From Escherichia coli (GTDB lineage: Bacteria; Pseudomonadota; Gammaproteobacteria; Enterobacterales; Enterobacteriaceae), in assembly GCF_024223415.1 (NCBI RefSeq), contig NZ_CP100500.1: DNA of 64,000 nucleotides, one strand, 5' to 3'. The translations under genes and the position numbers were made by a program. Positions 1 to 64,000 of this stretch are shown piece after piece. Below the pieces are notes generated by a model. It saw only the letters and a list, made by a program, of their open reading frames with translations. It did no database searches and was not told the origin of the DNA. Numbering within the stretch: position 1 is the first letter of the stretch; the number at the start of each line of letters is the position of its first letter.

Positions 1-1062
1 CCCAGCCAGTCTTGCCATATACTCTGCATTTTTAGCAGCATATTCTCTGAAGTCTCTTAAAGGCCCCAGAACCGCCATCTTCGATTCCACATCGTTGTAA
101 TAGTCCGTCCAGATTCTGGCTGCCTGAGGAGAAAAGTGAAGGCAACGTCGCTCTCCCCTCATAGCCAGGCTTTCATCAATAAGTTCATTGATCCTCTTGT
201 CAAATAACTCCTGATACTGTGATGAATAATTATCTCCGGTTATTATCCTTGTCCCCTGCGTTGATGTTGGTTGACACATCAAAAACCGTGCATGATGTCC
301 TGATGTCTTCACCAGTTCTTTTTTTCGTGTACAAAAACCTTTGTGGTAAACATCAGGCTGAATCATCACCGATATCGTCAGTCTTGGGTCCTTCAAAAAA
401 ATCCCGGGAGATGATTTCCTGTCGATGAAAAGGGAACTACCATCCCATAAAGAGTTAAGTATTCCCAGTTTGCTCATTGCCCGGCTGTCAAAAATCACCC
501 CGCCCTCACTGGATACAAGAGCAAAAGAGCGATTGCTGTCGGAATAATATTTAAACATTCCCTCTGTCGTCGTATCATTAAAAATTGTCCGATTTATCTG
601 CGGTGGAACAGGACAACTATTCAGATGCATTCTGAGCTCTGATTCTGTTGCTTCATACTCTTTACCGGCACGAATCTCTTTATGAAGTTTTGACTCCAGT
701 GCCTTTTGTTTTTGCTCCCATATTTCCTTTTCTGCACTGTAATTCTCAACCAGTTTCGCATATTCTTCCGCAAGAGTTTCATCCCTGAGATAAAATGCTT
801 TCATAAAAACTTTATCCACGGTCGTTTTCCTTTCGCCGGAATCAGCCAGAATCATAGCGTAAAGATTAGAGGGGCCACGTAAATTACCAGGTCTGCACAC
901 ATCAATCTGATTCTGACAGGCAACTGACACCGCTGTTAATGCTGCTGTTGCAACCAGAGCCCCGGGCGCCTGTGTATTTTGCTGAGTTTCAATTATTGCA
1001 TTTCTCACCAGAGATGTTAATGCATTTATCGGAAAAGGGGCTTCCTGTTCAAGTAAGGACAT
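1..1062 (-). CDS. DUF3987/YfjI-like protein of a P4/CP4-57-type integrative element; 3' end lies beyond the window start
   Basis: Manual reverse translation from ATG (rc of 1060-1062, GAGGT Shine-Dalgarno upstream) is stop-free to position 1; N-terminus MSLLEQEAPFPINALTSLVRNAII. Absent from the ORF track because it has no in-window stop. Family assignment from memory of CP4-57 yfjI. Confidence 0.5.
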   Translation of the reverse strand, partial: MSLLEQEAPFPINALTSLVRNAIIETQQNTQAPGALVATAALTAVSVACQNQIDVCRPGNLRGPSNLYAMILADSGERKTTVDKVFMKAFYLRDETLAEEYAKLVENYSAEKEIWEQKQKALESKLHKEIRAGKEYEATESELRMHLNSCPVPPQINRTIFNDTTTEGMFKYYSDSNRSFALVSSEGGVIFDSRAMSKLGILNSLWDGSSLFIDRKSSPGIFLKDPRLTISVMIQPDVYHKGFCTRKKELVKTSGHHARFLMCQPTSTQGTRIITGDNYSSQYQELFDKRINELIDESLAMRGERRCLHFSPQAARIWTDYYNDVESKMAVLGPLRDFREYAAKNAEYMARLAG

Positions 1063-1321
1063 AAATACCTCAATTTTAGTTAATAAATCAGTAAAGTAGC
1101 AGATATTCCCGCTATAATAGCCAAAATAGCTGCTATGCATAGCCGATATGTTCTGAAAAATACAGTAATCGGGCATACCTGATGTTGAACAAAACGATAA
1201 GGTTGATTCAATTCAGCCTGTATTATTAGCTACGTAACATCATTCACATTGCTCACTCCTGACATCTTCTGATGATTATTTCAACGACGCCTTATTCATG
1301 GTCGTTTTCCTTTTTCATGAA

Positions 1322-1543
1322 TCAAAAAACAACCATAGTGTAAATATTCATGGGTTCACGAAAATTATCTAATCTGCACACATTAGTCAGATCCTGACGG
1401 GAAATTGACATATCTGTTAATACTGGCATTGCCATCAGAGTCAGAGGTACTTGTTTATTATATTGAGCTTTAATCATTGCCTTTCCCATCATTAATGATC
1501 GCGCATATACTGAATACGGCGTATCCGGTTTTATGTAAGACAT
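1322..1543 (-). pseudogene. Truncated degenerate duplicate of the 5' end of the DUF3987-like gene
   Basis: 73-aa ORF; protein and DNA at about 1290-1620 parallel 810-1140 (QVPLTLMAMPVLTDMSISRQDLTNVCRLDNFREP versus QAPGALVATAALTAVSVACQNQIDVCRPGNLRGP). Confidence 0.4.
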
Positions 1544-1718
1544 AAATGCTTCCTTTGTCGTAATGCGTGTCGGTTATAGCAGCAATTACCGCTACAATAG
1601 CGACAATAGCTGCTCTTTCAACAATGAATGCTGGAAATTCTGTTTATCAATTAAACTTCTGGCTAAATTATTCTTATGCTTCTTTTTCCTCCTGAGGTGA
1701 TCACGTGATGACAAAAAC

Positions 1719-2015
1719 TTATCTGCTCATGGTCATATCTGAAGAAAGCGTATGTCGCACTTCGTCATTAACACCTTTTACTGCTGATCTGGCTGGTACA
1801 GTATGTAAAGTAAGCCATTCGTCAATAGCTGATGAACGCCAGCCCACAGAACCACTACCAAGACGTACCGGCCTTGGGAAGGTTGCATCGTAATATTTCG
1901 ATAACGGATTCATTTTTTCGTAAATTGTCGAACGAGATATACCTAACAATTGGCTCAGTTCAGGCATCCGTAAGATGCGTGAAGGAGTCCAGCAGTGTCC
2001 GGATTGATCTGGCAT
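1719..2015 (-). CDS. AlpA-family (prophage CP4-57 type) transcriptional regulator
   Basis: Motif ILRMPELSQLLGISRSTIYEKMNP...YDATFPRPVRLGSGSVGWRSSAIDEWL matches the AlpA helix-turn-helix pattern; start trimmed to the internal Met (MPDQ) of track ORF 1719..2114. Confidence 0.6.
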   Translation of the reverse strand: MPDQSGHCWTPSRILRMPELSQLLGISRSTIYEKMNPLSKYYDATFPRPVRLGSGSVGWRSSAIDEWLTLHTVPARSAVKGVNDEVRHTLSSDMTMSR

Positions 2016-2237
2016 TTTATCCCCCTTAGTGTGGTGAACTGTCGTTACAGTTTGTATTCCTCGGGTAAATTTTTCTGCGTAAAAAAATGGGTTGAGCAAA
2101 AAGACAATAAACAACTAAAAATCAATATGATAGGAAACAACAGCATTATTGTTATTTTACTTTTCCCTTATCGCTGTCGATTCTCATTATCATTCATGGC
2201 AAAAAAACAGTAAAAGAGGCCCTAGTAATGACTCCGG

Positions 2238-2630
2238 TCAGTAGTACATGTGCTTCGATAAATGAACCAATGGCTTTTCGTTAATTTCCACGGAGCGTGA
2301 AAAGCAAATCGTTTTCAGGGATGGGAGTTTGATGTGAGTACGAAGTATCAGATTGTTGCGCTCAATGCGCCGGGTAAATATCCTGCCGACAGGATGCTTA
2401 TCCTGTGGTACTTCTCTGGTATAACTGCACCAGTTTTCACTGGTTATCATGCCTGAGGAGAATGGCTTCAGAAGTTCCGGCAACTCACTACATGTTTCAT
2501 CAGTACGAGGACCAAAAGTGTAAGCCCGCACACCGCCAGATTTGGTGTTATACGCATACCAGAGCCAGTGCTGACGAGCTTTGTTTCCGACAAAGCTCCA
2601 TTGTTCATCAAGTTCGCATATAAGCGCCAC
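2238..2630 (-). CDS. insB: IS1-family InsB-like transposase ORF
   Basis: MALICELDEQWSFVGNKARQHWLWYAYNTK...TRRIERNNLILRTH aligns with IS1 InsB ([23 protein letters not shown]...TQRIERHNLNLRQH); the frame continues upstream of the first Met. Confidence 0.6.
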   Translation of the reverse strand: MALICELDEQWSFVGNKARQHWLWYAYNTKSGGVRAYTFGPRTDETCSELPELLKPFSSGMITSENWCSYTREVPQDKHPVGRIFTRRIERNNLILRTHIKLPSLKTICFSRSVEINEKPLVHLSKHMYY

Positions 2631-2659
2631 ATCGGCACTGGCGACTGGAGATGTGGTTA

Positions 2660-2916
2660 CTTTGCATGGTGAGCGTTTTTTAAAGTGCGAATGACTGTGT
2701 TGATACCCACCTTCAGTGTTCTGGAGGTATCGCGAACCCCGGTTCCGTTATGAGCCATTTCAACGATTTGCTCTTTAACACTTGGTTTTCGGGCTTCGCA
2801 GGTGTAATTCAGTTGAAATACACGTTTGCAGGAGCGGCACTGGAAACAGTGCTGTGACCGTGACGGTACACTTTATCGGAATTACAGCGGGGACAATGTA
2901 CGGTAACTGTTGCCAT
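2660..2916 (-). pseudogene. insA: IS1-family InsA-like ORF with an apparent frameshift in the N-terminal zinc-finger region
   Basis: Reverse translation gives MATVTVHCPRCNSDKVYRHGHSTV then a stop; another frame continues QHCFQCRSCKRVFQLNYT...VEMAHNGTGVRDTSRTLKVGINTVIRTLKN, which is InsA-like. Confidence 0.45.
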
Positions 2917-3111
2917 ATGGACTCCGGATACCAACAGAATACCCCATTAATCTGCCCCCGGAAGTCATCCCGGTGCCTTCTGACATAATCTGTTAATACA
3001 TGAATTATTGCCCTGTTCAGAAAATATTAATTAAAAAATGAAAACCAGTTAACAGAAAAGCCACATGACATAATGTTAAAATTTTATATCGTGCAATAAA
3101 AGGAGAATGTT

Positions 3112-4938
3112 ATGTACAATTTTATCACTATAATGTATGATGTCTTTTCATGTTTTGGTGTTCTGGCTAAAAACCAGAATATCCGTGACATCCGAAATAT
3201 TAAAAACTTTTCCTCACATCAACATTCACTGGCCGACATGTTTGATGAATTAACATACATTATTGACAAAGAACAGGTACTGAGCACAGAACAACGAAAA
3301 GTTATATTCAGGAGATATGAAGATCTGTATGTTAAACTCATGCACTATTCTGTTTTTACAGACAAAACACATCAAATAATAAAACAAAAATATTTTAATG
3401 ATGTTGTTCCAATGATTCTCGCGCTCGACATCAGGAACACATATCGCCCGGATAATGAGATGGCATTTTACTATCATATCCATTCTTTTCTCACTCAGAT
3501 ACCGGATAATGAGGATGATATATATCATGCTGTAAGGACATATATGAGAAATTATGTTAAGTTATGTTTATCCGGATACACACCAACGAATGCGCATTTC
3601 AAAAATATCTTTGATGGAGTATATGAATTCATTCGTAATATTCGCAAAAACAGTACACCCGGAAAAACAAAACTTATTGCAGCTATCAACATATGCAAAG
3701 AAGCCTGTAAATATCTGCTTTGTTTAAGTGATAAAGACAAGGAAATAATATTTTCCGACTTAGATAAAATTCAGGTTGCATGTTATTCTCTCACTATATT
3801 ACTGGCTTTCGAAAGACGAACATCATTAACAAGTAACCTGGCAACTTTATATAAAATGCTGATAAACGAAAGAGAAGTTTCAGAATATGAATGTCAGCAA
3901 TTATATTTAATCAACCCAATAGATGTAATGAATATACTGAACAAATACATATATTACTTCCCTGGTGAGAATTCACCTCTTTATACACTGAAAATTGACA
4001 GTGCATTATCGTGGGATGCCATTGATGCAATACGAGACTATAGTATTTCTGATATTTATCTTTATCCTGAACAAAAAACAATAAATTGTATCGTTGAGAT
4101 TGAAAACATTGTCTTTGGCGGTTACATTTATACATTGAGCGACGGCGTCACATTACAAAATATGGAAAACACTTTAAAAGATTCCTCATGTCATTATGTA
4201 TTAAATGGCTATACAGAATTTGTTAACTGTTTAAGACAACTTACTTCAGGAAAGACTGAAAGTGTTCAGCGTACCATTAATAAACTGGAGTACGAAAAAT
4301 TACCTTTTGGATTTATCATTGCCGCGTTTGCTATATTAAAAATAGCATTTAAGATAAAGTTCAGTAAAAATCATGTAAATACCAGGGCATTATTAAATGA
4401 CATCAGTTATTTTATGACTTATCAGGGCGAGTCCATTAATCTTATTTCACTGGATCATGAATATCCAGAGTTCCGTCTTCAAAATGACACAAATACATAT
4501 TTATTGGGAAGGATGATATTTCTATATAACTCAATGATCTATAAATTCAGAAACTGCCAGGAACATGAAACCAATAACATTAACTCAGTTATGATAAATA
4601 ACCTATTACAGGAAGTTGATATAGCCCTTGGTAAAATAAATGACATTATAGACAGCAGAAACATATCAGTCCCCCATGAACTGGCAAATATTCTTATCCA
4701 CGAAAAAATACTTACAACACGTGAAAAAAAAGGAAACCTGATAAGCCTGTTTGATGGATTCACTTTATTCCATTGTGTTGGAATGATAACCTTTCTTATC
4801 CATTACCTCAGAACTCCTGAAGAAAAAGTAGAAAATGTATTTATGTTATATGGTGCAGATAAAAACAATAAACTACGCAGAAGACTGATTTATGATGCAC
4901 TAGAAATAATTCAGTCTCAGCAGGAGATGAAACCTTAA
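3112..4938 (+). CDS. Hypothetical 608-aa protein; AT-rich orphan cargo gene with no recognisable motif
   Basis: Long ORF with canonical AAGGAG Shine-Dalgarno 8 nt upstream of the ATG; AT-rich composition; no P-loop, HEPN, nuclease or transmembrane signature seen by eye. Confidence 0.8.
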   Translation: MYNFITIMYDVFSCFGVLAKNQNIRDIRNIKNFSSHQHSLADMFDELTYIIDKEQVLSTEQRKVIFRRYEDLYVKLMHYSVFTDKTHQIIKQKYFNDVVPMILALDIRNTYRPDNEMAFYYHIHSFLTQIPDNEDDIYHAVRTYMRNYVKLCLSGYTPTNAHFKNIFDGVYEFIRNIRKNSTPGKTKLIAAINICKEACKYLLCLSDKDKEIIFSDLDKIQVACYSLTILLAFERRTSLTSNLATLYKMLINEREVSEYECQQLYLINPIDVMNILNKYIYYFPGENSPLYTLKIDSALSWDAIDAIRDYSISDIYLYPEQKTINCIVEIENIVFGGYIYTLSDGVTLQNMENTLKDSSCHYVLNGYTEFVNCLRQLTSGKTESVQRTINKLEYEKLPFGFIIAAFAILKIAFKIKFSKNHVNTRALLNDISYFMTYQGESINLISLDHEYPEFRLQNDTNTYLLGRMIFLYNSMIYKFRNCQEHETNNINSVMINNLLQEVDIALGKINDIIDSRNISVPHELANILIHEKILTTREKKGNLISLFDGFTLFHCVGMITFLIHYLRTPEEKVENVFMLYGADKNNKLRRRLIYDALEIIQSQQEMKP

Positions 4939-4961
4939 ACAGGAAAATTATTTTTTATAAA

Positions 4962-4986
4962 CAGGGGATTATTGAGTAATCCCCTG
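4962..4986. terminator. Hairpin between the convergent 608-aa gene and int
   Basis: Inverted repeat CAGGGGA...TCCCCTG flanked by A/T runs. Confidence 0.35.
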
Positions 4987-5122
4987 CTCATCAAAACCCA
5001 CTTTCCTGACAATCTGATAACTATCAGCTCAATACATTTGACATAAAAGAGATCCCTTAATTATTACCGTTACGGTCACAATCACATATCAAATCATGAT
5101 TGTACAATATACATTTTCACTA

Positions 5123-6325
5123 TTATTTATTCATAATCTGAGACATCACATAATCCGCCCATGCCTGCATCATCGGTACACGCTGCTCCAGTAGATCAGT
5201 ACGATGATATGCCGCCTCAACCTTATTTTTCAGCGTATGAGCGAGCGCCCTTTCAGCCAGATCCCGCGAATACCCCTGCTCACTACACCAGTCCCTGAAT
5301 GTTGAACGAAAACCATGTGCCGTGGCGACTCGCCCCGGAATATCACTGACGGCTTTCTTTTTACGCAGAAAACTGGTCAACACCATATCTGAAAGGATCT
5401 GCTGCTTTCTGGGTGAAGGAAACACCAGTTCATCATGCAGACCACGTATATTTTCCAGAATGTAAATAGCCTGTCGGGATAAAGGAACACGATGCTGTAC
5501 CCTGGCTTTCATTCTTTCTGCTGGTATCGTCCATATCTGCTTATGAAAATCAATTTCAGTCCAGCGCATTCCCCTGGCTTCACCCGAGCGGGTTGCTGTA
5601 AGTATCACCATTAATAACAATGCGCGGGTAACATTATAGGGTTCATCGGTATACACACTGGTCGCCACAAAAAGCGGTAACTGCCTCCATGGCATTGCGG
5701 GTTGGTGTTCATCACGTCCTCTTGTCTGCTGGGGAAGCAAATGATCAACCACATCCACAGGATTTGCCACACAAAAACCATGTGCCCATCCCCACTGCAT
5801 AACAACATGAATGCGCTGTTTAACCCGGCTTGCCGTTTCTGACAAAGTTAACCAGACTGGCCGCAGTGTTTCTGCCACGTCCGCAGCCGTAATCGAATCC
5901 AGCGTTTTCGCTCCCAGTTGAGGAAAGGCGTAATTCTCAAGCGTCGATAACCACTGCCGGACATGCTTTGGATTTTCCCATCCAGGAGACAGTTCTGCAT
6001 GTACACGTCTGGCTGCATCGGCAAATGTTGGGATAACAACTTTTTCAGCCTCAGCCTTTTTAATCTCCAGAGGATCATCACCAGCAGCAAGTTGCTCTCG
6101 CATTATCCGGGCAGTACGTGCAGCTTCAGCAATGCTGATCTCAGGGTAAGTTCCCAATCCAGCATTACGCCTTTTTTGTGTCACCGGACTTACATAACGA
6201 AAAACCCATTTACCCCGACCCTTTACTGAAGAAGGATGAAGGGTCAGTCCTGTAATTCCCCCATGGGGCAATGGTTTGTCATCAGGTTTGATATGCCTTG
6301 CTTTCGTATCCGTCAATACTGCCAT
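5123..6325 (-). CDS. int: Tyrosine integrase, P4/CP4-57 family
   Basis: 400 aa; C-terminal catalytic region HGFRSTFRDWCSEQGYSRDLAERALAHTLKNKVEAAYHRTDLLEQR is typical of P4-like integrases. Confidence 0.9.
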   Translation of the reverse strand: MAVLTDTKARHIKPDDKPLPHGGITGLTLHPSSVKGRGKWVFRYVSPVTQKRRNAGLGTYPEISIAEAARTARIMREQLAAGDDPLEIKKAEAEKVVIPTFADAARRVHAELSPGWENPKHVRQWLSTLENYAFPQLGAKTLDSITAADVAETLRPVWLTLSETASRVKQRIHVVMQWGWAHGFCVANPVDVVDHLLPQQTRGRDEHQPAMPWRQLPLFVATSVYTDEPYNVTRALLLMVILTATRSGEARGMRWTEIDFHKQIWTIPAERMKARVQHRVPLSRQAIYILENIRGLHDELVFPSPRKQQILSDMVLTSFLRKKKAVSDIPGRVATAHGFRSTFRDWCSEQGYSRDLAERALAHTLKNKVEAAYHRTDLLEQRVPMMQAWADYVMSQIMNK

Positions 6326-6343
6326 ACGCTAATTCCTGTTACT

Positions 6344-6367
6344 CTGGTATGCCATCTGGTATGCCAT
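6344..6367. repeat. Tandem direct repeat CTGGTATGCCAT x2 just upstream of the int start; candidate arm-type integrase site
   Basis: Two perfect adjacent 12-bp copies 19-44 bp upstream of the int ATG. Confidence 0.4.
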
Positions 6368-6482
6368 TATCTTCACGCTTCAGTCAGAATACAGTAGATG
6401 ACATCAGACAGTAAAATATGCAATATACTGTTTATAATCAAATTTTATGACACAACAGGACTCATTCAGATTCATTTCAGGC

Positions 6483-6499
6483 GGTCCCCCTCACCGCCA
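6483..6499 (+). other. tRNA 3'-end-like sequence (CCCCTCACCGCCA); candidate att core or host serW 3' remnant at the island boundary
   Basis: Resembles a tRNA-Ser acceptor/CCA end but no complete tRNA (no T-arm) precedes it; followed by an intrinsic terminator. Confidence 0.35.
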
Positions 6500-6510
6500 T
6501 ATTTAAAGAA

Positions 6511-6541
6511 GAGCTCGTACGAAAGTGCGAGCTTTTTTTTT
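6511..6541 (+). terminator. Rho-independent terminator
   Basis: AGCTCG-loop-CGAGCT stem followed by a T9 run. Confidence 0.6.
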
Positions 6542-6543
6542 CG

Positions 6544-6692
6544 CATTTTATCTGCCTGTACGGCAGTGAACATGGTGGGCGGGTGGAGTATGTTACCAGT
6601 GAATTTCTAAGCTGCCTGTACGGCAGTGAACGTTTGCTGCAACCGCTAGCCAAGACGGTAGGTTTTTCTAAGCTGCCTGTACGGCAGTGAAC
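6544..6692 (-). CRISPR. Orphan type I-F CRISPR mini-array: 3 repeats, 2 spacers, no cas genes in the window
   Basis: Minus-strand repeat GTTCACTGCCGTACAGGCAGCTTAGAAA (the E. coli I-F repeat) at 6604-6631 and 6665-6692 plus a degenerate terminal copy at 6544-6571; spacers of 32-33 nt. Confidence 0.85.
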
Positions 6693-6842
6693 TCAAATAC
6701 TACACGTTTAGCCCGTTGTTAATAAAGCAAAACCATCCCATTCTCCTGCAGCACCCTTTTTTATCCTTACCTTCCAGCAGCACTAATTATCAACAACTTA
6801 CCTTCACCTCCAAAAATAGGGTTTTCACCGTTCCACCCCATA

Positions 6843-6879
6843 AATAAAAAGTCCGTAACCTCTTTCGAGATTACGGACT
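6843..6879 (-). terminator. clpA transcription terminator
   Basis: Stem AGTCCGTAA / TTACGGACT followed on the minus strand by a T-run, about 25 bp past the clpA stop. Confidence 0.6.
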
Positions 6880-6903
6880 TCACCAACCTACCTGACAATC
6901 AGA

Positions 6904-9180
6904 TTAATGCGCTGCTTCCGCCTTGTGCTTTTGTGCACTCTGAAATCCGTAAGTCAGCTCATTTTTCTCTTTATCCAGCGCGACGGTGACCTGACCGCCG
7001 TCCACCAGCGAACCAAACAGCAGTTCGTTGGCAAGCGGTTTTTTCAGGTTGTCCTGGATGACACGCGCCATCGGACGAGCGCCCATTGCCCGGTCGTAAC
7101 CTTTCTCGGCCAGCCAGTTACGCGCTTCCTGGCTCACTTCCAGAGAAACACCTTTCTGATCCAGCTGAACCTGCAACTCGACGATGAATTTATCCACCAC
7201 CTGATGGATCACGTCAGTTGACAGATGATCGAACCAGATAATGTTGTCGAGACGGTTACGGAATTCCGGTGTAAAGATCTTCTTGATCTCTTCCATCGCA
7301 TCGGTGCTGTTATCCTGGTGGATAAGACCAATGGATTTGCGCTCAGTTTCCCGTACCCCGGCGTTAGTGGTCATCACCAGTACCACGTTACGGAAGTCCG
7401 CTTTGCGTCCGTTGTTATCGGTCAGCGTACCGTTGTCCATCACCTGCAACAGAATATTGAACACGTCCGGATGCGCTTTCTCGATTTCGTCCAGCAGCAG
7501 CACCGCATGTGGATGCTTGATGACCGCATCAGTCAGCAAACCGCCCTGATCAAAACCAACGTATCCCGGAGGCGCACCAATCAGACGGCTGACGGTATGG
7601 CGTTCCATATACTCGGACATATCAAAGCGCAGAAGCTCAATGCCCAAAGCTTTCGAAAGCTGTACCGTCACCTCTGTTTTCCCGACCCCGGTAGGACCGG
7701 CAAACAGGAACGAACCGACCGGTTTATGTTCGTGACCTAAACCTGCACGCGCCATCTTAATGGCTTCAGTCAGCGCCTCAATGGCTTTATCCTGACCGAA
7801 GACCAGCATTTTCAGGCGATCGCCGAGGTTTTTCAGGGTATCGCGGTCACTCTGAGAAACACTCTTCTCTGGAATGCGTGCAATACGGGCCACCACGGAC
7901 TCAATATCCGCCACATTAACGGTTTTCTTGCGTTTGCTTACCGGCATCAGGCGTGCGCGAGCGCCCGCTTCGTCGATAACATCAATCGCTTTATCCGGCA
8001 GATGACGATCGTTAATGTATTTCACCGCCAGCTCTACCGCCGCACGCACCGCTTTTGCGGTATAACGCACGTCGTGGTGCGCTTCATACTTCGGTTTCAG
8101 GCCATTGATGATTTGAACAGTTTCTTCGATCGACGGTTCAGTAATATCAATTTTCTGGAAGCGACGCGCCAGAGCACGGTCTTTCTCGAAAATGTTGCTG
8201 AACTCCTGATAGGTTGTCGAACCAATTACGCGAATTTTACCGCTGGAGAGCAACGGTTTGATTAGGTTAGCCGCATCGACCTGACCACCAGACGCTGCAC
8301 CCGCACCGATAATGGTGTGGATCTCATCAATAAACAGGATGCTGTTAGTGTCCTGCTCCAGCTGCTTGAGCAACGCTTTAAAACGTTTTTCAAAGTCGCC
8401 GCGATATTTTGTGCCCGCTAACAGAGAACCGATATCGAGAGAGTAAATCGTACAGTCAGCCATCACTTCCGGCACATCGCCCTGAACAATTCGCCAGGCA
8501 AGACCTTCTGCAATCGCGGTTTTACCGACACCAGATTCCCCCACTAGCAGCGGGTTGTTTTTACGGCGACGGCAGAGAACCTGAATAGCACGCTCCAGCT
8601 CCTTCTCACGACCAATCAGTGGGTCGATTCCGCCCACGCGCGCAAGCTGATTCAGGTTCGTCGTGAAATTCTCCATACGTTCCTCCCCACCAGCTTGTTC
8701 TTCGCTGTTTGGCTGGCTGCCAGGATCAGAAGACTGTGTCGGCTCGTCTTTACGCGTGCCATGAGAGATAAAGTTCACCACATCGAGACGGCTGACTTCA
8801 TGTTTACGCAACAGATATGCCGCCTGCGACTCCTGTTCGCTAAAGATAGCGACCAGAACGTTTGCACCGGTAACCTCATTGCGACCGGAGGACTGGACAT
8901 GGAAGACCGCACGTTGCAGTACACGCTGAAAACTCAGCGTCGGCTGTGTGTCGCGCTCCTCTTCACTGGCAGGCAGAACGGGTGTGGTTTGTTCAATAAA
9001 GGCTTCCAGTTCCTGACGGAGCGCAACCAAATCCACAGAACACGCTTCCAGCGCCTCCCGGGCAGATGGGTTACTGAGCAGCGCCAGTAACAAGTGCTCG
9101 ACGGTCATAAACTCATGACGGTGCTCGCGCGCTCTGGCGAAAGCCATATTTAAACTGAGTTCCAGTTCTTGATTGAGCAT
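6904..9180 (-). CDS. clpA: ATP-dependent Clp protease ATP-binding subunit ClpA
   Basis: Product begins [35 protein letters not shown] and carries two AAA+ Walker A motifs ([16 protein letters not shown]); start trimmed from the track ORF. Confidence 0.95.
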
Positions 9181-9210
9181 AGGCACCTCCCCCAATTTTT
9201 ATGCCTGCAT

Positions 9211-9531
9211 TCAGGCTTTTTCTAGCGTACACAGCAATGGATGCTCATTCTCCCTCGCGTACTTGTTCACCATCGCCACTTTGGTTTCTGCAACCTCGGC
9301 GGTAAAGACTCCGCAAATGGCCTTCCCCTGGTAGTGAACAGCGAGCATCAATTGCGTTGCACGTTCTACATCATAAGAAAAGAATTTTTGTAACACGTCA
9401 ATAACAAACTCCATCGGAGTGTAATCATCATTGACTAATATCACTTTATACATAGATGGCGGTTTTAGCGCGTCGCGAACTTTTTCTTCCGCCAGTTGAT
9501 CAAAGTCCAGCCAGTCGTTCGTTTTACCCAT
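9211..9531 (-). CDS. clpS: ClpS adaptor protein
   Basis: 106 aa, [47 protein letters not shown], directly upstream of clpA. Confidence 0.95.
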
Positions 9532-9616
9532 TGTCAGTTATCATCTTCGGTTACGGTTATCGGCAGAACGCCCTGCCGCTGACAAGAGCTTATTTGCCTG
9601 ACCAATCTACTCCACA

Positions 9617-9633
9617 TGATAGATAACTATCAT
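9617..9633. other. Left att core candidate TGATAGATAACTATCAT
   Basis: Near-identical copy TGATAAATAACTATCAT at 20087-20103. Confidence 0.4.
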
Positions 9634-9705
9634 TTATATCATTTAGTTAATTAGTCTTTATTTTTCATTATGTTGCAAATAACAAGCCCGTCAAAAACAG
9701 TGATA

Positions 9706-9760
9706 TTAACTACACCATTAACTACACCGCTTCACGAACAATATCGAACAACCGCGAACA
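9706..9760. repeat. Left-arm repeats: AACTACACC x2 followed by CGAACA x3 (candidate integrase or accessory-factor sites)
   Basis: The same motifs recur in the same orientation at 19946-20078. Confidence 0.4.
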
Positions 9761-9880
9761 AAGATCAACACGCTTTAATCATTATCATTTTCCGGCTATC
9801 CGTCATGAAGCTGGTGGATGATCTGCGTGGTGATTTCCACCATTCAGAGCAGGTGCGGTCATCATGACCATGCCATAACA

Positions 9881-9905
9881 AAAACCCCATATTCGTGGTT
9901 TTTCT
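9881..9905 (+). repeat. 25-bp direct repeat copy 1 (AAAACCCCATATTCGTGGTTTTTCT)
   Basis: Second copy AAACCCCCGGATTCGTGGTTTTCCT at 10518-10542; the pair flanks a hairpin-rich non-coding segment. Confidence 0.5.
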
Positions 9906-10517
9906 GTGTCGGGGCTATTCTGCTGTTGCCGTGCTGGTGGATATTCTCCGGTATGCGGCTCCCCATATCGGCATCAGGCCCACCAGCGTGAAGCGTTTTT
10001 CATTTTTCGCGGGTATAAAAAATCGATGGGGCGGGCAGTCCTGAAGACGTCAGGGTACAGAGATTTGACCCGCCCCTCCCTGTGCATGAGCACAATAAGT
10101 AACCGAAGGCGGAATTCCGCCCTCGGTACTTACATATGAGAAACGATATTTCTTCCACCGATACCCTTTATTTGGGTATCGCGAGTAAGCCCCAAAATCT
10201 GGGTGTTACTCTTACTACCCAAACTACGGGTAGTTTCCGTAGTTTCATGGTCGAGTTGCAAATCTGCAACTCACCCACCAGCCAGCGCAATGTCGCATTA
10301 TCAGTCCTCAGATGTGAGGGATGTAGCCAGCTTTTCCCCCAGTGGGGATTATCCAGTTACCGACGGTTTAACCGCCTGTACCAGCACAACGAAAGAATTT
10401 GCGGGTAGCTTTAAACTACTCACAACATCCCATCTTACAGGCCGTGCCTTTCTAACTTTTTACAATGCAATAAGTCAGGTAACGCTATGCGTTCCACCGT
10501 GTACACCGCGCCAGTAA

Positions 10518-10542
10518 AACCCCCGGATTCGTGGTTTTCCTG
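10518..10542 (+). repeat. 25-bp direct repeat copy 2
   Basis: See copy 1 at 9881-9905. Confidence 0.5.
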
Positions 10543-10554
10543 AATATCAGGAAT

Positions 10555-10929
10555 CTACCGCCGCAACCGTTCCGGCTTCTTCCACTGATAAGTGTTTTTC
10601 GCGCTCTCCCTCCGTTGTTGAGAACGGCGACGGTATGCCAGCAACTCAAGGACTCTGGTTCGTATGTTGCGCATATCCACGCCGTTAAGCTCAATACCAT
10701 CACGGCGCATCACCTCAGCAACAACACACGCGTAATTTTCGGCTATCACGCTGTCCGGCTGCGTGGCCTCCTGTTCGCCAGCCTGCTGGCTGATTCCGGT
10801 AATACTGCGGATTATCCCGAGCGCTTCGGTCTCGGTCATGGTCATGGCCTCCATAGTGATGGCGGGTCCTCCTTGTGGGGTGCCCTGCCACGGGGCGGGA
10901 GCATCGCGGAAAAAGGCTAGTTTTTGCAT
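10555..10929 (-). CDS. Hypothetical protein of the satellite packaging module
   Basis: 124-aa ORF downstream of the Nu1-like gene; no recognisable domain; start uncertain. Confidence 0.45.
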   Translation of the reverse strand: MQKLAFFRDAPAPWQGTPQGGPAITMEAMTMTETEALGIIRSITGISQQAGEQEATQPDSVIAENYACVVAEVMRRDGIELNGVDMRNIRTRVLELLAYRRRSQQRRESAKNTYQWKKPERLRR

Positions 10930-11090
10930 TTTTATTCGTTATCACCACCAATGCAATATATTGATATGACTTGATGTTTTATTTTTCGGTGTCGATTTCG
11001 ATTGTTTTTTGTTCATCACTGACGCATAACGCCCACCAGCGCAACGCTGAAAGCCAGTCAGTAAACTGGCTTCGGTCATTGTGCACTACG

Positions 11091-11645
11091 TTACTTGTCT
11101 TTATCCGGCTGAAACTTATCAGGCACATTTCCGGTAGTTTCCATCAGATAATCGGACAGCATTCGCGGGATGTTTTCATCAAGTTTTGTGCATGCGTTAC
11201 AGGCTCTGACAACTTCTTTTTTCAGGCCATCCAGCATGGCGGGGGTCATCTGTGGGAAGCTCCTTTGCATAGTAAGCGGGAGGCTGTCCATGATTGATGA
11301 AATCTGACTCGCCAGTTTTGAAAGCGCGTACATGCAAAACTCTGTATCAATCACGTCACCGCGATCGCGCTCGTTTTTAAGTTCCTGCGCCTCCGCCTGT
11401 GCTGTCAGTAATCTGATCCTGACTCGTAAAAGTTCATCATCGTCAATCTCGCCTTTGTCGTTTGTAATCTGGCTGATTGCATTGTTAACCCGATTATCTA
11501 TTACACTGGCGACATCATAAAACGTCTCACGGCCCTTACGCTCGACGGGAATCACTCCCCACTTATCGAACGCAGTGGCGCTTACTCGGCAGCTTTTCGC
11601 CATGTTTTTTTTATTCATCAGGTGCGATTTCATCAATACCCCCAC
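11091..11645 (-). CDS. Terminase small subunit, lambda Nu1-like
   Basis: LLRVRIRLLTAQAEAQELKNERDRGDVIDTEFCMYALSKLASQISSIMDSLPLTMQRSFPQM...LDENIPRMLSDYL aligns with lambda Nu1; probable true start at the MNKKNMAK Met near 11618. Confidence 0.8.
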   Translation of the reverse strand: MGVLMKSHLMNKKNMAKSCRVSATAFDKWGVIPVERKGRETFYDVASVIDNRVNNAISQITNDKGEIDDDELLRVRIRLLTAQAEAQELKNERDRGDVIDTEFCMYALSKLASQISSIMDSLPLTMQRSFPQMTPAMLDGLKKEVVRACNACTKLDENIPRMLSDYLMETTGNVPDKFQPDKDK

Positions 11646-11727
11646 TTAATTAATGCTTCAGGTTGGTGTGTTGGTGTTATCTTTCCATTTTTATTCATAG
11701 AGATAGAGCGAACAACAAAACCACCAC

Positions 11728-11790
11728 CAACCCGAAAAGGCTCATAAATAGCGAAAATCCGCAAGGTCGACGCCCCGTAACGGGTCCACA
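11728..11790 (-). other. Lambda-type cos site (cosN/cosB)
   Basis: Minus strand reads ACGGGGCGTCGACCTTGCGGATTTTCGCTATTTATGAGCCTTTTCGGG, matching the lambda cos sequence as I recall it (ACGGGGCGGCGACCTCGCGGGTTTTCGCTATTTATGAAAATTTTCCGG); about 120 bp upstream of the Nu1-like gene. Confidence 0.8.
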
Positions 11791-11805
11791 TGCCGGAAAG
11801 GACCC

Positions 11806-11835
11806 ATAAAAAATAAAGCCGGACTACTCCGGCTT
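11806..11835 (-). terminator. Rho-independent terminator after the FinO/ProQ-like gene
   Basis: Stem AGCCGGA / TCCGGCT followed on the minus strand by a T-rich run. Confidence 0.5.
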
Positions 11836-11858
11836 CGTCTCTTCATGTGGTCAGGGTT

Positions 11859-12539
11859 TTATGCTTTCCGTACGCCCGAGGAACTGGCATTTTTCAGAAT
11901 AATATTATGCCCTGCTGGTGGCTTACCGTTATGCTTATTTTCTGCCTTCATGTTTCTGCGCTCCTGCTGTTTTTTCTTCATCTCATCCAGTCGCTTCCCC
12001 GCGTTCAACTGGTGCTCCTGTGTCACCTCCCCGCACGGATGGCCTTTCAGGTCGTAACGCACGCCACCAGCCATCAGGGAACGGTAATATCGCACTGAAC
12101 TGACATAATACGCCAGCGTTGCGCGAAGCGCTCCCTGACCTAATGAAATACCTCTCGCAGTAATATCCTCCATCAGGTCATCAAATATGCCAACCTTAAG
12201 CGGTCTGGGCGATTCCTGGCTGAAAAGTTCAGGCCAGAGCGCGGCAAGGCGTTCAACGCGTCTGATATTTTTTTTCCGGCTCTTTTCTGATTTGCGTTTT
12301 GCTGCCGTCTTCTGTTGTGTTTTCTGCTCGCGGCTCTGCTTTTGCGCTGGTGTGGTTTTATCCGGCTGTTCAGCCTCCTGCGTCTTTTTCTGCGGTGTGC
12401 CGTATATGCCTTTTGGTTTTCGGTTAATGGTCAGCTTTGTCATGTTCTCCCCCTTTGTGCTGTTCCACCAGCGGCATCTGCTACCCCGTGTCGCTCCCGC
12501 TGGTGTCGTGTTTCCCCGCCTGTTAATAACCGTCATCAT
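11859..12539 (-). CDS. FinO/ProQ-domain RNA-binding protein with a Lys/Gln-rich N-terminal region
   Basis: RPLKVGIFDDLMEDITARGISLGQGALRATLAYYVSSVRYYRSLMAGGVRYDLKGHPCGEVTQEHQ aligns with the E. coli ProQ N-terminal domain (RPLKIGIFQDL...RLYTSSWRYL...RVDLDGNPCGEL); start uncertain. Confidence 0.75.
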   Translation of the reverse strand: MMTVINRRGNTTPAGATRGSRCRWWNSTKGENMTKLTINRKPKGIYGTPQKKTQEAEQPDKTTPAQKQSREQKTQQKTAAKRKSEKSRKKNIRRVERLAALWPELFSQESPRPLKVGIFDDLMEDITARGISLGQGALRATLAYYVSSVRYYRSLMAGGVRYDLKGHPCGEVTQEHQLNAGKRLDEMKKKQQERRNMKAENKHNGKPPAGHNIILKNASSSGVRKA

Positions 12540-12843
12540 TTACGTTATCAGGGTAATCACGCCATATTTCATCAGTAAGCGACGGTAGCCCCATCTGTTG
12601 TATTGTCCTGTCTGCGGCCCTTCTGACTGCGTGAACATCATAACGGTTTTCAGGTATCGGGCGCTTTGCCTTCCTGATACATTCCCTTGCTCTCATTGCC
12701 GCAAGTTCTCTGTGCCTGTCTTCCTGAAGAGTAATCATCACATCCTGCCACCTTCTGGCAGCCCGTCGCCACAGTCCCCTGCTCTCGAGTTCTTCTGCTG
12801 TCGCGTCGCTTATTGTCCGGTTCTTCGGTGTGCTGTTGTTCAT
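12523..12843 (-). CDS. PerC-family transcriptional activator-like protein
   Basis: N-terminal EELESRGLWRRAARRWQDVM resembles the PerC/Pch signature (recalled, not searched). Confidence 0.55.
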   Translation of the reverse strand: MNNSTPKNRTISDATAEELESRGLWRRAARRWQDVMITLQEDRHRELAAMRARECIRKAKRPIPENRYDVHAVRRAADRTIQQMGLPSLTDEIWRDYPDNVNDDGY

Positions 12844-12860
12844 GTTGCTCCCCGCCTGAT

Positions 12861-13271
12861 TCAGAAGGGTATATCATCTCCGTAGGGGTCATCGCCTCCC
12901 GCTGGTGGCTTATTCCCCTGTGCGCCTGTGGTTTTGCGTGTTTTTCCGCCCGGTCGCACTGTCCGCGCACTGATTACGCTGTCTGCGATAACCTGCCAGC
13001 CCTGCCGCGTTTCCCCGTTCTGTCCGGTCCACTGGCTCACCTGCATGTTACCCGCCACGCTCAGGAGTTCACCCTTGCGGTGCTTTGCCAGTGCTTCGGC
13101 CTGTCTGCCAAACGCCAGCACAGATAACCACATCGTCGCCGTTCCGTCATCTGCCTGGCTGCACGGAAGGGGGACCGCCATACTCGCCATCGCCATTTGT
13201 GTCCCCTTGCTGGTGGTCTTTAACTGCGGGTCAGCCACCAGCCGCCCGTAAGCCGCTATCTGTGCTGTCAT
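12861..13271 (-). CDS. ssb: Single-stranded DNA-binding protein (SSB)
   Basis: OB-fold-like N-terminus (IAAYGRLVADPQLKTTSKGTQMAMASMAV), Gly-rich linker and the acidic C-terminal tail DDIPF. Confidence 0.8.
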   Translation of the reverse strand: MTAQIAAYGRLVADPQLKTTSKGTQMAMASMAVPLPCSQADDGTATMWLSVLAFGRQAEALAKHRKGELLSVAGNMQVSQWTGQNGETRQGWQVIADSVISARTVRPGGKTRKTTGAQGNKPPAGGDDPYGDDIPF

Positions 13272-13525
13272 GCTGTATGCTCTCCGGTTTTAACGTTGAT
13301 GGTTGTCACCTGTTCCGCTCCGGCAATCTCCCGTTCTGTCAGCGTGGCAAAATTTGCCGCTACCGTTGTCATGAATGCGCTTATCAGTGCGGGATGTGCT
13401 TTCGCGTATCCTTCTCCCGCGCTGCGGTCGATAATTTTTATCGCCACCCTCAGCCAGTGCTCTGTAAGGTCAATGGCGCGGTTATGTGGTTTCTTCTGAT
13501 TATTAAGTTTTCCTGATGTGTGCAT
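13268..13525 (-). CDS. Hypothetical protein
   Basis: 85-aa ORF overlapping the ssb start by 4 nt (translational coupling). Confidence 0.5.
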   Translation of the reverse strand: MHTSGKLNNQKKPHNRAIDLTEHWLRVAIKIIDRSAGEGYAKAHPALISAFMTTVAANFATLTEREIAGAEQVTTINVKTGEHTA

Positions 13526-13570
13526 TTTTATTTTTACCCCCTCGTTTAAAAAGTTTTGTGTTGTGGTGCA

Positions 13571-13806
13571 CCTCCTCTACCTCTCTACACAATCATCTTT
13601 CAGGTCAGTAATGGCGCGGCTTTCAGCGGGGTAGAGGGCTTTTTTGGCCCTCTACCTGCCATCTACCACCCCCTCACAAATGCCCTGAATTATGGTAGAG
13701 GGTGTAGAGGGCTTTTAAGTACCTTCTACCTGCCATCTACCCAATCTATCAACATGAAATATATGTAATTATTTTCTTAAGGTAGAAGGGGTAGAGGGCT
13801 TTTGTC
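13571..13806. repeat. Iteron cluster; candidate satellite replication origin
   Basis: At least three copies of GGTAGAGGGCTTTT and repeated CTACCTGCCATCTACC, including the palindrome GGTAGAGGGC-TTTTTTG-GCCCTCTACC, immediately 3' of the primase gene. Confidence 0.55.
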
Positions 13807-13811
13807 TAAAA

Positions 13812-15560
13812 CTATAAAAACGCGTCGCAGTCGTCTGTTGTTGTCACGTTGGTTTGCGTAACCCCTTTAATCCTGCGCGTTATATATTCATGTCCGTAAA
13901 CTTTCGCCGCTGGCTTCATGGCCTTGCTGAACTCAGCCACGTTCAGCGGTTTGCTCCTGCCTGCATACGCCATAAACGCCAGATAGACGCGGTAAAGGCT
14001 GTTTCTGGTCGTGTACTTCACGGAATCGCCACCGCCCCCCATCATCAGGCCACGTGCTTCCTCCAGAAAATTCAGGAACTGGCAAAACTCAATAACCGGA
14101 TCCGTTTGCTGCTTTATCGCCAGTGCTTCATCACCGTCACGCTGTTCCAGTAGTAAAGCCCGCGCCTTTTCAGGGTCTGCAAAGTTCGCCAGTAATCGGC
14201 GGATAATGACGGGGATTTCAGCCGCAATCCTTTCCGGTAGCTCCCTGTCTTTTTCAGCCTCACTGACGATATTGTCGAAACGAAAAATCACGCGACGACG
14301 TGCCACACCTCCGGCCCGTTCGGTGAATATCATCGGGTTATTGTTGGTCGCCAGCACCACCGCCCTGATTACAGCCGTGAAACGCTTTTCGTATTTCGGG
14401 TTAATTTCCACGGGGTCACCGCCCGTGATTTTCTTGATGCCCGTTCCTTCGCCTGTATATTTCGGCTGGTCTGCCAGGACGATAAGACGACTCCCGACAA
14501 CCTGCGCACGCCCACCAGCATCATCAAGCGATGTCATCTCAGCGCTTACCGTGTTCTGTTTCCCTGCCAGAAGGCTGGCTATGTGCGTGAATGTACTTTT
14601 ACCGCTCCCGCCGTCTCCGGTGGCCTCAATAAACATCTGCCAGTCGTACCGGTTCGCCATAATCATGTACAGCGCGGCACATATACGCATCATCTTGCGC
14701 GGGTCTTTTCCGGCTGCGTGCTCAAGCCATTTATGAAAGTTTGGCGCGTTATCGCGGATGTTCTCCCCAGGTGCTGGTGGCGTGTACTCAATGCCATTGT
14801 GCGTGGTGATCCAGTTCTCCGGCGTGTGCGGGGAAAATTCCCCCGTTTTCAGGTCAAGCGCACCATTGGCGAACGGCAGCAAATCGCCGGACGGCTCGCC
14901 CATTGGTTCGGCAATAACTTTTAACGCTTCCACGGCGTTATTGATTACGCGCTTGCTGAAAGTGGCCCTGTGCTCTGAATAGATCGCCACCATTTCGCGG
15001 CTCAGTTCCATTGTGCTGACCGGACACCATACCCCGCCGCGCCATACGTGAACGATTTCACTTTCCGGATGCACACAAACGCCATCAAATCGACCAGCAA
15101 GCATCTGTGCGCGCTCACTGTCTGCCATTTGTGCCAGTTGCGTATTTTTCTGCTCCGGCATGGTAAGCCCTGCAGCAATATTTTCACGCTCAGCATTCAG
15201 ATAACGCCGCCAGTTTTCACACTTCTGACCGTGCATTCCTTCGGGGTAAAAATTTGCGTCCTGTACGCCAGCCGCCGCCAGCTTCTGACCAATCGCCTTT
15301 ATCATTACTGGCGCAAGATATCCGGCCCTGAATATACGCACGGATTTTCTGCCTTCCGGCACAATTTGCAGCTTATCCAGTTCGGATAACTGCTGCTCCC
15401 CAAGCCACACAGGAGGCTCATTATCTCCGGCCATACGCGCGTCATGTTCCTGCCATTGTTTCGCGTGTGCCCAGGCATCACTACCCGCAAAAATAATGAC
15501 TTCAGTTCCTTTGTGTTTTATGCCGCGTGACTGCAGTTTTACGTTCGGTGCCAGTTTCAT
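13812..15560 (-). CDS. Replication protein: primase/helicase (P4 alpha-like, P-loop NTPase)
   Basis: 582 aa; Walker A GDGGSGKSTFT; size and position match satellite pri-rep genes. Confidence 0.8.
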   Translation of the reverse strand: MKLAPNVKLQSRGIKHKGTEVIIFAGSDAWAHAKQWQEHDARMAGDNEPPVWLGEQQLSELDKLQIVPEGRKSVRIFRAGYLAPVMIKAIGQKLAAAGVQDANFYPEGMHGQKCENWRRYLNAERENIAAGLTMPEQKNTQLAQMADSERAQMLAGRFDGVCVHPESEIVHVWRGGVWCPVSTMELSREMVAIYSEHRATFSKRVINNAVEALKVIAEPMGEPSGDLLPFANGALDLKTGEFSPHTPENWITTHNGIEYTPPAPGENIRDNAPNFHKWLEHAAGKDPRKMMRICAALYMIMANRYDWQMFIEATGDGGSGKSTFTHIASLLAGKQNTVSAEMTSLDDAGGRAQVVGSRLIVLADQPKYTGEGTGIKKITGGDPVEINPKYEKRFTAVIRAVVLATNNNPMIFTERAGGVARRRVIFRFDNIVSEAEKDRELPERIAAEIPVIIRRLLANFADPEKARALLLEQRDGDEALAIKQQTDPVIEFCQFLNFLEEARGLMMGGGGDSVKYTTRNSLYRVYLAFMAYAGRSKPLNVAEFSKAMKPAAKVYGHEYITRRIKGVTQTNVTTTDDCDAFL

Positions 15561-15856
15561 TTTTTACCCCTGAATCCGTTAATCATGGTTTTCATCTTCT
15601 GAATATTGGCGCGTGCTTTCTCCCTGCTGGTGGGCACGTTACGCGGTACGGCCTGCACAAGAGAAAAATCACGCACAAACTGATAAACAGGCATCACGCA
15701 ATCATATTCGTAACCTTCATGGCGGTAGGTGATGCGCCGTTCTGCCACGCCTTTAATCGTTACCGTACCGCCGTAGTTATCACGGAAAATATCGCCGGGA
15801 CGGATTTCAGGCCGAGTGAGGCCGCTGGCAGTAAAGCCAGAATTTTTCTTTTTCAT
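15557..15856 (-). CDS. Hypothetical protein (99 aa), coupled to the primase gene
   Basis: Stop overlaps the primase start (ATGA). Confidence 0.6.
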   Translation of the reverse strand: MKKKNSGFTASGLTRPEIRPGDIFRDNYGGTVTIKGVAERRITYRHEGYEYDCVMPVYQFVRDFSLVQAVPRNVPTSREKARANIQKMKTMINGFRGKK

Positions 15857-15886
15857 GGTTTTATTTTCCTGTCAGTGATTCCGGCT

Positions 15887-16060
15887 TTATTCCGGCGCGA
15901 ATACAGGCTTCAGAAAAAAAGCCAGAGAACCAATAACCTCATTATTTCTAAGGCGGCATTGCGATTTCACTTTCCCTTTATCCAGGAATATCAAAACGCG
16001 CCCCGTATAATCAGATGGCACATTAAGCACTACAGGTAAGTGCGCTTCATGATTATTCAT
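15887..16060 (-). CDS. Hypothetical small protein (57 aa)
   Basis: Start trimmed to the ATG preceded by AGGAGGTGG; N-terminus MNNHEAHLPVVLNV; start overlaps the stop of the upstream gene. Confidence 0.5.
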   Translation of the reverse strand: MNNHEAHLPVVLNVPSDYTGRVLIFLDKGKVKSQCRLRNNEVIGSLAFFLKPVFAPE

Positions 16061-16340
16061 GGCTAACCACCTCCTGGAATTTTCTTCTGTAACGCGCCTC
16101 TGCCACATATTCAGCATAGTCCGACGCAATATTGAGAATATCGCTACCCGTTCCTGAATGTTCGGCGGTTTCCAGTAAAAAACATGCAGCTTTTACCATG
16201 TCAGCAACACATAACAGCGCAATATCTGTATCTTCCGGTGTGCCATCAAATTCCTGTTTCAGGGCATTAAAACGATCATCACGCATAACCCCATATTCAC
16301 AATCAGCAATCAGGATGGCTTTGGCCTCATTCAGTGCCAT
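16053..16340 (-). CDS. Hypothetical protein; N-terminal extent uncertain (may start at 16496)
   Basis: Only the C-terminal 95-147 codons of the 662-aa track ORF look protein-like (MALNEAKAILIADCEYGVMRDDRFNALKQEFDGTPEDTDIALLCVADMVKAACFLLETAEHS). Confidence 0.4.
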   Translation of the reverse strand: MALNEAKAILIADCEYGVMRDDRFNALKQEFDGTPEDTDIALLCVADMVKAACFLLETAEHSGTGSDILNIASDYAEYVAEARYRRKFQEVVSHE

Positions 16341-16494
16341 ATCAGCGGTAAGCTGTGCGTAGGCCAGCAAATGCGGGATTATTGCCCCTGTATATTCCGG
16401 CTCTCTGATAATGTGGTCGGATGTGTTGATTAAATAGTTTGTGCGAAAAATGCACCTGTAACCATCAGTTAACAACGGATATACAGGGGGGACC

Positions 16495-16665
16495 ATGAAT
16501 GATAAGGGGGTGCCGTTTGATGTGCTCCTGCAAAAGCTGAATGCTGCACGCGCCGCAAGGGAACGTGAGCGCATGAGTAATAACCCTGTCCCTCCTGAAT
16601 TACCTCGCCCTGAACATTTTCCGCTTGAGGATTTCATCAGGGGACGAATCCGAACAAAACGATAA
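16495..16665 (+). CDS. Small protein (56 aa), paralog of the 16909 ORF
   Basis: ATG preceded by a G-rich Shine-Dalgarno; shares the PxxFPLE(D/R)FI motif with ORF 16909..17103; below the track length cutoff. Confidence 0.35.
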   Translation: MNDKGVPFDVLLQKLNAARAARERERMSNNPVPPELPRPEHFPLEDFIRGRIRTKR

Positions 16666-16908
16666 CCGCCGCCGTGATATGAGGCATCACGACGCAATGC
16701 ATTACAGGTGAGCACCATGAACAAATCCATATTATCCCCCACAGTTCTGGACGTAAACACAAAGCAGCGACAGATATTATTACGCGCCGTCATTAAAGCC
16801 AGACACGAGAAATTAAACCAAATCTTAAAATAAGATACGCCGCTACCGCTGTAAGTCTTCATCAGAAACAGAAAACGCCAGAGCAGATGAGCACGGAGGT
16901 AACTCTTT

Positions 16909-17103
16909 ATGAAAATAAACGAATCAGGGGAAATTACCGAAGCCAGCGTGGTACGCCAGCGGAGGCGGGAACGACGGGTACGGCCCCCCGCGCCATCCGA
17001 TAATTTCCCGCTTGAGCGCTTCATCAGTGAACGGCCCCGCATACGCTGGAACGGCACAACCCCATACCCCGAGGAGAGACAGACAAAAAACAAACAGCGA
17101 TGA
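16909..17103 (+). CDS. Small protein (64 aa), paralog of the 16495 ORF
   Basis: GGAGGT Shine-Dalgarno 9 nt upstream; C-terminal FPLERFISERPRIR. Confidence 0.4.
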   Translation: MKINESGEITEASVVRQRRRERRVRPPAPSDNFPLERFISERPRIRWNGTTPYPEERQTKNKQR

Positions 17104-17382
17104 TGAAATCTGGAGGCCAATACCATCACCCAGCCAGTCGGGGATTGCTGGCGGGCTTCCTGTTCGCTGGTGGCCCCGATGGTAATAACGCGTGGTTGTG
17201 CTGTGCTCAGGGCGATAAAACGCCAGATGTATTTATTCAGGTTGTGCGGGTCCCGCCCTTGCGGGTGTGTGGTATGATTTAACATAGCTACCTCGATACG
17301 CTTTCTATCGTTGGTGGTTAGAAGCCCCGTTACTGCTCCAACAGTGCGGGGTTTCGTCGTTTCTGCACCTTTCATCAACAAG

Positions 17383-17434
17383 GTGTTGAACACCAATTTA
17401 AGCCTAGGTGTTAAACACGCCAAGTGTTGAACAC
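17383..17434 (+). promoter_or_regulatory. Three palindromic operator-like sites GTGTT(G/A)AACAC
   Basis: Sites at 17383-17393, 17408-17418 and 17424-17434, about 50 bp upstream of the small gene at 17485. Confidence 0.55.
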
Positions 17435-17484
17435 TTATTTTTTTTCCTGCATACTGCATTTGTTTTTTGTAAGGGGTACACAAC

Positions 17485-17664
17485 ATGGCGACAAAAGCAG
17501 TAAACGCAAAATCACAAACAGTTGCGGCAAGGGTTCCGCATGAAGTTATGAACAATGTTGAGGCGGTAAAAATGCCTGGTGAAAGTACAGGGCAGTTTGT
17601 AACAGCAGCATTAAAGCGAGAAGTTGAATACCGCCAGCGCCGCAAGGCCAAAGAATCAGAATAA
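17485..17664 (+). CDS. Small DNA-binding protein, ribbon-helix-helix-like (59 aa)
   Basis: AAGGGG Shine-Dalgarno; N-terminal strand-like TVAARVPHEVMNNVEAV then a basic helix; downstream of the palindromic operators. Confidence 0.45.
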   Translation: MATKAVNAKSQTVAARVPHEVMNNVEAVKMPGESTGQFVTAALKREVEYRQRRKAKESE

Positions 17665-17712
17665 TCACTATCAGCGCCGTGGTGTGAGGTACTGCGGCGC
17701 ATTGTTTTAAAG

Positions 17713-17913
17713 GTGATAATTATGAATAACCAGGAACTACAAAATAAAGCATTATCAATTATCATGCGCCAGCGTGAGAAAACCCGCAGGGAAATAAATA
17801 AGGCATTAACCCGTACTGAAAATCTTAAAGTTCCTGATAAGTTCGCCCTTGATCCTTTTGTCGAGAAATACCCTCGGCGCTTAAAAGCAAACAAAAACCG
17901 CCCACCTGGCTGA
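17713..17913 (+). CDS. Hypothetical small protein (66 aa)
   Basis: AGGTGA Shine-Dalgarno; basic helical sequence. Confidence 0.4.
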   Translation: MIIMNNQELQNKALSIIMRQREKTRREINKALTRTENLKVPDKFALDPFVEKYPRRLKANKNRPPG

Positions 17914-18051
17914 CAATCCACCAGCAAGCCACCACACTGGACACATTGCCCACCAGCCAGCAAATCGCTATGATGTTCGGGCTTATGTTTAGTGTTTTCC
18001 CATTGGCGACCGCCCCCGGTCGCCTTTGTTTTATGTGTCATATACTCCCCT

Positions 18052-18348
18052 TTACGCTGCCTTGCCTGAATTAATGCGATCCCGGCTTTTAACCCATTCC
18101 ATAACCTCGGACAGCAGCCAACCTACAGAACGCCCACCAAGATTACGGCGAGACGGAAAGCTCCCTTTTTTCTCCAGTTCGTAGCGTGTAGTGCGACACA
18201 CTCCAGTTAACTTACGACATTCATCCTCACGGATTACGCGATCTTCATTTATTTCACGCATACAAAAACCTACATAAAAATTACGTATATAAACTTTTCT
18301 CTTAGCTGTAGATATATGAGATCGGATATTACTTAGATTCTTTTTCAC
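18052..18348 (-). CDS. AlpA-family transcriptional regulator
   Basis: C-terminal TRYELEKKGSFPSRRNLGGRSVGWLLSEVMEWV matches the AlpA pattern; true start may be an internal Met. Confidence 0.7.
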   Translation of the reverse strand: MKKNLSNIRSHISTAKRKVYIRNFYVGFCMREINEDRVIREDECRKLTGVCRTTRYELEKKGSFPSRRNLGGRSVGWLLSEVMEWVKSRDRINSGKAA

Positions 18349-18680
18349 CTCTTAAATTAAAAACACAACCATGCTAAAGGCTTTGTTCGCTAAGGTTCGT
18401 AGAAGCTCGTTAGTGTTTAAAATCGTGTCACGAGTTTTTAAGCGACGCAACAAAAAATGTCGTCATTTGGCATGTCACCTGAATTACCTCATTAAAAACA
18501 AATAGATAAACCATCAGATGTTGGAACAATCAAGAAACAGAGAATAAGAACTCAGAAGAAGACATTTCAATTTTTTTCGATAGTTGACACATATAAAGAG
18601 AAGATATTTGCAGATATTCCCCGATATTCTAAGATCTATTCACGGCTGTAATCTCTTAAAGAAAAAACAGCCGTAATTTG

Positions 18681-19919
18681 TCAAGAATTTTGGGGGTAAA
18701 TTCGCGGGGTCATAACAACGATTTTTTCATCATTGTTCTGGAGAAGCTCGAGACGGTCTACCCATAGATTAAGAGCGTCACGCTTTGCATCGAGATAACG
18801 GGAGTGGTTATAGACGCGTTGCATTCCTGGCATCTGGTGGGCAGTAAGCTGTTCAACAATATGCGGATCCACGCCTAAATCGTTCAGCATGGTTGTAAAT
18901 GTGTGCCGGATGTCGTGCAACGACCAGGGGGCTTGATTAATGCGTCTGTGTGCCGTTCTTCCGTACTCTGCTACGGATGATTGCCCTTTCAGTTCTCCAA
19001 GCAATAAGCCCGTGTGCCTGTTCTGCTCCACCAGCTTCATGACGAACGGCAAGATCGCTTCCGGTATTGGCCTGAATATTGCTACCTTCGTTTTGCTGTG
19101 TTCTTTCGGCACAGTCCAGAGCATTTCTTTAAAATCCCATTCCCGAACCTCGGAGCGTCTTAGCTCAGTGGTACGGCATCCGAAGACAATCAGAAGGCGA
19201 ATTAAAGCGCTGTAGTACGGCGGGAAAATTTTTTCATCCAGTGCGCGGAGTAGCTCGCCAAGCTCCTTGTTTGTTAGCACTCGCTCGCTTATTTCTGCTT
19301 TTTTTCCCACATCACCTACGACCATATCATCAAGAACGTTACTGACGGCGTAGCGACGTTTACGGCAGTACTTAAGCGCCTGTTTGCATACCTGCAACAA
19401 AAAGCCGGCTGATACCGGATTACGCTTAGCAAGCTGGTCAAAACAGGCCAGCCAGTGGCGTAGCTCGCATTTATCCAGCGGCATAGCACCAATCTGGCTG
19501 ATTATGTGCTTATTGATACGGCTTTTCAGTGATTCGTGGTCAGTGCGCTTTTCCTTCGCATACGACTCAAGCCAGTAAGTGAGCGCGTCCTTAACCGTCA
19601 CGGGGGCTAACGCTTCCTGCACTGTGTGATTAAGCTCATGGCGTGGATTTTTCCCCTCCGCCAGCCAGGCGCGACACTGTGCCGCTTTTTCCCTGGCTGC
19701 TTTCAGGCTCAGATCGGGATAGTTGCCCAGTCTCAGGCGTTCCGGTGATACCTGCCTGCCAGTTCCGGCCCTGTAAGTGAAATACCAGGTTAACAGGCCG
19801 CTGGTGGAATGTCTTACGCTAAGATTGCCACCGTCATTAAAAAAGGCGTTTTTTGTGGTTGGTGATCCGCTTAATTTTCGTAAAAGAGTGTCGCTAAGTC
19901 TATGAATTGCGCTGCTCAT
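18681..19919 (-). CDS. int: Tyrosine integrase
   Basis: 412 aa; catalytic region LHDIRHTFTTMLNDLGVDPHIVEQLTAHQMPGMQRVYNHSRY. Confidence 0.9.
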   Translation of the reverse strand: MSSAIHRLSDTLLRKLSGSPTTKNAFFNDGGNLSVRHSTSGLLTWYFTYRAGTGRQVSPERLRLGNYPDLSLKAAREKAAQCRAWLAEGKNPRHELNHTVQEALAPVTVKDALTYWLESYAKEKRTDHESLKSRINKHIISQIGAMPLDKCELRHWLACFDQLAKRNPVSAGFLLQVCKQALKYCRKRRYAVSNVLDDMVVGDVGKKAEISERVLTNKELGELLRALDEKIFPPYYSALIRLLIVFGCRTTELRRSEVREWDFKEMLWTVPKEHSKTKVAIFRPIPEAILPFVMKLVEQNRHTGLLLGELKGQSSVAEYGRTAHRRINQAPWSLHDIRHTFTTMLNDLGVDPHIVEQLTAHQMPGMQRVYNHSRYLDAKRDALNLWVDRLELLQNNDEKIVVMTPRIYPQNS

Positions 19920-19945
19920 GTTTCGCGTTTCCGGTCATCAAAATT

Positions 19946-20078
19946 AACTACACCATTGACTACACCGTGCATCGTACAAGGGCAAACCGTGACGAACAAG
20001 AGCGAACAAGTAAAACAAAATTTTCCTTTATAATCATAGCGATGAATGCACACAAAACACTACCACGAACACCCGCGA
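19946..20078. repeat. Right-arm repeats: AACTACACC / GACTACACC followed by CGAACA motifs
   Basis: Same motifs and orientation as the left arm at 9706-9760; overlaps the int promoter region. Confidence 0.4.
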
Positions 20079-20086
20079 ACACTAGA

Positions 20087-20103
20087 TGATAAATAACTAT
20101 CAT
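20087..20103. other. Right att core candidate TGATAAATAACTATCAT
   Basis: Direct repeat of 9617-9633 with one mismatch. Confidence 0.4.
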
Positions 20104-20323
20104 CTATCGTTGGCATCAGCGACATCTGTCACATTCCTGTCAATAGCGTTAACTGCTTCAAATTTTTGATTCATACCTGCCCCCTGTCCCCTGTCAAATG
20201 CTTGACGGCTCGCCCTAATTCTCTAAATTGTATTTCTAGAGTTGGCGAGGTTTTGAACAGCCCCCTCTCTGACCCCGGTTTATTCCATCTTACTTGTATA
20301 AGATTTGCGAAGGATGTCGAAGC

Positions 20324-20548
20324 ATGGAAAAGGGTACTGTTAAGTGGTTCAACAATGCCAAAGGGTTTGGTTTCATCTGCCCTGAAGGCGGCGGCGAAGA
20401 TATTTTCGCTCATTATTCCACCATTCAGATGGATGGTTACAGAACGCTAAAAGCTGGACAATCCGTTCAGTTTGATGTCCACCAGGGGCCAAAAGGCAAT
20501 CACGCCAGTGTTATTGTGCCCGTCGAAGTAGAAGCGGCAGTCGCATAG
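20324..20548 (+). CDS. cspD: Cold-shock-like protein CspD
   Basis: MEKGTVKWFNNAKGFGFICPEGGGEDIFAHYSTIQMDGYRTLKAGQSVQFDVHQGPKGNHASVIVPV; start trimmed to the ATG with AAGGA Shine-Dalgarno. Confidence 0.95.
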   Translation: MEKGTVKWFNNAKGFGFICPEGGGEDIFAHYSTIQMDGYRTLKAGQSVQFDVHQGPKGNHASVIVPVEVEAAVA

Positions 20549-20581
20549 CTCTTCTGTCTCATTGTGTACATCCTAAAGGCA

Positions 20582-20611
20582 AAATGCCAGCCCGATCGGC
20601 TGGCATTTTTA
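20582..20611. terminator. Bidirectional terminator between cspD and macB
   Basis: AAAATGCCAGCC-CGAT-CGGCTGGCATTTT hairpin flanked by A and T runs. Confidence 0.6.
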
Positions 20612-20620
20612 TCTCAAAAA

Positions 20621-22567
20621 TTACTCTCGTGCCAGAGCATCTACTGGATCCAGTCGTGCCGCATTTCGTGCGGGTAACCAGCCAAATAAAATCCCGGTGA
20701 CCGTCGAGCAGAGAAACGCCAGCAGCAGTACCAACGGTGAAAAACCAATCTCCCAGCCGGGTAAGAAAAGCTGCAAGGTGAAAGCAATTAACAGTGACAG
20801 TGTTATTCCCAACGCGCCACCGACCAGGCAAACCAGTACGGCTTCGATCAGGAACTGTTGCAAAACATCGCTTGCTCGCGCACCTACAGCCATGCGAATG
20901 CCAATTTCCCGCGTCCGCTCGGTCACTGACACCAGCATAATATTCATTACACCAATACCGCCCACTACCAGCGAAATCACCGCCACCAGCGTCAGAAACA
21001 GTTGTAAAGTACGTGTGGTCTTTTCAACGGTTTTCAAGACGCCGTCCATGTTCCAGGTAAAGAAATCCTTCTTACCGTGGCGCAGTGAAAGTAAACGCGT
21101 GAGTTGCTGTTCCGCCTCGGCGCTGTCAAATCCTTCTTTCACCCTGACAGTAATGGAGTTCAGCCACGACTGGCCCATAACTCGCCCGGACATCGTGCTG
21201 TAAGGTAGCCAGACACGCAGCACTTTACTGCTACCAAACATCGACTGTTTTTCTTCCGCCACACCAATGACTCTGGCGGGCATATTGCCGACCAGAATCA
21301 CCTCGCCAACCACATCTGCTTTATGGGGGAAAAGCTGGCGGCGAGTATTACTGTCGAGAACCACGACCTGCGCACGACCGTTCAGCTGTTCCTGATTAAA
21401 GGTGTTTCCTTCACTGAAGGTCATGCCATAGACATTAAAATAATCGCCGCTCACGCCATTGGCACTGGCAGCAACATCAACATTGTTGTAACGCAGGCGC
21501 AGGTTTTGCGAGACGGCAGGTGTGGCTGAAGCGACCCACGGTTGTTTTTGGATGGCGATTAAGTCATCGTACTTCAGCGCCTGCTGATATTGCGGATCGT
21601 CATCGCCAAAATCTTTCCCGGGATAGACATCAATAGTATTCGTACCAATAGAACGAATATCCGCCAACACCATTTGTTTGGCGGCGTCGCCCACCACGAC
21701 AATGGAAACCACCGACGCAATACCGATTATAATCCCCAGCATGGTCAGTAAAGTACGCATTTTATTCGCTGCCAGCGCCCGCCATGCCATCGTCAGCGCC
21801 TCGTTAAAACCGCTGACAAACTGCCGCCAGCCAGACACCGTGTTGACAACAGGTTCCGTCCCGCCAGCAACATTCACTTTTTCAATGGCGGGAGGATTGC
21901 GCACAATTTCGCCGTCGCGAATTTCGATCACCCGCTCGGCCTGAGCAGCGACCTGCGGATCGTGGGTGACGATAATCACCGTATGTCCGCGATCGCGCAG
22001 CTGATGCAGGATCGCCATCACCTCTTCGCCAGAATGGCTGTCCAGTGCGCCGGTTGGTTCATCGGCAAGAATTACCTGACCGCCGTTCATCAATGCCCGC
22101 GCGATGCTGACGCGCTGTTGCTGACCGCCCGAAAGCTGTGCCGGATAATACTCTGTACGGTCTTCCAGCCCCAGCCGTTGCAGCAACTCCTGGGCGCGAA
22201 GCAGCCGCTGTTTCCGCTCAAGACCGGCATAGACGGCGGGTACTTCAACGTTCTGCTCGGCGGTTAAATGCGAAAGCAAATGGTAACGCTGGAAAATAAA
22301 GCCGAAATGCTCGCGGCGCAGTTGCGCCAGCGCATCGGCGTCCAGCGTGGCAACATCCTGACCGGCGACGCGATAGGTGCCGCTGGTGGCCTTATCCAGA
22401 CAGCCGAGAATATTCATCAGGGTCGATTTACCGGAACCCGAAGCGCCAACAATCGCCACCATCTCACCAGCATAAATATCGAGGGTGATGCCCTTCAGCA
22501 CCTCAACCTGCTCATCACCGGCAGGATAGCTGCGACGAATATCCTTTAATTCGAGCAAAGGCGTCAT
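20621..22567 (-). CDS. macB: Macrolide export ABC transporter ATP-binding/permease MacB
   Basis: 648 aa; ABC ATPase motifs ([18 protein letters not shown]) plus a C-terminal FtsX-like permease. Confidence 0.95.
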
Positions 22568-23679
22568 TGTGCAGCTCCTGGTTTGGCCTCACCAATCACC
22601 ACTTCATCGCCCGCTTCCAGCCCTTTGACAATCTCAACATCGGTATCGTTACGTGCGCCAATCGTCACTTCACGCTCACGTGTTTCACCATTACGCAACA
22701 ATTTGACTTTATAACGATTATCGCCAACCGGATCGCCTAACGCCGACAGAGGGATCGTCAGCACATTTTTCACATCGGTGAGCTGAATATGCACTTGCGC
22801 AGTCATATCCAGCCGCAGCAAACCATTGGGGTTGGGGACTTCAAAACGGGCGTAATAGAAAATAGCGTCGTTAACCTTTTCCGGCGTCGGTAGTACATCC
22901 TTGATTTGCCCCTCGTAGCGCGTCAGTGGATCGCCAAGTACCGTAAACCAGGCTTTTTGCCCCGGCTTCAGGTGGATTACATCCGCTTCAGAAACCTGCG
23001 CTTTTACCAGCATGGTGCTCATATCTGCCAGCGTCAGAATGTTCGGTGCTTGTTGTGCGGCAATCACCGTCTGGCCTTGCAGAGTGGTGATTTGCGTGAC
23101 TTCCCCGGCCATCGGGGCAACGATGCGAGTGTAATCGAGATTGGTTTTAGCCGTATCGAGAGAAGCCTGATTGCGCTTGATTTGCGCGTCAATGGTGCCA
23201 ATTTGCGCCTGTTTCACAGCCATCTCCGTCGCGGCGGTGTCGAGATCCTGCTGTGAAACCGCCTGCGTTTGTGCCAGACGTTGCTGACGGGAATACGTCA
23301 CCCGCGCCAGTTTCAGCTCCGCTTCCGCCTGCTGCCGCTGCGCGCGTAGCTCCATCAGCGTTGCTTCGACCTCCTTGATCTGGTTTTCAGCCTGTTCAGG
23401 ATCAATGGCCCCTAAAAGCTGGTCTTTTTTTACTTTATCGCCAATCGCCACCGACAGCGTTTTCAACTGACCGCTGACCTGCGCGCCCACATCAACCTTA
23501 CGCAGCGCGTCCAGCTTTCCGGTCGCCAGCACGCTTTGCTGTAAATCACCGGGGCGCACAATCAGTGTCTGATAAGTCGGCACGGGTGCGTTAAGAATTC
23601 TCCATAACGTAATCAGTCCGGCGATGACTATCACCAGCGCAATAACGTAACGCTTCTTCACGGTTTTCCGCTTTTTCAT
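22564..23679 (-). CDS. macA: Macrolide efflux membrane fusion protein MacA
   Basis: Start trimmed to [18 protein letters not shown] (371 aa); overlaps the macB start. Confidence 0.9.
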
Positions 23680-23793
23680 AAATATTCTGAATACTCCATA
23701 TGCCAATCCGGGTCATTAACTTCAACGAAATATCAACAAAACCCTAAAATTTACGTTAGTAATCACACTATTGATGTTTGGTTAAGATACGCA

Positions 23794-24786
23794 ATGGTGA
23801 AATCGACGTCATGTACAACCATTGATTTCATGAATATGTCGCAGCTAACTGAACGGACCTTTACGCCATCTGAATCTCTCAGCAGCCTGTCACTTTTTCT
23901 TAGTCTGGCACGTGGACAGTGTCGGCCGGGTAAATTCTGGCATCGCCGTAGTTTTCGCCAGAAATTTTTGCTGCGCTCGTTGATTATGCCGCGTTTAAGC
24001 GTTGAGTGGATGAACGAACTTTCCCACTGGCCTAATCTCAATGTGTTGTTAACGCGCCAGCCGCGACTGCCTGTACGTCTGCATCGCCCTTACCTTGCGG
24101 CGAATCTTAGCCGTAAGCAATTGCTGGAGGCGTTACGTTACCATTATGCGTTACTCCGCGGGTGTATGTCGGCGGAAGAATTCAGCTTATATTTGAATAC
24201 CCCCGGGCTGCAACTGGCGAAGCTGGAAGGCAAAAACGGCGAGCAGTTCACGCTTGAGCTGACCATGATGATCTCAATGGATAAAGAAGGTGACAGCACA
24301 ATCCTGTTCCGCAACAGCGAAGGTATTCCTCTGGCAGAAATCACGTTTACCCTGTGTGAATATCAGGGGAAAAGAACGATGTTTATTGGAGGACTGCAAG
24401 GCGCAAAATGGGAAATTCCACATCAGGAAATCCAGAATGCGACGAAAGCCTGCCACGGGCTATTTCCCAAACGCCTCGTGATGGAAGCGGCCTGTCTGTT
24501 TGCCCAACGTTTGCAGGTAGAGCAGATTATTGCCGTCAGCAATGAAACGCATATTTACCGCAGCCTGCGTTATCGCGATAAAGAAGGCAAGATCCATGCC
24601 GATTACAACGCTTTCTGGGAATCGGTTGGCGGCGTATGTGATGCTGAACGCCATTACCGCCTTCCAGCACAGATAGCACGAAAAGAGATTGCCGAAATCG
24701 CCAGTAAAAAACGGGCTGAATACCGTCGGCGCTATGAGATGCTCGACGCTATTCAGCCACAAATGGCCACGATGTTTCGCGGTTAA
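23794..24786 (+). CDS. ybjX: YbjX (VirK/DUF535 family) protein
   Basis: 330-aa ORF at the K-12 ybjX position; true start may be an internal Met. Confidence 0.75.
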   Translation: MVKSTSCTTIDFMNMSQLTERTFTPSESLSSLSLFLSLARGQCRPGKFWHRRSFRQKFLLRSLIMPRLSVEWMNELSHWPNLNVLLTRQPRLPVRLHRPYLAANLSRKQLLEALRYHYALLRGCMSAEEFSLYLNTPGLQLAKLEGKNGEQFTLELTMMISMDKEGDSTILFRNSEGIPLAEITFTLCEYQGKRTMFIGGLQGAKWEIPHQEIQNATKACHGLFPKRLVMEAACLFAQRLQVEQIIAVSNETHIYRSLRYRDKEGKIHADYNAFWESVGGVCDAERHYRLPAQIARKEIAEIASKKRAEYRRRYEMLDAIQPQMATMFRG

Positions 24787-26441
24787 TCCGCGCGACCGCG
24801 CGCCAGCCACAGCACGCGTGAGAACATTTTTTTCAGCAGCGTCGGTACGGAGTCCACACCACGACGTCCGGCCTCCATTGCCACTTCAATGGCAAGATCG
24901 GGTTTGGAAGAGCGATGGATCGCTTTCGAGATAATTTTGCGCAGATTCATCGGGACATTTTCCGGGATTTGCGCCACGCGGTGGAACACATCGGAAAATC
25001 CCTGGCGATACATAAAATGTTCCATATCCAGCGCCGGTAACGCCGTTAAATGTTCTCGTTCGGCTTCCCGATCATTATTCAACAGGCTGCGTACCGTAGC
25101 GGCATATTTCTTCCCTGCTTCATCGCCATCGACCAGTACATGCCATTCAATCCCCATTCGGCGGGCAAATTTAACCAGTGGCTTTAGCCCGGACTGGGCA
25201 AACTCAATGACCTTGATCCCTTCGGCATCAAAATGATGTCCGCACTGACGCGCCAGTTCATTGATAACCCAGGTTTCCGTTTCCCCTTCCACCAGCAACC
25301 AGCAGCGAGCAAACAGCGATGACGGACGATTAAAACGAATGTGAAAAGAGATGCGGCGGCTGTCTTCGGTGCTCAAGCCACTTGGCCCCAGACGCCAGGC
25401 GGCAACACGAGAAGATTCACGCACCAGGCGGCAAACATGTTCCACTGGAGTTAACGAAAGCAGCTCGCCAGAGTTGGTGGTAGCAATACGTTGTAAAGGC
25501 AAAAGATTCAACAGATGCCAGGCAACTGAAAGCATAATGGGGTGTAAACGCGTTTCTGGATCTTCGATCAGCAACAATGGACGGGCGTCTTTATCCAGTC
25601 GCAATGTGCCTTTTGCCTGCAATAAAGTAGCAAACAGGCCGAGCAAAATAACCCGATACGAGCGCCCTCCAGGTCGGTCAATCATCCGGTTGATGATGTC
25701 CAGATAGCGCCAGCTTCGTTGCTCATTGCTGGCCCGCCGCCGCATTAAACGATATCGCGCCTGTCCAGCCCCCTGCTCAGAGAAATAATGCTCAAGCAAC
25801 TGCACCATTGCGGAAAGTCCCTGACGAATCTGTCCATCAGAGAGATTTTGCGGATGTGAGGACAACTCACGGGCGAGGAAATCGAGCTGGCGCGCGGTGA
25901 CTTCCACATTGGGGACATTTGGCACCGTGCCGTTACGAATACGGCGCATAAAACGGGCATCACGCAAGCGCAGCACCGGCATTAAACGCACCAGATGGCG
26001 TGCCTGATCGTTAATATCCTCAACATCAATCGGATGTCCGTCTTTATCGAGAAAACTGCGCAGTGTCATCACGCTGCCGTCTTCCGCACTCTCCCCTTCC
26101 AGACGATAAAAAATACGGTGATAGCCATCGGTGCATGGCGTCCAGCACGCTTCCAGCGGCCGATAACGGCGAACCCGATGTCGGCCTGGCAGCGATTCGC
26201 GGAAGGTCAAAATAATATGCAGATGATGTTCTCGCCCGTTGATATCTCCCGGCGGGAACCAGAAATCGTCGCGCTCAAAATGGTAGAGATCTGATTCTGG
26301 CGATAGCAGCAGGGTTAAGGCGTCCAACAAGCTGGATTTACCCCACGCGTTCTCCCCAATCAGGACGTTGTTTTGTTCCAGCATCAACGACAAACGGTTG
26401 ATACCGCGAAAACCCACAATTTCAACGCGCTCAAGAATCAT
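24783..26441 (-). CDS. ybjD: OLD-family ATP-dependent endonuclease YbjD
   Basis: 552 aa; N-terminal MILERVEIVGFRGINRLSLMLEQNNVLIGENAWGKSSLLDAL ATPase motif. Confidence 0.85.
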   Translation of the reverse strand: MILERVEIVGFRGINRLSLMLEQNNVLIGENAWGKSSLLDALTLLLSPESDLYHFERDDFWFPPGDINGREHHLHIILTFRESLPGRHRVRRYRPLEACWTPCTDGYHRIFYRLEGESAEDGSVMTLRSFLDKDGHPIDVEDINDQARHLVRLMPVLRLRDARFMRRIRNGTVPNVPNVEVTARQLDFLARELSSHPQNLSDGQIRQGLSAMVQLLEHYFSEQGAGQARYRLMRRRASNEQRSWRYLDIINRMIDRPGGRSYRVILLGLFATLLQAKGTLRLDKDARPLLLIEDPETRLHPIMLSVAWHLLNLLPLQRIATTNSGELLSLTPVEHVCRLVRESSRVAAWRLGPSGLSTEDSRRISFHIRFNRPSSLFARCWLLVEGETETWVINELARQCGHHFDAEGIKVIEFAQSGLKPLVKFARRMGIEWHVLVDGDEAGKKYAATVRSLLNNDREAEREHLTALPALDMEHFMYRQGFSDVFHRVAQIPENVPMNLRKIISKAIHRSSKPDLAIEVAMEAGRRGVDSVPTLLKKMFSRVLWLARGRAD

Positions 26442-26866
26442 ATCCCCTCCAGAAATATGTGACTTATCCTTTACGCTGGCAGTATAACGGGAAAGGCCTT
26501 GCTAATACGTGATGACATCACATTTAAGCATGGCAAATGTCTGAAAAATGAGCGAATAATCGCGTTATACTCCCTCTTGCTGATAAGTCTGCAAAAACAA
26601 CAAAATCAAATAATTAGCATGATAAATTATTTTTTATTACGCCTAAAGGATTAAATCTTTTGCTTGCACTACACTGTCAATCAGACAAATGACTATATGG
26701 GGCAACCCGCTGTTGCCCTAAATCAAATTTACTGGATTTATTTATCTGGTGAATGACTCGCCTTCGTTTTTAAAATAGCCGCGCATTATTTCCGTCGTCA
26801 CTTTTTTACGACGACCCTATAAAACGACCATATTTTTCACAGGGTCAATTTTTAATTGAGGTGGAT

Positions 26867-27562
26867 ATGTTCAGAAAATTAGCAGCTGAATGTTTTGGTA
26901 CTTTCTGGCTTGTTTTTGGTGGCTGTGGTAGTGCTGTACTGGCCGCAGGCTTCCCGGAATTAGGCATTGGTTTTGCCGGCGTGGCGCTGGCATTCGGTTT
27001 GACCGTTCTGACGATGGCCTTTGCTGTTGGTCATATTTCTGGTGGTCATTTTAACCCGGCGGTCACTATTGGTTTATGGGCTGGCGGACGTTTTCCGGCA
27101 AAAGAAGTCGTTGGCTACGTAATTGCCCAGGTTGTCGGCGGTATTGTTGCAGCGGCGCTGCTGTATTTAATTGCCAGTGGTAAAACGGGTTTTGACGCGG
27201 CAGCCAGCGGTTTTGCTTCTAACGGTTATGGCGAGCATTCACCAGGCGGTTATTCCATGCTTTCCGCGCTGGTAGTTGAACTGGTATTGAGTGCAGGTTT
27301 CCTGTTGGTGATCCACGGCGCAACCGACAAATTCGCTCCGGCAGGTTTTGCGCCGATCGCTATTGGTCTGGCCTTAACCCTGATTCACTTAATCAGTATT
27401 CCGGTGACTAACACTTCTGTTAACCCGGCGCGCAGCACCGCGGTTGCCATCTTCCAGGGCGGCTGGGCATTAGAACAACTGTGGTTCTTCTGGGTGGTGC
27501 CAATTGTCGGCGGCATTATCGGTGGTCTGATTTACCGGACCCTGCTGGAAAAACGTAATTAA
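26867..27562 (+). CDS. aqpZ: Aquaporin Z
   Basis: [22 protein letters not shown] with both NPA motifs (HFNPAV, VNPAR). Confidence 0.95.
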
Positions 27563-28019
27563 TTAGCATTGGCATTTTATCTGCCCTGGTTGTTTTATCT
27601 TCGACGTTACAAACCGCACGGGTGTTGGTGGCGTCAAAATCGCTGAAGCGTTCCCCGAAGGCCGGGGCAGCCCACATGGATGTGGGCTGAGGGCGCGTCT
27701 TACAGGACGTTACCTCGCGCCCGACCCGGTAGCAGAAGGGGATAAGCTGAAGGTACCGCGCAGCGGCGATTTTTTTCGCCAGAGCCCGGGGGGGCAGGGG
27801 GCGGCGGCGACTGGCCGCCCCCTGCGCGCTCCCTGCGCCAGTGGCTTTATATGGCATTGCACATGAAAGGAGCGCAACAATGCTAAACACTCATATAGAA
27901 TTAAAAATCCCCCTCTGATGCATAACATTTCCTTTTAATTGCAACTTTACTCGTCCTTCCGCTTTCAGTAGTGTGACATCGCGCATTTCGACTTCTTTCT
28001 TTGCAAGGGCTGGGTTTTC

Positions 28020-40908: not shown

Positions 40909-41424
40909 ATGCGCTACCGTTCACTATCTCTACTTATTCCATGTGCACTGCTGCTGAGTGCCTGTACCACCGTCACGCCAGCTTATAAAGATAACGGTCC
41001 CCGCACCGGTTCCTGTGTCCAGGGGGGGCCTGACAGCGTGGCCCAACAATTCTATGACTACCGCATTCAACATCGCAGCAATGACATTACCGCCCTGCGC
41101 CCCTATTTGAGTGACAAACTGGCAACCCTACTTAGCGATGCCAGCCGCGATAATAGTCATCGTGAATTGTTAAGCAGTGATCCGTTCTCCAGTCGAACCA
41201 CCTTGCCAGACAGCGCCCACGTTGCCAGTGCATCGACTATCCCTAATCGTGATGCCCGTAACATTCCATTGCGCGTGGATCTCAAGCAGGGTGACCAGGG
41301 CTGGCAGGATGAAGTGTTAATGATTCAGGAAGGCCAGTGTTGGGTGATCGACGATGTGCGCTACTTAGGCGGTAGCGTTCATGCCACGGCGGGTACGCTC
41401 CGTCAGTCCATCGAGAATCGCTAA
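40909..41424 (+). CDS. ybjP: Lipoprotein YbjP
   Basis: MRYRSLSLLIPCALLLSAC lipobox; 171 aa. Confidence 0.8.
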   Translation: MRYRSLSLLIPCALLLSACTTVTPAYKDNGPRTGSCVQGGPDSVAQQFYDYRIQHRSNDITALRPYLSDKLATLLSDASRDNSHRELLSSDPFSSRTTLPDSAHVASASTIPNRDARNIPLRVDLKQGDQGWQDEVLMIQEGQCWVIDDVRYLGGSVHATAGTLRQSIENR

Positions 41425-41641
41425 CGCCTTGATCAACCAATAAACCCCGTAAATTGTCCGGCATTTCGTGAGGAATGCCGACATTTATGCTCGCCGACCA
41501 CCGCCCCCGTTATTTTGTGCTATGTTTATTGAATAATGCGCTTTGCTTTTAACTTTTAAAGCAGAAATATTGCATAATTATTCTGTCAAAGGTACTATCT
41601 TCGACCTCAATAGCTATCAGACTGCCAGTATACGAGTGTCA

Positions 41642-42370
41642 ATGAGTATTCAATTAAACGGCATTAATTGCTTCTACGGCGCGCATCAGGCGCTGTTCGA
41701 TATCACGCTGGATTGCCCACAGGGCGAAACGCTGGTGTTACTTGGCCCCAGCGGCGCGGGTAAAAGCTCGCTGCTGCGTGTACTCAATCTGCTTGAGATG
41801 CCGCGCTCCGGTACGCTCAACATTGCAGGCAACCATTTCGATTTCACCAAAACACCCTCAGACAAAGCGATTCGCGATTTGCGTCGTAACGTTGGCATGG
41901 TGTTTCAGCAATACAACCTGTGGCCGCATCTGACCGTGCAGCAAAACCTGATTGAAGCGCCCTGCCGTGTACTGGGGTTGAGTAAAGATCAGGCGCTGGC
42001 CCGTGCAGAAAAACTGCTGGAACGTCTGCGTCTCAAACCTTATAGCGATCGTTACCCGCTGCATCTTTCTGGTGGTCAGCAGCAGCGTGTTGCTATTGCC
42101 CGTGCGTTAATGATGGAACCGCAGGTACTGCTGTTTGATGAACCGACCGCCGCACTGGACCCGGAAATTACGGCACAAATCGTCAGCATCATTCGTGAGC
42201 TGGCAGAAACGAATATTACCCAGGTGATCGTCACCCACGAAGTTGAAGTGGCGCGTAAAACCGCCAGCCGAGTGGTGTATATGGAAAATGGTCATATCGT
42301 AGAACAAGGCGACGCGAGCTGCTTTACCGAGCCGCAAACCGAAGCATTTAAAAACTATCTCTCTCACTAA
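41642..42370 (+). CDS. artP: Arginine ABC transporter ATP-binding protein ArtP
   Basis: [43 protein letters not shown]; start trimmed from the track ORF. Confidence 0.95.
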
Positions 42371-42387
42371 GATTCGGGATAACAACA

Positions 42388-43119
42388 ATGAAAAAAGTTC
42401 TGATTGCCGCGTTAATTGCAGGTTTTAGTCTTTCCGCCACAGCTGCCGAAACCATTCGTTTTGCTACCGAAGCCTCCTATCCTCCGTTTGAATCGATTGA
42501 TGCAAACAACCAGATCGTTGGTTTTGACGTCGACCTGGCACAGGCACTGTGTAAAGAGATTGATGCAACCTGTACTTTCTCTAACCAGGCGTTTGACAGC
42601 CTGATCCCAAGCCTGAAATTCCGTCGCGTAGAAGCCGTGATGGCGGGCATGGATATCACTCCGGAGCGTGAAAAGCAGGTGCTGTTTACCACCCCGTACT
42701 ATGACAACTCTGCCCTGTTTGTGGGTCAGCAAGGCAAATACACCAGTGTTGATCAGCTGAAAGGCAAAAAAGTCGGCGTTCAGAACGGGACGACACACCA
42801 GAAGTTCATTATGGATAAGCATCCGGAAATCACTACCGTGCCGTATGACAGCTACCAGAACGCAAAACTGGATCTGCAAAATGGTCGTATCGACAGCGTA
42901 TTTGGTGACACCGCAGTGGTAACCGAATGGCTGAAAGATAACCCGAAACTGGCGGCAGTGGGCGATAAAGTGACCGATAAAGATTATTTCGGTACTGGCC
43001 TCGGCATCGCGGTACGTCAGGGCAACACTGAACTGCAGCAGAAACTCAACACTGCGCTGGAAAAAGTGAAGAAAGATGGCACTTACGAAACCATCTACAA
43101 CAAATGGTTCCAGAAGTAA
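42388..43119 (+). CDS. artI: Arginine-binding periplasmic protein ArtI
   Basis: 243 aa with signal peptide, following artP. Confidence 0.9.
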   Translation: MKKVLIAALIAGFSLSATAAETIRFATEASYPPFESIDANNQIVGFDVDLAQALCKEIDATCTFSNQAFDSLIPSLKFRRVEAVMAGMDITPEREKQVLFTTPYYDNSALFVGQQGKYTSVDQLKGKKVGVQNGTTHQKFIMDKHPEITTVPYDSYQNAKLDLQNGRIDSVFGDTAVVTEWLKDNPKLAAVGDKVTDKDYFGTGLGIAVRQGNTELQQKLNTALEKVKKDGTYETIYNKWFQK

Positions 43120-43125
43120 TTCCTG

Positions 43126-43842
43126 ATGAATGAATTTTTTCCTTTAGCAAGCGCCGCCGGGATGACCGTCGGCCTTGCCGTTTGTGCATTGATTGTCGGG
43201 CTGGCGCTGGCGATGTTCTTTGCGGTATGGGAGTCGGCAAAATGGCGTCCTGTCGCGTGGGCAGGTTCAGCACTGGTAACCATTCTGCGTGGCCTGCCAG
43301 AAATTCTGGTGGTGCTGTTTATCTATTTTGGTTCCTCGCAGCTGCTGCTGACGCTTTCGGATGGCTTCACTATCAATCTTGGGTTCGTGCAGATCCCGGT
43401 GCAGATGGACATTGAGAACTTCGACGTGAGTCCGTTCCTTTGTGGTGTCATCGCTCTGTCACTGCTGTATGCCGCCTATGCCTCGCAAACGCTGCGCGGC
43501 GCGTTGAAAGCGGTACCGGTGGGCCAGTGGGAATCCGGCCAGGCGCTGGGGCTGTCGAAATCGGCTATCTTTTTCCGTCTGGTGATGCCGCAGATGTGGC
43601 GTCATGCGCTGCCTGGCCTCGGTAACCAGTGGCTGGTGCTGCTGAAAGATACCGCGCTGGTCAGTTTGATTAGTGTGAATGATTTAATGCTGCAAACCAA
43701 AAGCATCGCTACTCGTACCCAGGAACCATTTACCTGGTACATTGTGGCGGCGGCGATTTACCTGGTGATCACCCTGCTCAGTCAGTACATTCTCAAACGC
43801 ATTGACCTGCGCGCGACACGTTTTGAGCGGAGGCCCAGCTAA
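43126..43842 (+). CDS. artQ: Arginine ABC transporter permease ArtQ
   Basis: 238-aa permease. Confidence 0.9.
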
Positions 43843-44510
43843 TGTTTGAGTATTTACCCGAACTGATGAAAGGGCTGCACACCAGCCTGACGCTAACCGT
43901 TGCCTCGCTGATTGTGGCACTGATTCTGGCATTGATTTTTACCATTATCCTGACGCTGAAAACGCCGGTGCTGGTGTGGCTGGTGCGGGGCTATATCACG
44001 CTGTTTACCGGTACGCCGCTGCTGGTGCAGATCTTCCTGATTTATTACGGGCCGGGCCAGTTCCCGACGTTGCAGGAGTATCCGGCACTGTGGCATCTGT
44101 TGTCAGAACCGTGGTTATGTGCACTGATTGCGTTGTCGCTGAACAGTGCGGCGTATACCACGCAGCTGTTTTACGGTGCCATTCGTGCGATCCCGGAAGG
44201 TCAGTGGCAGTCCTGTAGCGCCCTGGGAATGAGCAAAAAAGATACGCTGGCGATCCTGCTGCCGTATGCCTTTAAACGCTCGCTCTCTTCTTATTCCAAC
44301 GAAGTGGTGCTGGTGTTCAAAAGTACCTCTCTGGCTTACACCATTACGCTGATGGAAGTGATGGGATACAGCCAGTTGTTGTACGGACGCACCTACGATG
44401 TAATGGTGTTCGGTGCGGCAGGGATTATTTACCTGGTCGTCAACGGCCTGCTGACGCTGATGATGCGTCTGATCGAGCGCAAAGCACTGGCATTCGAACG
44501 GCGGAATTAA
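43842..44510 (+). CDS. artM: Arginine ABC transporter permease ArtM
   Basis: 222-aa permease; start overlaps the artQ stop. Confidence 0.9.
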   Translation: MFEYLPELMKGLHTSLTLTVASLIVALILALIFTIILTLKTPVLVWLVRGYITLFTGTPLLVQIFLIYYGPGQFPTLQEYPALWHLLSEPWLCALIALSLNSAAYTTQLFYGAIRAIPEGQWQSCSALGMSKKDTLAILLPYAFKRSLSSYSNEVVLVFKSTSLAYTITLMEVMGYSQLLYGRTYDVMVFGAAGIIYLVVNGLLTLMMRLIERKALAFERRN

Positions 44511-44514
44511 TGTA

Positions 44515-44640
44515 GCTGCGTACATTCGCCGGGGGGGTTTGTAGGTCTGATAAGACGCGCCAGCGTCGCATCAGACATCAGCACGGTGCCTGTGCCGGAT
44601 GCGGCGTGGACGCCTTATCCGGCCTACATAGTGCATAAAT
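44515..44640. repeat. REP/BIME palindromic elements
   Basis: GCCTGATGCGACGCTGGCGCGTCTTATCAGGCCTAC-type and GCCGGATGCGGCGTGGACGCCTTATCCGGCCTACA-type units between artM and artJ. Confidence 0.65.
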
Positions 44641-44801
44641 TCTTATAATAAAGACGGACAACTCACTAAGTTGTCCGTCTTTTTTTATTTCATGTAAATT
44701 ATTTAATCATATTTATTGCATATAAATTCACTTGATGGCATTGTTATCCCATGCCGCAGACACGGCCAAAAATCATAAGATTGCCAGACGGGAGTTCCAT
44801 C

Positions 44802-45533
44802 ATGAAAAAGTTAGTTCTTGCCGCTTTACTTGCTTCCTTTACTTTCGGTACTTCTGCCGCAGAGAAAATCAATTTTGGCGTTTCAGCCACCTATCCACCC
44901 TTTGAATCTATAGGTGCTAATAATGAGATTGTCGGCTTTGATATCGATCTGGCAAAAGCCTTGTGCAAACAAATGCAGGCAGAATGTACTTTTGCTAATC
45001 ACGCGTTCGACAGCCTGATCCCGTCACTGAAATTCAGAAAATATGACGCCGTAATCTCCGGTATGGATATCACCCCGGAGCGTAGCAAACAGGTATCGTT
45101 TACCACGCCCTACTATGAAAACTCAGCCGTCGTGATTGCCAAAAAAGATACCTACAAAACGTTTGCCGACCTGAAAGGCAAACGTATTGGGATGGAAAAC
45201 GGCACCACGCACCAGAAATATATTCAGGATCAGCACCCGGAAGTGAAAACTGTCTCCTATGACAGTTATCAGAATGCCTTTATCGATCTGAAAAATGGCC
45301 GTATTGATGGGGTATTTGGTGACACAGCGGTGGTTAATGAATGGCTGAAAACCAACCCGCAACTGGGCGTTGCGACTGAAAAAGTGACCGATCCGCAATA
45401 CTTCGGCACCGGCCTGGGTATCGCTGTACGTCCGGATAACAAAGCTCTGCTGGAAAAACTGAATAACGCGCTGGCAGCAATTAAAGCTGACGGTACATAT
45501 CAGAAAATCAGCGATCAGTGGTTCCCGCAATAA
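44802..45533 (+). CDS. artJ: Arginine-binding periplasmic protein ArtJ
   Basis: MKKLVLAALLASFTFGTSAAEKINFGVSATYPPFES; 243 aa. Confidence 0.9.
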   Translation: MKKLVLAALLASFTFGTSAAEKINFGVSATYPPFESIGANNEIVGFDIDLAKALCKQMQAECTFANHAFDSLIPSLKFRKYDAVISGMDITPERSKQVSFTTPYYENSAVVIAKKDTYKTFADLKGKRIGMENGTTHQKYIQDQHPEVKTVSYDSYQNAFIDLKNGRIDGVFGDTAVVNEWLKTNPQLGVATEKVTDPQYFGTGLGIAVRPDNKALLEKLNNALAAIKADGTYQKISDQWFPQ

Positions 45534-45583
45534 TTATTCATTTGCCGGAGTGGGCGAACACCCATTCCGGCAAAATCACTTCT

Positions 45584-47065
45584 CTACGCTAATCCCAGGC
45601 GCTGAAACTGCTCTGGCGGCGCATCATTATCTTTCATCAACTGAATCAGCAACGCGATCATCCGGGACTCGATCACATCATCATGAATCGGATGTAGCTG
45701 CTGCGGATCGTTTTGCAGATCAAACAGCAAATGACCAAACTGATTCAACCCCTTATATTTTTCCTGTGCCGGGATGCGTAATACCTGTAACCCTTTGGTA
45801 AAACGAAACGGTGGGGCCAGCGATAAAGCCCGCATCTCATCCACCGGATAGCGGCTGTTCATTTTACAGGACATCAACGTGTAGTTGGCAATATCATCCT
45901 CACGCCCCGGCAGCGCTGCACGCATATACACATAACGCCCATCAGTTACGTTAGCATGACCACTGAAAACACCAAACATCGCCGAGCTGCGTACTGGTTC
46001 ATCGTGACTGACCGTTTTCGCCAGCGGTTGCCCCTGCACATCGGGCGGCACTGGCTGTTGAAAAAAGTCATACAACGTTGGCGCCCAGTCGATCATTTGT
46101 ACCAGTGCCTGTCGCCGCTCTCCTTTTACACCACTGCGCGGGTCCCAGATAAACAACGGATTATTGGCAACTTCGTTGTAATAAGGCATCTGGTTTTTCG
46201 CCCACCAGCCATGCTCACCGAGTAAAAAGCCGTGGTCAGTGCCGACAATCAGCATGGTATCTCGCCACAGATCGTGCTCATCCATCAGGTCGAGAATGCG
46301 CCCCAGGTTGCGATCGCACATCGACACCAGCGAACGATACCGGCAACGGATGTGCTCCACGGCCTCGTCGCTTTCCTGCACCCGGCCACGCGGCCAGTCA
46401 TAATGCGGTCCATCCCAGTTATCTTCATACAAGGAAAGATACTCTTCCGTTGTGTGAAACGGCTCGTGCGGATCAAACGTTTCGACCTGCAATAACCAGT
46501 TATCTTCCGCGTGATTTTTGTGGATAAAGGCACAGCCTGCATCAAACACTTTAGTTTGTGGAAAATCCGCTTCCTGCTGAATATATTCCCGGTTTGCCCA
46601 GTCATGGCGCCACAGACCAGAAACACCGCCACCGGTCTGCTTTTGCGGCACCCGTAGCACCTCGGGAATAGGCGGTTGCGCAACGCTTGCATGCCAGTGA
46701 TCGCCTTCCTGTCCGCGCACAATCTCCCACGAACTGTAGCGATTATGATAATTCCCGCCGCCATCTTCCCAGTAATGCAAATGATCGCTTATCAGGTGGG
46801 TATAGATCCCCGCCTTTTTAAGCAGCTCCGGCATGGAATCGTCAAACGGTTCTAACGGCCCCCACTCCCGATGCAGGAAGTTACATCGCCCGGTATGCAA
46901 CTCCCGCCGGGCAGGCATACACGGCATACTGCCGACGTAACTGTTTTCAAAGGTGGCGGCATGAGCCGCCAGACGTTGGAAATTAGGCGCTTTGGTTAAC
47001 GCATCGCCATAAGGTGGCAGATAACGTTTATTCAGACTATCGAACAGTAGAATAATCGCTCTCAT
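45584..47065 (-). CDS. Cys-type sulfatase (alkaline-phosphatase superfamily), accessory
   Basis: 493 aa; CMPAR (C-x-P-x-R) formylglycine signature within GSMPCMPARRELHTG. Confidence 0.75.
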   Translation of the reverse strand: MRAIILLFDSLNKRYLPPYGDALTKAPNFQRLAAHAATFENSYVGSMPCMPARRELHTGRCNFLHREWGPLEPFDDSMPELLKKAGIYTHLISDHLHYWEDGGGNYHNRYSSWEIVRGQEGDHWHASVAQPPIPEVLRVPQKQTGGGVSGLWRHDWANREYIQQEADFPQTKVFDAGCAFIHKNHAEDNWLLQVETFDPHEPFHTTEEYLSLYEDNWDGPHYDWPRGRVQESDEAVEHIRCRYRSLVSMCDRNLGRILDLMDEHDLWRDTMLIVGTDHGFLLGEHGWWAKNQMPYYNEVANNPLFIWDPRSGVKGERRQALVQMIDWAPTLYDFFQQPVPPDVQGQPLAKTVSHDEPVRSSAMFGVFSGHANVTDGRYVYMRAALPGREDDIANYTLMSCKMNSRYPVDEMRALSLAPPFRFTKGLQVLRIPAQEKYKGLNQFGHLLFDLQNDPQQLHPIHDDVIESRMIALLIQLMKDNDAPPEQFQRLGLA

Positions 47066-47076
47066 TACGCCCTACC

Positions 47077-47397
47077 TTATTGATTAATTAAATGCGGATA
47101 ATGATGCTGAACCACTTCATAAATTTGCTGACCAATAGTTTCACCGTCCATAATATTCTCTATCGGGATCAGATATTGCCCTTGTTTCGGGTCAAGACTA
47201 ACCACATCGAGTAATTTTTTGGAAATAGCAAAAATATCCGCCCAGTCGGTAAATCCGCCGACTTCACCTGCGGCGGTATGTTCCATTTCAACTTTGAAAT
47301 CATATTTGGTCAGCGCTTTTTTAACGACCGTTTGTAACATAACGCTACTGCCTACACCGTAACCACAGACAAACAGAATATTAATTGTATCTTTCAT
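47077..47397 (-). CDS. PTS EIIB component (ascorbate/lactose-type), accessory
   Basis: 106 aa; MKDTINILFVCGYGVGSS with a phosphorylatable Cys. Confidence 0.8.
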   Translation of the reverse strand: MKDTINILFVCGYGVGSSVMLQTVVKKALTKYDFKVEMEHTAAGEVGGFTDWADIFAISKKLLDVVSLDPKQGQYLIPIENIMDGETIGQQIYEVVQHHYPHLINQ

Positions 47398-47418
47398 TTT
47401 TAAACCCTTAATATTTAA

Positions 47419-48744
47419 TTAACCCGCGTAAGGACCAAGATGGAATGTTGCAGCGATAAATTTCAGAACTTCACAAATAGCAGGCCATACGGTTGCCCAG
47501 TCAAATATTCCTGTCCAGCCGACGCCATTTTCAGCAAGCCCGGTTAACGGAATAGCCCACACCGTACCGAAGGTCTGAATAATACCCAGCAAGAACGTAC
47601 AGATAATTACGGAACGGTATCCGCCCATGCGGTTTGCTAATACGCCAATTGGACCGCCAGAGAAAAACAGAGGTACAAAGCCAGGCAATACCATAATTGG
47701 GCTGTGAACCAGTAATAAGATCCCCATCGAAAAAATGGTGCCAAAAGTACAGAAGACGAAGCCTAACGTTGCGGCATTGGGTGAAAAAGGTAACAGCGCT
47801 GCAACATCGACAGCAGGAATAGCGTTAGGAATAAAGCGATCTTGCCAGCCTTTAAACGAACCGTTAATTTCGCCCACCATCATGCGCACACCCTGCAGCA
47901 GAATGACCATATACATGGAGAACTGTAAGCCAAGGTTGATGATATAGATGTACCAGGGCTTGCCTTTCGCCATTAACTGGACATTATCGATACCCGTTGA
48001 TAGCAAGAAACCACCGACAAACAGCGTCATCACAATGGCGATAGCCGTTACGTTATGGTTAAAAATCGCCAGCCACCCGGGAAGTTTCAGGTTTTCAGCA
48101 TCGTGCTTTTCAGGGTCACCAAATTTATGGGCGAATTTGGAGAAAAACCACAATCCCAACATCTGGTTATGAGCAATGGTAAAACCGGCATCTTTGGTAA
48201 CTTTGGCAATGGGCTTAACAATGAGCGTGGTGGAGAACGCCCAGAATACACCCGTTAATATTCCGGCAATAATAATTGATGTAGTCCAGCTAAAACCCAG
48301 CCAAAAGACAATCAACCATAATACCGCCTGAGAATGTGAAACACCGGTATTCCCTGTCAAAAATATCCCTTTGGCACCTGTATACCGACCAAATAATACC
48401 AGCAGCAGGTTGGTAAAAAACGCCAGTACAAATACATACCCGACATAACCAAAATTATCCCCCAATGCAATTTGCGTTGCCGCTTTCATTGCGTAGGAAT
48501 CCATTAAATATCCGTGAACACCATAGGCTTTACTTACGGCTTCTGCTACCGGTTTAAATGTTGCGGAAAACTGGAAACCACCAAATAACACCATCATTAA
48601 TCCCACCATGGCGCTGACCATGCCGGTAATAATTTTTATTGGCGATTTCTTATCAAGGGCATAACCAATACCCACCAGCAAACCAATTAAAATTGCCGGT
48701 TCAGTTAAAAACGTTTGAATAACATCTATGAATTTGGCAAACAT
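47419..48744 (-). CDS. PTS EIIC component (ascorbate-type, UlaA/SgaT family), accessory
   Basis: Polytopic membrane protein; start trimmed to MFAKFIDVIQTF. Confidence 0.8.
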   Translation of the reverse strand: MFAKFIDVIQTFLTEPAILIGLLVGIGYALDKKSPIKIITGMVSAMVGLMMVLFGGFQFSATFKPVAEAVSKAYGVHGYLMDSYAMKAATQIALGDNFGYVGYVFVLAFFTNLLLVLFGRYTGAKGIFLTGNTGVSHSQAVLWLIVFWLGFSWTTSIIIAGILTGVFWAFSTTLIVKPIAKVTKDAGFTIAHNQMLGLWFFSKFAHKFGDPEKHDAENLKLPGWLAIFNHNVTAIAIVMTLFVGGFLLSTGIDNVQLMAKGKPWYIYIINLGLQFSMYMVILLQGVRMMVGEINGSFKGWQDRFIPNAIPAVDVAALLPFSPNAATLGFVFCTFGTIFSMGILLLVHSPIMVLPGFVPLFFSGGPIGVLANRMGGYRSVIICTFLLGIIQTFGTVWAIPLTGLAENGVGWTGIFDWATVWPAICEVLKFIAATFHLGPYAG

Positions 48745-48952
48745 CGTCGGAACGCCCTCCATAAGCGTACATTTCCGTTGTCAATGCATGAACCTTCTGC
48801 TGACGTTAATAATGTCTCAGGAAATTTTGTGTTTCGCTAAGCAATGCCTCTGTATGTATTTGGTAAGTGCACTGTAGTAATCAAAACAGTTCAATTAAAG
48901 ATCTTATTTGATTATTTGTGATTTGATTTGCAAAAATAGAGCAATATATAAC

Positions 48953-48988
48953 CGTGATCGATCGGTTATTATTAATCGATCGATCACG
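48953..48988. promoter_or_regulatory. Perfect 12-bp inverted repeat CGTGATCGATCG-N12-CGATCGATCACG (operator candidate or rlmC terminator)
   Basis: Lies between the PTS operon start and the rlmC 3' end; each arm contains the palindrome GATCGATC. Confidence 0.5.
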
Positions 48989-49041
48989 ATTATTATTTTG
49001 AGTGAATAGTTGTTGCCGAAAAATTTACTGCCGTGATGTAT

Positions 49042-50169
49042 TTAAATTTTTACCAGCAGTGTCAACACTTCATAATGCGCGGTGTGCGGGAACATATCGA
49101 AAAGCTGCACCCGTTCAATGCGATAACCAGGCAGTTCTCGGATATCTTTCGCCATGGTTTGGGCGTTACAGCTGGAGTAGATGATAAAACGCGGTGCCAT
49201 CGTTGAGAGATAATCACACAGCGGTTTACCAATGCCGCGGCGCGGCGGGTTAACCAGCACCAGCTCCGGCACCTCCCCCTGAGCGGTGGCAAACTGAGTG
49301 GAGTCCAGCGCCTGAAATTGCAAACGCGTTAAGCCCAGTTCAGCAGCTGACTGCTTTGCACAGGCAATGGCCTCTGGCGCAATTTCGATCCCGGTTAACT
49401 GCATGTCAGGCGTCGCGCAGTGTAAACCAAAGCCCCCCACGCCGCAGAACAGATCCCACATATGTTTAACCGGCAGCTGTCGTACCCAGTCGCGCGCGGT
49501 AGCGTACAGCTGGCTGGCGACCGCCGGATTAGTCTGGAAGAAACTTTGCGGACGGATCCACAGCGGAACATCGTTAAAACGCTCTGCCAGCGCCTGTTGT
49601 TCGGTCAGGTAGATCTCCGTCTTCCCTTCCATAATCGCCATATGTACCGGCTGAATATTGACGGTGATAACTTTTAGCTGCGGCAATTGTGCCTGTAACC
49701 ACGGCAATGCCTTACGCAGTTGTGCCAGTTTGGTTTCAGAACGCAGTACAAAGCGCAGCATCATGCCGCCATCGCTCTGGCTTTCAGTCAGCAGAATGTA
49801 TTTCAGTTCGCCACGCTTACGCGCCACGTTGTAGGGCGTTAACCCCGCTCGGGCGATAAACGGTTTTAGCGCCGCAAAAACGGGCGCAAATGAGGCAGGA
49901 TAAAGCGGGCAGTCACAAAGGTCTTCCGGTGTGCCGTCTCGATGCAGCATACCGAGCAGTGGTTTTTCAACGCTACCACTCACCACCATTTTGGCTTTAT
50001 TACGAAACCCTTGTTCCGGGCCTGACACCGGCGCGCACCATTCCTCAACCGGAAAGTCGGCGAGCAGATTTTTAAGATCGGCGGTTTTAGCGGAGAGTTG
50101 CTCTGGAATCGGCTGCGTTATCCACTGACAGGAACGACAGCGACCCGCGTCGTAAAGTGCGCACTGCAT
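49042..50169 (-). CDS. rlmC: 23S rRNA (uracil747-C5)-methyltransferase RlmC
   Basis: 375 aa; N-terminal Cys cluster [16 protein letters not shown] and a SAM-methyltransferase fold. Confidence 0.9.
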
Positions 50170-50209
50170 ACATTGACCTTCACATCATCAGGGGCGACGA
50201 TTATACACA

Positions 50210-50698
50210 TTATTGCAACTGGAAGAACCGCCGACTGGTCGAGGGAACGAACAGCAGCATCAGGATGAGCATATCCGGCAGCTTCTGCAGCATCAGGCTA
50301 TGGAAGATTTCACGTTTTGATTCACCGGGAATGCTGAACAGCTCCGGATAACCGTACCCCAGCGAAGCCGCCCACAAGTAACTTGCGGCCGTGATTTGTG
50401 TCAGCAGATATAGCCATCGCGCCCAGCGACGCCCTTTCACCAGTGAAAACGCACACCAGATCTCAATGAAAACCAGCACCAGACTGCTTAAAAAGACCAG
50501 CGTTAAACTCCAGGTTTGTACGCTGCGATGAATGAACTCGCCAATACCGCGCACGCCCAGCGTATTGAAAATCATCAGCACGTCGAGGCCACGGATCATA
50601 ATAATGGCGAGCGCCGCCACCTGCACCAGCGCAGGCACATTCAGGCGAGCATGAGATGAAGATGTTTTCTTAAAAAATCCCAACGTTTCGTCTTCCAT
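50210..50698 (-). CDS. ybjO: Inner membrane protein YbjO
   Basis: 162-aa membrane protein at the K-12 ybjO position. Confidence 0.8.
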   Translation of the reverse strand: MEDETLGFFKKTSSSHARLNVPALVQVAALAIIMIRGLDVLMIFNTLGVRGIGEFIHRSVQTWSLTLVFLSSLVLVFIEIWCAFSLVKGRRWARWLYLLTQITAASYLWAASLGYGYPELFSIPGESKREIFHSLMLQKLPDMLILMLLFVPSTSRRFFQLQ

Positions 50699-50757
50699 GA
50701 AAACAATGCCGCGACATGCGCGGCATTATGTAGCCAGGTTGGCAAATTTTAGTGTCT

Positions 50758-51603
50758 TCAGCCACGTCTTGCACGCTGGATGTCGCGTATCCGCTGTTTT
50801 TCTGCGCGAGCCATCATATACCAGGCGATAAATCCGACAATTCCGACCGCGCCGAGGATCAATGTTGCCAGGGCGTTGATTTCCGGATTCACCCCCATCC
50901 GCACGCTGGAAAAGACCAGCATCGGTAACGTGGTGGCTCCCGGCCCGGAAACAAAGCTGGCGATAACCAGATCATCAAGCGACAAAGTAAAAGCCAGTAA
51001 CCAGCCAGAAATGATCGCGGGCATGATCATCGGTAGCGTAATGACGAAAAACACTTTCAGCGGCGTCGCACCGAGATCCATCGCTGCTTCTTCTATCGAG
51101 CGATCCAGTTCCCGCAATCTTGAAGAAATAACGACCGCCACATAAGCCGTACAAAAAGTGACATGCGCCAGCCAGATGGTGAGCATACCGCGGTCCGCAG
51201 GCCAGCCAATGGCATGAGCAAGCGCGACGAATAATAACAACAGCGACAAGCCCGTGATGACATCTGGCATTACCAGCGGCGCGGTGATCATAAAGGCAAA
51301 GCCATTTGATCCGCGAAACCTGCCAAAGCGCACCAGCACCACCGCCGCAATAGTTCCGAGGATCGCCGCCGCCGTCGCCGCACAGGCCGCAATTGTCAGA
51401 CTTAAACCAACCGCACTCATCATCGCGTCATCGCGCAATAATTCGCCATACCAGCGCGTTGACCAGCCGGTCCACACCGTCACCAGCTTCGAGCTGTTAA
51501 ACGAATAGATAACCAGCATCAGCATTGGCGCGTAGAGAAAGGTAAAGCCCAGCAGCAAAATCACAATCCGCCAGGGCGAACGAACTACCGGTAAATTATT
51601 CAT
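50758..51603 (-). CDS. potI: Putrescine ABC transporter permease PotI
   Basis: Start trimmed to MNNLPVVRSPWRIVILLLGF (281 aa). Confidence 0.9.
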   Translation of the reverse strand: MNNLPVVRSPWRIVILLLGFTFLYAPMLMLVIYSFNSSKLVTVWTGWSTRWYGELLRDDAMMSAVGLSLTIAACAATAAAILGTIAAVVLVRFGRFRGSNGFAFMITAPLVMPDVITGLSLLLLFVALAHAIGWPADRGMLTIWLAHVTFCTAYVAVVISSRLRELDRSIEEAAMDLGATPLKVFFVITLPMIMPAIISGWLLAFTLSLDDLVIASFVSGPGATTLPMLVFSSVRMGVNPEINALATLILGAVGIVGFIAWYMMARAEKQRIRDIQRARRG

Positions 51604-52553
51604 CCGTGTTCTCCCACGCTTTTTTGCTGGTGTTTGTGGAACCACATTATCGGCACAATTAGCAGCAGCAACATGATGATCGCTACCGCCGAGGCCACCG
51701 GCCAGTCGCGGTTATTGAAAAACTCTTGCCATAGCACACGCCCGATCATGATGCTGTCCGGGCCACCGAGCAGTTCTGGGATCACAAACTCGCCCACAGC
51801 CGGGATAAACACCAGCATCGATCCGGCAATAATCCCACCTTTAGTCAGCGGCACGATCACAGTAAAGAACGTTTTCAGCGGTCGTGCACCGAGATCCAGC
51901 GCTGCTTCCACCAGCGAATAATCAATACGAATCAACGCGGTATAAATCGGCAGCACCATAAACGGCACGTAGGCGTAAACAATGCCAATATAAACTGCCA
52001 GATTGGTATGAAGAATGGTCAGCGGTTGATCGATAACCCCCAGCCACAGCAGAAAATTATTCAGCACACCGTTGTTTTTTAATATTCCCATCCAGGCGTA
52101 GACACGAATCAGAAACGAGGTCCACGACGGCAGGATCACCAGTAGTAATAAGATATTACGGGTCGAAGGCTTACTGTGCGCCACCGCCCACGCCAGCGGA
52201 TAGCCGATCAGTAAACAGCAAATAGTCGAAATCGCCGCCACCTGTAACGACTGGAGATAAGCATCAAAATAGAGCGGATCGTCGGTCAGTTGCAGAAAAT
52301 TACCGAGATTAAGAGTGATGGAAAGTTGCCCGTCAGCCCACTCCATCAGTTCGGTATAAGGTGGAATAGCGCGCGCCATCTCTGCCAGGCTTATTTTAAA
52401 GACAATCAGAAATGGCAGCAGAAACAGCAAGATCAACCAGATATATGGCAACGCAATGACCAGTTTGCGCCCATGCTTCATTTGCAGCTGCGACAACCAC
52501 AGCTTAAATCCGCCCGGCGGTTTCGACTGGGCAGCAGGTTCAAGTGTACTCAT
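51600..52553 (-). CDS. potH: Putrescine ABC transporter permease PotH
   Basis: 317-aa permease. Confidence 0.9.
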   Translation of the reverse strand: MSTLEPAAQSKPPGGFKLWLSQLQMKHGRKLVIALPYIWLILLFLLPFLIVFKISLAEMARAIPPYTELMEWADGQLSITLNLGNFLQLTDDPLYFDAYLQSLQVAAISTICCLLIGYPLAWAVAHSKPSTRNILLLLVILPSWTSFLIRVYAWMGILKNNGVLNNFLLWLGVIDQPLTILHTNLAVYIGIVYAYVPFMVLPIYTALIRIDYSLVEAALDLGARPLKTFFTVIVPLTKGGIIAGSMLVFIPAVGEFVIPELLGGPDSIMIGRVLWQEFFNNRDWPVASAVAIIMLLLLIVPIMWFHKHQQKSVGEHG

Positions 52554-52562
52554 CTTTGCTCC

Positions 52563-53696
52563 TTAAACCGTCAGCACCACACAGCTGTCCACTTCCCAGC
52601 ACAAACGCACTTCGTCGCCCCAGGTCGGTAACCCTTTACGATGACGATGGGCGTTTTGTAGCTGGGCGCTGATCATCTGCCCACTTTTCAGACGAACGTG
52701 ATACACCGAAAGATCGCCGAGATAGGCAATGTGTATCACCTCCCCCACCGCGAAGTTACAACCATTGGCGGGCGGCTCTTCGCAAAGCATGATTTTTTCC
52801 GGACGCAGCGCTACGTGTACCGGCACGTTATCGACCACTGAAGCATCCGCATCGACTTTAAGTGGATGCACCAGCCCCGGCGAATAAAGCACCAGACCAT
52901 CTTCCTGACGCTCTTTGAGTACACCTTCAAAGACATTAACCGAGCCAATAAATTCGGCGCTATAGCGGGTAGTCGGATGCTCGTAGATCTCTTCCGGTTC
53001 GCCAATCTGGACAAATTTCCCACGATTCATAATGGCGATGCGCCCCGCCATGGTCATCGCCTCTTCCTGATCGTGGGTGACCATCACACAAGTCACACCG
53101 ACGCGCTCCAGAATATCCACCACTTCAAGCTGCATCCGGTCACGCAGCTTTTTATCCAGCGCGCCCATCGGCTCGTCGAGCAGTAATAGTTTCGGGCGTT
53201 TGGCAAGGCTTCGGGCCAGGGCCACACGCTGTCGCTGACCACCGGAAAGCTGATGCGGTTTGCGTTTGGCGAACTCCTGCATATGCACAAGGCCGAGCAT
53301 CTCATTGACCCGACTGGCAATTTCCGCTTTCGGTAGTTTGTCCTGTTTCAGGCCAAAAGCGATGTTCTGTTCCACGGTCATATGCGGAAACAGCGCGTAA
53401 GACTGAAACATCATATTGATAGGGCGCAGGTAAGGCGGTACCTGTGACAAATCGACGCCATCGAGCATAATCTGCCCGGCAGAAGGTTGTTCGAAACCTG
53501 CCAGCATACGCAGCAGCGTGGACTTGCCACAGCCGGATGCGCCCAGCAGCGCGAAGATTTCACCTTTGTAGATGGTCAGACTGACATCATCCACCGCATG
53601 TTGACCATCGTAGGATTTGGTCAGGTTGCGGATTTCTAATAGCGGCGTCAGCGCCTTACGGGTTTTCGCCTGCGGGCGAGGGATAGCGTCATTCAC
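52563..53696 (-). CDS. potG: Putrescine ABC transporter ATP-binding protein PotG
   Basis: Walker A GASGCGKST; start trimmed to the GTG giving MNDAIPRPQAKTRK (377 aa). Confidence 0.9.
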   Translation of the reverse strand: MNDAIPRPQAKTRKALTPLLEIRNLTKSYDGQHAVDDVSLTIYKGEIFALLGASGCGKSTLLRMLAGFEQPSAGQIMLDGVDLSQVPPYLRPINMMFQSYALFPHMTVEQNIAFGLKQDKLPKAEIASRVNEMLGLVHMQEFAKRKPHQLSGGQRQRVALARSLAKRPKLLLLDEPMGALDKKLRDRMQLEVVDILERVGVTCVMVTHDQEEAMTMAGRIAIMNRGKFVQIGEPEEIYEHPTTRYSAEFIGSVNVFEGVLKERQEDGLVLYSPGLVHPLKVDADASVVDNVPVHVALRPEKIMLCEEPPANGCNFAVGEVIHIAYLGDLSVYHVRLKSGQMISAQLQNAHRHRKGLPTWGDEVRLCWEVDSCVVLTV

Positions 53697-53790
53697 GGCT
53701 GCTCTCCGGCATTGAATGTGTGCAAGCGCACCATAATGGTGCGAATTGCCGGCGGGTGTGGTGCGCCCGTCCGGCATCTACGGCTGCGGA

Positions 53791-54903
53791 TTATTTTCCG
53801 CTCTTCACTTTGGTCCACGCGCGGGTGCGCACACGGTCGATTTTCGGGTCCTGCACTTTCAGAGTGAACAACTTCGCACGGACATCCGCAGGCGGATAAA
53901 TACCCGGATTATCACGGACTTCCGCACTTACCAGCGGCGTAGCTTCTTTGTTCGCATTGGCATAGAACACATGGTCGGAAATATGCGCTACTACATCCGG
54001 GCGCAGCAGGTAATTCAGGAACTGATAGGCTTCGTCTTTGTTTTTGGCATCGGCAGGCATGGCAAAGACATCAAAGAACGCCATCGCCCCTTCTTTAGGG
54101 ATCGAGAAGGAGACATTCACGCCATTCTTCGCTTCCTTCGCGCGGTTAGACGCCTGCCAGACATCGCCCGCCCAGCCGATAGCGACGCAGATATCGCCAT
54201 TTGCCAGGTCGTTAATATATTGAGATGAATGGAAATAACGAATATTTGGACGCAGCTTTAATAGCAGATCGGTAGCCGGTCCGGTGTAATCATCCGCTTT
54301 AGTGCTGTTGGGATCTTTGCCGAGATAATTCAATACGGTAGCAAAAACTTCTTCTGGCGCATCAAGGAAAGAGACGCCGCAGCTTTTCAGTTTTTCCAGA
54401 TTTTCAGGTTTGAGGATCAAGTCCCAGCTATCGACGGGCGCGTTTTCGCCCAGCACCGCTTTAACTTTATCGACGTTATAGCCAATTCCAGTGGTCGCCC
54501 ACATATAGGGCATAGCAAATTTATTGTCGGGATCGTGTTTGGCGACCAACTTCAGTAGCTCCGGATCGAGATTCTTCCACTCCGGCAGTTTACTTTTATC
54601 CAGCGGCTGGAAAACACCAGCGGTCAACTGGCGCTCCAGAAAGCTTGCTGACGGCACCACCAGGTCAAAGCCGGTGCTCCCGGCCATTAATTTGCCTTCC
54701 AGTACTTCGTTAGAGTCGAAAACATCGTAGACGACTTTAATACCGGTTTCTTTTTCAAAGTTAGCCACCGTGTCGGGGGCGATATAATCAGACCAGTTAT
54801 AAATGTGGAGTGTTTTTTGTTCAGCCGCGAGCGTGCCGACAGAGACGGCCATCAGAGCACCCGCAACCAGACCCGAAAGCCATTTTTTATTTAAGGCGGT
54901 CAT
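53791..54903 (-). CDS. potF: Putrescine-binding periplasmic protein PotF
   Basis: Start trimmed to MTALNKKWLSGLVAGALMAVSVGTLA (370 aa) with a GAAGGA Shine-Dalgarno. Confidence 0.9.
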   Translation of the reverse strand: MTALNKKWLSGLVAGALMAVSVGTLAAEQKTLHIYNWSDYIAPDTVANFEKETGIKVVYDVFDSNEVLEGKLMAGSTGFDLVVPSASFLERQLTAGVFQPLDKSKLPEWKNLDPELLKLVAKHDPDNKFAMPYMWATTGIGYNVDKVKAVLGENAPVDSWDLILKPENLEKLKSCGVSFLDAPEEVFATVLNYLGKDPNSTKADDYTGPATDLLLKLRPNIRYFHSSQYINDLANGDICVAIGWAGDVWQASNRAKEAKNGVNVSFSIPKEGAMAFFDVFAMPADAKNKDEAYQFLNYLLRPDVVAHISDHVFYANANKEATPLVSAEVRDNPGIYPPADVRAKLFTLKVQDPKIDRVRTRAWTKVKSGK

Positions 54904-55253
54904 ATCTCTTTCCTTCTGAAAGTTCGTTAACAAACGAACAAAAGTTGTCACACTGAAAGATATGCAATAAACGTGCATATTTTTTATCGGCGCGGTGTAA
55001 GAAAAGAGAACTCTCTCCCGGCCAGCACTGCTCGCTATATAAAAGCATCGCAAGAATAACTTTAGCCAGGGTTTGAGACTATAGCTCGGATTAAAAAACG
55101 GTATTTAACAAATTTTTATGCGTATTTGCTCTATGTGATAAAGCCAAATCGACACAAGAGAAGTGAAATAATCTTTAAGAAAAGGTTAAAAACAGCAGAT
55201 AATTTTGCAGCGCGCAGCCACTGCACCAGCGACTGCGTGCTCGAAAGGAGTTA

Positions 55254-55730
55254 TCAGTGGAGGAAATAGTTTTCGGTAACGTTGTTTTGCCCTTCATCGT
55301 CAGTCGGTAACAGCAGTTGATGGGCATTAGCTTCAAGAATGACCATCGAAATCTGCTCTTCGCTCTGACGCACGAACCATGCAAACTGCTCATAGGTTAC
55401 GCCCTGCATAACGGATAAAGACTGGCAAACTACCAGCTTTGGCAGATTATCATCCTGCATATCAAGAAATGCTTTCACGGTCAGCGAACTGGCATTGATG
55501 GCAGATAAATCCGCCGCCAGCGGCAATACGGCTGAAGGTCGGACTTCCGCCATGGCAGAAAACAGGATCGTGTTATCGATCAGATCGATTTTGGCATCAA
55601 AGACACCGTCGAAATTCTGCATATGGGGCAGATGCAGAGCCTGGCAGTTATCACATTCAAAAAAACTCATCCCCAGGTCATCGAGCCATTGACGCAGCGT
55701 ATCCAGACCAGGAACGACCAGCGATGTCAT
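55254..55730 (-). CDS. ybjN: YbjN family protein (putative sensory transduction regulator)
   Basis: Start trimmed to MTSLVVPGLDTLRQWLDDLG (158 aa). Confidence 0.85.
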   Translation of the reverse strand: MTSLVVPGLDTLRQWLDDLGMSFFECDNCQALHLPHMQNFDGVFDAKIDLIDNTILFSAMAEVRPSAVLPLAADLSAINASSLTVKAFLDMQDDNLPKLVVCQSLSVMQGVTYEQFAWFVRQSEEQISMVILEANAHQLLLPTDDEGQNNVTENYFLH

Positions 55731-55817
55731 AATTTTGTACAACCTCTTTCGATAAAAAGACCGGCACAGCTTACGCAAAAAGCGCAGGCAAAACCATGAT
55801 CAGTAATGTGATTGCGA

Positions 55818-56720
55818 CTAACCACCCGTTTTCAGGCAATATTCTGTCGTAGCGTGGCGTTCGATCCAGCGGATCATTTTACCCGCGATGTCGATACCGG
55901 TGGTTTTTTCTATTCCTTCCAGCCCCGGCGACGCATTCACTTCCATCACCAACGGCCCGCGATTAGCACGCAGAATATCCACACCAGCAACGTCCAGCGC
56001 CATCGTTCGCGCGGCTTTTATCGCGATTTCACGCTCCTGTGGTGTGATACTGGCGACGCTTGCCGCGCCGCCACGATGCAAATTGGAACGAAAATCGCCC
56101 TCTTTCGCCCGCCGTTCAATCGCAGCGACCACTTCATCGCCAACAACCAGACAGCGGATATCGCACCCTTGCGCCTCTTTGATATATTCCTGCACCAGAA
56201 TATGCGCGTTCAGACCGCGGAAAGCGTCAATCACGCTTTCCGCCGCCTGACGCGTCTCCGCCAGCACGACGCCAATTCCCTGCGTGCCTTCAACCAACTT
56301 GACCACCAGCGGCGCACCACCGACCATGTCGATTAAATCGCTGGTATCATCCGGCGAATGCGCAATGCCCGTGACAGGCAGGTCGATGCCCTGACGCGCC
56401 AGCAGTTGCATGGAACGCAATTTGTCACGCGCCCGGGCAATGGCGACCGACTCATTGAGCGGATAGCTCCCCAGCATCTCGAACTGGCGCAGTGCCGCCG
56501 TCCCATAAAAGGTAATGGCGGTGCCAATACGCGGGATCACTGCGTCAAAATGGGGTAACTTGCGGCCTTTGTAGTGAATAGAAGACGCCGCAGGATTTAT
56601 GTTCATGTAGCAAGAAAGCGGATCAAGAATTTCAACCAGGTGACCGCGCTGTATAGCGGCTTCACGCAGCCGCTTACACGAATAGAGCGTTCCATCCCGG
56701 GACAATATGGCAATTTTCAC
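55818..56720 (-). CDS. rimK: Ribosomal protein S6 L-glutamate ligase RimK
   Basis: [41 protein letters not shown]; ATP-grasp fold. Confidence 0.95.
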
Positions 56721-56780
56721 CCTGCACCTCTCTGTCAGACCTGGTCAAAAGCCCGCGTATCATACATCGGCGTGGCGGTT

Positions 56781-57503
56781 TTAGCGCGTCGCCCAACCCT
56801 GTTTGTGCAAATAATCCAGAATAAATGGGCGGCTTTCTTTAATGATTGTTCGGCGGATATGATCGCTCCAGGTATCCCGGCGATTATTGCTGCCACGGGT
56901 GAGGTAATATTCAGCCAGTTGTTCGTCATACTGCGCCAGTGCGTCTTTATCCAGCGGTTGATAGCTGTTTTCATGCACCAAAATGGAGGACGGTAAACGC
57001 GGCTTAAGATCCGGATTATCCGCAGGCCAGCCAAGGCACAGCCCAAACAGCGGCAGAACATGCTGCGGTAATTTCAGCAGTTTCGTCACCGCTTCAATAT
57101 TATTGCGCAGGCCGCCGATATATACCCCGCCCAATCCCAGCGATTCCGCTGCGGTTAATGCATTCTGCGCCATCATTGCCGTATCAACGACACCGAGCAG
57201 CAATTGTTCCGCCAGGCCAAGCTGAGCATCCGGACAGATCTGTAAATGGCGGTTAAAGTCGGCACAGAACACCCAGAACTCCGCCGCTTGCGCTACGTGT
57301 TTTTGCCCGCCGGTCAGCGTCACCAGTTCTTCACGTAACGCTTTGTCGGTAATGCGAATAATGCTACTGCACTGCAAAAAACTGGAACTGGACGTCGCAC
57401 GGGCGCTGTTAATAATCGCCTCACGCTGCGCCTCGGAAATGGGTTCATCAGTGAAATGGCGAATGGAGCGATGGCCACAAATAAGTTCAATGGTTGGCGT
57501 CAT
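56781..57503 (-). CDS. nfsA: Oxygen-insensitive NADPH nitroreductase NfsA
   Basis: MTPTIELICGHRSIRHFTDEPISEAQREAIINSARATSSSSFLQ. Confidence 0.95.
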   Translation of the reverse strand: MTPTIELICGHRSIRHFTDEPISEAQREAIINSARATSSSSFLQCSSIIRITDKALREELVTLTGGQKHVAQAAEFWVFCADFNRHLQICPDAQLGLAEQLLLGVVDTAMMAQNALTAAESLGLGGVYIGGLRNNIEAVTKLLKLPQHVLPLFGLCLGWPADNPDLKPRLPSSILVHENSYQPLDKDALAQYDEQLAEYYLTRGSNNRRDTWSDHIRRTIIKESRPFILDYLHKQGWATR

Positions 57504-57774
57504 TATCTTTTTCTCTTTCTGAACGTGAATATTGCGGTGGACGGTTCATCAGCTGTGGGGCAAGACGTTTTGCCACCTGAAGAATAACCACCACCGCAGC
57601 GGGAAGCATGAGCAAAACACCGAGAAAAATCATCAGAATCTGCACTTCTGGCCGAGAAAATGGCTCAGGCAGCGACAGGGAGTCGCTTACCGACAGCAGC
57701 GCCACCGCCAGCAACATCATTCCGATAAATTCCAGTATCAACACGCTTTTAGGCAATTTACCGATCGCGCGCAT
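57487..57774 (-). CDS. ybjC: Small membrane protein YbjC
   Basis: 95 aa; overlaps the nfsA start. Confidence 0.8.
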   Translation of the reverse strand: MRAIGKLPKSVLILEFIGMMLLAVALLSVSDSLSLPEPFSRPEVQILMIFLGVLLMLPAAVVVILQVAKRLAPQLMNRPPQYSRSEREKDNDANH

Positions 57775-57933
57775 ACGCTTCCCTCTGCAAAGTGAGCCTT
57801 CAGTCTAAAACTTTTCACTGTATTGTGTTTAACAGTTATAGCTTTTAGCAATTAATGCAACAGGTTAAACCTACTTTCAGCGAATACATTTTAGCGTGAT
57901 CATTACAGGCATAAATCTATGAGGAGAGAAATA

Positions 57934-58191
57934 ATGCAAACCGTTATTTTTGGTCGCCCGGGTTGCCCTTACTGTGTGCGTGCAAAAGATCTGGCTGAGA
58001 AATTGAGCAATGAACGCGATGATTTTCAGTATCAGTATGTAGATATTCGTGCGGAAGGGATCACTAAAGAAGATCTACAACAAAAGGCAGGTAAACCCGT
58101 AGAAACCGTGCCGCAGATTTTTGTCGATCAGCAACATATCGGCGGCTATACCGATTTTGCTGCATGGGTGAAAGAGAATCTGGACGCCTGA
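57934..58191 (+). CDS. grxA: Glutaredoxin 1
   Basis: MQTVIFGRPGCPYCVRAKDLAEKL with the CPYC active site. Confidence 0.95.
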   Translation: MQTVIFGRPGCPYCVRAKDLAEKLSNERDDFQYQYVDIRAEGITKEDLQQKAGKPVETVPQIFVDQQHIGGYTDFAAWVKENLDA

Positions 58192-58220
58192 TCGTCTGAC
58201 AAGCCCTCGCGTTGAGGGCT

Positions 58221-58598
58221 TTACTGATTTTTTCTGTGCTGTGGTTTAAACAAGCTACTGATAAATAAGAAACACAGTGCCCCCAGCGCACACCAGAACA
58301 CCGCGCTTAGTAACCATGCCAGCTCTTGCCAGAATGAGCGGGTCGGTGAAAAAAACAGCCGCATAATAAGCATTGAACAGGGTGCCGCCAGCATTGCGCC
58401 AAATAGAGGTTTCAGGACTTCTCTACGCTGTGAAAAGAAACTGGCAACTGCTCCAGGAAGAATGAAAAACAGCAAGCCGATTTCAGGATGCCCGGCAGCC
58501 CGAAAAGCGCCTTTCATGTGCGTCGCCAGAAAAAGGCACACCACAATGAAGAGGACAAAACAGCAGATTGCCCCCGCCCAACGTTGTTTATGTTTCAC
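58221..58598 (-). CDS. ybjM: Inner membrane protein YbjM
   Basis: 125-aa polytopic membrane protein. Confidence 0.8.
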   Translation of the reverse strand: MKHKQRWAGAICCFVLFIVVCLFLATHMKGAFRAAGHPEIGLLFFILPGAVASFFSQRREVLKPLFGAMLAAPCSMLIMRLFFSPTRSFWQELAWLLSAVFWCALGALCFLFISSLFKPQHRKNQ

Positions 58599-58867
58599 TC
58601 GTTCCTCCTGACACTGCGTCTATCGAACACATTTTTCGCCAGTGTGGCGTTCAGTAAGATAAAGCCGCTTCGCATTCCATGCTAATATAGGCCAACGCAA
58701 TTCATATAGCCGTTGATACCTAATGTGATTACACTAGTAAAATATATTGTTACTTTACTATCGTTTAGGTGCGCTGAATGAATCTGCGCCCTGAATTCTG
58801 GTAAAAAACATTATCGTAAATTACCATTTCTTTCAACAGCTTACTAGTAAACAAGAAGTTAGCCTCC

Positions 58868-60553
58868 GTGAATATAAACGTCGCCGAATTGTTAAATGGG
58901 AATTACATTCTGTTATTATTTGTGGTCCTCGCGCTTGGGCTATGTCTCGGAAAGTTACGACTTGGTTCGATCCAACTGGGTAATTCCATTGGCGTTTTAG
59001 TCGTATCGCTGTTATTAGGCCAACAACATTTCAGCATTAACACCGATGCGCTTAATCTTGGCTTTATGCTGTTTATTTTCTGCGTCGGGGTCGAAGCCGG
59101 ACCGAACTTTTTTTCCATTTTTTTTCGCGATGGGAAAAATTACCTAATGTTAGCACTGGTGATGGTTGGCAGTGCGCTGGTGATCGCCTTAGGGTTAGGT
59201 AAGCTGTTTGGCTGGGATATTGGCCTGACGGCCGGTATGTTAGCAGGCTCTATGACGTCGACACCGGTTCTGGTCGGTGCTGGCGATACACTGCGTCATT
59301 CCGGCATGGAAAGCAGGCAGCTCTCACTGGCACTGGATAATCTGAGCCTCGGGTATGCCTTAACCTATTTAATCGGTCTGGTGAGTTTGATTGTTGGTGC
59401 GCGTTACTTGCCGAAATTGCAGCATCAGGACTTACAGACCAGCGCCCAGCAAATCGCCCGCGAACGTGGCCTGGACACTGATGCCAACCGTAAGGTTTAT
59501 TTACCGGTGATCCGCGCCTATCGCGTCGGCCCGGAGCTGGTGGCCTGGACCGACGGCAAAAATCTGCGTGAACTGGGTATTTATCGACAAACCGGCTGCT
59601 ACATTGAACGTATTCGACGTAACGGGATTCTGGCAAATCCAGACGGTGATGCCGTGCTACAAATGGGCGATGAAATAGCGTTGGTAGGCTATCCCGACGC
59701 CCATGCCCGACTCGATCCCAGCTTCCGTAACGGCAAAGAAGTTTTCGATCGTGACCTTCTCGACATGCGTATCGTCACTGAAGAAGTGGTCGTTAAAAAC
59801 CATAACGCCGTTGGCAAACGTCTCGCACAACTGAAGTTGACCGATCACGGTTGCTTCCTTAACCGCGTTATTCGTAGCCAGATTGAGATGCCGATAGATG
59901 ACAACGTCGTGCTTAACAAAGGTGACGTTTTACAAGTCAGCGGCGATGCCCGCCGCGTAAAAACCATCGCCGATCGCATCGGCTTTATCTCGATTCACAG
60001 CCAGGTCACTGACTTGCTGGCATTCTGCGCCTTCTTTGTTATTGGGCTGATGATCGGGATGATCACATTCCAGTTCAGCACATTCAGTTTCGGCATGGGG
60101 AACGCTGCCGGGTTGTTATTCGCCGGAATTATGCTGGGCTTTATGCGTGCTAACCACCCGACCTTCGGTTACATTCCGCAGGGTGCATTAAGCATGGTGA
60201 AAGAGTTCGGCTTAATGGTGTTTATGGCAGGCGTTGGTCTGAGCGCCGGTAGCGGTATTAATAACGGTCTGGGCGCGATTGGCGGTCAGATGTTGATTGC
60301 CGGATTGATTGTCAGTCTTGTGCCCGTGGTTATCTGTTTCTTGTTCGGTGCTTATGTATTGCGAATGAACCGCGCACTGTTGTTCGGCGCAATGATGGGC
60401 GCACGCACCTGCGCGCCGGCAATGGAGATCATCAGTGATACAGCTCGCAGTAACATCCCGGCGCTGGGCTATGCGGGCACCTATGCAATCGCCAACGTCC
60501 TGCTGACGCTGGCAGGGACAATCATCGTCATGGTATGGCCAGGATTAGGATAA
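58868..60553 (+). CDS. ybjL: Putative transport protein YbjL (AAE family)
   Basis: 561 aa with two membrane domains and central soluble domains. Confidence 0.85.
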
Positions 60554-60885
60554 AACTGAAGTTGCCCTGAAAATGAAATTTTTTTGCACAACCGCAGAAC
60601 TTTTCCGCAGGGCATCAGTCTTAATTAGTGCCACTGCTTTTCTTTGATGTCCCCATTTTGTGGAGCCCATCAACCCCGCCATTTCGGTTCAAGGTTGGTG
60701 GGTTTTTTGTTATCTAAATCCCCAAAATCTCCATTCTCTCCCCTGTCCAAAGCCTTATCTGACTGTCCTCTCTTCCAGAAAATCATTCTTTTTCGTACAA
60801 AGAACAAATAGTTATTGAGAAGCTTATTTAAAAACCTGAACAAAATCGGTAATATTCCTGGCTTTGCAATACACAGATTTTTTAT

Positions 60886-61437
60886 ATGGATATTAACGAG
60901 CTAAAAGAGTGCCTTCATCTGGAAGTCATTGGTAAAAGTAGGAAATTCACATGGCGTAAAGTCATTGTAAGGGCGATGAAACATCGGCGCGTTCGTTACT
61001 TATTCTGGTGGCGTATCGCTAAATACGGCCATGAGAAAGGTGGTTACTGGCGGAAAATTGCTGGCAAAATTGAGCGAAAAATCCTTGATAGTTATGACGT
61101 TAAAATCCCATTAGTCGTTGATATAGGCAAAGGGTTGGATATTTCATACTTAACGGGAGTTGTTATCGGTCATAACGTAAAAATTGGTGAGAATTGTTCC
61201 ATCAAACCCGGCGTAACCATCGGCCTACGTGGCCATTTTGACGAAATGGATATACAGATTGGCAACAATGTCACCATTGGTTGCAACGCCTCCATTCTGG
61301 GCGGCAAAGTCTATATTGGAGATAACGTCACGATAGGTGCACATGCATTGGTTTTGCATGATATCCCAGAAAACTCCATTTTTATCAATAAAATAGAATA
61401 CGAGATTATCCCGAAAAAAGTTATAGCCGAAATGTGA
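60886..61437 (+). CDS. Hexapeptide-repeat (left-handed beta-helix) O-acetyltransferase, CysE/WcaB-like, accessory
   Basis: Hexapeptide repeats VVIGHNVKIGENCSIKPGVTIGLRG...IGNNVTIGCNASILGGKVYIGDNVTIGAHALV; AT-rich composition. Confidence 0.7.
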   Translation: MDINELKECLHLEVIGKSRKFTWRKVIVRAMKHRRVRYLFWWRIAKYGHEKGGYWRKIAGKIERKILDSYDVKIPLVVDIGKGLDISYLTGVVIGHNVKIGENCSIKPGVTIGLRGHFDEMDIQIGNNVTIGCNASILGGKVYIGDNVTIGAHALVLHDIPENSIFINKIEYEIIPKKVIAEM

Positions 61438-61496
61438 TCGCCAGTGAGATGATTAGCGCTATCGAGGGAGGTGTTGCGTCTTATCGACCTCTGTAG

Positions 61497-62033
61497 CTAC
61501 CCAGCAACCCTCTCAACCATCCTCAAAATCTCCTCGCGCGATAACGGCTTACGGTCGGTGACAAAATGCAGCGTCATCCCCTCAATAAACGCATCAAGCG
61601 CGCGGGCGGTTCCGGGTTCAAACCATTGTTCGAGCGTTTGCTGACTGCGCTGCATCCAGTTTTGCATTACCGTTTTTAATAGCGGTTTTCGGCTAGCCAG
61701 CGCGTAGAGCTGGTACATCAGCTCCATGTTATCCGGCGTTGCAACCTGTGAGCTGTAGATCATATCGGTGATAGCCTGGCATGCGCCTTGAGCATCACTA
61801 ACATCGCTAAAAAATGCCTGATATTGCCGGGACATGATCTCAGTAAAACTGCTGAACGCCTCCAGCAACAACTCATCAATTCCTGAAAAATAGTAGGTCA
61901 TCGATCCCAACGGTACCCCGGCAAGGGTAGCAATTTTGCGGTGCGTAACAGCATGTATTCCGTAAAGTTTCACCGCCTCCAGCGTGGCCTGGATAATTTT
62001 TTCTCGCCGTTGCGGATCGTTAGCGCGACGCAT
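61497..62033 (-). CDS. rcdA: TetR-family transcriptional regulator RcdA
   Basis: Start trimmed to [35 protein letters not shown] (178 aa); TetR helix-turn-helix. Confidence 0.8.
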
Positions 62034-62116
62034 GTCATTTCCTCTGTCTGCAATTGTGTACAAATGTACACAACCTTGCTAATGTTGTCTTCCCTCTTCT
62101 TATTTTGACGTGATCT

Positions 62117-63325
62117 ATGACCGTAAATTCTTCACGTAATGCATTGAAACGCCGAACCTGGGCGCTGTTTATGTTCTTCTTTTTGCCGGGCCTGTTAATG
62201 GCGTCCTGGGCAACCCGTACGCCTGCTATCCGCGATATTCTCTCTGTCTCGATCGCTGAAATGGGCGGTGTTCTCTTTGGTCTGTCGATCGGTTCGATGA
62301 GCGGTATTCTCTGCTCGGCGTGGTTAGTGAAACGCTTTGGGACACGTAATGTCATCCTGGTCACCATGTCCTGCGCATTGGTCGGGATGATGATATTAAG
62401 TCTGGCACTCTGGCTGACATCGCCCCTGCTCTTTGCCGTTGGTCTCGGCGTCTTTGGGGCAAGTTTTGGTTCTGCGGAAGTGGCGATAAACGTTGAAGGT
62501 GCCGCCGTTGAGCGAGAAATGAATAAAACGGTTTTGCCGATGATGCACGGTTTTTATAGCCTGGGCACGCTGGCAGGCGCTGGTGTCGGGATGGCACTGA
62601 CGGCCTTTGGCGTTCCGGCAACGGTGCACATTTTATTGGCGGCGCTGGTAGGCATCGCGCCTATATATATCGCCATTCAGGCAATCCCTGACGGTACGGG
62701 CAAAAATGCTGCCGATGGCACCCAGCATGGCGAAAAAGGCGTACCTTTTTATCGCGATATCCAGTTGCTGCTGATTGGTGTTGTGGTGCTGGCGATGGCC
62801 TTTGCCGAAGGTTCTGCCAACGACTGGTTACCCTTATTAATGGTTGACGGTCACGGTTTTAGCCCCACTTCCGGCTCGCTGATTTATGCCGGTTTTACCC
62901 TGGGGATGACCGTTGGACGCTTCACTGGCGGTTGGTTCATCGACCGTTACAGTCGCGTTGCCGTGGTTCGGGCCAGTGCGCTAATGGGGGCGTTGGGTAT
63001 TGGGCTGATTATTTTCGTCGATAGCGCCTGGGTCGCTGGGGTGTCTGTTGTACTCTGGGGACTGGGTGCCTCGCTGGGCTTCCCGCTGACCATTTCTGCC
63101 GCCAGCGATACCGGCCCCGATGCACCAACCCGCGTCAGTGTGGTAGCAACGACCGGTTATCTGGCTTTCCTCGTCGGGCCGCCGCTGCTGGGCTATCTCG
63201 GCGAACATTATGGATTACGTAGTGCAATGCTGGTTGTACTGGCGCTGGTTATTCTCGCGGCTATTGTCGCGAAAGCCGTCGCCAAACCCGATACCAAAAC
63301 GCAGACGGCGATGGAGAATAGTTGA
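62117..63325 (+). CDS. ybjJ: MFS transporter YbjJ
   Basis: 402 aa, 12-TM-like. Confidence 0.85.

Positions 63326-64000: not shown

Follow-up and report, generated by a model that had tools for sequence, protein, structure and literature searches.

Overlapping small genes before the primase of an Escherichia coli phage satellite as the putative tail of a translated chain beginning at alpA

The window analysed here, a stretch of 64,000 nucleotides of Escherichia coli DNA, contains a primase gene preceded on the same strand by very small genes, some of which share a few nucleotides with their neighbours. Are these overlaps real and conserved, and to which unit of translation do they belong? The first-pass annotation regarded a 95-aa gene, a 57-aa gene, a 99-aa gene and the primase as a tightly coupled four-gene replication operon. 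The small genes do overlap, the overlaps are conserved, and nothing about them is unusual for a phage satellite. The genes appear to be the tail of an almost unbroken chain of translated frames from alpA to the primase, in which the geometry and the conservation of the junctions suggest coupling. Two links of this chain are derived in the present copy, one by a 685-bp replacement and the other by a one-T deletion.

The genes lie in a 10-kb PICI-type satellite between cspD and clpS, and all features of the operon are on the minus strand. The island is ~10.25 kb long and is bounded by a 15-bp direct repeat at 9705 and 19943. Its main landmarks are:

18681-19919: int, a tyrosine integrase at the island end, beside alpA (same PGAP name in locus L001)
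18052..18261, minus strand: alpA, a Vis-like helix-turn-helix activator, the first gene of the chain
13812..15560, minus strand: primase/helicase of 582 aa (Pfam: D5_N, DUF5906 and Pox_D5)

At the alpA position of the 99.9%-identical locus L001, PGAP calls a helix-turn-helix regulator, and AlpA shares 43% identity with P4 Vis (E=6e-18). The primase belongs to phrog_864 DNA primase (E=7e-169) and aligns to P4 alpha residues 326-762 with 39.5% identity (E=1e-110). The PGAP genes of L001 include int, alpA, primase, terminase small subunit, SSB, PerC and ProQ/FinO, with no capsid, tail or lysis genes among the PGAP annotations of that island. Directly downstream of the primase, at 13570-13805, there are at least 10 copies of GGTAGAGGG in both orientations, and these iterons are a candidate replication origin. 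The island has the features by which Gram-negative PICIs are recognised, namely an integrase next to an alpA-type regulator, a primase followed by a putative origin, a size of ~10-15 kb, att repeats and terS, and it has no full virion or lysis set. The element is probably an E. coli PICI-type phage satellite, with the 57-aa, DUF4222 and primase genes as the downstream part of its early (replication) operon.

The junctions next to the primase consist of the following features:

15887..16060, minus strand: gene of the 57-aa protein (phrog_340 family, E=7e-15), a frameshift allele of a 66-aa gene
16053..16060, minus strand: 8-nt start/stop overlap ATGAATAA, with the ATG at 16060-16058 and the upstream TAA at 16055-16053
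16067..16075, minus strand: Shine-Dalgarno (SD) sequence AGGAGGTGG for the 57-aa gene, embedded in the coding frame upstream
15914..15920, minus strand: T7 homopolymer inside the 57-aa gene
15557..15856, minus strand: DUF4222 gene of 99 aa (Pfam: PF13973, E=8e-23; DUF4222 also in PGAP)
15557..15560, minus strand: ATGA stop/start overlap of the DUF4222 gene and the primase, seen in the sequence

The minus strand at the first junction reads CAG GAG GTG GTT AGC CAT GAA TAA, and the ATG of the 57-aa gene overlaps the TAA of the upstream frame, as had been noted in the first-pass annotation. Its further observation of a ribosome-binding site embedded in the upstream coding sequence is borne out by AGGAGGTGG, which lies 6 nt before the ATG (9 nt from the AGGAGG core to the ATG). 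The predicted pairing of this SD with the 3' end of the 16S rRNA reaches -14.8 kcal/mol, and a value of -12 kcal/mol is reached by just 0.2% of the window's 2249 ATGs. The ATGA overlap between the 99-aa gene and the primase is likewise present, and the SD energies of these two genes are -4.3 kcal/mol for DUF4222 and -6.7 kcal/mol for the primase.

We compared the junctions in 66 rows, made up of 65 related loci and the window. In 59 of the 66 rows the overlap between the 57/66-aa gene's ATG and the upstream stop measures 8 nt, in the other 7 it measures 14 nt, and the 4-nt overlap of DUF4222 and primase (ATGA or GTGA) is found in all 65 loci (65/65), so that both overlaps hold up in the related satellites. 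A GGAGG or GGGGG motif is positioned 6-8 nt upstream of the 57/66-aa ATG in all relatives, even where the upstream gene is not homologous. The core of the 57-aa protein has a dN/dS of 0.05-0.34 against its relatives and 24/15/33 variable columns at the three codon positions, which points to purifying selection on this core.

The homologues of the 57-aa protein are mostly 66 aa long, and the protein has no Pfam and no NCBIfam match. Its AlphaFold model is a three-strand beta meander (pLDDT 72.7) with a predicted disordered tail at residues 51-57, and the comparison of this model with PDB folds gave no match with E below 2.5 and no functional lead. An alternative start at TTG 16129, which would give 80 aa, was rejected, as it has no SD (-0.2 kcal/mol) while the ATG and its SD are conserved everywhere. 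A hairpin is predicted over the SD and ATG in the window (-20.7 kcal/mol, z=-2.1). We rejected it as a conserved element, as RNAalifold gave no consensus structure for 14 diverse junctions, with 63% paired cells and covariation not above shuffles. Because the hairpin is neither conserved nor covarying, an RNA-unfolding route to coupling is without comparative support.

The link between the 57-aa gene and DUF4222 is of a different kind. The stop of the 57-aa gene (15887-15889) is separated from the DUF4222 ATG by a gap of 30 nt, with no overlap. We compared the length of the T-run with that of the ORF over the 66 rows: T8 in the same background gives a 66-aa protein, with its stop only 4 nt ahead of the DUF4222 ATG. 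Between the window and the loci L005/L006, T7 versus T8 is the sole internal difference across 1.3 kb. The 57-aa gene is a one-T deletion allele of the 66-aa gene, and through the deletion the distance to DUF4222 grew from 4 to 30 nt. A gap of ~20 nt is reported to have nearly abolished termination-reinitiation in E. coli (PMC10666635), and with 30 nt the 57-aa/DUF4222 link is not a tight one.

The overlaps might also be a by-product of genome compaction, with each gene initiating at its own SD independently of upstream translation. The exceptionally strong SD of the 57-aa gene (see above) would suffice for independent initiation, DUF4222 must here initiate alone across the 30-nt gap, and there is no conserved inhibitory structure around the 57-aa start. 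We nevertheless regard compaction as unlikely, since the exact -8 and -4 spacings are kept although the flanks differ and not even the upstream gene is always the same one. Moreover, relatives and P4 repeat this geometry at 4-5 junctions in a row, such overlaps couple translation experimentally in E. coli (PMC6728339, PMC10666635), and the primase has only a moderate SD and in many relatives a GTG start.

The frame that ends within the 8-nt overlap is a long one, and four features describe it:

16053..18041, minus strand: 662-codon stop-free frame from the ORF list, ending with the TAA at 16053-16055
17101..17285, minus strand: Icd-like / P4 Kil-like segment with its own ATG (17285) and the SD GAGGT, nested in the long frame
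16416..17100, no strand assigned: 685-bp segment, with breakpoints set by alignment to the related locus L002
16053..16415, minus strand: phrog_2512 remnant, 5'-truncated from a 154-aa gene and containing the 95-aa ORF (16053-16340)

The ATG of the 662-codon frame (18041) is located 10 nt past the alpA stop (18052) and has the SD AAGGGGAG (-7.8 kcal/mol). On the way to its TAA, the frame crosses first the Icd-like gene, then the 685-bp segment and finally the phrog_2512 remnant. Over 16053..18041 it contains one stop, its own TAA, and none internally, compared to 34 and 44 stops in the other two minus frames. The nested Icd-like segment matches phage_ICD_like (NCBIfam: NF033153, E=9e-14) and falls into phrog_1743 (E=1.6e-16), the same PHROG as P4 Kil (E=2e-21); the SD energy of this gene is -7.3 kcal/mol.

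The 95-aa gene is a truncated remnant, which stands in frame at the end of the 662-codon frame. The 154-aa family from which it derives consists of two separable modules of 74 aa and 77 aa, and the remnant keeps the complete C-terminal 77-aa module (phrog_24341). With the longer ORF the phrog_2512 profile is matched at positions 31-153, with the 95-aa ORF at positions 60-153, and the homology extends 27 residues upstream of ATG 16340. No Pfam and no NCBIfam match was found for the 95-aa protein. The 154-aa family was also considered as a relative of P4 epsilon, and this was dropped, as the match is weak (21 aa, E=0.004) and unsupported by PHROG membership.

In the relatives, the small genes are part of chains of 5-9 coupled genes, in the order alpA, (Ant/Bro-like), the long frame ending Icd-like, 74 aa, 121 aa, 77 aa, 66 aa, DUF4222 and primase. 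The chain of L002 contains Icd, 154 aa, 66 aa, DUF4222 and primase with overlaps of 11, 8 and 4 nt. That of L023 contains an Ant-like gene, a 435-aa frame with Icd, genes of 74, 121, 77 and 66 aa, DUF4222 and primase with successive 8-nt overlaps. The four-gene operon of the first-pass annotation therefore stands in so far as co-directional genes with conserved -8 and -4 overlaps precede the primase. It does not stand in its extent and tightness, given the 5-9 genes in relatives, the 95-aa "gene" without an SD and the 30 nt between the 57-aa and 99-aa genes.

It is improbable that the 95-aa, 57-aa, 99-aa and primase genes are an autonomous operon with its own promoter in 16341-16500 and its first ATG at 16340. 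Some annotators do call a 95- or 105-aa protein plus an opposite-strand 56-aa ORF (across pipelines, 95-, 105- or 662-aa versions of the locus ORF are called), and plus-strand ORFs with good SDs make a divergent promoter region next to 16416-16494 conceivable. However, none of the candidate starts ATG 16340, TTG 16370 and ATG 16286 has an SD (+1.2, -4.7 and -2.1 kcal/mol, respectively), the family homology continues upstream of ATG 16340, and in all relatives that do not have the 685-bp segment the genes are internal to a longer chain. The search for a minus-strand promoter of a separate four-gene unit found only 8-of-12 consensus matches, and the promoter and terminator scans inside the operon gave nothing above background. 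The promoter of the whole alpA-to-primase chain is one that we infer, and a putative promoter of the Icd-like gene is placed near 17395-17423.

The stop-free frame itself is found in diverged lineages. In most loci, 125-533 codons ahead of the Icd Met are free of stops in the Icd frame. Four alpA/ylcI combinations have 0 stops from the end of alpA to the Icd Met, and in these an ATG with an SD follows alpA after 10-19 nt. The same interval in L002 has a 396-aa ORF in another frame, a few related loci (L013, L061) are without a single open frame between alpA and Icd, and in the near-identical copy L003 a 1-nt indel closes the long frame within the 685-bp segment.

The 685-bp segment stands in place of the Icd stop codon and of ~33 codons at the start of the gene that follows, and the minus strand stays open in frame. 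It was found in 9 of 5426 complete E. coli genomes, with all copies at least 99.9% identical. Searches by megablast and blastn found no diverged copies in the 5426 E. coli genomes and no copy in phages. The segment has three small ORFs on the opposite strand:

16495-16665, plus strand: small ORF with an SD of -9.9 kcal/mol
16717-16833, plus strand: small ORF with an SD of -6.8 kcal/mol
16909-17103, plus strand: small ORF with an SD of -10.9 kcal/mol

Synonymous resampling of these ORFs left the minus frame open in 3% of runs. A 55-nt repeat of 71% is shared by the segment and the region after ylcI (score 30 against a shuffle maximum of 29), and the small plus-strand ORFs are weakly similar to one another (z of 3-5). 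These internal similarities are suggestive of an origin of the segment as more sequence of the same kind.

PGAP annotates 410 aa of the 662-codon frame as "Icd-like". This reference "Icd-like protein" of 410 aa is a 61-aa Kil/Icd-like gene that reads through a rare insertion into a truncated neighbour. That the 410/662-aa ORF is instead a genuine multi-domain protein, in which the sequence and not only its translation matters, has a slimmer chance still than the four-gene unit. It would account for the frame being open across diverged lineages, and the L002-type interval begins with a recognisable Ant/Bro-like part, which is the N-terminus of the long ORF itself; in the L023 type the Ant/Bro-like part is a separate 266-aa gene with an 8-nt overlap with the long ORF. 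Beyond the 48-position Icd model and the phrog_2512 tail, however, the 662 aa have no Pfam, NCBIfam or PHROGs match. The remainder is rich in Arg/Ser/Cys/Leu/Phe and lies antisense to genes that have SDs and family matches of their own, and 228 of the codons come from the rare 685-bp segment.

One of these antisense genes lies in the part of the frame between alpA and Icd:

17485..17664, plus strand: YlcI/YnfO-family gene, a putative repressor (NCBIfam: NF041551, E=2e-16; phrog_949)

This gene runs antisense to the long frame and diverges from the Icd-like gene, and we read its product as a probable ribbon-helix-helix protein. A 63-aa ORF on the plus strand (17722-17913) also lies opposite the long frame. 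Three 13-nt repeats AGGTGTTGAACAC are located in the divergent interval at 17381-17434. All 19 distinct ylcI-like genes (19/19, 34-100% identity) are stop-free in the antisense phase with third codon positions facing, and permuting the codon order gives a per-gene probability of 0.05-0.27 for the absence of stops. Two stretches rich in C and poor in G, at about 17620-17540 and 17260-17140, are only suggestive of a Rho site.

If the chain from alpA to the primase works as its layout suggests, ribosomes would translate it almost without interruption. At the two overlaps, termination-reinitiation seems the most likely route, by which a ribosome ending the upstream frame would pass to the nearby start, aided by the SD. 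The expression of the small proteins and of the primase would in this way be tied to translation upstream. The alpA-driven transcript would have to cross 0.8 kb antisense to the repressor gene, and continuous translation probably shields this long transcript from Rho, by analogy with P4, where translation of eta prevents Rho-dependent termination. In the present copy, the 685-bp replacement took out the Icd stop together with the beginning of the gene after it, with the frame left open, and the one-T deletion shortened the 66-aa gene to 57 aa and uncoupled it from DUF4222.

A further reading is possible, and on balance we doubt it: the stop-free frame from alpA to the small replication genes would have to be translated as an obligatory bridge, and it would be dual-coded, lying antisense to the repressor gene of the satellite. 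AlpA transcripts would then get as far as the primase only as long as ribosomes move across the repressor locus, rearrangements would survive only if they are in frame and free of stops, as the 685-bp replacement is, and the slippage-prone T-run would be a second, mutational switch on DUF4222 and the primase. Least probable of all is that the T-run is a functional slippage site (transcriptional, or -1 ribosomal on U UUU UUU) giving 57- and 66-aa products and tight DUF4222 coupling in some ribosomes: a -1 shift at T7 would give the exact 66-aa tail ending 4 nt before the DUF4222 ATG, T-run indels are independent in two sublineages (T8 to T7 or T9; T7 to T6 or T8) and T7/T8 alone separates otherwise identical 1.3-kb sequences, but neither a stimulatory structure nor an upstream SD-like element was identified, deeper relatives keep the 66-aa frame with only T4 at this site, which speaks against an ancestral run, and a mutational hot-spot with a dispensable, disordered tail explains the data.

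Taken as a translated chain, the locus would be a case of ordinary translational coupling in a mobile element and one more satellite with a P4-like early operon. The conserved stop-free frame opposite the repressor may offer a handle on how AlpA transcripts pass an immunity region without the RNA immunity of P4. The T7/T8 alleles and the in-frame replacement are natural variants for coupling and polarity tests.

The left (alpha) operon of P4 has the order vis, eta with nested kil, epsilon, orf151, orf106 and alpha. P4 and the island agree in the order of their functional types: the AlpA/Vis regulator comes first, followed by a long frame in whose end a Kil/Icd-like gene is nested in frame, then by small genes and lastly by the primase. 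As in the P4-type eta/kil module, the Kil homologue lies in frame at the 3' end of an ORF starting near the AlpA stop, and this is seen in several lineages. In P4 the vis stop overlaps the eta ATGs; in the island the long frame starts 10 nt after the alpA stop. P4 also has 8-nt overlaps, GGAGGTGtcccGTGcgTAA for Kil/epsilon and ATGttTGA for epsilon/orf151, with GGAGGTG or GGGGAG upstream. In P4, according to the summary of Forti 1999 in PMC10111431, eta is coupled to the gene homologous to alpA, and termination is prevented when eta is translated. The small genes of the island (phrog_2512, phrog_340, DUF4222) belong to PHROGs other than those of P4 epsilon, orf151 and orf106.

P4 has the CI/C4 and isrK/seqA-like RNAs, and the island has neither. 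C4 and isrK gave no hit in the Rfam scan of the window (E<=1) and none at gathering score in L002 and L023, while both were found in the P4 positive control; the island thus differs from the P4-type eta/kil module in its immunity RNA (CI/C4) and seqA/seqC targets, which it does not have. Unlike P4, it has the divergent YlcI/YnfO-family gene and three operator-like repeats, antisense within the long frame. PGAP annotates no psu, sid or delta in the island (L001), which places it outside the P4-like core set. Gram-negative PICIs such as EcCICFT073 (Fillol-Salom 2018, PMC6092414) have int, alpA, primase and small terminase in common with the island, and AlpA activates downstream PICI genes (PMC6092414). 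The layout is comparable to the 'integration / Bro / replication zones' of Mageeney 2023 (PMC10111431). The island differs from the PICIs by the rare 685-bp replacement, which fuses the Icd-like frame to a truncated gene, and by the frameshift allele of the 66-aa gene.

Overlap spacings of -4, -1 and -8 are enriched in prokaryotes and Rho polarity acts on untranslated RNA (2025 review, PMC12548453), and such overlaps have been shown experimentally to couple translation in E. coli (Huber 2019, PMC6728339; Huber 2023, PMC10666635). The 30-nt gap between the 57-aa gene and DUF4222 exceeds the distance reported for reinitiation. With the known termination-reinitiation pairs the island shares co-direction, the -8 (ATGAATAA) and -4 (ATGA) geometry and an SD inside the upstream ORF, and on this sequence basis coupling is suggested at its overlaps.

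The small genes upstream of the primase all lie on the minus strand, and the two overlaps and the ribosome-binding site that the first-pass annotation had read there are borne out:

15557-15560, minus strand: ATGA overlap between DUF4222 (99 aa, 15557-15856) and the primase (13812-15560)
16060-16053, minus strand: 8-nt overlap ATGAATAA between the ATG of the 57-aa gene at 16060 and the TAA of the upstream frame (16055-16053)
16075-16067, minus strand: Shine-Dalgarno (SD) sequence AGGAGGTGG of the 57-aa gene

At the start of the 57-aa gene the minus strand reads CAG GAG GTG GTT AGC CAT GAA TAA. Its SD is predicted to pair with the 16S rRNA tail at -14.8 kcal/mol, and values of -12 or lower occur at only 0.2% of the 2249 ATGs of the window. 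Across 66 rows (65 related loci and the window), the homologue of the 57-aa gene begins at an ATG whose overlap with the upstream stop is 8 nt in 59 and 14 nt in seven. This ATG is always preceded at 6-8 nt by GGAGG or GGGGG, including in loci with an unrelated gene upstream. The DUF4222/primase overlap is ATGA or GTGA in 65 of 65 loci. The overlaps are therefore conserved in related satellites, and the arrangement is not due to chance. An SD-sequestering hairpin is seen at the 57-aa start in the window but is not conserved among the junctions of the relatives, which leaves an RNA-unfolding variant of coupling with no comparative support. Three overlap classes, -4, -1 and -8, are enriched in prokaryotes (2025 review, PMC12548453). 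The coupled overlaps are real and conserved, yet ordinary for satellites and phages. Greater interest lies just outside the stretch first annotated, in a conserved frame, free of stops, that faces the repressor gene. Also of interest are the persistence of this frame across a rare replacement that stays in frame and a T-run prone to slippage, which toggles the link of the 57/66-aa gene to DUF4222 and the primase.

The description of these genes as a tightly coupled four-gene replication operon is broadly right about the coupling, but the chain exceeds four genes, its first gene was mis-defined and the 57-aa/DUF4222 junction is loose, with a 30-nt gap. The upstream frame that contains the Icd-like segment is the following:

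16053-18041, minus strand: long frame on the operon strand (counterparts at 4496-5686 in the related locus L002 and at 1900-3207 in the related locus L023)

From ATG 18041 to TAA 16053 it has 662 codons and no internal stop, while the other minus frames have 34 and 44. The ATG lies 10 nt past the alpA stop and is preceded by AAGGGGAG (-7.8 kcal/mol). Between the alpA stop and the primase stop, only gaps of 10 nt and 30 nt on the minus strand are untranslatable. In L002 the genes run Icd-like (68 aa), 154 aa, 66 aa, DUF4222 and primase, with overlaps of 11, 8 and 4 nt and one 4-nt gap. L023 has alpA, a 266-aa Ant/Bro-like gene, a 435-aa frame with Icd at its end, genes of 74, 121, 77 and 66 aa, DUF4222 and primase, with successive junctions overlapping by 8 nt in the pattern AGC CAT GNN TAA. 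The N-terminal region of the 121-aa gene belongs to phrog_340, the same family as the 57/66-aa gene (L023 3417-3779 and 4001-4201). Together with the common junction motif, this suggests tandem duplication of gene-plus-junction cassettes.

A free-standing 95-aa gene at 16053-16340, previously taken as the upstream partner, did not hold up. Of the 154 positions of phrog_2512, the match to the 95-aa ORF takes in only 60-153 and that to the longer ORF 31-153, so the homology extends 27 residues upstream of ATG 16340, and no SD was found at any possible start (ATG 16340 +1.2, TTG 16370 -4.7, ATG 16286 -2.1 kcal/mol). Annotators differ on this stretch, calling 95, 105, 410 or 662 aa from the same DNA. 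Aligned with L002, the window has 685 bp (16416-17100) in place of 110 bp that hold the Icd stop and the start and first ~33 codons of the 154-aa gene. In other relatives this gene is split into 74-aa and 77-aa genes with a 121-aa gene in between, and the remnant in the window retains the 77-aa module complete. The 685-bp segment carries three small ORFs with strong SDs:

16495-16665, plus strand: ORF with SD of -9.9
16717-16833, plus strand: ORF with SD of -6.8
16909-17103, plus strand: ORF with SD of -10.9

An FPLE(D/R)FI motif is common to two of them, and they show weak similarity to the 63-aa ORF at 17722-17913. Only nine of 5426 complete E. coli genomes carry the segment, every copy with an identity of 99.9% or more; a search for diverged relatives was negative in these genomes, and phages gave no match. 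The long frame is open through the segment as well. Shuffling the bases left it open once in 20,000 trials, and synonymous resampling of the plus-strand ORFs did so in 3% of cases, a test limited by the near-identity of all copies. One copy (locus L003) has an indel in the segment that closes the frame.

In most related loci the Icd frame stays open over 125-533 codons ahead of the Icd Met. The long frame runs antisense to the YlcI/YnfO-family gene, the 63-aa gene and the divergent promoter/operator interval. From the alpA stop to Icd it has no stops in four different alpA/ylcI combinations, compared with 6-20 in other frames, and all four have an ATG with SD 10-19 nt past alpA. In L002 the alpA-Icd interval is covered by a 396-aa ORF in another frame, ending 20 nt before Icd. 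The genes of all 19 distinct ylcI-like proteins (34-100% identical) contain no stop in one antisense phase, the one that sets third codon positions opposite each other, and the other two antisense phases have 0-8 stops. With codon order permuted, the probability of a stop-free phase is 0.05-0.27 per gene, and the product over roughly eleven lineages is of the order of 1e-9. Selection thus keeps the frame open. The divergent interval contains the following repeats:

17381-17434: three 13-nt repeats AGGTGTTGAACAC with palindromic core GTGTTnAACAC, between the divergent Icd-like and ylcI-like starts

These repeats, likely operators, overlap a weak promoter match on each strand, TTGGCG-17-TAAATT on the minus and TTGAAC-17-CATACT on the plus. 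The ylcI-like and 63-aa genes are each followed by a terminator-like hairpin with a T-tail (17674-17700 and 18005-18024, plus strand). The second lies within the first codons of the long frame; as it has no U-tail when read on the minus strand, it would terminate transcripts of the plus strand only, ahead of alpA.

The core of the 57-aa gene has a dN/dS of 0.05-0.34 against relatives, with variation greatest at third codon positions, and these values mark it as genuine coding sequence. Among the 66 rows, 55 homologues have 66 aa, nine have 57 aa and two have 50 aa, and the length tracks a T-run:

15914-15920: T7 homopolymer in the 57-aa gene

In the sequence background of the window, T8 gives 66 aa, T7 57 aa and T9 50 aa; in a second sublineage these are T7, T6 and T8, and deeper relatives have T4 and 66 aa. 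The indels arose independently in the two sublineages, and one extra T is the sole internal difference over 1.3 kb between the window and the related loci L005/L006. The 57-aa gene is thus a frameshift allele of the 66-aa gene. The distance from stop to DUF4222 ATG is 4 nt in the 66-aa form and 30 nt in the 57-aa form. Termination-reinitiation in E. coli is reported to be nearly abolished at ~20 nt (PMC10666635), so the link is loose in the window and DUF4222 would depend on its own weak SD (-4.3). A -1 reading from the T7 run regains the exact 66-aa tail, which we regard as a curiosity rather than a demonstrated mechanism. The AlphaFold model of the 57-aa protein is a small three-strand beta meander with a disordered frameshifted tail, and a fold search with it gave no informative match.

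In the mechanism we propose, ribosomes terminating at TAA 16053 would reinitiate at ATG 16060, and those terminating at TGA 15557 at ATG 15560. Ribosomes entering the long frame at its alpA-proximal start would shield the transcript from Rho up to the replication genes, and those entering at the Icd start on Icd-promoter transcripts could do the same. The in-frame 685-bp replacement may have been tolerated because the long frame stayed open.

The island is ~10.25 kb long, inserted between cspD/yljB and clpS, with a likely att core at both flanks:

9705-9719 and 19943-19957: 15-bp direct repeat ATTAACTACACCATT

Over the adjoining cspD leader and gene, Rfam gives a match below threshold to the cspA thermoregulator (20219-20612, plus strand; 41.6 bits against a gathering score of 78). 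For a 99.9%-identical copy in E. coli Br_112_kylling, the PGAP annotation lists an integrase, a helix-turn-helix regulator (alpA type), two small opposite-strand genes (one of the YlcI/YnfO family), a 410-aa "Icd-like protein", the 57-aa hypothetical protein, DUF4222, primase, SSB, PerC, ProQ/FinO and terminase small subunit. At least 10 copies of the iterons GGTAGAGGG/CCCTCTACC lie in both orientations at 13570-13805, in the 286-nt gap directly downstream of the primase, and this region is probably the satellite replication origin. The gene layout is that described for Gram-negative phage-inducible chromosomal islands (PMC6092414). The island falls within that definition and is not a P4-like satellite, though its operon probably works like that of P4.

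The left operon of P4 has the same overall plan. The vis stop overlaps the eta ATGs, and eta has kil (65 aa) in frame at its 3' end. Kil and epsilon overlap by 8 nt at GGAGGTGtcccGTGcgTAA, as do epsilon and orf151 at ATGttTGA, and alpha (primase) follows the small genes. Nonsense mutations in eta reportedly lead to Rho-dependent termination at timm. According to the summary of Forti et al. 1999 given by Mageeney et al., eta is coupled to the alpA homologue, and its translation prevents termination and thereby allows read-through from the late promoter into the downstream genes (PMC10111431). The island lacks psu, sid and delta, unlike P4, and the families of its small genes differ from those of P4. 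An Rfam scan detected CI/C4 and isrK-like RNAs in P4 but none in the window, L002 or L023; in place of these RNAs, the island carries a candidate protein repressor, encoded antisense within the long frame. The island AlpA is 43% identical to P4 Vis and the primase 39.5% identical to P4 alpha, and the Icd-like segment and P4 Kil belong to the same PHROG, phrog_1743.

Follow-up and report, generated by a model that had tools for sequence, protein, structure and literature searches.

A probable P4-left-operon-like regulatory zone with a candidate ribbon-helix-helix repressor in an Escherichia coli PICI

Gene content of the locus and identity of the island

We examined a 64-kb stretch of Escherichia coli DNA (hereafter, the window), concentrating on positions 16495–17913. 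This interval contains five small plus-strand ORFs (ORF1–ORF5), all present where the original prediction had placed them and each with a purine-rich Shine–Dalgarno sequence (SD) lying 5–9 nt before the start codon. One plus-strand frame (coordinate mod 3 = 1) holds them all, and ORF2 and ORF5 have alternative starts (16708/16717–16833 and 17713/17722–17913, respectively). Their orientation, antisense to the int-alpA-pri operon, was also confirmed. A P4-eta/kil-like reading frame on the minus strand, covering the same region, had been overlooked in the first reading of the sequence. This frame comprises 662 codons (16053–18041) and adjoins alpA (minus strand, 18052–18261), which lies upstream of it and encodes an HTH regulator of the excisionase family (PGAP annotation; phrog_2790, 'excisionase and transcriptional regulator').

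The surrounding island sits between cspD and clpS. Its gene set, taken from the PGAP annotation of a 99.9%-identical genome (L001), included int, alpA, an Icd-like gene, DUF4222, primase, SSB, PerC, ProQ/FinO and terS. This matches the organisation of Gram-negative PICIs, with co-oriented int and alpA followed by the primase and then by packaging/interference genes. The L001 annotation and comparison with EcCICFT073 further gave a length of ~10 kb, a specific chromosomal site and a content without lysis or tail genes. No tRNA genes were detected in the 64-kb window. In EcCICFT073, the order of genes was as in the window, namely alpA, a 428-aa frame with ORF5-like and YlcI genes antisense to it, and then an Icd-like gene; a Bro-N match in the EcCICFT073 long frame was marginal only (E = 0.19). 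Published accounts of P4 eta/kil and of the 'Bro zone' of PICIs agree with this arrangement (PMC10111431). We interpret the interval 16495–17913 as the zone (immunity zone or 'Bro' zone) that regulates a Gram-negative PICI of the EcCICFT073 type. Contigs related to the island also occur in IMG/VR, and one relative, vB_KppS-Ant, was deposited as an 'induced prophage'; in tblastn searches of phage genomes, YlcI and Icd each matched vB_KppS-Ant only.

Conservation across the interval was uneven. DNA carrying ORF4, ORF5 and the operators between icd and ORF4 was found in 1437/5426 complete E. coli genomes and in EcCICFT073. These elements are a conserved regulatory core of the satellite class and not accessory cargo, which contradicts the proposal that the five ORFs form a single accessory module. 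The accompanying idea that the interval is the variable slot of the island held for ~16400–17100, a segment found in only 9/5426 complete E. coli genomes, but not for this core.

YlcI and its co-varying operators

ORF4 (17485–17664, plus strand) encodes a 59-aa protein. None of the five products had been considered recognisable; however, ORF4 matched the YlcI/YnfO family NF041551 (59.7 bits against a curated cutoff of 30, E = 2e-16) as well as phrog_949 (6.5e-22), and is referred to here as YlcI. The suspected ribbon-helix-helix (RHH) character was borne out by a confident structural model, which displayed the β-α-α fold and N-terminal strand of CopG/Arc/MetJ proteins. The best structural matches were RHH antitoxins. 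The YlcI chain, however, ends ~10 residues past helix 2 and does not carry the C-terminal toxin-binding extension. The gene keeps its SD, ATG and terminator structure.

Upstream of ylcI are the three GTGTT(G/A)AACAC palindromes that had been reported, GTGTTGAACAC at 17383–17393, GTGTTAAACAC at 17408–17418 and GTGTTGAACAC again at 17424–17434 (operators 1–3). No further exact copy occurs in the 64 kb. Allowing ≤1 mismatch gave eight strand-matches, compared to 1.9 ± 1.5 expected, and 0/100 shuffles reached eight. Relatives with other YlcI alleles carried different repeats at the equivalent positions. Eight β-strand variants of YlcI were distinguished, each paired with its own upstream repeat, and across these allele types the variable residues 11–15 co-varied with the repeat core. 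The allele in the window, QTVAARV, was paired with GTGTTGAACAC at 50 loci representing 28 distinct upstream sequences, whilst KKLEARV was paired with GTGTCAGCCAC, KKIDVRV with GTGTCAGACAC and QALKARV with GTGTGGCCCAC, the last being the repeat carried by EcCICFT073. Since protein and operator co-vary, binding of the palindromes by YlcI is very probable, and on this comparative evidence the immunity repressor of the island is very probably YlcI, acting at these operators. In the searchable literature we found no account of YlcI, of its operators or of the antisense RNA treated below.

Predicted promoters and terminators of the switch

The operators coincide with two predicted promoters facing in opposite directions. 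The leftward one (minus strand, 17395–17423), a putative analogue of the P4 early promoter PLE, consists of a -35 element TTGGCG (17418–17423) and a -10 element TAAATT (17395–17400) separated by a 17-nt spacer. Operator 2 falls inside this spacer and operator 1 over the predicted start site near 17388. In five of the operator types examined, a -35/-10 pair matching the consensus was held at constant offsets from the ylcI ATG (-67..-62 and -90..-85). The predicted ylcI promoter (plus strand, 17427–17455) has its -35 element, TTGAAC, inside operator 3, followed by a 17-nt spacer and the -10 element CATACT (17450–17455), with a predicted start near 17462. Both promoters fell below threshold in the promoter scan and, like the RNA ends given below, are consensus-level predictions.

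On the plus strand, a hairpin kept in most relatives separates the ylcI and ORF5 cistrons (17674–17700), and a diverged copy of it occurs at the ORF1/ORF2 junction (16670–16724). A predicted intrinsic terminator (plus strand, 18005–18034; eight pairs, seven of them G-C, then a T-run) ends the ylcI-ORF5 unit before alpA.

The ORF5 family and the rare ORF1–3 segment

ORF5 (plus strand, 17722–17913; 63 aa, a hypothetical protein in PGAP) belongs to a family encoded just downstream of ylcI, with homologues starting 43–58 nt past the ylcI stop and always in the ylcI frame. The family comprised 21 clusters in a collection of 1.84 billion proteins and shared the core FALE/DxF(L/V). The common motif noted previously in two paralogues was present in ORF1 (HFPLEDFI) and ORF3 (NFPLERFI), and ORF5 carries the same FxLExF-type motif as KFALDPFV, making it a feature of the whole family. 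The ORF5 model, one long helix, a linker and a short motif helix, was too simple for a fold search.

ORF1 (plus strand, 16495–16665; 56 aa) and ORF3 (plus strand, 16909–17103; 64 aa) each have an SD and ATG and scored 10.8 and 10.7 bits, respectively, against the plus-frame ORF5-family HMM; the antisense-frame HMM found nothing in ORF1. The similarity of ORF2 (plus strand, 16717–16833; 38 aa) to ORF5-family proteins is confined to their N-terminal half, with a non-significant HMM score (2.9 bits), and ORF2 is probably a fragment. ORF1 exists as a predicted protein (P0090) and is frameshifted in one variant locus (L006). No homologue of ORF3 was found in a 5.8-billion-protein collection, and the minus-frame translation of the ORF1–3 segment matched only its own 100%-identical cluster. 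DNA relatives of 16440–17110, in nine of the 5426 complete E. coli genomes, were all ≥99% identical, and two loci (L005 and L007) were 100% identical over 16040–17129. ORF1–3 were invariant in sequence among carriers, and this near-identity makes a comparative test of the coding strand in ORF1–3 impossible. No promoter was called on the plus strand ahead of ORF1 in the scan. From their similarity, we regard ORF1–3 as predicted ORFs that are paralogues within the ORF5 family and lie on a rare segment of 0.7 kb, which is extra in this element compared to EcCICFT073 and related PICIs (Fillol-Salom 2018; Mageeney et al. 2023).

These data bear on the proposal that the five plus-strand ORFs are one independent accessory module, a toxin-antitoxin-like or anti-phage cargo to which the minus-strand frame is irrelevant. 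All five ORFs do have an SD and lie in one common frame, YlcI most resembles RHH antitoxins in structure, ORF5 takes a toxin-like position directly downstream, and the rare 16400–17100 segment moves between immunity backgrounds. Yet ylcI and ORF5 belong, with the operators, to the conserved core, and the operators lie on the predicted promoter of the replication operon. Several allele types have a terminator directly after ylcI and do not encode ORF5, which is modelled essentially as a single long helix. Toxin-antitoxin and anti-phage signatures were absent from the Pfam, NCBIfam, PHROGs and PADLOC results. In these databases ORF1, ORF3 and ORF5 had no match, the sole PADLOC match being a chance-level ZorE for ORF5 (E = 0.008, 13.5 bits), so that no known defence system was recovered by its protein models. 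The arrangement of type II systems, with a toxin downstream and a C-terminal extension on the antitoxin, was likewise not found; compared with the RHH antitoxins Rv0298, CopA, TacA, ParD and MazE, YlcI is without both a toxin-binding tail and a recognisable toxin, and ORF5 is dispensable in some allele types. We consider the accessory-module explanation improbable.

A nested icd gene and a candidate antisense RNA

The minus-strand gene icd (17100–17285) is nested in the long frame, with its own SD (GAGGT), an ATG at 17285 and an Icd-like domain at 17106–17231. It matched NF033153 (E = 1e-13) and phrog_6196 (7e-35). NF033153 also matched the Kil end of P4 Eta (1.4e-20) and EcCICFT073 (3e-18); the relationship between the window Icd and P4 Eta was visible only via this profile, with no significant BLASTP match between the two. 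In the window, the normal last ~6 codons and stop of icd are replaced. Homology to relatives stops at ~17101 and the frame runs on past the Icd domain without a stop, into the antisense of ORF1–3 and on to a phrog_2512-family gene (minus strand, 16053–16496; 2.7e-49, profile positions 31–153). The latter has lost its usual N-terminus and SD, whereas in relatives it begins with MCNN... and has a strong SD that overlaps the stop codon of icd. The 0.7-kb segment has taken the place of the icd stop and of the beginning of the following gene, fusing icd to that gene in frame whilst the minus frame stayed open.

A terminator had been placed at ~17328–17365. The hairpin is real (~17321–17355, with a T-rich tail) but it was kept in relatives that do not carry ORF1–3, and so it is not specifically an ORF1–3 terminator. 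It forms the second of two stem-loops in a candidate cis-antisense small RNA of ~80 nt (plus strand, 17270–17366), for which an extended -10 element, TGgTATGAT (17270–17278), predicts a transcript from ~17284 to ~17363 that is complementary to the icd SD and start codon. The TAnnnT with its upstream TG is conserved, and the hairpin is followed by a U-tail.

Folding favoured the plus strand, with a minimum free energy of -35.2 kcal/mol (z = -5.2) versus -21.9 (z = -1.8) for the minus strand, and a consensus fold of -26.4 versus -11.1. In the alignment, 92.8% of cells were paired, compared to 38–48% when the alignment was slid. Variants of the hairpin occurred in about 60 loci, and ten pairs had compensatory changes, a number reached in 0/500 shuffles. 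We infer from these patterns that the hairpin belongs to a structured RNA which is conserved, specific to the plus strand and antisense to the ribosome-binding site of icd; if expressed, it would recall the cis-antisense RNAs that control small toxic genes in type I toxin-antitoxin systems. With regard to Rho-dependent termination, the one feature noted was a conserved C-rich, G-poor tract (CUUCUAACCACC) in the minus-strand leader. Rfam detected neither C4 nor isrK nor any other family here, whether the whole window was searched at the gathering threshold or 15800–18700 at E ≤ 10.

The long minus-strand frame stays open across the switch

The 662-codon frame begins with an ATG at 18041, 10 nt past the alpA stop and preceded by AAGGGGAG. 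It runs antisense through ORF5, ylcI, the operators and the icd leader, continues through icd and the ORF1–3 segment, and ends with the phrog_2512-family gene. Over 18041–16053 this frame had no stop codon, compared to 19–44 in each of the other five frames. PGAP, in the 99.9%-identical genome, called only part of it (17285→16053, 410 aa, 'Icd-like protein'). Neither the 410-aa nor the 662-aa minus-strand ORF had a match in Pfam, and the parts outside icd and the phrog_2512-family gene gave nothing significant in NCBIfam or PHROGs. For the central part of the frame there were no homologues and the composition was unlike that of proteins; any product of it may therefore be irrelevant or be degraded.

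These properties could be explained if the frame were a by-product of chance and of the shadow cast by plus-strand coding, not translated beyond icd, with YlcI and perhaps the RNA doing the regulating. Coinciding third codon positions do reduce antisense stops, and each plus-strand ORF alone had a 23–82% chance of containing none. Taken jointly for the window, with the plus-strand proteins held fixed, the probability was below 1 in 2000. Simulations of 17286–18041 predicted 8.9 stops and 0/2000 runs were stop-free. For 16497–17099, 4.35 stops were expected (P = 0.008), although the ORF1–3 segment may owe its openness on the minus strand merely to having been copied from an eta-antisense region elsewhere. 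Openness also extends over the operators and leader, which are non-coding. Furthermore, the equivalent frame was open for 171–689 codons in all 58 distinct relatives examined, over unrelated sequence and with different operator types, and usually started 10–58 nt past the alpA stop with an SD (10–11 nt in many relatives). In L006, a +1 indel shifts the frame, which is still open past the start of the next gene. With P4 as a tested precedent, we consider the by-product explanation unlikely. On our reading, selection would keep the frame open without preserving its amino-acid sequence.

The opposite view, that the minus-strand ORF alone is real, encoding a large Bro/Icd-type protein, and that the plus-strand ORFs including ylcI are spurious shadows, accords with the habit of gene callers to annotate the long ORF alone (as in vB_KppS-Ant and the 410-aa PGAP call) and with the absence of ORF3 from protein databases. 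Substitution patterns discriminate poorly between the two strands, whose third codon positions coincide; the strand difference was nevertheless clear for ylcI, with stronger purifying selection in the plus frame, and marginal for ORF5. In addition, YlcI has a confident RHH fold, belongs to a curated family, co-varies with its upstream repeats and keeps its translation signals, and similarity within the ORF5 family was seen in the plus frame only. The minus-only view is thus very hard to sustain, and we give it the least credence of the explanations considered.

Comparison with P4, P22 and a model for the switch

The left operon of P4 consists of vis and the nested eta/kil genes, with an internal promoter (PLE), the CI RNA and a Rho-dependent terminator, timm. 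As in P4, a long ORF in the window runs from the end of an AlpA-family gene through an internal promoter, here a predicted one, and the immunity region, with a nested Kil/Icd-like gene at its end (NF033153 matches both) and replication genes downstream. The two differ in length, the P4 frame having about 200 codons and the window frame 662, and the window frame is fused to the next gene. They also differ in the immunity determinant. P4 carries same-strand immunity RNAs inside eta, the CI RNA and the seqA leader (Rfam C4, 74.9 bits; isrK, 60.8 bits), and no such Rfam match was found in EcCICFT073 or, even at E ≤ 10, in the window. Instead of these, the window has an antisense protein unit (ylcI with or without ORF5), operators for a protein and a candidate antisense RNA. 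A P4-left-operon-like zone in which a protein repressor substitutes for the CI RNA is, in our judgement, the probable explanation of the locus as a whole.

A repressor of this fold class has a parallel in phage P22, where the Mnt and Arc RHH repressors of immI control an antirepressor operon from overlapping divergent promoters. The window has no detectable sequence relationship to immI, and differs from it in having three operators with allele-specific cores and a repressor gene located inside an antisense reading frame.

We propose the following model. In the quiescent state, YlcI would bind the three operators, which overlap both the leftward promoter of icd/kil and the replication genes and the promoter of ylcI itself. 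The plus-strand ~80-nt RNA would pair with the icd ribosome-binding site, blocking icd translation and, via polarity, downstream expression. ORF5 would be made as a small helical protein, co-transcribed with ylcI. After helper-phage induction, by analogy with P4 eta, transcripts would begin upstream of alpA. Ribosomes finishing alpA could then re-initiate 10 nt further on and translate the 662-codon frame through the switch, overriding both controls and averting Rho-dependent termination. For P4, the published reasoning is that late transcripts evade immunity when the long ORF is translated (PMC10111431).

A broader reading can be offered more tentatively, its parts being taken jointly, and as a whole we regard it as possible but rather doubtful. 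YlcI would be the missing master repressor of the main Gram-negative PICI family, with the operator types defining immunity groups. The ORF5-family proteins, present in this element in three additional copies, would be the interface by which helper phages or the island relieve repression or neutralise Icd/Kil. Finally, the entire switch, a pair of protein genes with three operators, two promoters and an antisense RNA, would be embedded antisense in a translated frame of >1 kb, whose openness would be its only selected property; few conserved stretches translated on both strands in bacteria would then be longer.

The locus provides a concrete candidate repressor with predicted operators, specificity residues and natural allele/operator pairs, which is also present in the model island EcCICFT073. 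It suggests that the read-through design of P4 eta/kil extends to the PICI family, where a protein repressor would stand in for the CI RNA together with a candidate antisense RNA. It also exposes a systematic annotation conflict, with pipelines reporting one or the other, the long frame or the small genes antisense to it. As both strands share their wobble positions, the region is a strong natural test case for opposite-strand overlapping genes.

Organisation of the satellite and its annotation

A satellite of ~10 kb lies between cspD and clpS in the window. Its annotation was taken from PGAP calls on L001, a genome 99.9% identical over the finding, and reads from right to left as a tyrosine integrase, an HTH (AlpA-type) regulator, two small plus-strand genes ('hypothetical' and 'YlcI/YnfO family'), a 410-aa minus-strand 'host cell division inhibitor Icd-like protein', and then DUF4222, primase, SSB, PerC, ProQ/FinO and small terminase. 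The distal genes, among them small terminase, ProQ/FinO-family, PerC-family and SSB, lie in 10500-13600 on the minus strand. Judged from sequence, this gene order matches that seen in Gram-negative phage-inducible chromosomal islands (PICIs); it recurs in the model island EcCICFT073, where YlcI/YnfO and Icd-like genes likewise separate alpA from primase. Annotation of the minus frame varied across L001-L004 and L064, records of the island and its relatives (410-aa or 134-aa 'Icd-like protein', 'ash family' pseudogene, 'BRO-N' pseudogene, 325-aa hypothetical), and ylcI was missing from some of them. Elsewhere in the window, RybB sRNA (60633-60711, plus strand, 104 bits) and naRNA4/CssrE (44544-44624, minus strand, 78.5 bits) were ordinary chromosomal features matched by Rfam. 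Beyond clpA, two CRISPR-DR4 repeats stand 61 nt apart (6604-6692, minus strand); we interpret them as the short remnant of a type I-F array known from this E. coli locus.

A long minus-strand frame of the eta/kil type

The original prediction overlooked that one minus-strand frame is stop-free from 18041 to 16053 (662 codons), compared with 19-44 stops in each of the other five frames. Its ATG lies 10 nt past the alpA stop and is preceded by AAGGGGAG, and its third codon positions coincide with those of all five small plus-strand ORFs. Inside it, an Icd-like domain (NF033153, E = 1e-13) has its own Shine-Dalgarno (SD) sequence and ATG at 17285. The same model also matched phage P4 eta, in the C-terminal Kil part of that ORF (1.4e-20), and a 428-aa EcCICFT073 ORF, at its end (3e-18).

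The corresponding frame was open for 171-689 codons among 58 distinct relatives, usually extending from shortly past alpA as far as the icd stop, despite diverged or unrelated underlying sequence and differing operator types. The capsid-encoding relative vB_KppS-Ant displayed the same open-frame pattern. When plus-strand proteins were held fixed, codons resampled and non-coding parts shuffled (2000 runs), 8.9 stops were expected upstream of icd, where 0/2000 runs were stop-free, and 4.35 over the segment carrying ORF1-3 (P = 0.008 for the observed openness).

In P4, eta starts at the alpA homologue, to which it is translationally coupled, has a constitutive promoter as well as the CI RNA within it, and finishes with Kil; its translation blocks termination, which allows late transcripts to continue (PMC10111431). 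The layout of the long minus frame fits this published design, described in a paper that also names the 'Bro zone' in PICIs (PMC10111431), and the frame is thus eta/kil-like in arrangement. In the P4 RefSeq record (L067, 8168-8584), the eta/kil frame still bears the label 'cI gene product / transcriptional repressor' (137 aa). The Icd-like gene of the window matched phrog_6196 and phrog_1743, both labelled 'transcriptional repressor', probably because of that annotation.

Close to where the long frame begins, a 37-nt plus-strand block (17918-17954, CCACCAGCAAGCCACCACACTGGACACATTGCCCACC...) was 89-92% conserved in two relatives, L005 and L007, despite unrelated flanking ylcI/operator regions. 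The block lies directly 3' of the ylcI stop in alleles without ORF5, a partial direct repeat occurs at 17900/17948, and it could be a regulatory site.

YlcI and its proposed allele-specific operators

The five small plus-strand ORFs were all recovered, each with an SD sequence and all in one frame. They had been thought to encode no recognisable protein, but ORF4 (17485-17664) matched NCBIfam NF041551 (YlcI/YnfO; 59.7 bits, cutoff 30) as well as phrog_949. The guess that ORF4 is a ribbon-helix-helix protein linked to the palindromes was correct. The three palindromes, GTGTT(G/A)AACAC at 17383, 17408 and 17424, are the sole exact copies in 64 kb and fall within 52 bp; at ≤1 mismatch, eight strand-matches occurred in the window against 1.9 ± 1.5 expected.

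YlcI homologues are spread across Enterobacterales, and the family is near-invariant except for residues 11-15, in the N-terminal strand. Comparison of alleles among relatives revealed that the upstream repeat changes together with these residues: strand QTVAARV accompanies GTGTTGAACAC (50 loci, 28 distinct upstream sequences), KKLEARV accompanies GTGTCAGCCAC, KKIDVRV accompanies GTGTCAGACAC and QALKARV, in EcCICFT073, accompanies GTGTGGCCCAC. Three further, more distant ylcI alleles had unrelated repeats. In five of the operator types examined, a predicted leftward -35/-10 pair kept a constant distance from the ylcI start, with one operator in its spacer and another over the start site; the remaining operator overlaps the -35 of the predicted rightward ylcI promoter. 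The synonymous/non-synonymous ratio of ylcI was 3.4 in the plus frame versus 2.1 in the antisense frame, and the second codon position of the plus frame varied least. We conclude that YlcI is a real protein and that it very probably represses the leftward operon by binding these operators, whose types would confer allele-specific immunity.

A candidate antisense RNA opposite the icd start

The plus strand at 17284-17366 folds at -35.2 kcal/mol (z = -5.2), compared with -21.9 kcal/mol (z = -1.8) for the minus strand. Among eleven diverse relatives, the consensus fold of the plus strand comprised 24 pairs with 92.8% of consensus cells paired (38-48% in slid controls), and compensatory changes affected ten pairs, a number equalled by 0/500 shuffles. 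Many of its G·U pairs would turn into A·C mismatches on the opposite strand. The minus-strand consensus was far weaker. Two stem-loops are followed by a U-rich tail, and a conserved TAnnnT, preceded by TG, lies ~8 nt upstream (TGgTATGAT in the window, 17270-17278, plus strand). We lean slightly towards a predicted cis-antisense RNA, whose complementarity would span the SD and the icd start codon, or those of whichever leftward-operon gene stands first.

The hairpin had been proposed as a terminator at about 17328-17365. It is real, forms part of this structured plus-strand stretch and would stop any plus-strand transcript arriving from ORF1-3, but its retention in relatives lacking these ORFs means that it is not specifically their terminator. 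Just past it, the minus-strand leader carries a near-invariant C-rich, G-poor tract (17286-17320, CUUCUAACCACCAAC) in all operator types, which might be a Rho-loading site or merely the complement of stem-loop 1. A 60-codon plus-strand ORF antisense to icd (17100-17282), in a frame differing from that of ORF1-5, is also open in the relative L004 (75 codons); it had no NCBIfam or PHROGs family match and no other sign of being a gene.

The ORF5 family and the ORF1-3 segment

Most relatives carry a small plus-strand ORF 43-58 nt past the ylcI stop, always in the ylcI frame, as ORF5 (17722-17913) does here; after some ylcI alleles it is absent and a terminator directly follows ylcI. The family has a variable N-terminus and a conserved core, FA(PCAF)ALE/DxF(L/V), amounts to just 21 clusters among 1.84 billion representative proteins, and had zero matches in Pfam, NCBIfam, PHROGs and PADLOC. 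The ORF5 model predicts a single long helix and a second, short one at the motif, and selection signals favour the plus frame only slightly.

ORF1 (16495-16665) and ORF3 (16909-17103) share the motif originally described and, on sequence similarity, are ORF5-family paralogues: a plus-frame family HMM built without them scored each at ~10.7 bits over the motif region, while an HMM of antisense translations of the family found no match in the segment. Similarity of ORF2 (16717-16833) is confined to the N-terminal half of ORF5-family proteins, and the ylcI/ORF5 junction has a diverged copy at the ORF1/ORF2 junction. The view of this region as a variable accessory slot held for the ~0.7-kb segment (~16400-17100), present in only 9/5,426 complete E. 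coli genomes and 100% identical across elements with three different ylcI/operator types, but not for the region as a whole. The segment stands in place of the icd 3' end (its last codons and stop) and of the SD and initial ~35 codons of phrog_2512, thus creating the in-frame fusion that PGAP calls as a 410-aa protein. In L006/L011 (IMG/VR UViG_2537561979), relatives with an extra C in the C-run equivalent to 16589, ORF1 is frameshifted and the shifted long minus frame ends ~28 nt after the phrog_2512 ATG, and still passes the next gene's start; the extra C may be genuine or a sequencing error in the homopolymer. A promoter scan predicted no plus-strand promoter upstream of ORF1, and we consider it possible but somewhat doubtful that ORF1 or ORF3 is made as a protein.

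A probable conserved switch without CI RNA

Rfam matched C4 and isrK inside P4 eta, the positive control, but neither in the window nor in EcCICFT073, so this satellite class keeps the eta/kil scaffold without the CI RNA. The ylcI unit and operators stand where P4 has that RNA. The Gram-negative PICI repressor is called unknown in the searchable literature, which held no description of YlcI, its operators or the antisense RNA, although subscription-only papers may have been missed. Among known systems, the P4 eta/kil-CI region comes closest, together with immI-type regions under RHH control as a functional parallel. The region studied here differs from them in that a putative protein repressor with allele-specific operators replaces the CI RNA, in its candidate cis-antisense RNA, and in the embedding of the switch genes antisense within the long frame. 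Rather than the toxin-antitoxin-like or anti-phage accessory module first proposed, the region is most likely the island's conserved regulatory switch, which would be read on both strands.

Follow-up and report, generated by a model that had tools for sequence, protein, structure and literature searches.

Introduction

In Escherichia coli, the phosphotransferase system (PTS) UlaABC (TC 4.A.7; PDB 4RP8, 4RP9, 5ZOV) takes up L-ascorbate and phosphorylates it at O6, and the resulting L-ascorbate-6-phosphate, the inducer of the Ula regulon, is converted by UlaG, UlaD, UlaE and UlaF into D-xylulose-5-phosphate. Thirteen residues of the carrier UlaA have been reported to contact vitamin C (PMC6048161), and a survey has noted a sulfatase within the ula regulon of Sebaldella (PMC3219644). 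A pairing of PTS and sulfatase genes is also found in Streptococcus pneumoniae, in which an accessory region comprising a ROK gene, a cellobiose-type PTS and a putative sulfatase contributes to virulence (PMC3283741). Current knowledge of bacterial sulfatases comes mostly from exported enzymes of Bacteroides. Ascorbate 2-sulfate occurs normally in human plasma and urine; it is hydrolysed by mammalian arylsulfatases A and B, which are S1 enzymes, so that this chemistry is feasible for the fold.

Here we describe a locus of three genes, within a stretch of 64,000 nucleotides of E. coli DNA (the window), that combines an ascorbate-type PTS with an S1 sulfatase and for which we found no functional study or experiment in the literature. 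That the trio is a catabolic uptake module feeding ascorbate sulfate into the Ula pathway is, in our estimate, an evenly balanced proposition.

Organization of the locus

Three intact open reading frames, all on the minus strand, lie between artJ and rlmC and encode an EIIC, an EIIB and an S1 sulfatase. The features of the region are as follows:

44802 to 45533, plus strand: artJ, left flank (RefSeq annotation of the identical sequence in E. coli O78 strain 3)
45541 to 45574, no strand assigned: hairpin between the convergent artJ and sulfatase stop codons (folding energy)
45584 to 47065, minus strand: sulfatase gene (PF00884)
47077 to 47397, minus strand: EIIB gene (PF02302)
47419 to 48762, minus strand: EIIC gene (PF03611)
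48869 to 48936, minus strand: putative promoter/operator core upstream of the EIIC gene, with AATCA(A/C)A repeats (cross-genus conservation)
48871 to 48876, within the putative promoter core: candidate -10 element TACAGT
48914 to 48935, within the putative promoter core: CRP-like site TGCAA-N6-TCACA
48953 to 48988, no strand assigned: palindrome with a 16-bp stem and four GATC sites, immediately 3' of the rlmC stop codon
49042 to 50169, minus strand: rlmC, right flank (RefSeq annotation of the identical sequence in E. coli O78 strain 3)

The intergenic gaps within the trio measure 21 and 11 nt. Together with the common strand they bear out the operon-like layout claimed in an earlier sequence-only reading of this DNA and are compatible with a single transcript, from which we infer co-transcription. 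That reading began the locus at 45550: the trio itself stands, the start does not, as 45550 lies inside the hairpin between artJ and the sulfatase gene, whose stop codon is at 45584. This hairpin folds with -25.4 kcal/mol on the plus strand (z -7.4) and -23.0 kcal/mol on the minus strand (z -3.5), and, with no 3' U-tract on either strand, it does not qualify as a canonical intrinsic terminator. The palindrome at the other end (-28.5 kcal/mol, z -5.7) is kept in Salmonella with both arms changed, from CGTG/CACG to CATG/CATG, and is missing in species whose cassette does not adjoin rlmC; it probably serves as the 3' hairpin of rlmC and insulates the promoter of the cassette. Neither a regulator nor an EIIA (PF00359) nor a maturase gene is present within 45534-49041. 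The missing regulator and maturase had been recognized before; the missing EIIA had been overlooked.

A carrier of the UlaA family with a remodelled pocket

The EIIC matches PF03611 with an E-value of 4e-97 and the structures 5zov and 4rp8 with E-values of about 1e-94. It scores above its own NCBIfam equivalog NF009550 (964 bits, cutoff 583), falls short of the UlaA equivalog NF006919 (321 bits, cutoff 380) and is 39% identical to UlaA. Judged by these scores it is a member of the L-ascorbate (UlaA/SgaT) PTS family and a relative, not an orthologue, of UlaA. Translation of the EIIC probably begins at the ATG at 48744, which yields a protein of 441 amino acids: A conserved GGAGG at 48756-48760 stands 5' of this second ATG, and reading from the upstream ATG hits a stop codon in Yokenella.

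A comparison of the 13 UlaA contact residues with 33 cassette EIICs points to a pocket in which the UlaA scaffold is retained and the side chains are smaller on one face. Five of the 13 contacts are unchanged (Y87, H194, R288, D314, F362) and conservative swaps are found at three more (T86S, I358V, M410I/M). On the remodelled side, H135 and Q195 are both replaced by asparagine in 33 of 33 sequences, I136 by T, A or S, and Q139 by S or A; the EIIC studied here carries H135N, I136T, Q139S and Q195N.

The EIIB matches PF02302 (E 8e-11) and has the lactose/cellobiose/ascorbate-type fold. Its phospho-accepting residue is the N-terminal Cys11 in the motif ILFVCGYG, the N-terminal sequence being MKDTINILFVCGYGVGSS. 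Ascorbate models (IIB and IIBC) give the top NCBIfam matches, both under cutoff, which supports an ascorbate-type EIIB. The Pfam and NCBIfam matches of the two proteins thus agree with the ascorbate-type assignment made in the earlier reading.

A cytoplasmic sulfatase of an uncharacterised subfamily

The third protein had been called a Cys-type sulfatase, a reading that the lack of a sulfatase signature in a database search would have refuted. It matches PF00884 with an E-value of 1e-28 and shows the formylglycine signature (consensus C/S-x-P-x-R-x4-T-G) as C49-M-P-A-R-R-E-L-H-T-G-R (the stretch CMPARRELHTGR begins at C49). Over 65 relatives P51 and R53 of the signature never vary and C49 is found in at least 90%; D9, R53, H200, D277, H278 and K290 are likewise invariant. 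By these sequence criteria it is a Cys-type (formylglycine) S1 enzyme of an uncharacterised subfamily, and the conserved residues and the structural model indicate a true formylglycine enzyme. The sulfatase has no signal peptide, and the domain begins at residue 4 in every relative, which places the enzyme in the cytoplasm. At the position of the canonical S1 Lys-x-His, this subfamily holds a family-invariant D94-H95-x-H97; therefore, the chemistry may differ in detail.

The AF2 model built from the 65-sequence alignment reached a pLDDT of 96.1; an earlier model from 14 close homologues (pLDDT 58) was discarded. Foldseek matches the model to many S1 structures with a probability of 1.00, at TM scores of 0.65-0.68 and 14-19% identity, a similarity that is equally weak to many S1 subfamilies. 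In a single-sequence search, the top solved matches are the Bacteroides GlcNAc-6-O-sulfatases 7p24 and 5g2v (E 1e-23 to 5e-21), and Pfam reports an SGSH_C match. These two results favour a reading, quite unlikely in our judgement, in which the PTS takes up a sulfated hexose or hexosamine from mucin or glycosaminoglycans (e.g., sulfated GlcNAc, Gal or GalNAc) and the desulfated sugar phosphate enters glycolysis or the nag/aga pathways. The profile search, however, places the arylsulfatase/phosphonate monoester hydrolase (AS/PMH) group nearest among solved relatives, ahead of the GlcNAc-6-sulfatases, and the structural similarity singles out no S1 subfamily. Moreover, the carrier belongs to the ascorbate family and not to the Glc, Man or Lac families that carry hexoses and hexosamines, and phosphorylation at O6 is impossible on a 6-O-sulfated sugar.

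The same profile search lends some weight to a different substrate, namely another anionic ester of a sugar acid or lactone, such as a sulfated or phosphonylated six-carbon acid, for which the ula genes would be only a common downstream route to the pentose phosphates. Its nearest profile relatives are promiscuous, D94-H95-x-H97 replaces the canonical motif, and the EIIC pocket is unlike that of UlaA at four contact residues. We nevertheless regard such a substrate as unlikely on account of the gene neighbourhoods.

Gene neighbourhoods of the cassette

The sulfatase is 62-67% identical to relatives from gut Firmicutes, and nearly all sulfatases of at least 60% identity sit directly 3' of the same IIC-IIB pair (64 species-representative loci). 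A DeoR gene usually lies upstream of the cassette in these loci, while an EIIA_2 gene is found downstream, upstream or not at all; as UlaR orthologues the DeoR regulators were rejected, since GlpR, AgaR and SrlR models score higher. In two metagenomic relatives (P0044 and P0083) the sulfatase is fused to EIIA_2. These fusions to a PTS domain and the lack of a signal peptide fit the order of PTS uptake and intracellular desulfation that had been suggested from the letters of the window. Of the related loci, 12 have an adjacent anSME gene and one has an FGE gene (PF03781, 269 bits).

Ascorbate-catabolism genes lie at most 8 kb from the sulfatase in 8 of about 44 close loci, and UlaG is matched in 6 of these 8: It passes the equivalog in all four loci tested (540-663 bits, cutoff 306), and the other two matches (L033 and L038) come from tblastn alone. 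The most complete arrangement reads IIA-IIC-IIB-sulfatase-UlaG-IIB-UlaD-UlaE-UlaF in Neobacillus niacini, with UlaG, UlaD, UlaE and UlaF each above their NCBIfam cutoff. UlaG, UlaD, UlaE and UlaF also lie beside the cassette in Bacillus sp. SD088; an Oscillospiraceae MAG and a Clostridium MAG have UlaG, UlaE and UlaF, and two further loci have UlaF. Two PTS-less Clostridium loci hold UlaG and UlaF; no kinase was seen in them, though UlaG there would need a phosphorylated substrate.

These neighbourhoods bear on both alternative substrates. Nearly all relatives come from gut-associated hosts, and the pneumococcal region offers a precedent for PTS-sulfatase pairing, which is in line with a mucin sugar; yet no glycosidase, deacetylase or deaminase stands beside the cassette in the approximately 44 related loci, and the recurring catabolic neighbours are ula genes. 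The mucin-derived sulfated sugar suggested earlier is thus not supported by the neighbourhoods, which point to the L-ascorbate pathway. For another anionic ester, the transketolase, TIM-barrel isomerase and URO-D-like gene in the PTS-less Clostridium loci might be cited. Against it stand UlaG, the enzyme most specific for ascorbate-6-phosphate, the sulfatase-typical maturase genes adjacent in 13 loci, and the fact that no neighbour points to an alternative natural substrate. Catabolic genes are never part of the cassette itself, and apart from ula no other catabolic gene recurs with it; consequently, the desulfated phosphorylated product would feed a pre-existing host pathway.

The upstream region

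The segment 48869-48936 is the sole conserved block in the upstream regions of the cassettes of E. coli, Salmonella, Yokenella, Leclercia and Silvania. Its conservation and motifs suggest a promoter with possible CRP control. Scans for sigma-70 and terminator consensus sequences returned no more sites than in shuffled sequences, and the leader contains no riboswitch or known RNA, the sole match (STnc550, E 0.11) lying far under the gathering score. Similarity to the ulaA promoter, which would point to a shared UlaR operator, is weak and not significant: The matches between the two promoters, one 10-mer and two colinear 14-mers, correspond to a P of about 0.05-0.1 in composition-matched resampling, and any role of UlaR at this site would be conjectural.

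Distribution and history in E. coli

Of 5426 complete E. coli genomes, 566 contain the trio and 4860 lack it. It is retained in phylogroup E/O157 and ST69-type strains and missing in K-12, ST131 and most others. The artJ-rlmC spacing is 198 bp in a K-12-type laboratory strain, in agreement with the earlier reading that the region is contiguous in K-12, 174 bp in strain A12 and 28 bp in strains FDAARGOS_1287 and uk_P46212. In junction comparisons, the match to empty-site strains stops at the artJ stop codon, and the boundary on the other side falls within the last codon of rlmC: RlmC ends in ..LLVKI in the window, ..LLVKM in the second haplotype, ..LLVKQ in all three empty-site strains compared and ..LLYRL in Salmonella.

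The earlier reading had taken the trio to be inserted. This is probably wrong: The rlmC-artJ site also holds the trio in Salmonella enterica, S. arizonae, S. diarizonae, Yokenella and three Escherichia species other than E. coli, the proteins of the trio have diverged about as much as those of the core genes on either side, and the edges of the locus carry no direct or inverted flanking repeats, integrase, IS or tRNA target. The GC content is 37-47% in the EIIB/EIIC part and upstream region, 52-55% in the sulfatase gene and 48-55% in the flanks. The trio was probably ancestral at this site and lost by most E. coli, which is a simpler history than insertion.

Such losses raise the question of whether the E. 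coli locus is a functionless remnant, unable to work without an EIIA and a regulator of its own and on its way out. Its absence from most genomes, the lack of both genes in the locus, and clusters of truncated sulfatases (323, 355 and 378 amino acids) together with one IS1 insertion in some strains could be read in this way. The open reading frames, however, are intact over two old haplotypes separated by a dS of 0.42-0.77, and dN/dS is 0.009-0.047 for all three genes, haplotype against haplotype and, where dS is estimable (the IIB comparison being saturated), against Salmonella. The trio is under strong purifying selection. Furthermore, the same EIIA-less and regulator-less arrangement is found in Salmonella, Yokenella, Leclercia and Silvania, an adjacent EIIA is missing from many Firmicutes cassettes as well, and the promoter core is kept across genera. 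We therefore consider a remnant very unlikely. Since about 90% of E. coli lack the locus and truncated sulfatase variants occur, its value is conditional.

Proposed function

In the mechanism that we favour, the EIIC with its remodelled pocket and the EIIB would take up a sulfated relative of L-ascorbate and phosphorylate it. The likeliest substrate would be the host metabolite L-ascorbate 2-sulfate, phosphorylated at O6 in the manner of UlaABC. The signal-peptide-less formylglycine sulfatase would then strip the sulfate in the cytoplasm, and the product L-ascorbate-6-phosphate would pass through the resident UlaG, UlaD, UlaE and UlaF to D-xylulose-5-phosphate. As the enterobacterial cassette lacks the DeoR and EIIA genes of the Firmicutes, it would have to borrow an EIIA of the mannitol/ascorbate class, for which UlaC is the obvious candidate, and maturation activity from the host; of 5426 complete E. 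coli genomes, 5425 carry ulaG-ulaABC and 5425 carry aslB. The substrate, the order of the reactions, the use of UlaC and control by CRP or UlaR are what we infer from this combination of evidence. Several findings count against ascorbate: Most cassettes stand alone, with no ula genes within 8 kb, the linked DeoR regulators are not specifically UlaR-like, the resemblance to the ulaA promoter is not significant, D94-H95-x-H97 replaces the canonical S1 motif, no kinase was seen in the PTS-less Clostridium loci, and the promiscuity of the nearest profile relatives would also allow a non-sulfate ester.

Taken further, the cassette may constitute an unrecognised gut-bacterial salvage route for a host vitamin C conjugate in E. 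coli O157:H7, Salmonella and many Clostridia and Bacilli. It would combine dedicated uptake and phosphorylation by an ascorbate-family PTS with a strictly cytoplasmic new S1 subfamily acting on a phospho-sulfo substrate and, in enterobacteria, reliance on UlaC and on the Ula regulon, whose inducer would be the module's own product. We put this fuller proposal forward tentatively, at somewhat short of an even chance. If true, it would explain what a conserved but unstudied operon does in O157:H7 (ECs0940-0942) and in Salmonella (STM0884 and two downstream genes), add a PTS-coupled intracellular branch to the bacterial sulfatases, and make a host vitamin C conjugate a nutrient that separates E. 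coli lineages. The locus is a clean example of a module dependent on an EIIA, a maturase and a downstream pathway encoded elsewhere. Even with a wrong substrate, its history as an ancestral, repeatedly lost locus with two ancient haplotypes matters for its use as an "island" marker.

Comparison with known systems

The cassette shares with UlaABC and the Ula regulon of E. coli the fold family of the EIIC, the type of EIIB and, in the pocket, five identical and three conservative positions among the 13 vitamin C contacts; several Firmicutes cassettes lie inside or beside ulaG/D/E/F operons. In contrast to UlaA, its EIIC remains under the UlaA equivalog cutoff and has smaller residues at H135, I136, Q139 and Q195, and the E. 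coli locus lacks EIIA, UlaR and any catabolic enzyme and includes a sulfatase.

With the S1 AS/PMH group (SpAS1, SpAS2, RlPMH, BcPMH) and the Bacteroides S1_11 GlcNAc-6-O-sulfatases, the cassette sulfatase has in common the fold, the C-x-P-x-R formylglycine signature and, at the invariant positions D9, R53, H200, D277, H278 and K290, the Asp, His, Lys and Arg residues for metal binding and catalysis. It differs from them in its cytoplasmic location, in an identity of only 14-19% at TM scores of 0.65-0.68, in D94-H95-x-H97 and a family-specific insert at about residues 95-160, and in its association with a PTS instead of a PUL or an exported system for glycan breakdown. Mammalian arylsulfatases A and B, unlike the cassette sulfatase, are lysosomal, glycosylated enzymes of broad specificity without transport coupling. 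The region of Streptococcus pneumoniae (PMC3283741), finally, resembles the cassette in that a strain-variable region of a host-associated bacterium carries both a PTS and a putative sulfatase; its PTS is of the lactose/cellobiose type and a regulator is present, whereas the E. coli cassette relies on an ascorbate PTS.

Genomic Organization of the Cassette

Between artJ and rlmC, the sequence-only reading had placed a trio of genes. This claim proved correct: All three open reading frames are intact and receive Pfam assignments.

47419–48762, minus strand: EIIC (PF03611, E = 4e-97)
47077–47397, minus strand: EIIB (PF02302, E = 8e-11)
45584–47065, minus strand: sulfatase (PF00884, E = 1e-28)
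44802–45533, plus strand: artJ, flanking gene
49042–50169, minus strand: rlmC, flanking gene

With spacers of 21 and 11 nt the layout is operon-like, from which we infer co-transcription. The type I signature of the sulfatase is complete (C49-M-P-A-R-R-E-L-H-T-G-R), and the expected N-terminal Cys11 is present in EIIB. Because the sulfatase opens directly with the first strand of its catalytic domain, it lacks a signal peptide, a trait common to every sulfatase relative that we examined. Genes for a regulator, an EIIA, or a maturase are absent from 45534–49041, as had been noticed for the regulator and the maturase; the missing EIIA had escaped attention. For EIIC, the RefSeq start (48762) was probably set 18 nt too early, the true start being ATG 48744: A conserved GGAGG (48756–48760) precedes this codon, which the Sakai annotation adopts, and a stop interrupts the frame of the earlier ATG in Yokenella.

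Upstream of the EIIC gene lie 279 bp, in which a single block (48869–48936) shows conservation reaching from E. coli as far as Silvania; it holds AATCA(A/C)A repeats, a possible CRP-like site (TGCAA-N6-TCACA), and a candidate −10 element (TACAGT). Given this −10 element, the center of the CRP-like site would fall ~60 bp before the predicted start. The putative promoter resembles that of ulaA, but not significantly. Upstream of the block, after the rlmC stop codon, lies a GATC-rich palindrome (48953–48988) with a 16-bp stem. Salmonella retains it with a change in each arm, and we read it as a putative 3′ hairpin of rlmC; alternatively, with its four GATC (Dam) sites, it may serve a methylation-sensitive protein. 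The cassette leader gave no Rfam match. A further strong hairpin (45541–45574), with no U-tract on either strand, stands between artJ and the sulfatase gene, which converge on it.

Distribution in E. coli and Evolutionary Origin

The cassette is present in 566 of the 5426 complete E. coli genomes, always as a single chromosomal copy at the same artJ–rlmC site. The region is 100% identical to that of E. coli O78 strain 3 (NZ_CP084096.1); toward O157:H7 genomes the identity is 98.8% over 45400–49200 and 99.7% over the cassette alone (ECs_0940 to ECs_0942 in Sakai). Carriers fall into two haplotypes, one of 411 genomes with at least 99% identity (O157:H7, O145, O78, and others) and one of 155 genomes with ~90.9% identity (for example ST69), and no intermediate occurs among the 5426 genomes. 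In the remaining genomes artJ adjoins rlmC. The statement that this region is contiguous in K-12 was thus accurate: In a K-12-type laboratory strain, 198 bp separate the two genes (comparison locus L004, 1633–1830). The spacer measures 174 bp in strain A12 (L006, 1635–1808) and 28 bp, comprising one shared hairpin, in FDAARGOS_1287 and uk_P46212 (L005, 1635–1662). The 174-bp and 198-bp spacers seem to contain an inserted REP/BIME-type element; at the K-12 site, the hairpin sequence is found on both sides of this putative element.

The direction of the event probably differs from that proposed in the sequence-only reading, which had the cassette inserted at this site: The comparison of genomes favors loss in other E. 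coli over insertion. The trio lies between rlmC and artJ in identical order and orientation in Salmonella enterica, S. arizonae, and S. diarizonae, and it occupies the same site in Yokenella regensburgei and three non-coli Escherichia species. Protein identities to Salmonella (EIIC 95%, EIIB 83–84%, sulfatase 85–87%) are similar to those of the flanks (RlmC 88%, ArtJ 91%), and neither direct or inverted repeats flanking the cassette nor mobility genes were found. The variable segment directly follows the artJ stop codon and extends into the last rlmC codon; the last residue of RlmC varies by haplotype (I, M, Q, or L). Between the two E. coli haplotypes, dS amounts to 0.42–0.77 for the cassette genes versus 0.10–0.17 for the flanking genes. 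Moreover, the two haplotypes, ~9% apart (45584–48762 compared with loci L003, L014, L015, and L017), each show higher identity to a different non-coli Escherichia species than to one another: The haplotype analyzed here is 99.0% identical to Escherichia sp. E1V33, and the second is nearest to Escherichia sp. MOD1-EC7003 (94.8%). Together, this suggests that ancient polymorphism or exchange between Escherichia species was also involved.

Where the cassette is kept, selection maintains it, with dN/dS values of 0.009–0.047 for all three genes where computable (the EIIB comparison with Salmonella is saturated). In some lineages it is decaying: Truncated sulfatases of 323, 378, and 355 aa (protein clusters P0076, P0031, and P0036; 97–99% identity) form sizeable clusters, and strain ECNB21-M121 (genome-search match H90) has an IS1 element inside the cassette. 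A second strain-variable spot lies ~5 kb away between ybjP and ybjQ, where a pentapeptide-repeat protein pseudogene (39059–40294, annotated as incomplete, C-terminus missing) corresponds in position to the hypothetical genes ECs_0949 and ECs_0950 of O157:H7 Sakai.

Relatives, Genomic Neighbors, and Maturases

Sulfatases with 79–87% identity occur in Salmonella, Enterobacter, Kluyvera, Leclercia, Silvania, and Yokenella. Those with 62–67% identity abound in gut Firmicutes (Lachnospiraceae, Clostridium porci, Blautia, Dielma, Erysipelotrichaceae), Bacillaceae, and Streptococcus pacificus. Across 64 species-representative loci, almost all sulfatases of at least 60% identity directly follow the same IIC–IIB pair, and the NCBIfam equivalog that the E. 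coli EIIC passes is also passed by that of C. porci. Distant sulfatases (46–57% identity; Paenibacillus, actinobacteria, SAR86, Brachyspira) have no PTS partner. In related loci a DeoR-family gene usually lies upstream, and an EIIA_2 gene is found downstream, upstream, or not nearby. Two metagenomic relatives are sulfatase::EIIA_2 fusions, which we regard as the strongest single sign that the sulfatase would work with the PTS inside the cell. A gene for the anaerobic sulfatase-maturating enzyme (anSME; TIGR03942, 371 bits, cutoff 349) is adjacent in 12 loci, among them Leclercia, where it lies ~2.8 kb upstream of the EIIC gene (L019, 2434–3546); a gene for the formylglycine-generating enzyme (PF03781, 269 bits) stands beside the Neobacillus cassette.

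Other arrangements were also seen. In Yokenella, rlmC and the cassette are separated by an OmpR-type response regulator and its presumed histidine kinase, an open reading frame of 506 aa (L021, 3815–6006), and three Clostridium cassettes come with a related response regulator. Dielma fastidiosa (L023) and Clostridia bacterium UC5.1-1C12 (L050) have two tandem IIC–IIB–sulfatase units, each followed by a regulator that by eye looks SorC-type; of the two units, the second has diverged far more, its EIIC being 37% identical.

Linkage to L-Ascorbate Utilization and Proposed Mechanism

Neighbor clustering revealed no recurrent partners of the cassette beyond regulator, EIIA, and maturase, and therefore the desulfated, phosphorylated product must enter a pathway already present in the host. 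Among catabolic genes, those found repeatedly nearby belong to L-ascorbate utilization. In Neobacillus niacini the order is IIA–IIC–IIB–sulfatase–UlaG–IIB–UlaD–UlaE–UlaF, with all four Ula enzymes scoring above the cutoffs of their models (bits, cutoff in brackets: UlaG 653 [306], UlaD 327 [250], UlaE 442 [200], UlaF 362 [257]). The same four genes adjoin the cassette in Bacillus sp. SD088; UlaG, UlaE, and UlaF accompany it in an Oscillospiraceae and a Clostridium metagenome-assembled genome; in two PTS-less Clostridium loci the sulfatase is paired with UlaG and UlaF, and two more loci have UlaF. A survey of ula regulons lists without comment a sulfatase within the duplicated Sebaldella regulon, a candidate member of the cassette family (PMC3219644).

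For cassette-linked EIIAs the highest score comes from the ascorbate or the mannitol EIIA model, and that of C. porci shares 40% identity with UlaC. In nature, sulfated ascorbate occurs as L-ascorbate 2-sulfate, a normal constituent of human plasma and urine, which the S1 enzymes arylsulfatase A and B can hydrolyze. Beyond the domain assignments, we infer each of the following steps: EI/HPr would hand phosphate to an ascorbate/mannitol-class EIIA (presumably UlaC in E. coli), from which it would move to Cys11 of EIIB and on to the substrate during its passage through EIIC. The cytoplasmic formylglycine sulfatase would release sulfate and L-ascorbate-6-phosphate, which UlaG, UlaD, UlaE, and UlaF would convert into D-xylulose-5-phosphate. 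UlaR is known to be released by L-ascorbate-6-phosphate as its inducer (PMC3219644), and therefore even slight flux through the cassette would turn on the genes on which it depends. The ulaG–ulaABC region is present in 5425 of the 5426 complete E. coli genomes, as is aslB, and E. coli also matures Cys-type sulfatases without AslB and YdeM. For the full proposal, including ascorbate sulfate and the Ula pathway, we see roughly even chances. The general logic of the earlier interpretation, uptake and desulfation of a sulfated sugar, fits these data; its mucin-derived substrate does not, as ula genes recur instead. Although the cassette is annotated in hundreds of genomes, the searchable literature holds no functional study of it; it is best classed as an ascorbate-family PTS joined to an S1 sulfatase, for which the predicted substrate is specific and can be tested at little cost.

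Comparison with Known Sulfatases and UlaA

The AlphaFold model of the sulfatase (pLDDT 96.1, pTM 0.95; alignment of 65 diverse relatives) was placed by Foldseek firmly in the S1 fold. No solved subfamily is close: TM-scores of 0.65–0.68 at 14–19% identity were obtained alike for S1_46, S1_11, S1_7, choline sulfatase, and PMH, and a profile search ranked the promiscuous arylsulfatase/phosphonate monoester hydrolase group first (4upl, E = 7e-51). D9, R53, H200, D277, H278, and K290 are invariant. Where S1 enzymes usually have Lys-x-His, this family has an invariant D94 with H95 and H97, and an insert specific to the family comes next.

The LT2 orthologue of EIIC, STM0884, is annotated as "ulaA" and contains an intragenic sigma-54 binding site (PMC3844500); it is tabled beside SPI-2 genes in transcription profiling of avirulent Salmonella regulator mutants (PMC2639726). 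The cassette EIIC resembles UlaA in sequence (39% identity) and matches PDB 4rp8 and 5zov at E ~1e-94, yet it fails the UlaA equivalog model. Compared with the UlaA residues reported to hold vitamin C (PMC6048161), cassette EIICs keep Y87, H194, R288, D314, and F362. H135 and Q195 are both replaced by asparagine in 33 of 33 proteins, and I136 is changed to T, A, or S and Q139 to S or A; the E. coli cassette protein has N138, T139, S142, and N199 at the four places. The UlaA scaffold is kept, with space opened on one face, and these transporter features agree with the linkage to the ascorbate pathway.

Follow-up and report, generated by a model that had tools for sequence, protein, structure and literature searches.

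A conserved palindrome between rlmC and an accessory PTS-sulfatase operon of Escherichia coli as a possible terminator-like 3' hairpin

What does a perfect inverted repeat do in the spacer between an rRNA methyltransferase gene and an accessory sugar-transport operon? The stretch of Escherichia coli DNA analyzed here (64 kb; hereafter, the window) contains such an element downstream of rlmC and upstream of three genes that encode two PTS components and a sulfatase. A preliminary description suggested that the repeat could be an operator for an unlinked regulator or a bidirectional terminator, and considered methylation-sensitive regulation through its GATC sites conceivable. The element and the genes around it are as follows.

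48953..48988, no strand: core palindrome CGTGATCGATCG-GTTATTATTAAT-CGATCGATCACG, found as an exact match; perfect 12-nt arms CGTGATCGATCG / CGATCGATCACG around a 12-nt A+T spacer
48965..48976, no strand: spacer or loop of the palindrome, unconserved in sequence and length (12 nt in Escherichia; 11 nt of different sequence in Salmonella)
49042..50169, minus strand: rlmC (23S rRNA m5U747 methyltransferase), from the RefSeq annotation of an identical locus
47419..48762, minus strand: PTS EIIC of the EIIC-GAT (UlaA/SgaT) family
47077..47397, minus strand: PTS IIB
45584..47065, minus strand: sulfatase with a CMPAR (Cys-type) motif, its N-terminus reading unlike a signal peptide

All four genes lie on the minus strand, with a spacer of 279 bp between rlmC and the EIIC gene, and artJ converges on the sulfatase gene from the other side of the insert. 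The three genes, encoding a UlaA-type EIIC, a IIB, and a Cys-type sulfatase, were found between rlmC and artJ in every E. coli locus that was inspected. Of 5426 complete E. coli genomes, 566 carry the rlmC-EIIC spacer, in each case as a single chromosomal copy. The island-bearing strains (~10% of complete genomes) include O157:H7, in which the operon corresponds to ECs0940-0942; in the Sakai strain, the palindrome occupies 1,024,987-1,025,022, between ECs0939 (rlmC) and ECs0940. No RefSeq feature is annotated under the palindrome. E. coli K-12, which lacks the insert, has 198 bp between rlmC and artJ, with a REP-like sequence inside. Because similarity to K-12 ends within the last two rlmC codons, the palindrome belongs to the three-gene insert.

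Several other features of the insert were recorded. It carries no EIIA, regulator, or maturase gene. The sulfatase is putatively cytoplasmic, and the combination of such an enzyme with a PTS suggests the uptake of a sulfated sugar or sugar acid; a literature search retrieved no functional study of the operon (ECs0940-0942, Z1087-1089). In E. coli LP5-1, the EIIC gene has an internal stop and is annotated as a pseudogene, from which the operon appears to be decaying in some lineages. The annotated EIIC ATG (48762) sits within a GGAGG Shine-Dalgarno-like sequence (window 48742-48762), and EIIC in other genera and in the Sakai annotation (441 aa) begins at the ATG at 48744 (MFAKF...). The real start is probably ATG 48744, with GGAGG before it, which would make the 447-aa form 6 residues too long. 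Between the palindrome and the rlmC stop codon, a 40-bp segment (49000-49040) exists as two very different haplotypes with near-identical sequence on both sides. The first is shared by this window, an O78 genome, Escherichia sp. E1V33, and E. whittamii; the second is that of O157:H7 and most other strains. This pattern suggests that a recombination breakpoint lies at the edge of the island. Opposite, between the convergent artJ and sulfatase genes (45541-45574), an imperfect inverted repeat of 14 nt (TTTGCCGGAGTGGG...CCCATTCCGGCAAA) is likely a bidirectional terminator at that edge of the insert.

The palindrome is real, non-random, and conserved. It has no other match in the 64-kb window, even when up to three mismatches are allowed, and no match in any of 100 dinucleotide shuffles of the window. 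Perfect inverted repeats with arms of at least 12 nt and a spacer of at most 20 nt occur four times in the window, versus 0.07 expected in Markov-1 random sequence. The remaining three are found at 20581-20609, 27794-27825, and 44650-44682. The repeats at 20581 and 44650, the latter just upstream of artJ, have A/T-tract flanks typical of bidirectional terminators; the repeat at 27794 is very G+C-rich and has no U-tract. The arms proved longer than first noted, as the core sits within an imperfect repeat at 48948-48993, in which two 21-nt arms (48948-48968 and 48973-48993) are 90% complementary and lie 4 nt apart. The position first described, just 3' of rlmC and about 190 bp before the EIIC start, was likewise borne out: 53 nt separate the rlmC stop codon from the core (48 nt from the extended stem), and 190 nt separate the core from the annotated EIIC ATG. 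Each arm contains GATCGATC and hence two GATC sites, as initially described, except that the sites abut rather than overlap. The four GATC sites of the palindrome fall within 30 bp, versus approximately 1 per 256 bp expected, and a fifth is found at 48900-48903. The motif GATCGATC occurs three times in the whole window, two of them in the palindrome.

In RNA of the rlmC sense, the extended repeat forms a hairpin between two A- and U-rich flanks, as listed below.

48948..48993, minus strand: extended hairpin of the rlmC-sense RNA; 17 pairs, one A.C mismatch, 3 more pairs, and a 4-nt loop
48989..49000, minus strand: A-rich tract CAAAAUAAUAAU just 5' of the hairpin in the rlmC sense, corresponding on the plus strand to the T-rich tail ATTATTATTTTG
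48943..48951, minus strand: U/A-only tail UUAUAUAUU directly 3' of the hairpin in the rlmC sense

The extended hairpin folds with -25 to -26 kcal/mol (z-scores of -5.4 to -7.4). Overall, the stability of the hairpin ranges from -19 to -26 kcal/mol, no shuffled sequence folded equally well, and no other strong structure was found in the rlmC-EIIC spacer. The base of the stem contains G+C (CGUG/CACG), and its closing pair is U.G or C-G. With 16-20 pairs and ~50% G+C, the stem is long for an intrinsic terminator. An Rfam search of 48500-49300 in E-value mode returned sub-threshold chance matches only (STnc550, 19.6 bits versus 48 needed).

Read along rlmC, the order of elements is CAAAAUAAUAAU-[stem-loop]-UUAUAUAUUGC, and these A- and U-rich flanks give the hairpin the architecture of a bidirectional terminator. 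A consensus scan flagged a terminator-like site at the hairpin only on the strand antisense to rlmC, both in E. coli (tail ATTATTATTT) and in Salmonella. The sense strand was missed partly because maximal extension of the stem with G.U pairs absorbs the UUAU of the tail. If the U.G/C-G pair closes the stem, the tail in the sense direction, UUAUAUAUU, presents nine consecutive A/U with 5 U in the first 8 nt and scores 2.68 on a simple weighted U-tail measure implemented for this analysis; closure one pair earlier lowers the count to 4 U in 8 nt and the score to 1.61. For the antisense tail, the measure gives 1.98-3.27, and clear terminators in the window reach 3.5-5.5. Thus, the U-tracts of the hairpin are interrupted and moderate rather than strong.

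Like the bidirectional intrinsic terminators of E. coli, which consist of an A-tract, a hairpin, and a U-tract, the element comprises a stable stem-loop after a stop codon with a G+C base and complementary A-rich and U-rich flanks, and it is flagged by a consensus scan. It differs from them in its longer stem, in U-tracts that are broken by A (UUAUAUAUU, AUUAUUAUUUU), and in flanking genes that are arranged in tandem rather than convergently; moreover, it is known here from sequence alone. A second comparison is offered by K-12, where a hairpin at the rlmC stop codon (GAAGCCGCA-CAT-GCGGCTTTTTT) and a REP-containing spacer precede artJ. The K-12 hairpin occupies the same place, directly 3' of rlmC, and its better U-tract likewise faces rlmC from the opposite strand. 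However, it is unrelated in sequence, short, and G+C-rich, and it overlaps the stop codon; by contrast, the palindrome was brought in by the inserted PTS-sulfatase segment or originated inside it.

Taken as a whole, there is about an even chance that the palindrome specifies an RNA-level terminator or insulator hairpin for rlmC that shields the PTS operon from read-through. As RNA polymerase leaves ybjO-rlmC, a stem of ~17-20 bp would form in the rlmC 3' untranslated region, and this stem, with its G+C base and the all-A/U tail that follows, would cause the transcript to be released or at least stalled. The 3' end left by the hairpin would be guarded from exonucleases, and the CRP-like, presumably inducible promoter of the operon, ~20 nt further on, would be insulated from constitutive read-through. 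Because an A-rich tract precedes the stem, the other strand has a U-rich tail, so the hairpin could also stop antisense transcription running towards rlmC. That polymerase actually terminates at the hairpin, and with what efficiency, we infer from these sequence features; a literature search retrieved no 3'-end mapping data for it. Termination is favored by the position after rlmC, the stability of the hairpin, its restriction to rlmC junctions, and a variable loop with kept pairing, as well as by the canonical bidirectional-terminator appearance of two of the other three perfect repeats in the window (20581 and 44650). The mediocre U-tracts, the overlong stem, and a scan that flags the antisense strand only count against it. 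Among the original proposals, that of a bidirectional terminator is the one favored by the evidence, through the strong hairpin, its A/U flanks, its occurrence at rlmC only, and its kept pairing; the U-tracts are only moderate. This terminator-like 3' hairpin has not been described before and is ordinary in kind.

The same hairpin might serve rlmC without releasing polymerase. After Rho-dependent termination or read-through, it could block exonucleases that attack the 3' end, or its near-perfect ~20-bp duplex could be cleaved by RNase III, parting rlmC mRNA from downstream RNA. A hairpin that is strong and conserved but has mediocre U-tracts, on a stem longer than is usual for terminators, would suit either role. 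The hairpin at the rlmC stop codon of K-12 is nearly devoid of a sense U-tract (tail score 0.43), so rlmC may usually manage without a canonical terminator on the sense strand. On the other hand, the nine consecutive A/U after the stem suit release through the RNA-DNA hybrid, and stabilization or processing, the two roles taken together, appears unlikely, although it deserves more weight than the alternatives considered below.

Further insight came from the distribution of the palindrome relative to the operon. A protein-guided scan with one genome per species identified the orthologous operon in 31 loci, from other Escherichia, S. enterica subsp. arizonae and diarizonae, Leclercia, Silvania, Yokenella, and many Firmicutes. 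Every locus retrieved from Escherichia and from Salmonella arizonae/diarizonae has the palindrome, and at each of them rlmC is the immediate upstream neighbor of the operon. In Leclercia and Silvania, where the upstream neighbor is a divergent arylsulfotransferase gene, neither the palindrome nor any other hairpin was found. In Yokenella, the palindrome is also absent, and an unrelated 9-bp G+C hairpin lies at the stop codon of a co-directional histidine-kinase gene upstream; the operon is still located between rlmC and the art genes, with an msrPQ-like pair and a two-component system intervening. The palindrome tracks an immediately upstream rlmC and not the operon promoter.

In Yokenella regensburgei, the stretch between rlmC and the operon (1660-5690) holds a small His-rich-looking ORF, the msrPQ-like pair (a molybdopterin oxidoreductase and a cytochrome b561), and an OmpR-type two-component system. 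The operon of Leclercia and Silvania is accompanied by the arylsulfotransferase gene, by radical-SAM/SPASM (sulfatase-maturase-like) genes, and by a gene for a YidE/YbjL-type transporter.

Just downstream of the palindrome position, a block of ~70 bp is common to Escherichia, Salmonella, Leclercia, Silvania, and Yokenella. It consists of TTTTGCA-N7-TCACAAA, followed by AATCA/TGATT repeats and then TA(C/A/T)(A/G)GT, and the AATCA/TGATT motifs form an inverted repeat of their own (AATAATCAAA...TTTGATTAYT). Its parts in the window are as follows.

48871..48932, minus strand: putative promoter module of the PTS-sulfatase operon, conserved in five genera and assigned as a promoter by prediction
48917-48932, minus strand: CRP-like site TGCAAATCAAATCACA (TGCA-N7-TCACA), in the module
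48871-48876, minus strand: -10-like TACAGT, in the module

The -10-like TACAGT would set a start ~61 nt downstream of the CRP-like site, and 48871-48932 is likely the real promoter/operator region of the operon. Because this five-genus block lies downstream of the palindrome, the palindrome is outside the conserved control region of the operon. It is located upstream of both the module and the CRP-like site, at approximately -89 to -124 by the inferred promoter, a position poorly suited to a repressor.

These findings bear directly on the proposal that the palindrome is an operator for an unlinked transcription factor, which could bind either two in-phase GATCGATC boxes (centers 22 bp apart) or one long dyad. 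The operators of sugar-PTS repressors (such as DeoR-family UlaR/GatR for the UlaA/GatC-type PTS, or the LacI/GalR family) travel with the promoter, usually with an adjacent regulator gene. The palindrome resembles them as inverted-repeat DNA upstream of an operon for an EIIC-GAT family PTS, yet differs in following neither a promoter nor a regulator gene, and we know of no operator consensus that it matches. In favor of an operator, the dyad symmetry is perfect, and the island has no regulator gene of its own; in addition, the arms have changed less than the spacer from E. coli to Salmonella, and a G-C to A-T double change described below retains the symmetry. Nevertheless, the palindrome is missing from the orthologous operons of Leclercia, Silvania, and Yokenella, all of which retain the module, the element is single-copy in all 566 genomes, and half-sites in the window are limited to chance-level matches inside coding regions. 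The genera differ by 1 bp in spacer length, some natural arm variants lack the symmetry, and the other metagenomic occurrences of the motif are unrelated microsatellites or coding DNA. With the module persisting where the palindrome does not, the operator proposal found no support and is improbable.

A BLAST search of 5426 E. coli genomes with the 52-bp element reported two places in each of 566, which are the two strands of one palindrome; no second copy was found by this search. Scans for TGATCGATCG-N10-14-CGATCGATCA, a pattern that demanded perfect arms and to which arm variants are invisible, returned one viral and at least 120 metagenomic matches. Microsatellites of GATC/GATT and high-GC coding DNA make up nearly all of these; 13 homologous metagenomic matches have the same flanks and represent the same rlmC junction. 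The literature search, which extended to EHEC Term-seq and to unmethylated GATC sites of O157, likewise found nothing on the palindrome site.

Four other candidate explanations were considered and set aside. With one site per genome in 566 genomes and no Rfam family, the element is not a dispersed intergenic repeat of the REP/BIME, ERIC, or MITE kind. It is not an integration or recombination site either, as no copy or half-copy was found at the other end of the island or in the window, and no integrase gene is present. A promoter at 49019-48992 (TCGGCA-16-AATAAT), which would place the palindrome at +1, matches consensus at 9 of 12 positions, a chance result (3 found versus 1.8 expected); its -35 shifts by 3 nt in the O157-type allele, and no promoter-like site was called in Salmonella. 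Finally, inspection by eye for a divergent plus-strand promoter feeding the hairpin revealed only weak candidates, whose -10 has no final T.

Natural variation was examined in an alignment (A4) of ten distinct palindrome sequences from Escherichia and Salmonella. The spacer is ATTAATAATAAC or ATTAATATTAAC in Escherichia and ATAAAAAAC(A/T)C in Salmonella, where it is 1 nt shorter. Substitutions in the arms, which are more conserved than the spacer, are mostly pair-preserving. For example, pair 23-56 is GC in six sequences, GU in two (E. coli alleles), and AU in two (both from Salmonella), and pair 21-58 is UG in five, CG in four, and UA in one. At pair 23-56, the observed G.U state is intermediate in the change from G-C to A-U. 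Paired cells amount to 97.9% in the rlmC-sense RNA, 95.9% in the antisense RNA, and 94.3% for a strict Watson-Crick dyad; the strand preference from wobble pairs (97.9% versus 95.9%) is weak. Covariation involves ~5 substitution events, and the observed score was reached in 30 of 500 shuffles. The alignment thus offers modest indications that pairing, not sequence, has been conserved among relatives, with few independent events, and the covariation appears supportive rather than conclusive. The G-C to A-T double change also keeps the DNA dyad, so a protein-binding site is not excluded by covariation alone.

In three E. coli genomes, including KK05-19 (locus ~3001-3048), one arm has suffered a 4-bp ATCG slippage deletion, and this allele re-registers into a 16-pair stem of -21.6 kcal/mol. 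Six variants, one of them the deletion allele, were folded, and all form hairpins of -20.7 to -28.5 kcal/mol (z of -5.8 to -8.6). Symmetry is broken in the arms of the 2017C type, of S. diarizonae, and of the deletion allele; one GATC site is lost in S. diarizonae and another in KK05-19. The spacing of the half-sites is 12 in Escherichia versus 11 in Salmonella, and that of a natural E. coli variant differs by 4 bp.

The palindrome could also be a functionless relic, formed at the island edge when an ATCG repeat slipped and inverted, and kept only by recent common descent. The sequence is indeed simple and (ATCG)n-like, a slippage deletion is observed, comparable GATC-repeat palindromes have originated separately in numerous unrelated metagenomic contigs, and the element adjoins the hypervariable 40-bp segment at the island edge. 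Against a relic, the pairing has been retained unbroken in Escherichia species and in two subspecies of Salmonella in the face of strong divergence in the loop and in the flank next to rlmC, and the arm substitutions mostly preserve pairs. A relic is thus a rather doubtful explanation.

Two proposals involving methylation remain. A more elaborate one invokes the two GATCGATC boxes, spaced 22 bp in Escherichia and 21 bp in Salmonella (~two helical turns), as targets of a chromosomal regulator from outside the island whose binding is modulated by Dam/SeqA. If true, control of this horizontally acquired operon, in EHEC and in other E. coli, would be coupled to replication or subject to phase variation, but the proposal is highly improbable. 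The established Dam switches of pap (GATC-I/II, Lrp) and agn43 (OxyR) have GATC within defined Lrp or OxyR sites located over or beside the promoter. The palindrome shares with them a GATC cluster in a regulatory spacer upstream of an accessory operon; unlike theirs, its GATC sites form part of a hairpin stem upstream of the promoter module, are conserved only in part, and coincide with no evident protein site of that type. That the four GATC sites themselves form an epigenetic element, differentially methylated or SeqA-bound to give methylation-sensitive or phase-variable expression, is scarcely credible despite their clustering in 30 bp and the rarity of GATCGATC in the window, as the cluster follows from inversion of one ATCG-repeat arm, individual sites are lost in some lineages, inspection recognized no Lrp- or OxyR-like site at the palindrome, which is not inside the promoter module, and the portions of the literature consulted contained no methylation data for these sites and no report of their undermethylation, leaving the early idea of Dam-sensitive regulation without support.

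If the terminator reading is right, the palindrome ends the ybjO-rlmC transcript in ~10% of E. coli, O157:H7 included, and the accessory operon stays under its own promoter. Such knowledge would be of use in annotating transcription units, and reporter fusions that start downstream of 48948 would avoid the hairpin. The consequences are small, and no new mechanism is revealed. The putative promoter module at 48871-48932 is the more useful by-product of this analysis, as it is the better place to seek the regulator of the PTS-sulfatase operon.

Follow-up and report, generated by a model that had tools for sequence, protein, structure and literature searches.

The 64,000-nucleotide window that we analysed (Escherichia coli, contig NZ_CP100500.1) carries a single-gene, AT-rich islet between ybjL and rcdA. 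This gene is very likely an orphan phage accessory gene, lodged at the attachment site that P2-like prophages use at the 3′ end of the small RNA gene rybB. Its 183-aa product has the predicted fold of a serine acetyltransferase (SAT), and we hold with high confidence that it is not one. The features of the locus are as follows.

58868–60553, + strand: ybjL, left neighbour of the gap (GC 51.4%)
60633–60711, + strand: rybB, gene of the sigma-E-dependent sRNA RybB (Rfam RF00110, 104.1 bits against a gathering score of 40)
60703–60718, no strand: left half of the attB core of P2-like (Felsduovirus) prophages, TTTTTTGTTATCTAAA, from comparison of the K-12 attB with attL and attR of strain Rb-23
60719–61496, + strand: AT-rich islet of 778 bp, replacing 9 bp (ACTTATCTA) of K-12 in the alignment with K-12
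60719–60885, + strand: 5′ flank of the CDS, 167 bp, confined to islet-bearing genomes
60886–61437, + strand: CDS of 183 aa, hexapeptide-repeat protein of predicted SAT fold, PHROG 2154 (RefSeq WP_000353913.1, "serine acetyltransferase")
61438–61496, no strand: 3′ flank of the CDS up to the rcdA stop codon, 59 bp, with a weak hairpin and a degenerate att-like stretch
61497–62063, − strand: rcdA, right neighbour of the gap (GC 50.6%)

The gap between ybjL and rcdA measures 943 bp in the window versus 174 bp in K-12. The two sequences agree up to ...TTTTTTGTTATCTAAA, ending at position 60718, after which the alignment shows the 778-bp insert and then the rcdA stop codon. The gene is thus absent from K-12 at this site, as the preliminary description requires. 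According to the ORF list, the CDS is the only sizeable open reading frame of the gap, and the GC content of the islet is 40.6% against about 51% in its surroundings, a deviant base composition of the kind by which prophage morons are recognised. Together with the Pfam match given below, these data confirmed the presence of a lone, low-GC hexapeptide-repeat gene. The statement that it stands alone in the intergenic region holds for sizeable ORFs but not for the gap as a whole, which also contains rybB; the preliminary description overlooked both this sRNA gene and the prophage attachment site. No phage gene or integrase was found beside the gene in the ORF list and annotation of the neighbourhood, and a search of the islet 3′ end detected no remnant of a tail-fibre-assembly gene (tfa). 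Terminal inverted or direct repeats of the transposable-element type were likewise absent from the islet, except for one 15-nt near-repeat, ATCC[C/T]CAAAATCTCC (14 of 15 positions matching), with one copy exactly at the left islet boundary (60718–60732) and the other within the 3′ end of rcdA (61519–61533). One of 300 shuffles reached its score, and it may represent microhomology used in an insertion or deletion event.

In the Rfam scan of the window, the rybB match covered model positions 1–79 of 79, and the gene has the K-12 sequence save for a G at 60698. The islet starts at 60719, 8 nt past the end of rybB, where K-12 instead reads on with ACTTAT. In strain Rb-23, a complete P2-like prophage occupies the same spot in the order ybjL–rybB–attL–ogr...int–attR–rcdA. 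Comparison of the K-12 attB with the Rb-23 attL and attR yielded an att core of about 22 nt, TTTTTTGTT[AT/GC]CT[A/G]AAA[C/T]TTAT, extending from the RybB T-run onward, and the left junction of the islet falls within this core. The RybB terminator hairpin lies to the left of the insert (folding energy −22.7 kcal/mol, z −3.5) and, with its T-run (60703–60708), makes up the left-hand side of the attachment site. The hairpin at 60662–60706 had also been considered as a terminator of ybjL; this assignment was rejected because the Rfam match makes it the RybB terminator. For Felsduovirus prophages, rybB is a hotspot of integration with a single occupant, recorded in 109 E. coli genomes (PMC10121019), and the myovirus prophage NC-MV of strain NC101 sits between ybjL and rcdA (PMC12803456). 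Foreign DNA is therefore found in the ybjL–rcdA gap because rybB there carries a prophage attachment site. At the right end of the islet, the stretch GTTGCGTCTTATC (61473–61485) is similar to the att core of the phage type (GTTGCCTGAAATTTATC) if an internal gap is allowed, and this very short sequence may be a degenerate attR. The G at 60698, which is A in both K-12 and Rb-23, lies in the RybB terminator stem and changes a U-A pair to U.G. We rejected this allele as a marker of the islet: it was present in all 11 islet loci that we inspected, but in up to 535 of 5,416 genomes.

We then compared the ybjL–rcdA junction across E. coli genomes. The islet was detected at 99% identity or above in 70 of 5,426 complete genomes (~1.3%), always at ybjL–rcdA. 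The whole 1,251-bp stretch from ybjL through the islet to rcdA was colinear in 67 of these 70 genomes, while the right junction and the CDS were intact in all of them; the CDS was annotated as such in every match listed. The 5′ flank occurred in the same 70 E. coli genomes and nowhere else among complete genomes. Among the carriers were an O78 strain, STEC of serotype O145:H28, and isolates from poultry, pigs and humans, some of them clinical. In the assembly collection, the exact protein was found in 10,357 blocks from several lineages, and all ten distinct contexts that we inspected were ybjL–rcdA, including those in two IS1-bearing genomes of ~4.3 Mb. At the same ten loci, the islet differed by 0–2 SNPs in 762 bp, compared with up to 19 in 1,686 bp for ybjL. 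In one islet-bearing genome of 4.37 Mb, IS1 truncates ybjI and gene order is altered downstream, which suggests a reduced genome of the Shigella type. The 1,251-bp query matched 6,557 places in 5,429 records, leaving, by a rough count, about 1,100 extra places. Such a surplus would fit a situation in which many genomes carry a large insert, like the prophage of Rb-23, in the gap between rybB and rcdA.

To trace the flanks, we compared the 5′ flank and the whole islet with phages and with E. coli genomes, and queried IMG/VR with a 26-mer. Neither the islet nor its flanks found a match in the phage collection or IMG/VR, where only homologues of the CDS were detected, at about 76% identity. Since the flanks are unmatched in these collections, the origin as a prophage remnant, which we regard as the most likely one, is argued from position and family. 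The gene lies at the rybB attB of P2-like prophages with no phage gene adjacent. Its foreign composition, its position in the att core and its membership in a phage family that is often placed at the outermost end of prophages also support the horizontal acquisition implied by the preliminary description. A comparable case in E. coli K-12 is the cryptic P2 remnant ogrK–yegZ, which adjoins the sRNA gene cyaR and has its attachment site at the sRNA 3′ end. The islet resembles it in lying at the 3′ end of an sRNA gene, here rybB, whereas the ogrK–yegZ remnant keeps recognisable phage genes and the islet keeps the cargo gene only.

The closest relatives of the window protein share 55–76% identity with it, and the copies at 70–76% lie tail-to-tail with tfa. 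In pECO-b75, the 3′ CDS ends of the homologue and the convergent tfa overlap by 36 nt. Among the IMG/VR loci, 25 of 28 have a tfa match that overlaps the homologue end by 12 nt or starts 11 nt beyond it; unlike these, the window copy has neither tfa nor a remnant of it. The same arrangement was found in 47-kb and ~97-kb phage-plasmids, in a P2-like tail module, in Hafnia phage yong2 and Citrobacter phiNP, and in a Mu-like Salmonella prophage. In lambdoid prophages, the homologue follows J–lom–stf–tfa as the last intact gene before the chromosomal junction, a position that it also occupies at the lambda site beside ybhB–bioA. Homologues could be divided into His-type and Tyr-type members by the residue at the position of the SAT general base, and both types were found at tfa-adjacent and att-adjacent positions. 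In the P2-like phage ESSI2_ev015, a His-type homologue is located directly after int and a tRNA-type attP; in the integrated prophage it would come first after attL, oriented as the window gene is relative to rybB. Lone His-type members were also observed in Citrobacter chromosomes, one in the gap between a copA-like ATPase gene and a cueR-like MerR gene, and another between two genes whose products carry an IalB domain and an SdiA-regulated domain, respectively. Members of this family, PHROG 2154, are thus found repeatedly as single-gene islets.

The phage copies of PHROG 2154 (vB_EcoM-613R2, 47-kb phage-plasmids of the pECO-b75 type, yong2 and the "sat" gene of phiNP) belong to the same family as the window gene and share its length, two-domain build and low GC, as well as, in the closest copies, its Tyr-type active-site replacement. 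The window copy differs from them in having no phage neighbours or tfa partner and in its unique flanks, with synonymous sites saturated between them. The "sacF" gene of P1-like JL22 is a more distant relative (39% identity), and the JL22 paper states the reason for its presence as unknown. In the literature on the family we found listings as "serine acetyltransferase" only, in two papers, and no tested function.

Within the CDS, the following domains and codons were assigned.

60886–61095, + strand: N-terminal basic four-helix domain, residues 1–70, with family invariants F21, W23 and F40-W41-(W42)-R43
61096–61395, + strand: left-handed beta-helix (hexapeptide-repeat) domain, residues ~71–170, from Pfam, alignment and predicted structure
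61102–61104, + strand: codon K73, at the position of CysE D143; E/D in 92 of 114 homologues
61147–61149, + strand: codon Y88, at the position of CysE H158 (general base); 98 of 114 homologues have His and the 16 closest have Tyr

PHROG 2154, of unknown function, was the only family that the protein matched over its full length (E 5e-69, residues 2–177 on profile positions 5–181 of 185), and the Pfam Hexapep domain PF00132 was detected with an E of 1.4e-14 (53.5 bits versus a cut-off of 27). The N-terminal 70 residues contain 19 K/R versus 7 D/E and have a pI of 10.4. The preliminary description, which had seen a distinct basic N-terminal extension here, was right about the strong basic character; the region is not an add-on, however, but a four-helix domain conserved across the family, which superposes on the helical domain of SATs in the predicted structure. 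This domain holds the most distinctive invariants of PHROG 2154, namely F21, W23 and F40-W41-W42-R43. The single-chain AF2 model, built from 85 sequences, predicted a left-handed beta-helix preceded by the helical N-domain, as in the SAT type. The product is thus most likely a trimer-type, SAT-fold protein of the phage family PHROG 2154. The 85-sequence model replaced a first AF2 model from 40 sequences whose beta-helix was poor (pLDDT 68.8) and which gave no significant match in a Foldseek search against the PDB. Foldseek against the viral structures of BFVD returned no match at E ≤ 0.001, and the PADLOC anti-phage defence models returned 0 families at E ≤ 1.

In RefSeq the protein is annotated as a serine acetyltransferase, and a genuine enzyme of this kind would raise O-acetylserine and cysteine supply. 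Its best matches among curated models and PDB sequences are indeed SATs, and its predicted fold is SAT-like. The scores nevertheless failed all curated SAT cut-offs, with 81.5 bits versus 150 for the EpsC-type model NF041874, 71.5 versus 210.65 for the CysE model TIGR01172, and 44.6 versus 397 for PRK11132 / NF008349. In SATs (E. coli numbering), Asp143 and His158 form the catalytic pair, with His158 as the general base, and Asp157, Arg192 and His193 bind serine. In HMMER alignments to solved SATs, V-D-I-H-P stood opposite V-K-I-P-L of the window protein, L-D-H-A-T-G opposite I-S-Y-L-T-G, and D-R-H-P opposite E-M-D-I. The motifs DIHP, DH and RHP thus read KIPL, SY and MDI, and the serine-binding positions Asp157, Arg192 and His193 are replaced by S87 and M-D ("EMDI" versus "DRHP"). 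True SATs from the same search, by comparison, retain IEIHP, IDHG and KRHP. The C-terminus also differs: in CysE, a C-terminal Ile tail binds CysK, whereas the window protein ends in AEM. Taken together, serine acetyltransferase activity is highly improbable, and the active-site comparison indicates that the label is very probably wrong. That the gene is not cysE, as the preliminary description requires, was borne out by the low scores and the replaced motif residues.

We next aligned 114 homologues from the protein search. The consensus E...H of the PHROG 2154 profile aligns onto the D...H of SATs, and in 92 of the 98 His-type homologues the partner residue is Asp or Glu. In the 16 Tyr-type homologues, by contrast, it is always Lys, Thr, Val or Ile. 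All homologues that are at least 55% identical to the query fall among these 16, together with one of 51% identity, and so do the abundant phage and phage-plasmid copies. The alignment therefore places the window gene in a subclade that has lost both residues of the catalytic pair jointly. Because these residues are replaced by Lys and Tyr in the window protein, ordinary O-acetylation by the standard mechanism is doubtful, and the loss could mean that no transferase activity remains.

The Tyr-type subclade has nevertheless been maintained. The dN/dS between the window gene and the phage copies was 0.04–0.09, with saturated synonymous sites, and that among the phage copies was 0.03–0.07 for the beta-helix part. 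These sequence comparisons indicate that the subclade is under long-term purifying selection, with no decay. For the window copy itself, one could argue that it is a silent, selectively neutral chromosomal relic that is intact only through its youth. A consensus scan of the 167-bp 5′ flank revealed no sigma-70 promoter, no Shine-Dalgarno sequence precedes the CDS, and the gene stands behind the strong RybB terminator. Moreover, the islet copies are so nearly identical that constraint since acquisition is not measurable. This explanation is, however, at odds with the intact CDS in every complete islet genome and with the dominance of one exact protein sequence over the assembly blocks of several lineages. 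The constrained phage copies, furthermore, have the same AT-rich leaders without a Shine-Dalgarno sequence, and the independent lone copies in Citrobacter chromosomes suggest repeated retention. We consider a neutral relic unlikely. The hairpin following the CDS is weak (z −0.8). Because rybB and the gene point the same way, transcription passing through the RybB terminator would bring the gene under sigma-E control; this is speculation, and the terminator is a strong one.

The explanation that we prefer combines these observations. A moron-type prophage accessory gene would have been lodged in the attachment site that P2-like prophages use at the 3′ end of rybB, and the rest of the prophage would then have been lost by deletion, leaving the cargo gene behind. 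Like other phage-borne hexapeptide transferases, its product may be active in the cytoplasm, where its target would be a common metabolite, perhaps a conserved envelope-glycan precursor; it would thereby alter features of the cell as met by superinfecting phages or by the host. With the Asp/Glu-His pair lost, any transfer must run without a general base, or the protein acts by binding; it might thus resemble base-less N-acyltransferases or work by binding alone, rather than by classical O-acetylation. As a whole, namely an orphan prophage gene with a SAT fold that acts on the envelope without classical O-acetylation, this account has about an even chance of being correct.

Modification of the envelope or of a phage receptor is a tentative part of it and, taken alone, less probable than otherwise. 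The position of the relatives beside receptor-binding genes favours a role in lysogenic conversion or exclusion, and phage-borne hexapeptide transferases such as NeuO provide a precedent for a role at the surface. NeuO is the K1 polysialic-acid O-acetyltransferase of prophage CUS-3, and its gene lies beside the tailspike gene. It is, however, structurally less like the window protein than SATs are, going by the predicted model, and it has the catalytic His that the window protein lacks. A 5′ heptanucleotide repeat tract like that of neuO, associated with phase variation, was searched for at the window gene and not found. The cytoplasmic polysaccharide O-acetyltransferases of the WcaB/WbbJ type are also small hexapeptide-repeat proteins of similar length, and they share the E/D...H arrangement with His-type members of PHROG 2154. 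The window gene differs from them in lying outside polysaccharide gene clusters and in belonging to a subclade without the His, and its scores were far lower than the cut-offs for WcaB (TIGR04016, 55 versus 194.65; NF007564, 55.1 versus 196) and WbbJ (39 bits versus 243). For the modification of O-antigen or capsule that the preliminary description had proposed, we found no evidence, and the different serogroups of the carriers (O145:H28, O78 and others) argue against an acceptor specific to one O-type. This spread over serogroups points instead to a conserved acceptor. The suggested link to phage receptors fared better in part: the tail-to-tail arrangement of the phage relatives with tfa fits it, whereas O-acetylation as its means is doubtful with Lys and Tyr in place of the catalytic pair.

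Alternatively, the protein could be a non-catalytic pseudo-enzyme whose beta-helix scaffold has lost its transferase chemistry. It would then work through binding, for instance by tying up acetyl-CoA or an intermediate of the lipid-linked or nucleotide-sugar kind, or by obstructing a protein of the host or of a phage. We consider this somewhat unlikely. A more specific proposal would make the Tyr-type subclade a beta-helix binder or inhibitor that has abandoned acetyl transfer and, for example, masks the receptor glycan of the neighbouring tail fibre or blocks its synthesis, the lone copy having been retained by E. coli lineages and domesticated downstream of the sigma-E-controlled rybB for superinfection exclusion or envelope stress; this is quite unlikely. 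The gene is found under the "serine acetyltransferase" label in thousands of sequences, from E. coli and Shigella-like genomes as well as from phages and phage-plasmids. Should the protein indeed alter an envelope structure that is conserved, a widespread factor of lysogenic conversion or phage exclusion, tied to tail-fibre modules, would have gone unrecognised.

The RefSeq entry, the PHROG family and the rybB prophage hotspot were already known. What appears to be new is the recognition of a single-gene relic at the rybB site, the contradiction between the active site and the "serine acetyltransferase" label, and the joint loss of both catalytic residues under purifying selection in the closest clade. 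With purifying selection this strong, the joint loss is a clean test case for a change or loss of transferase chemistry, and the islet would be a small example of how prophage cargo can persist at an attachment site in an sRNA gene after the phage itself has gone. Current understanding is not overturned by these findings.

Elsewhere in the window, the Rfam scan detected a match to the nucleoid-associated noncoding RNA 4 (naRNA4, RF02564) at 44544–44624 on the − strand (78.5 bits), as well as two CRISPR-DR4 direct repeats (RF01317) at 6604–6631 and 6665–6692 on the − strand, each scoring 50 bits and spaced 61 nt from start to start.
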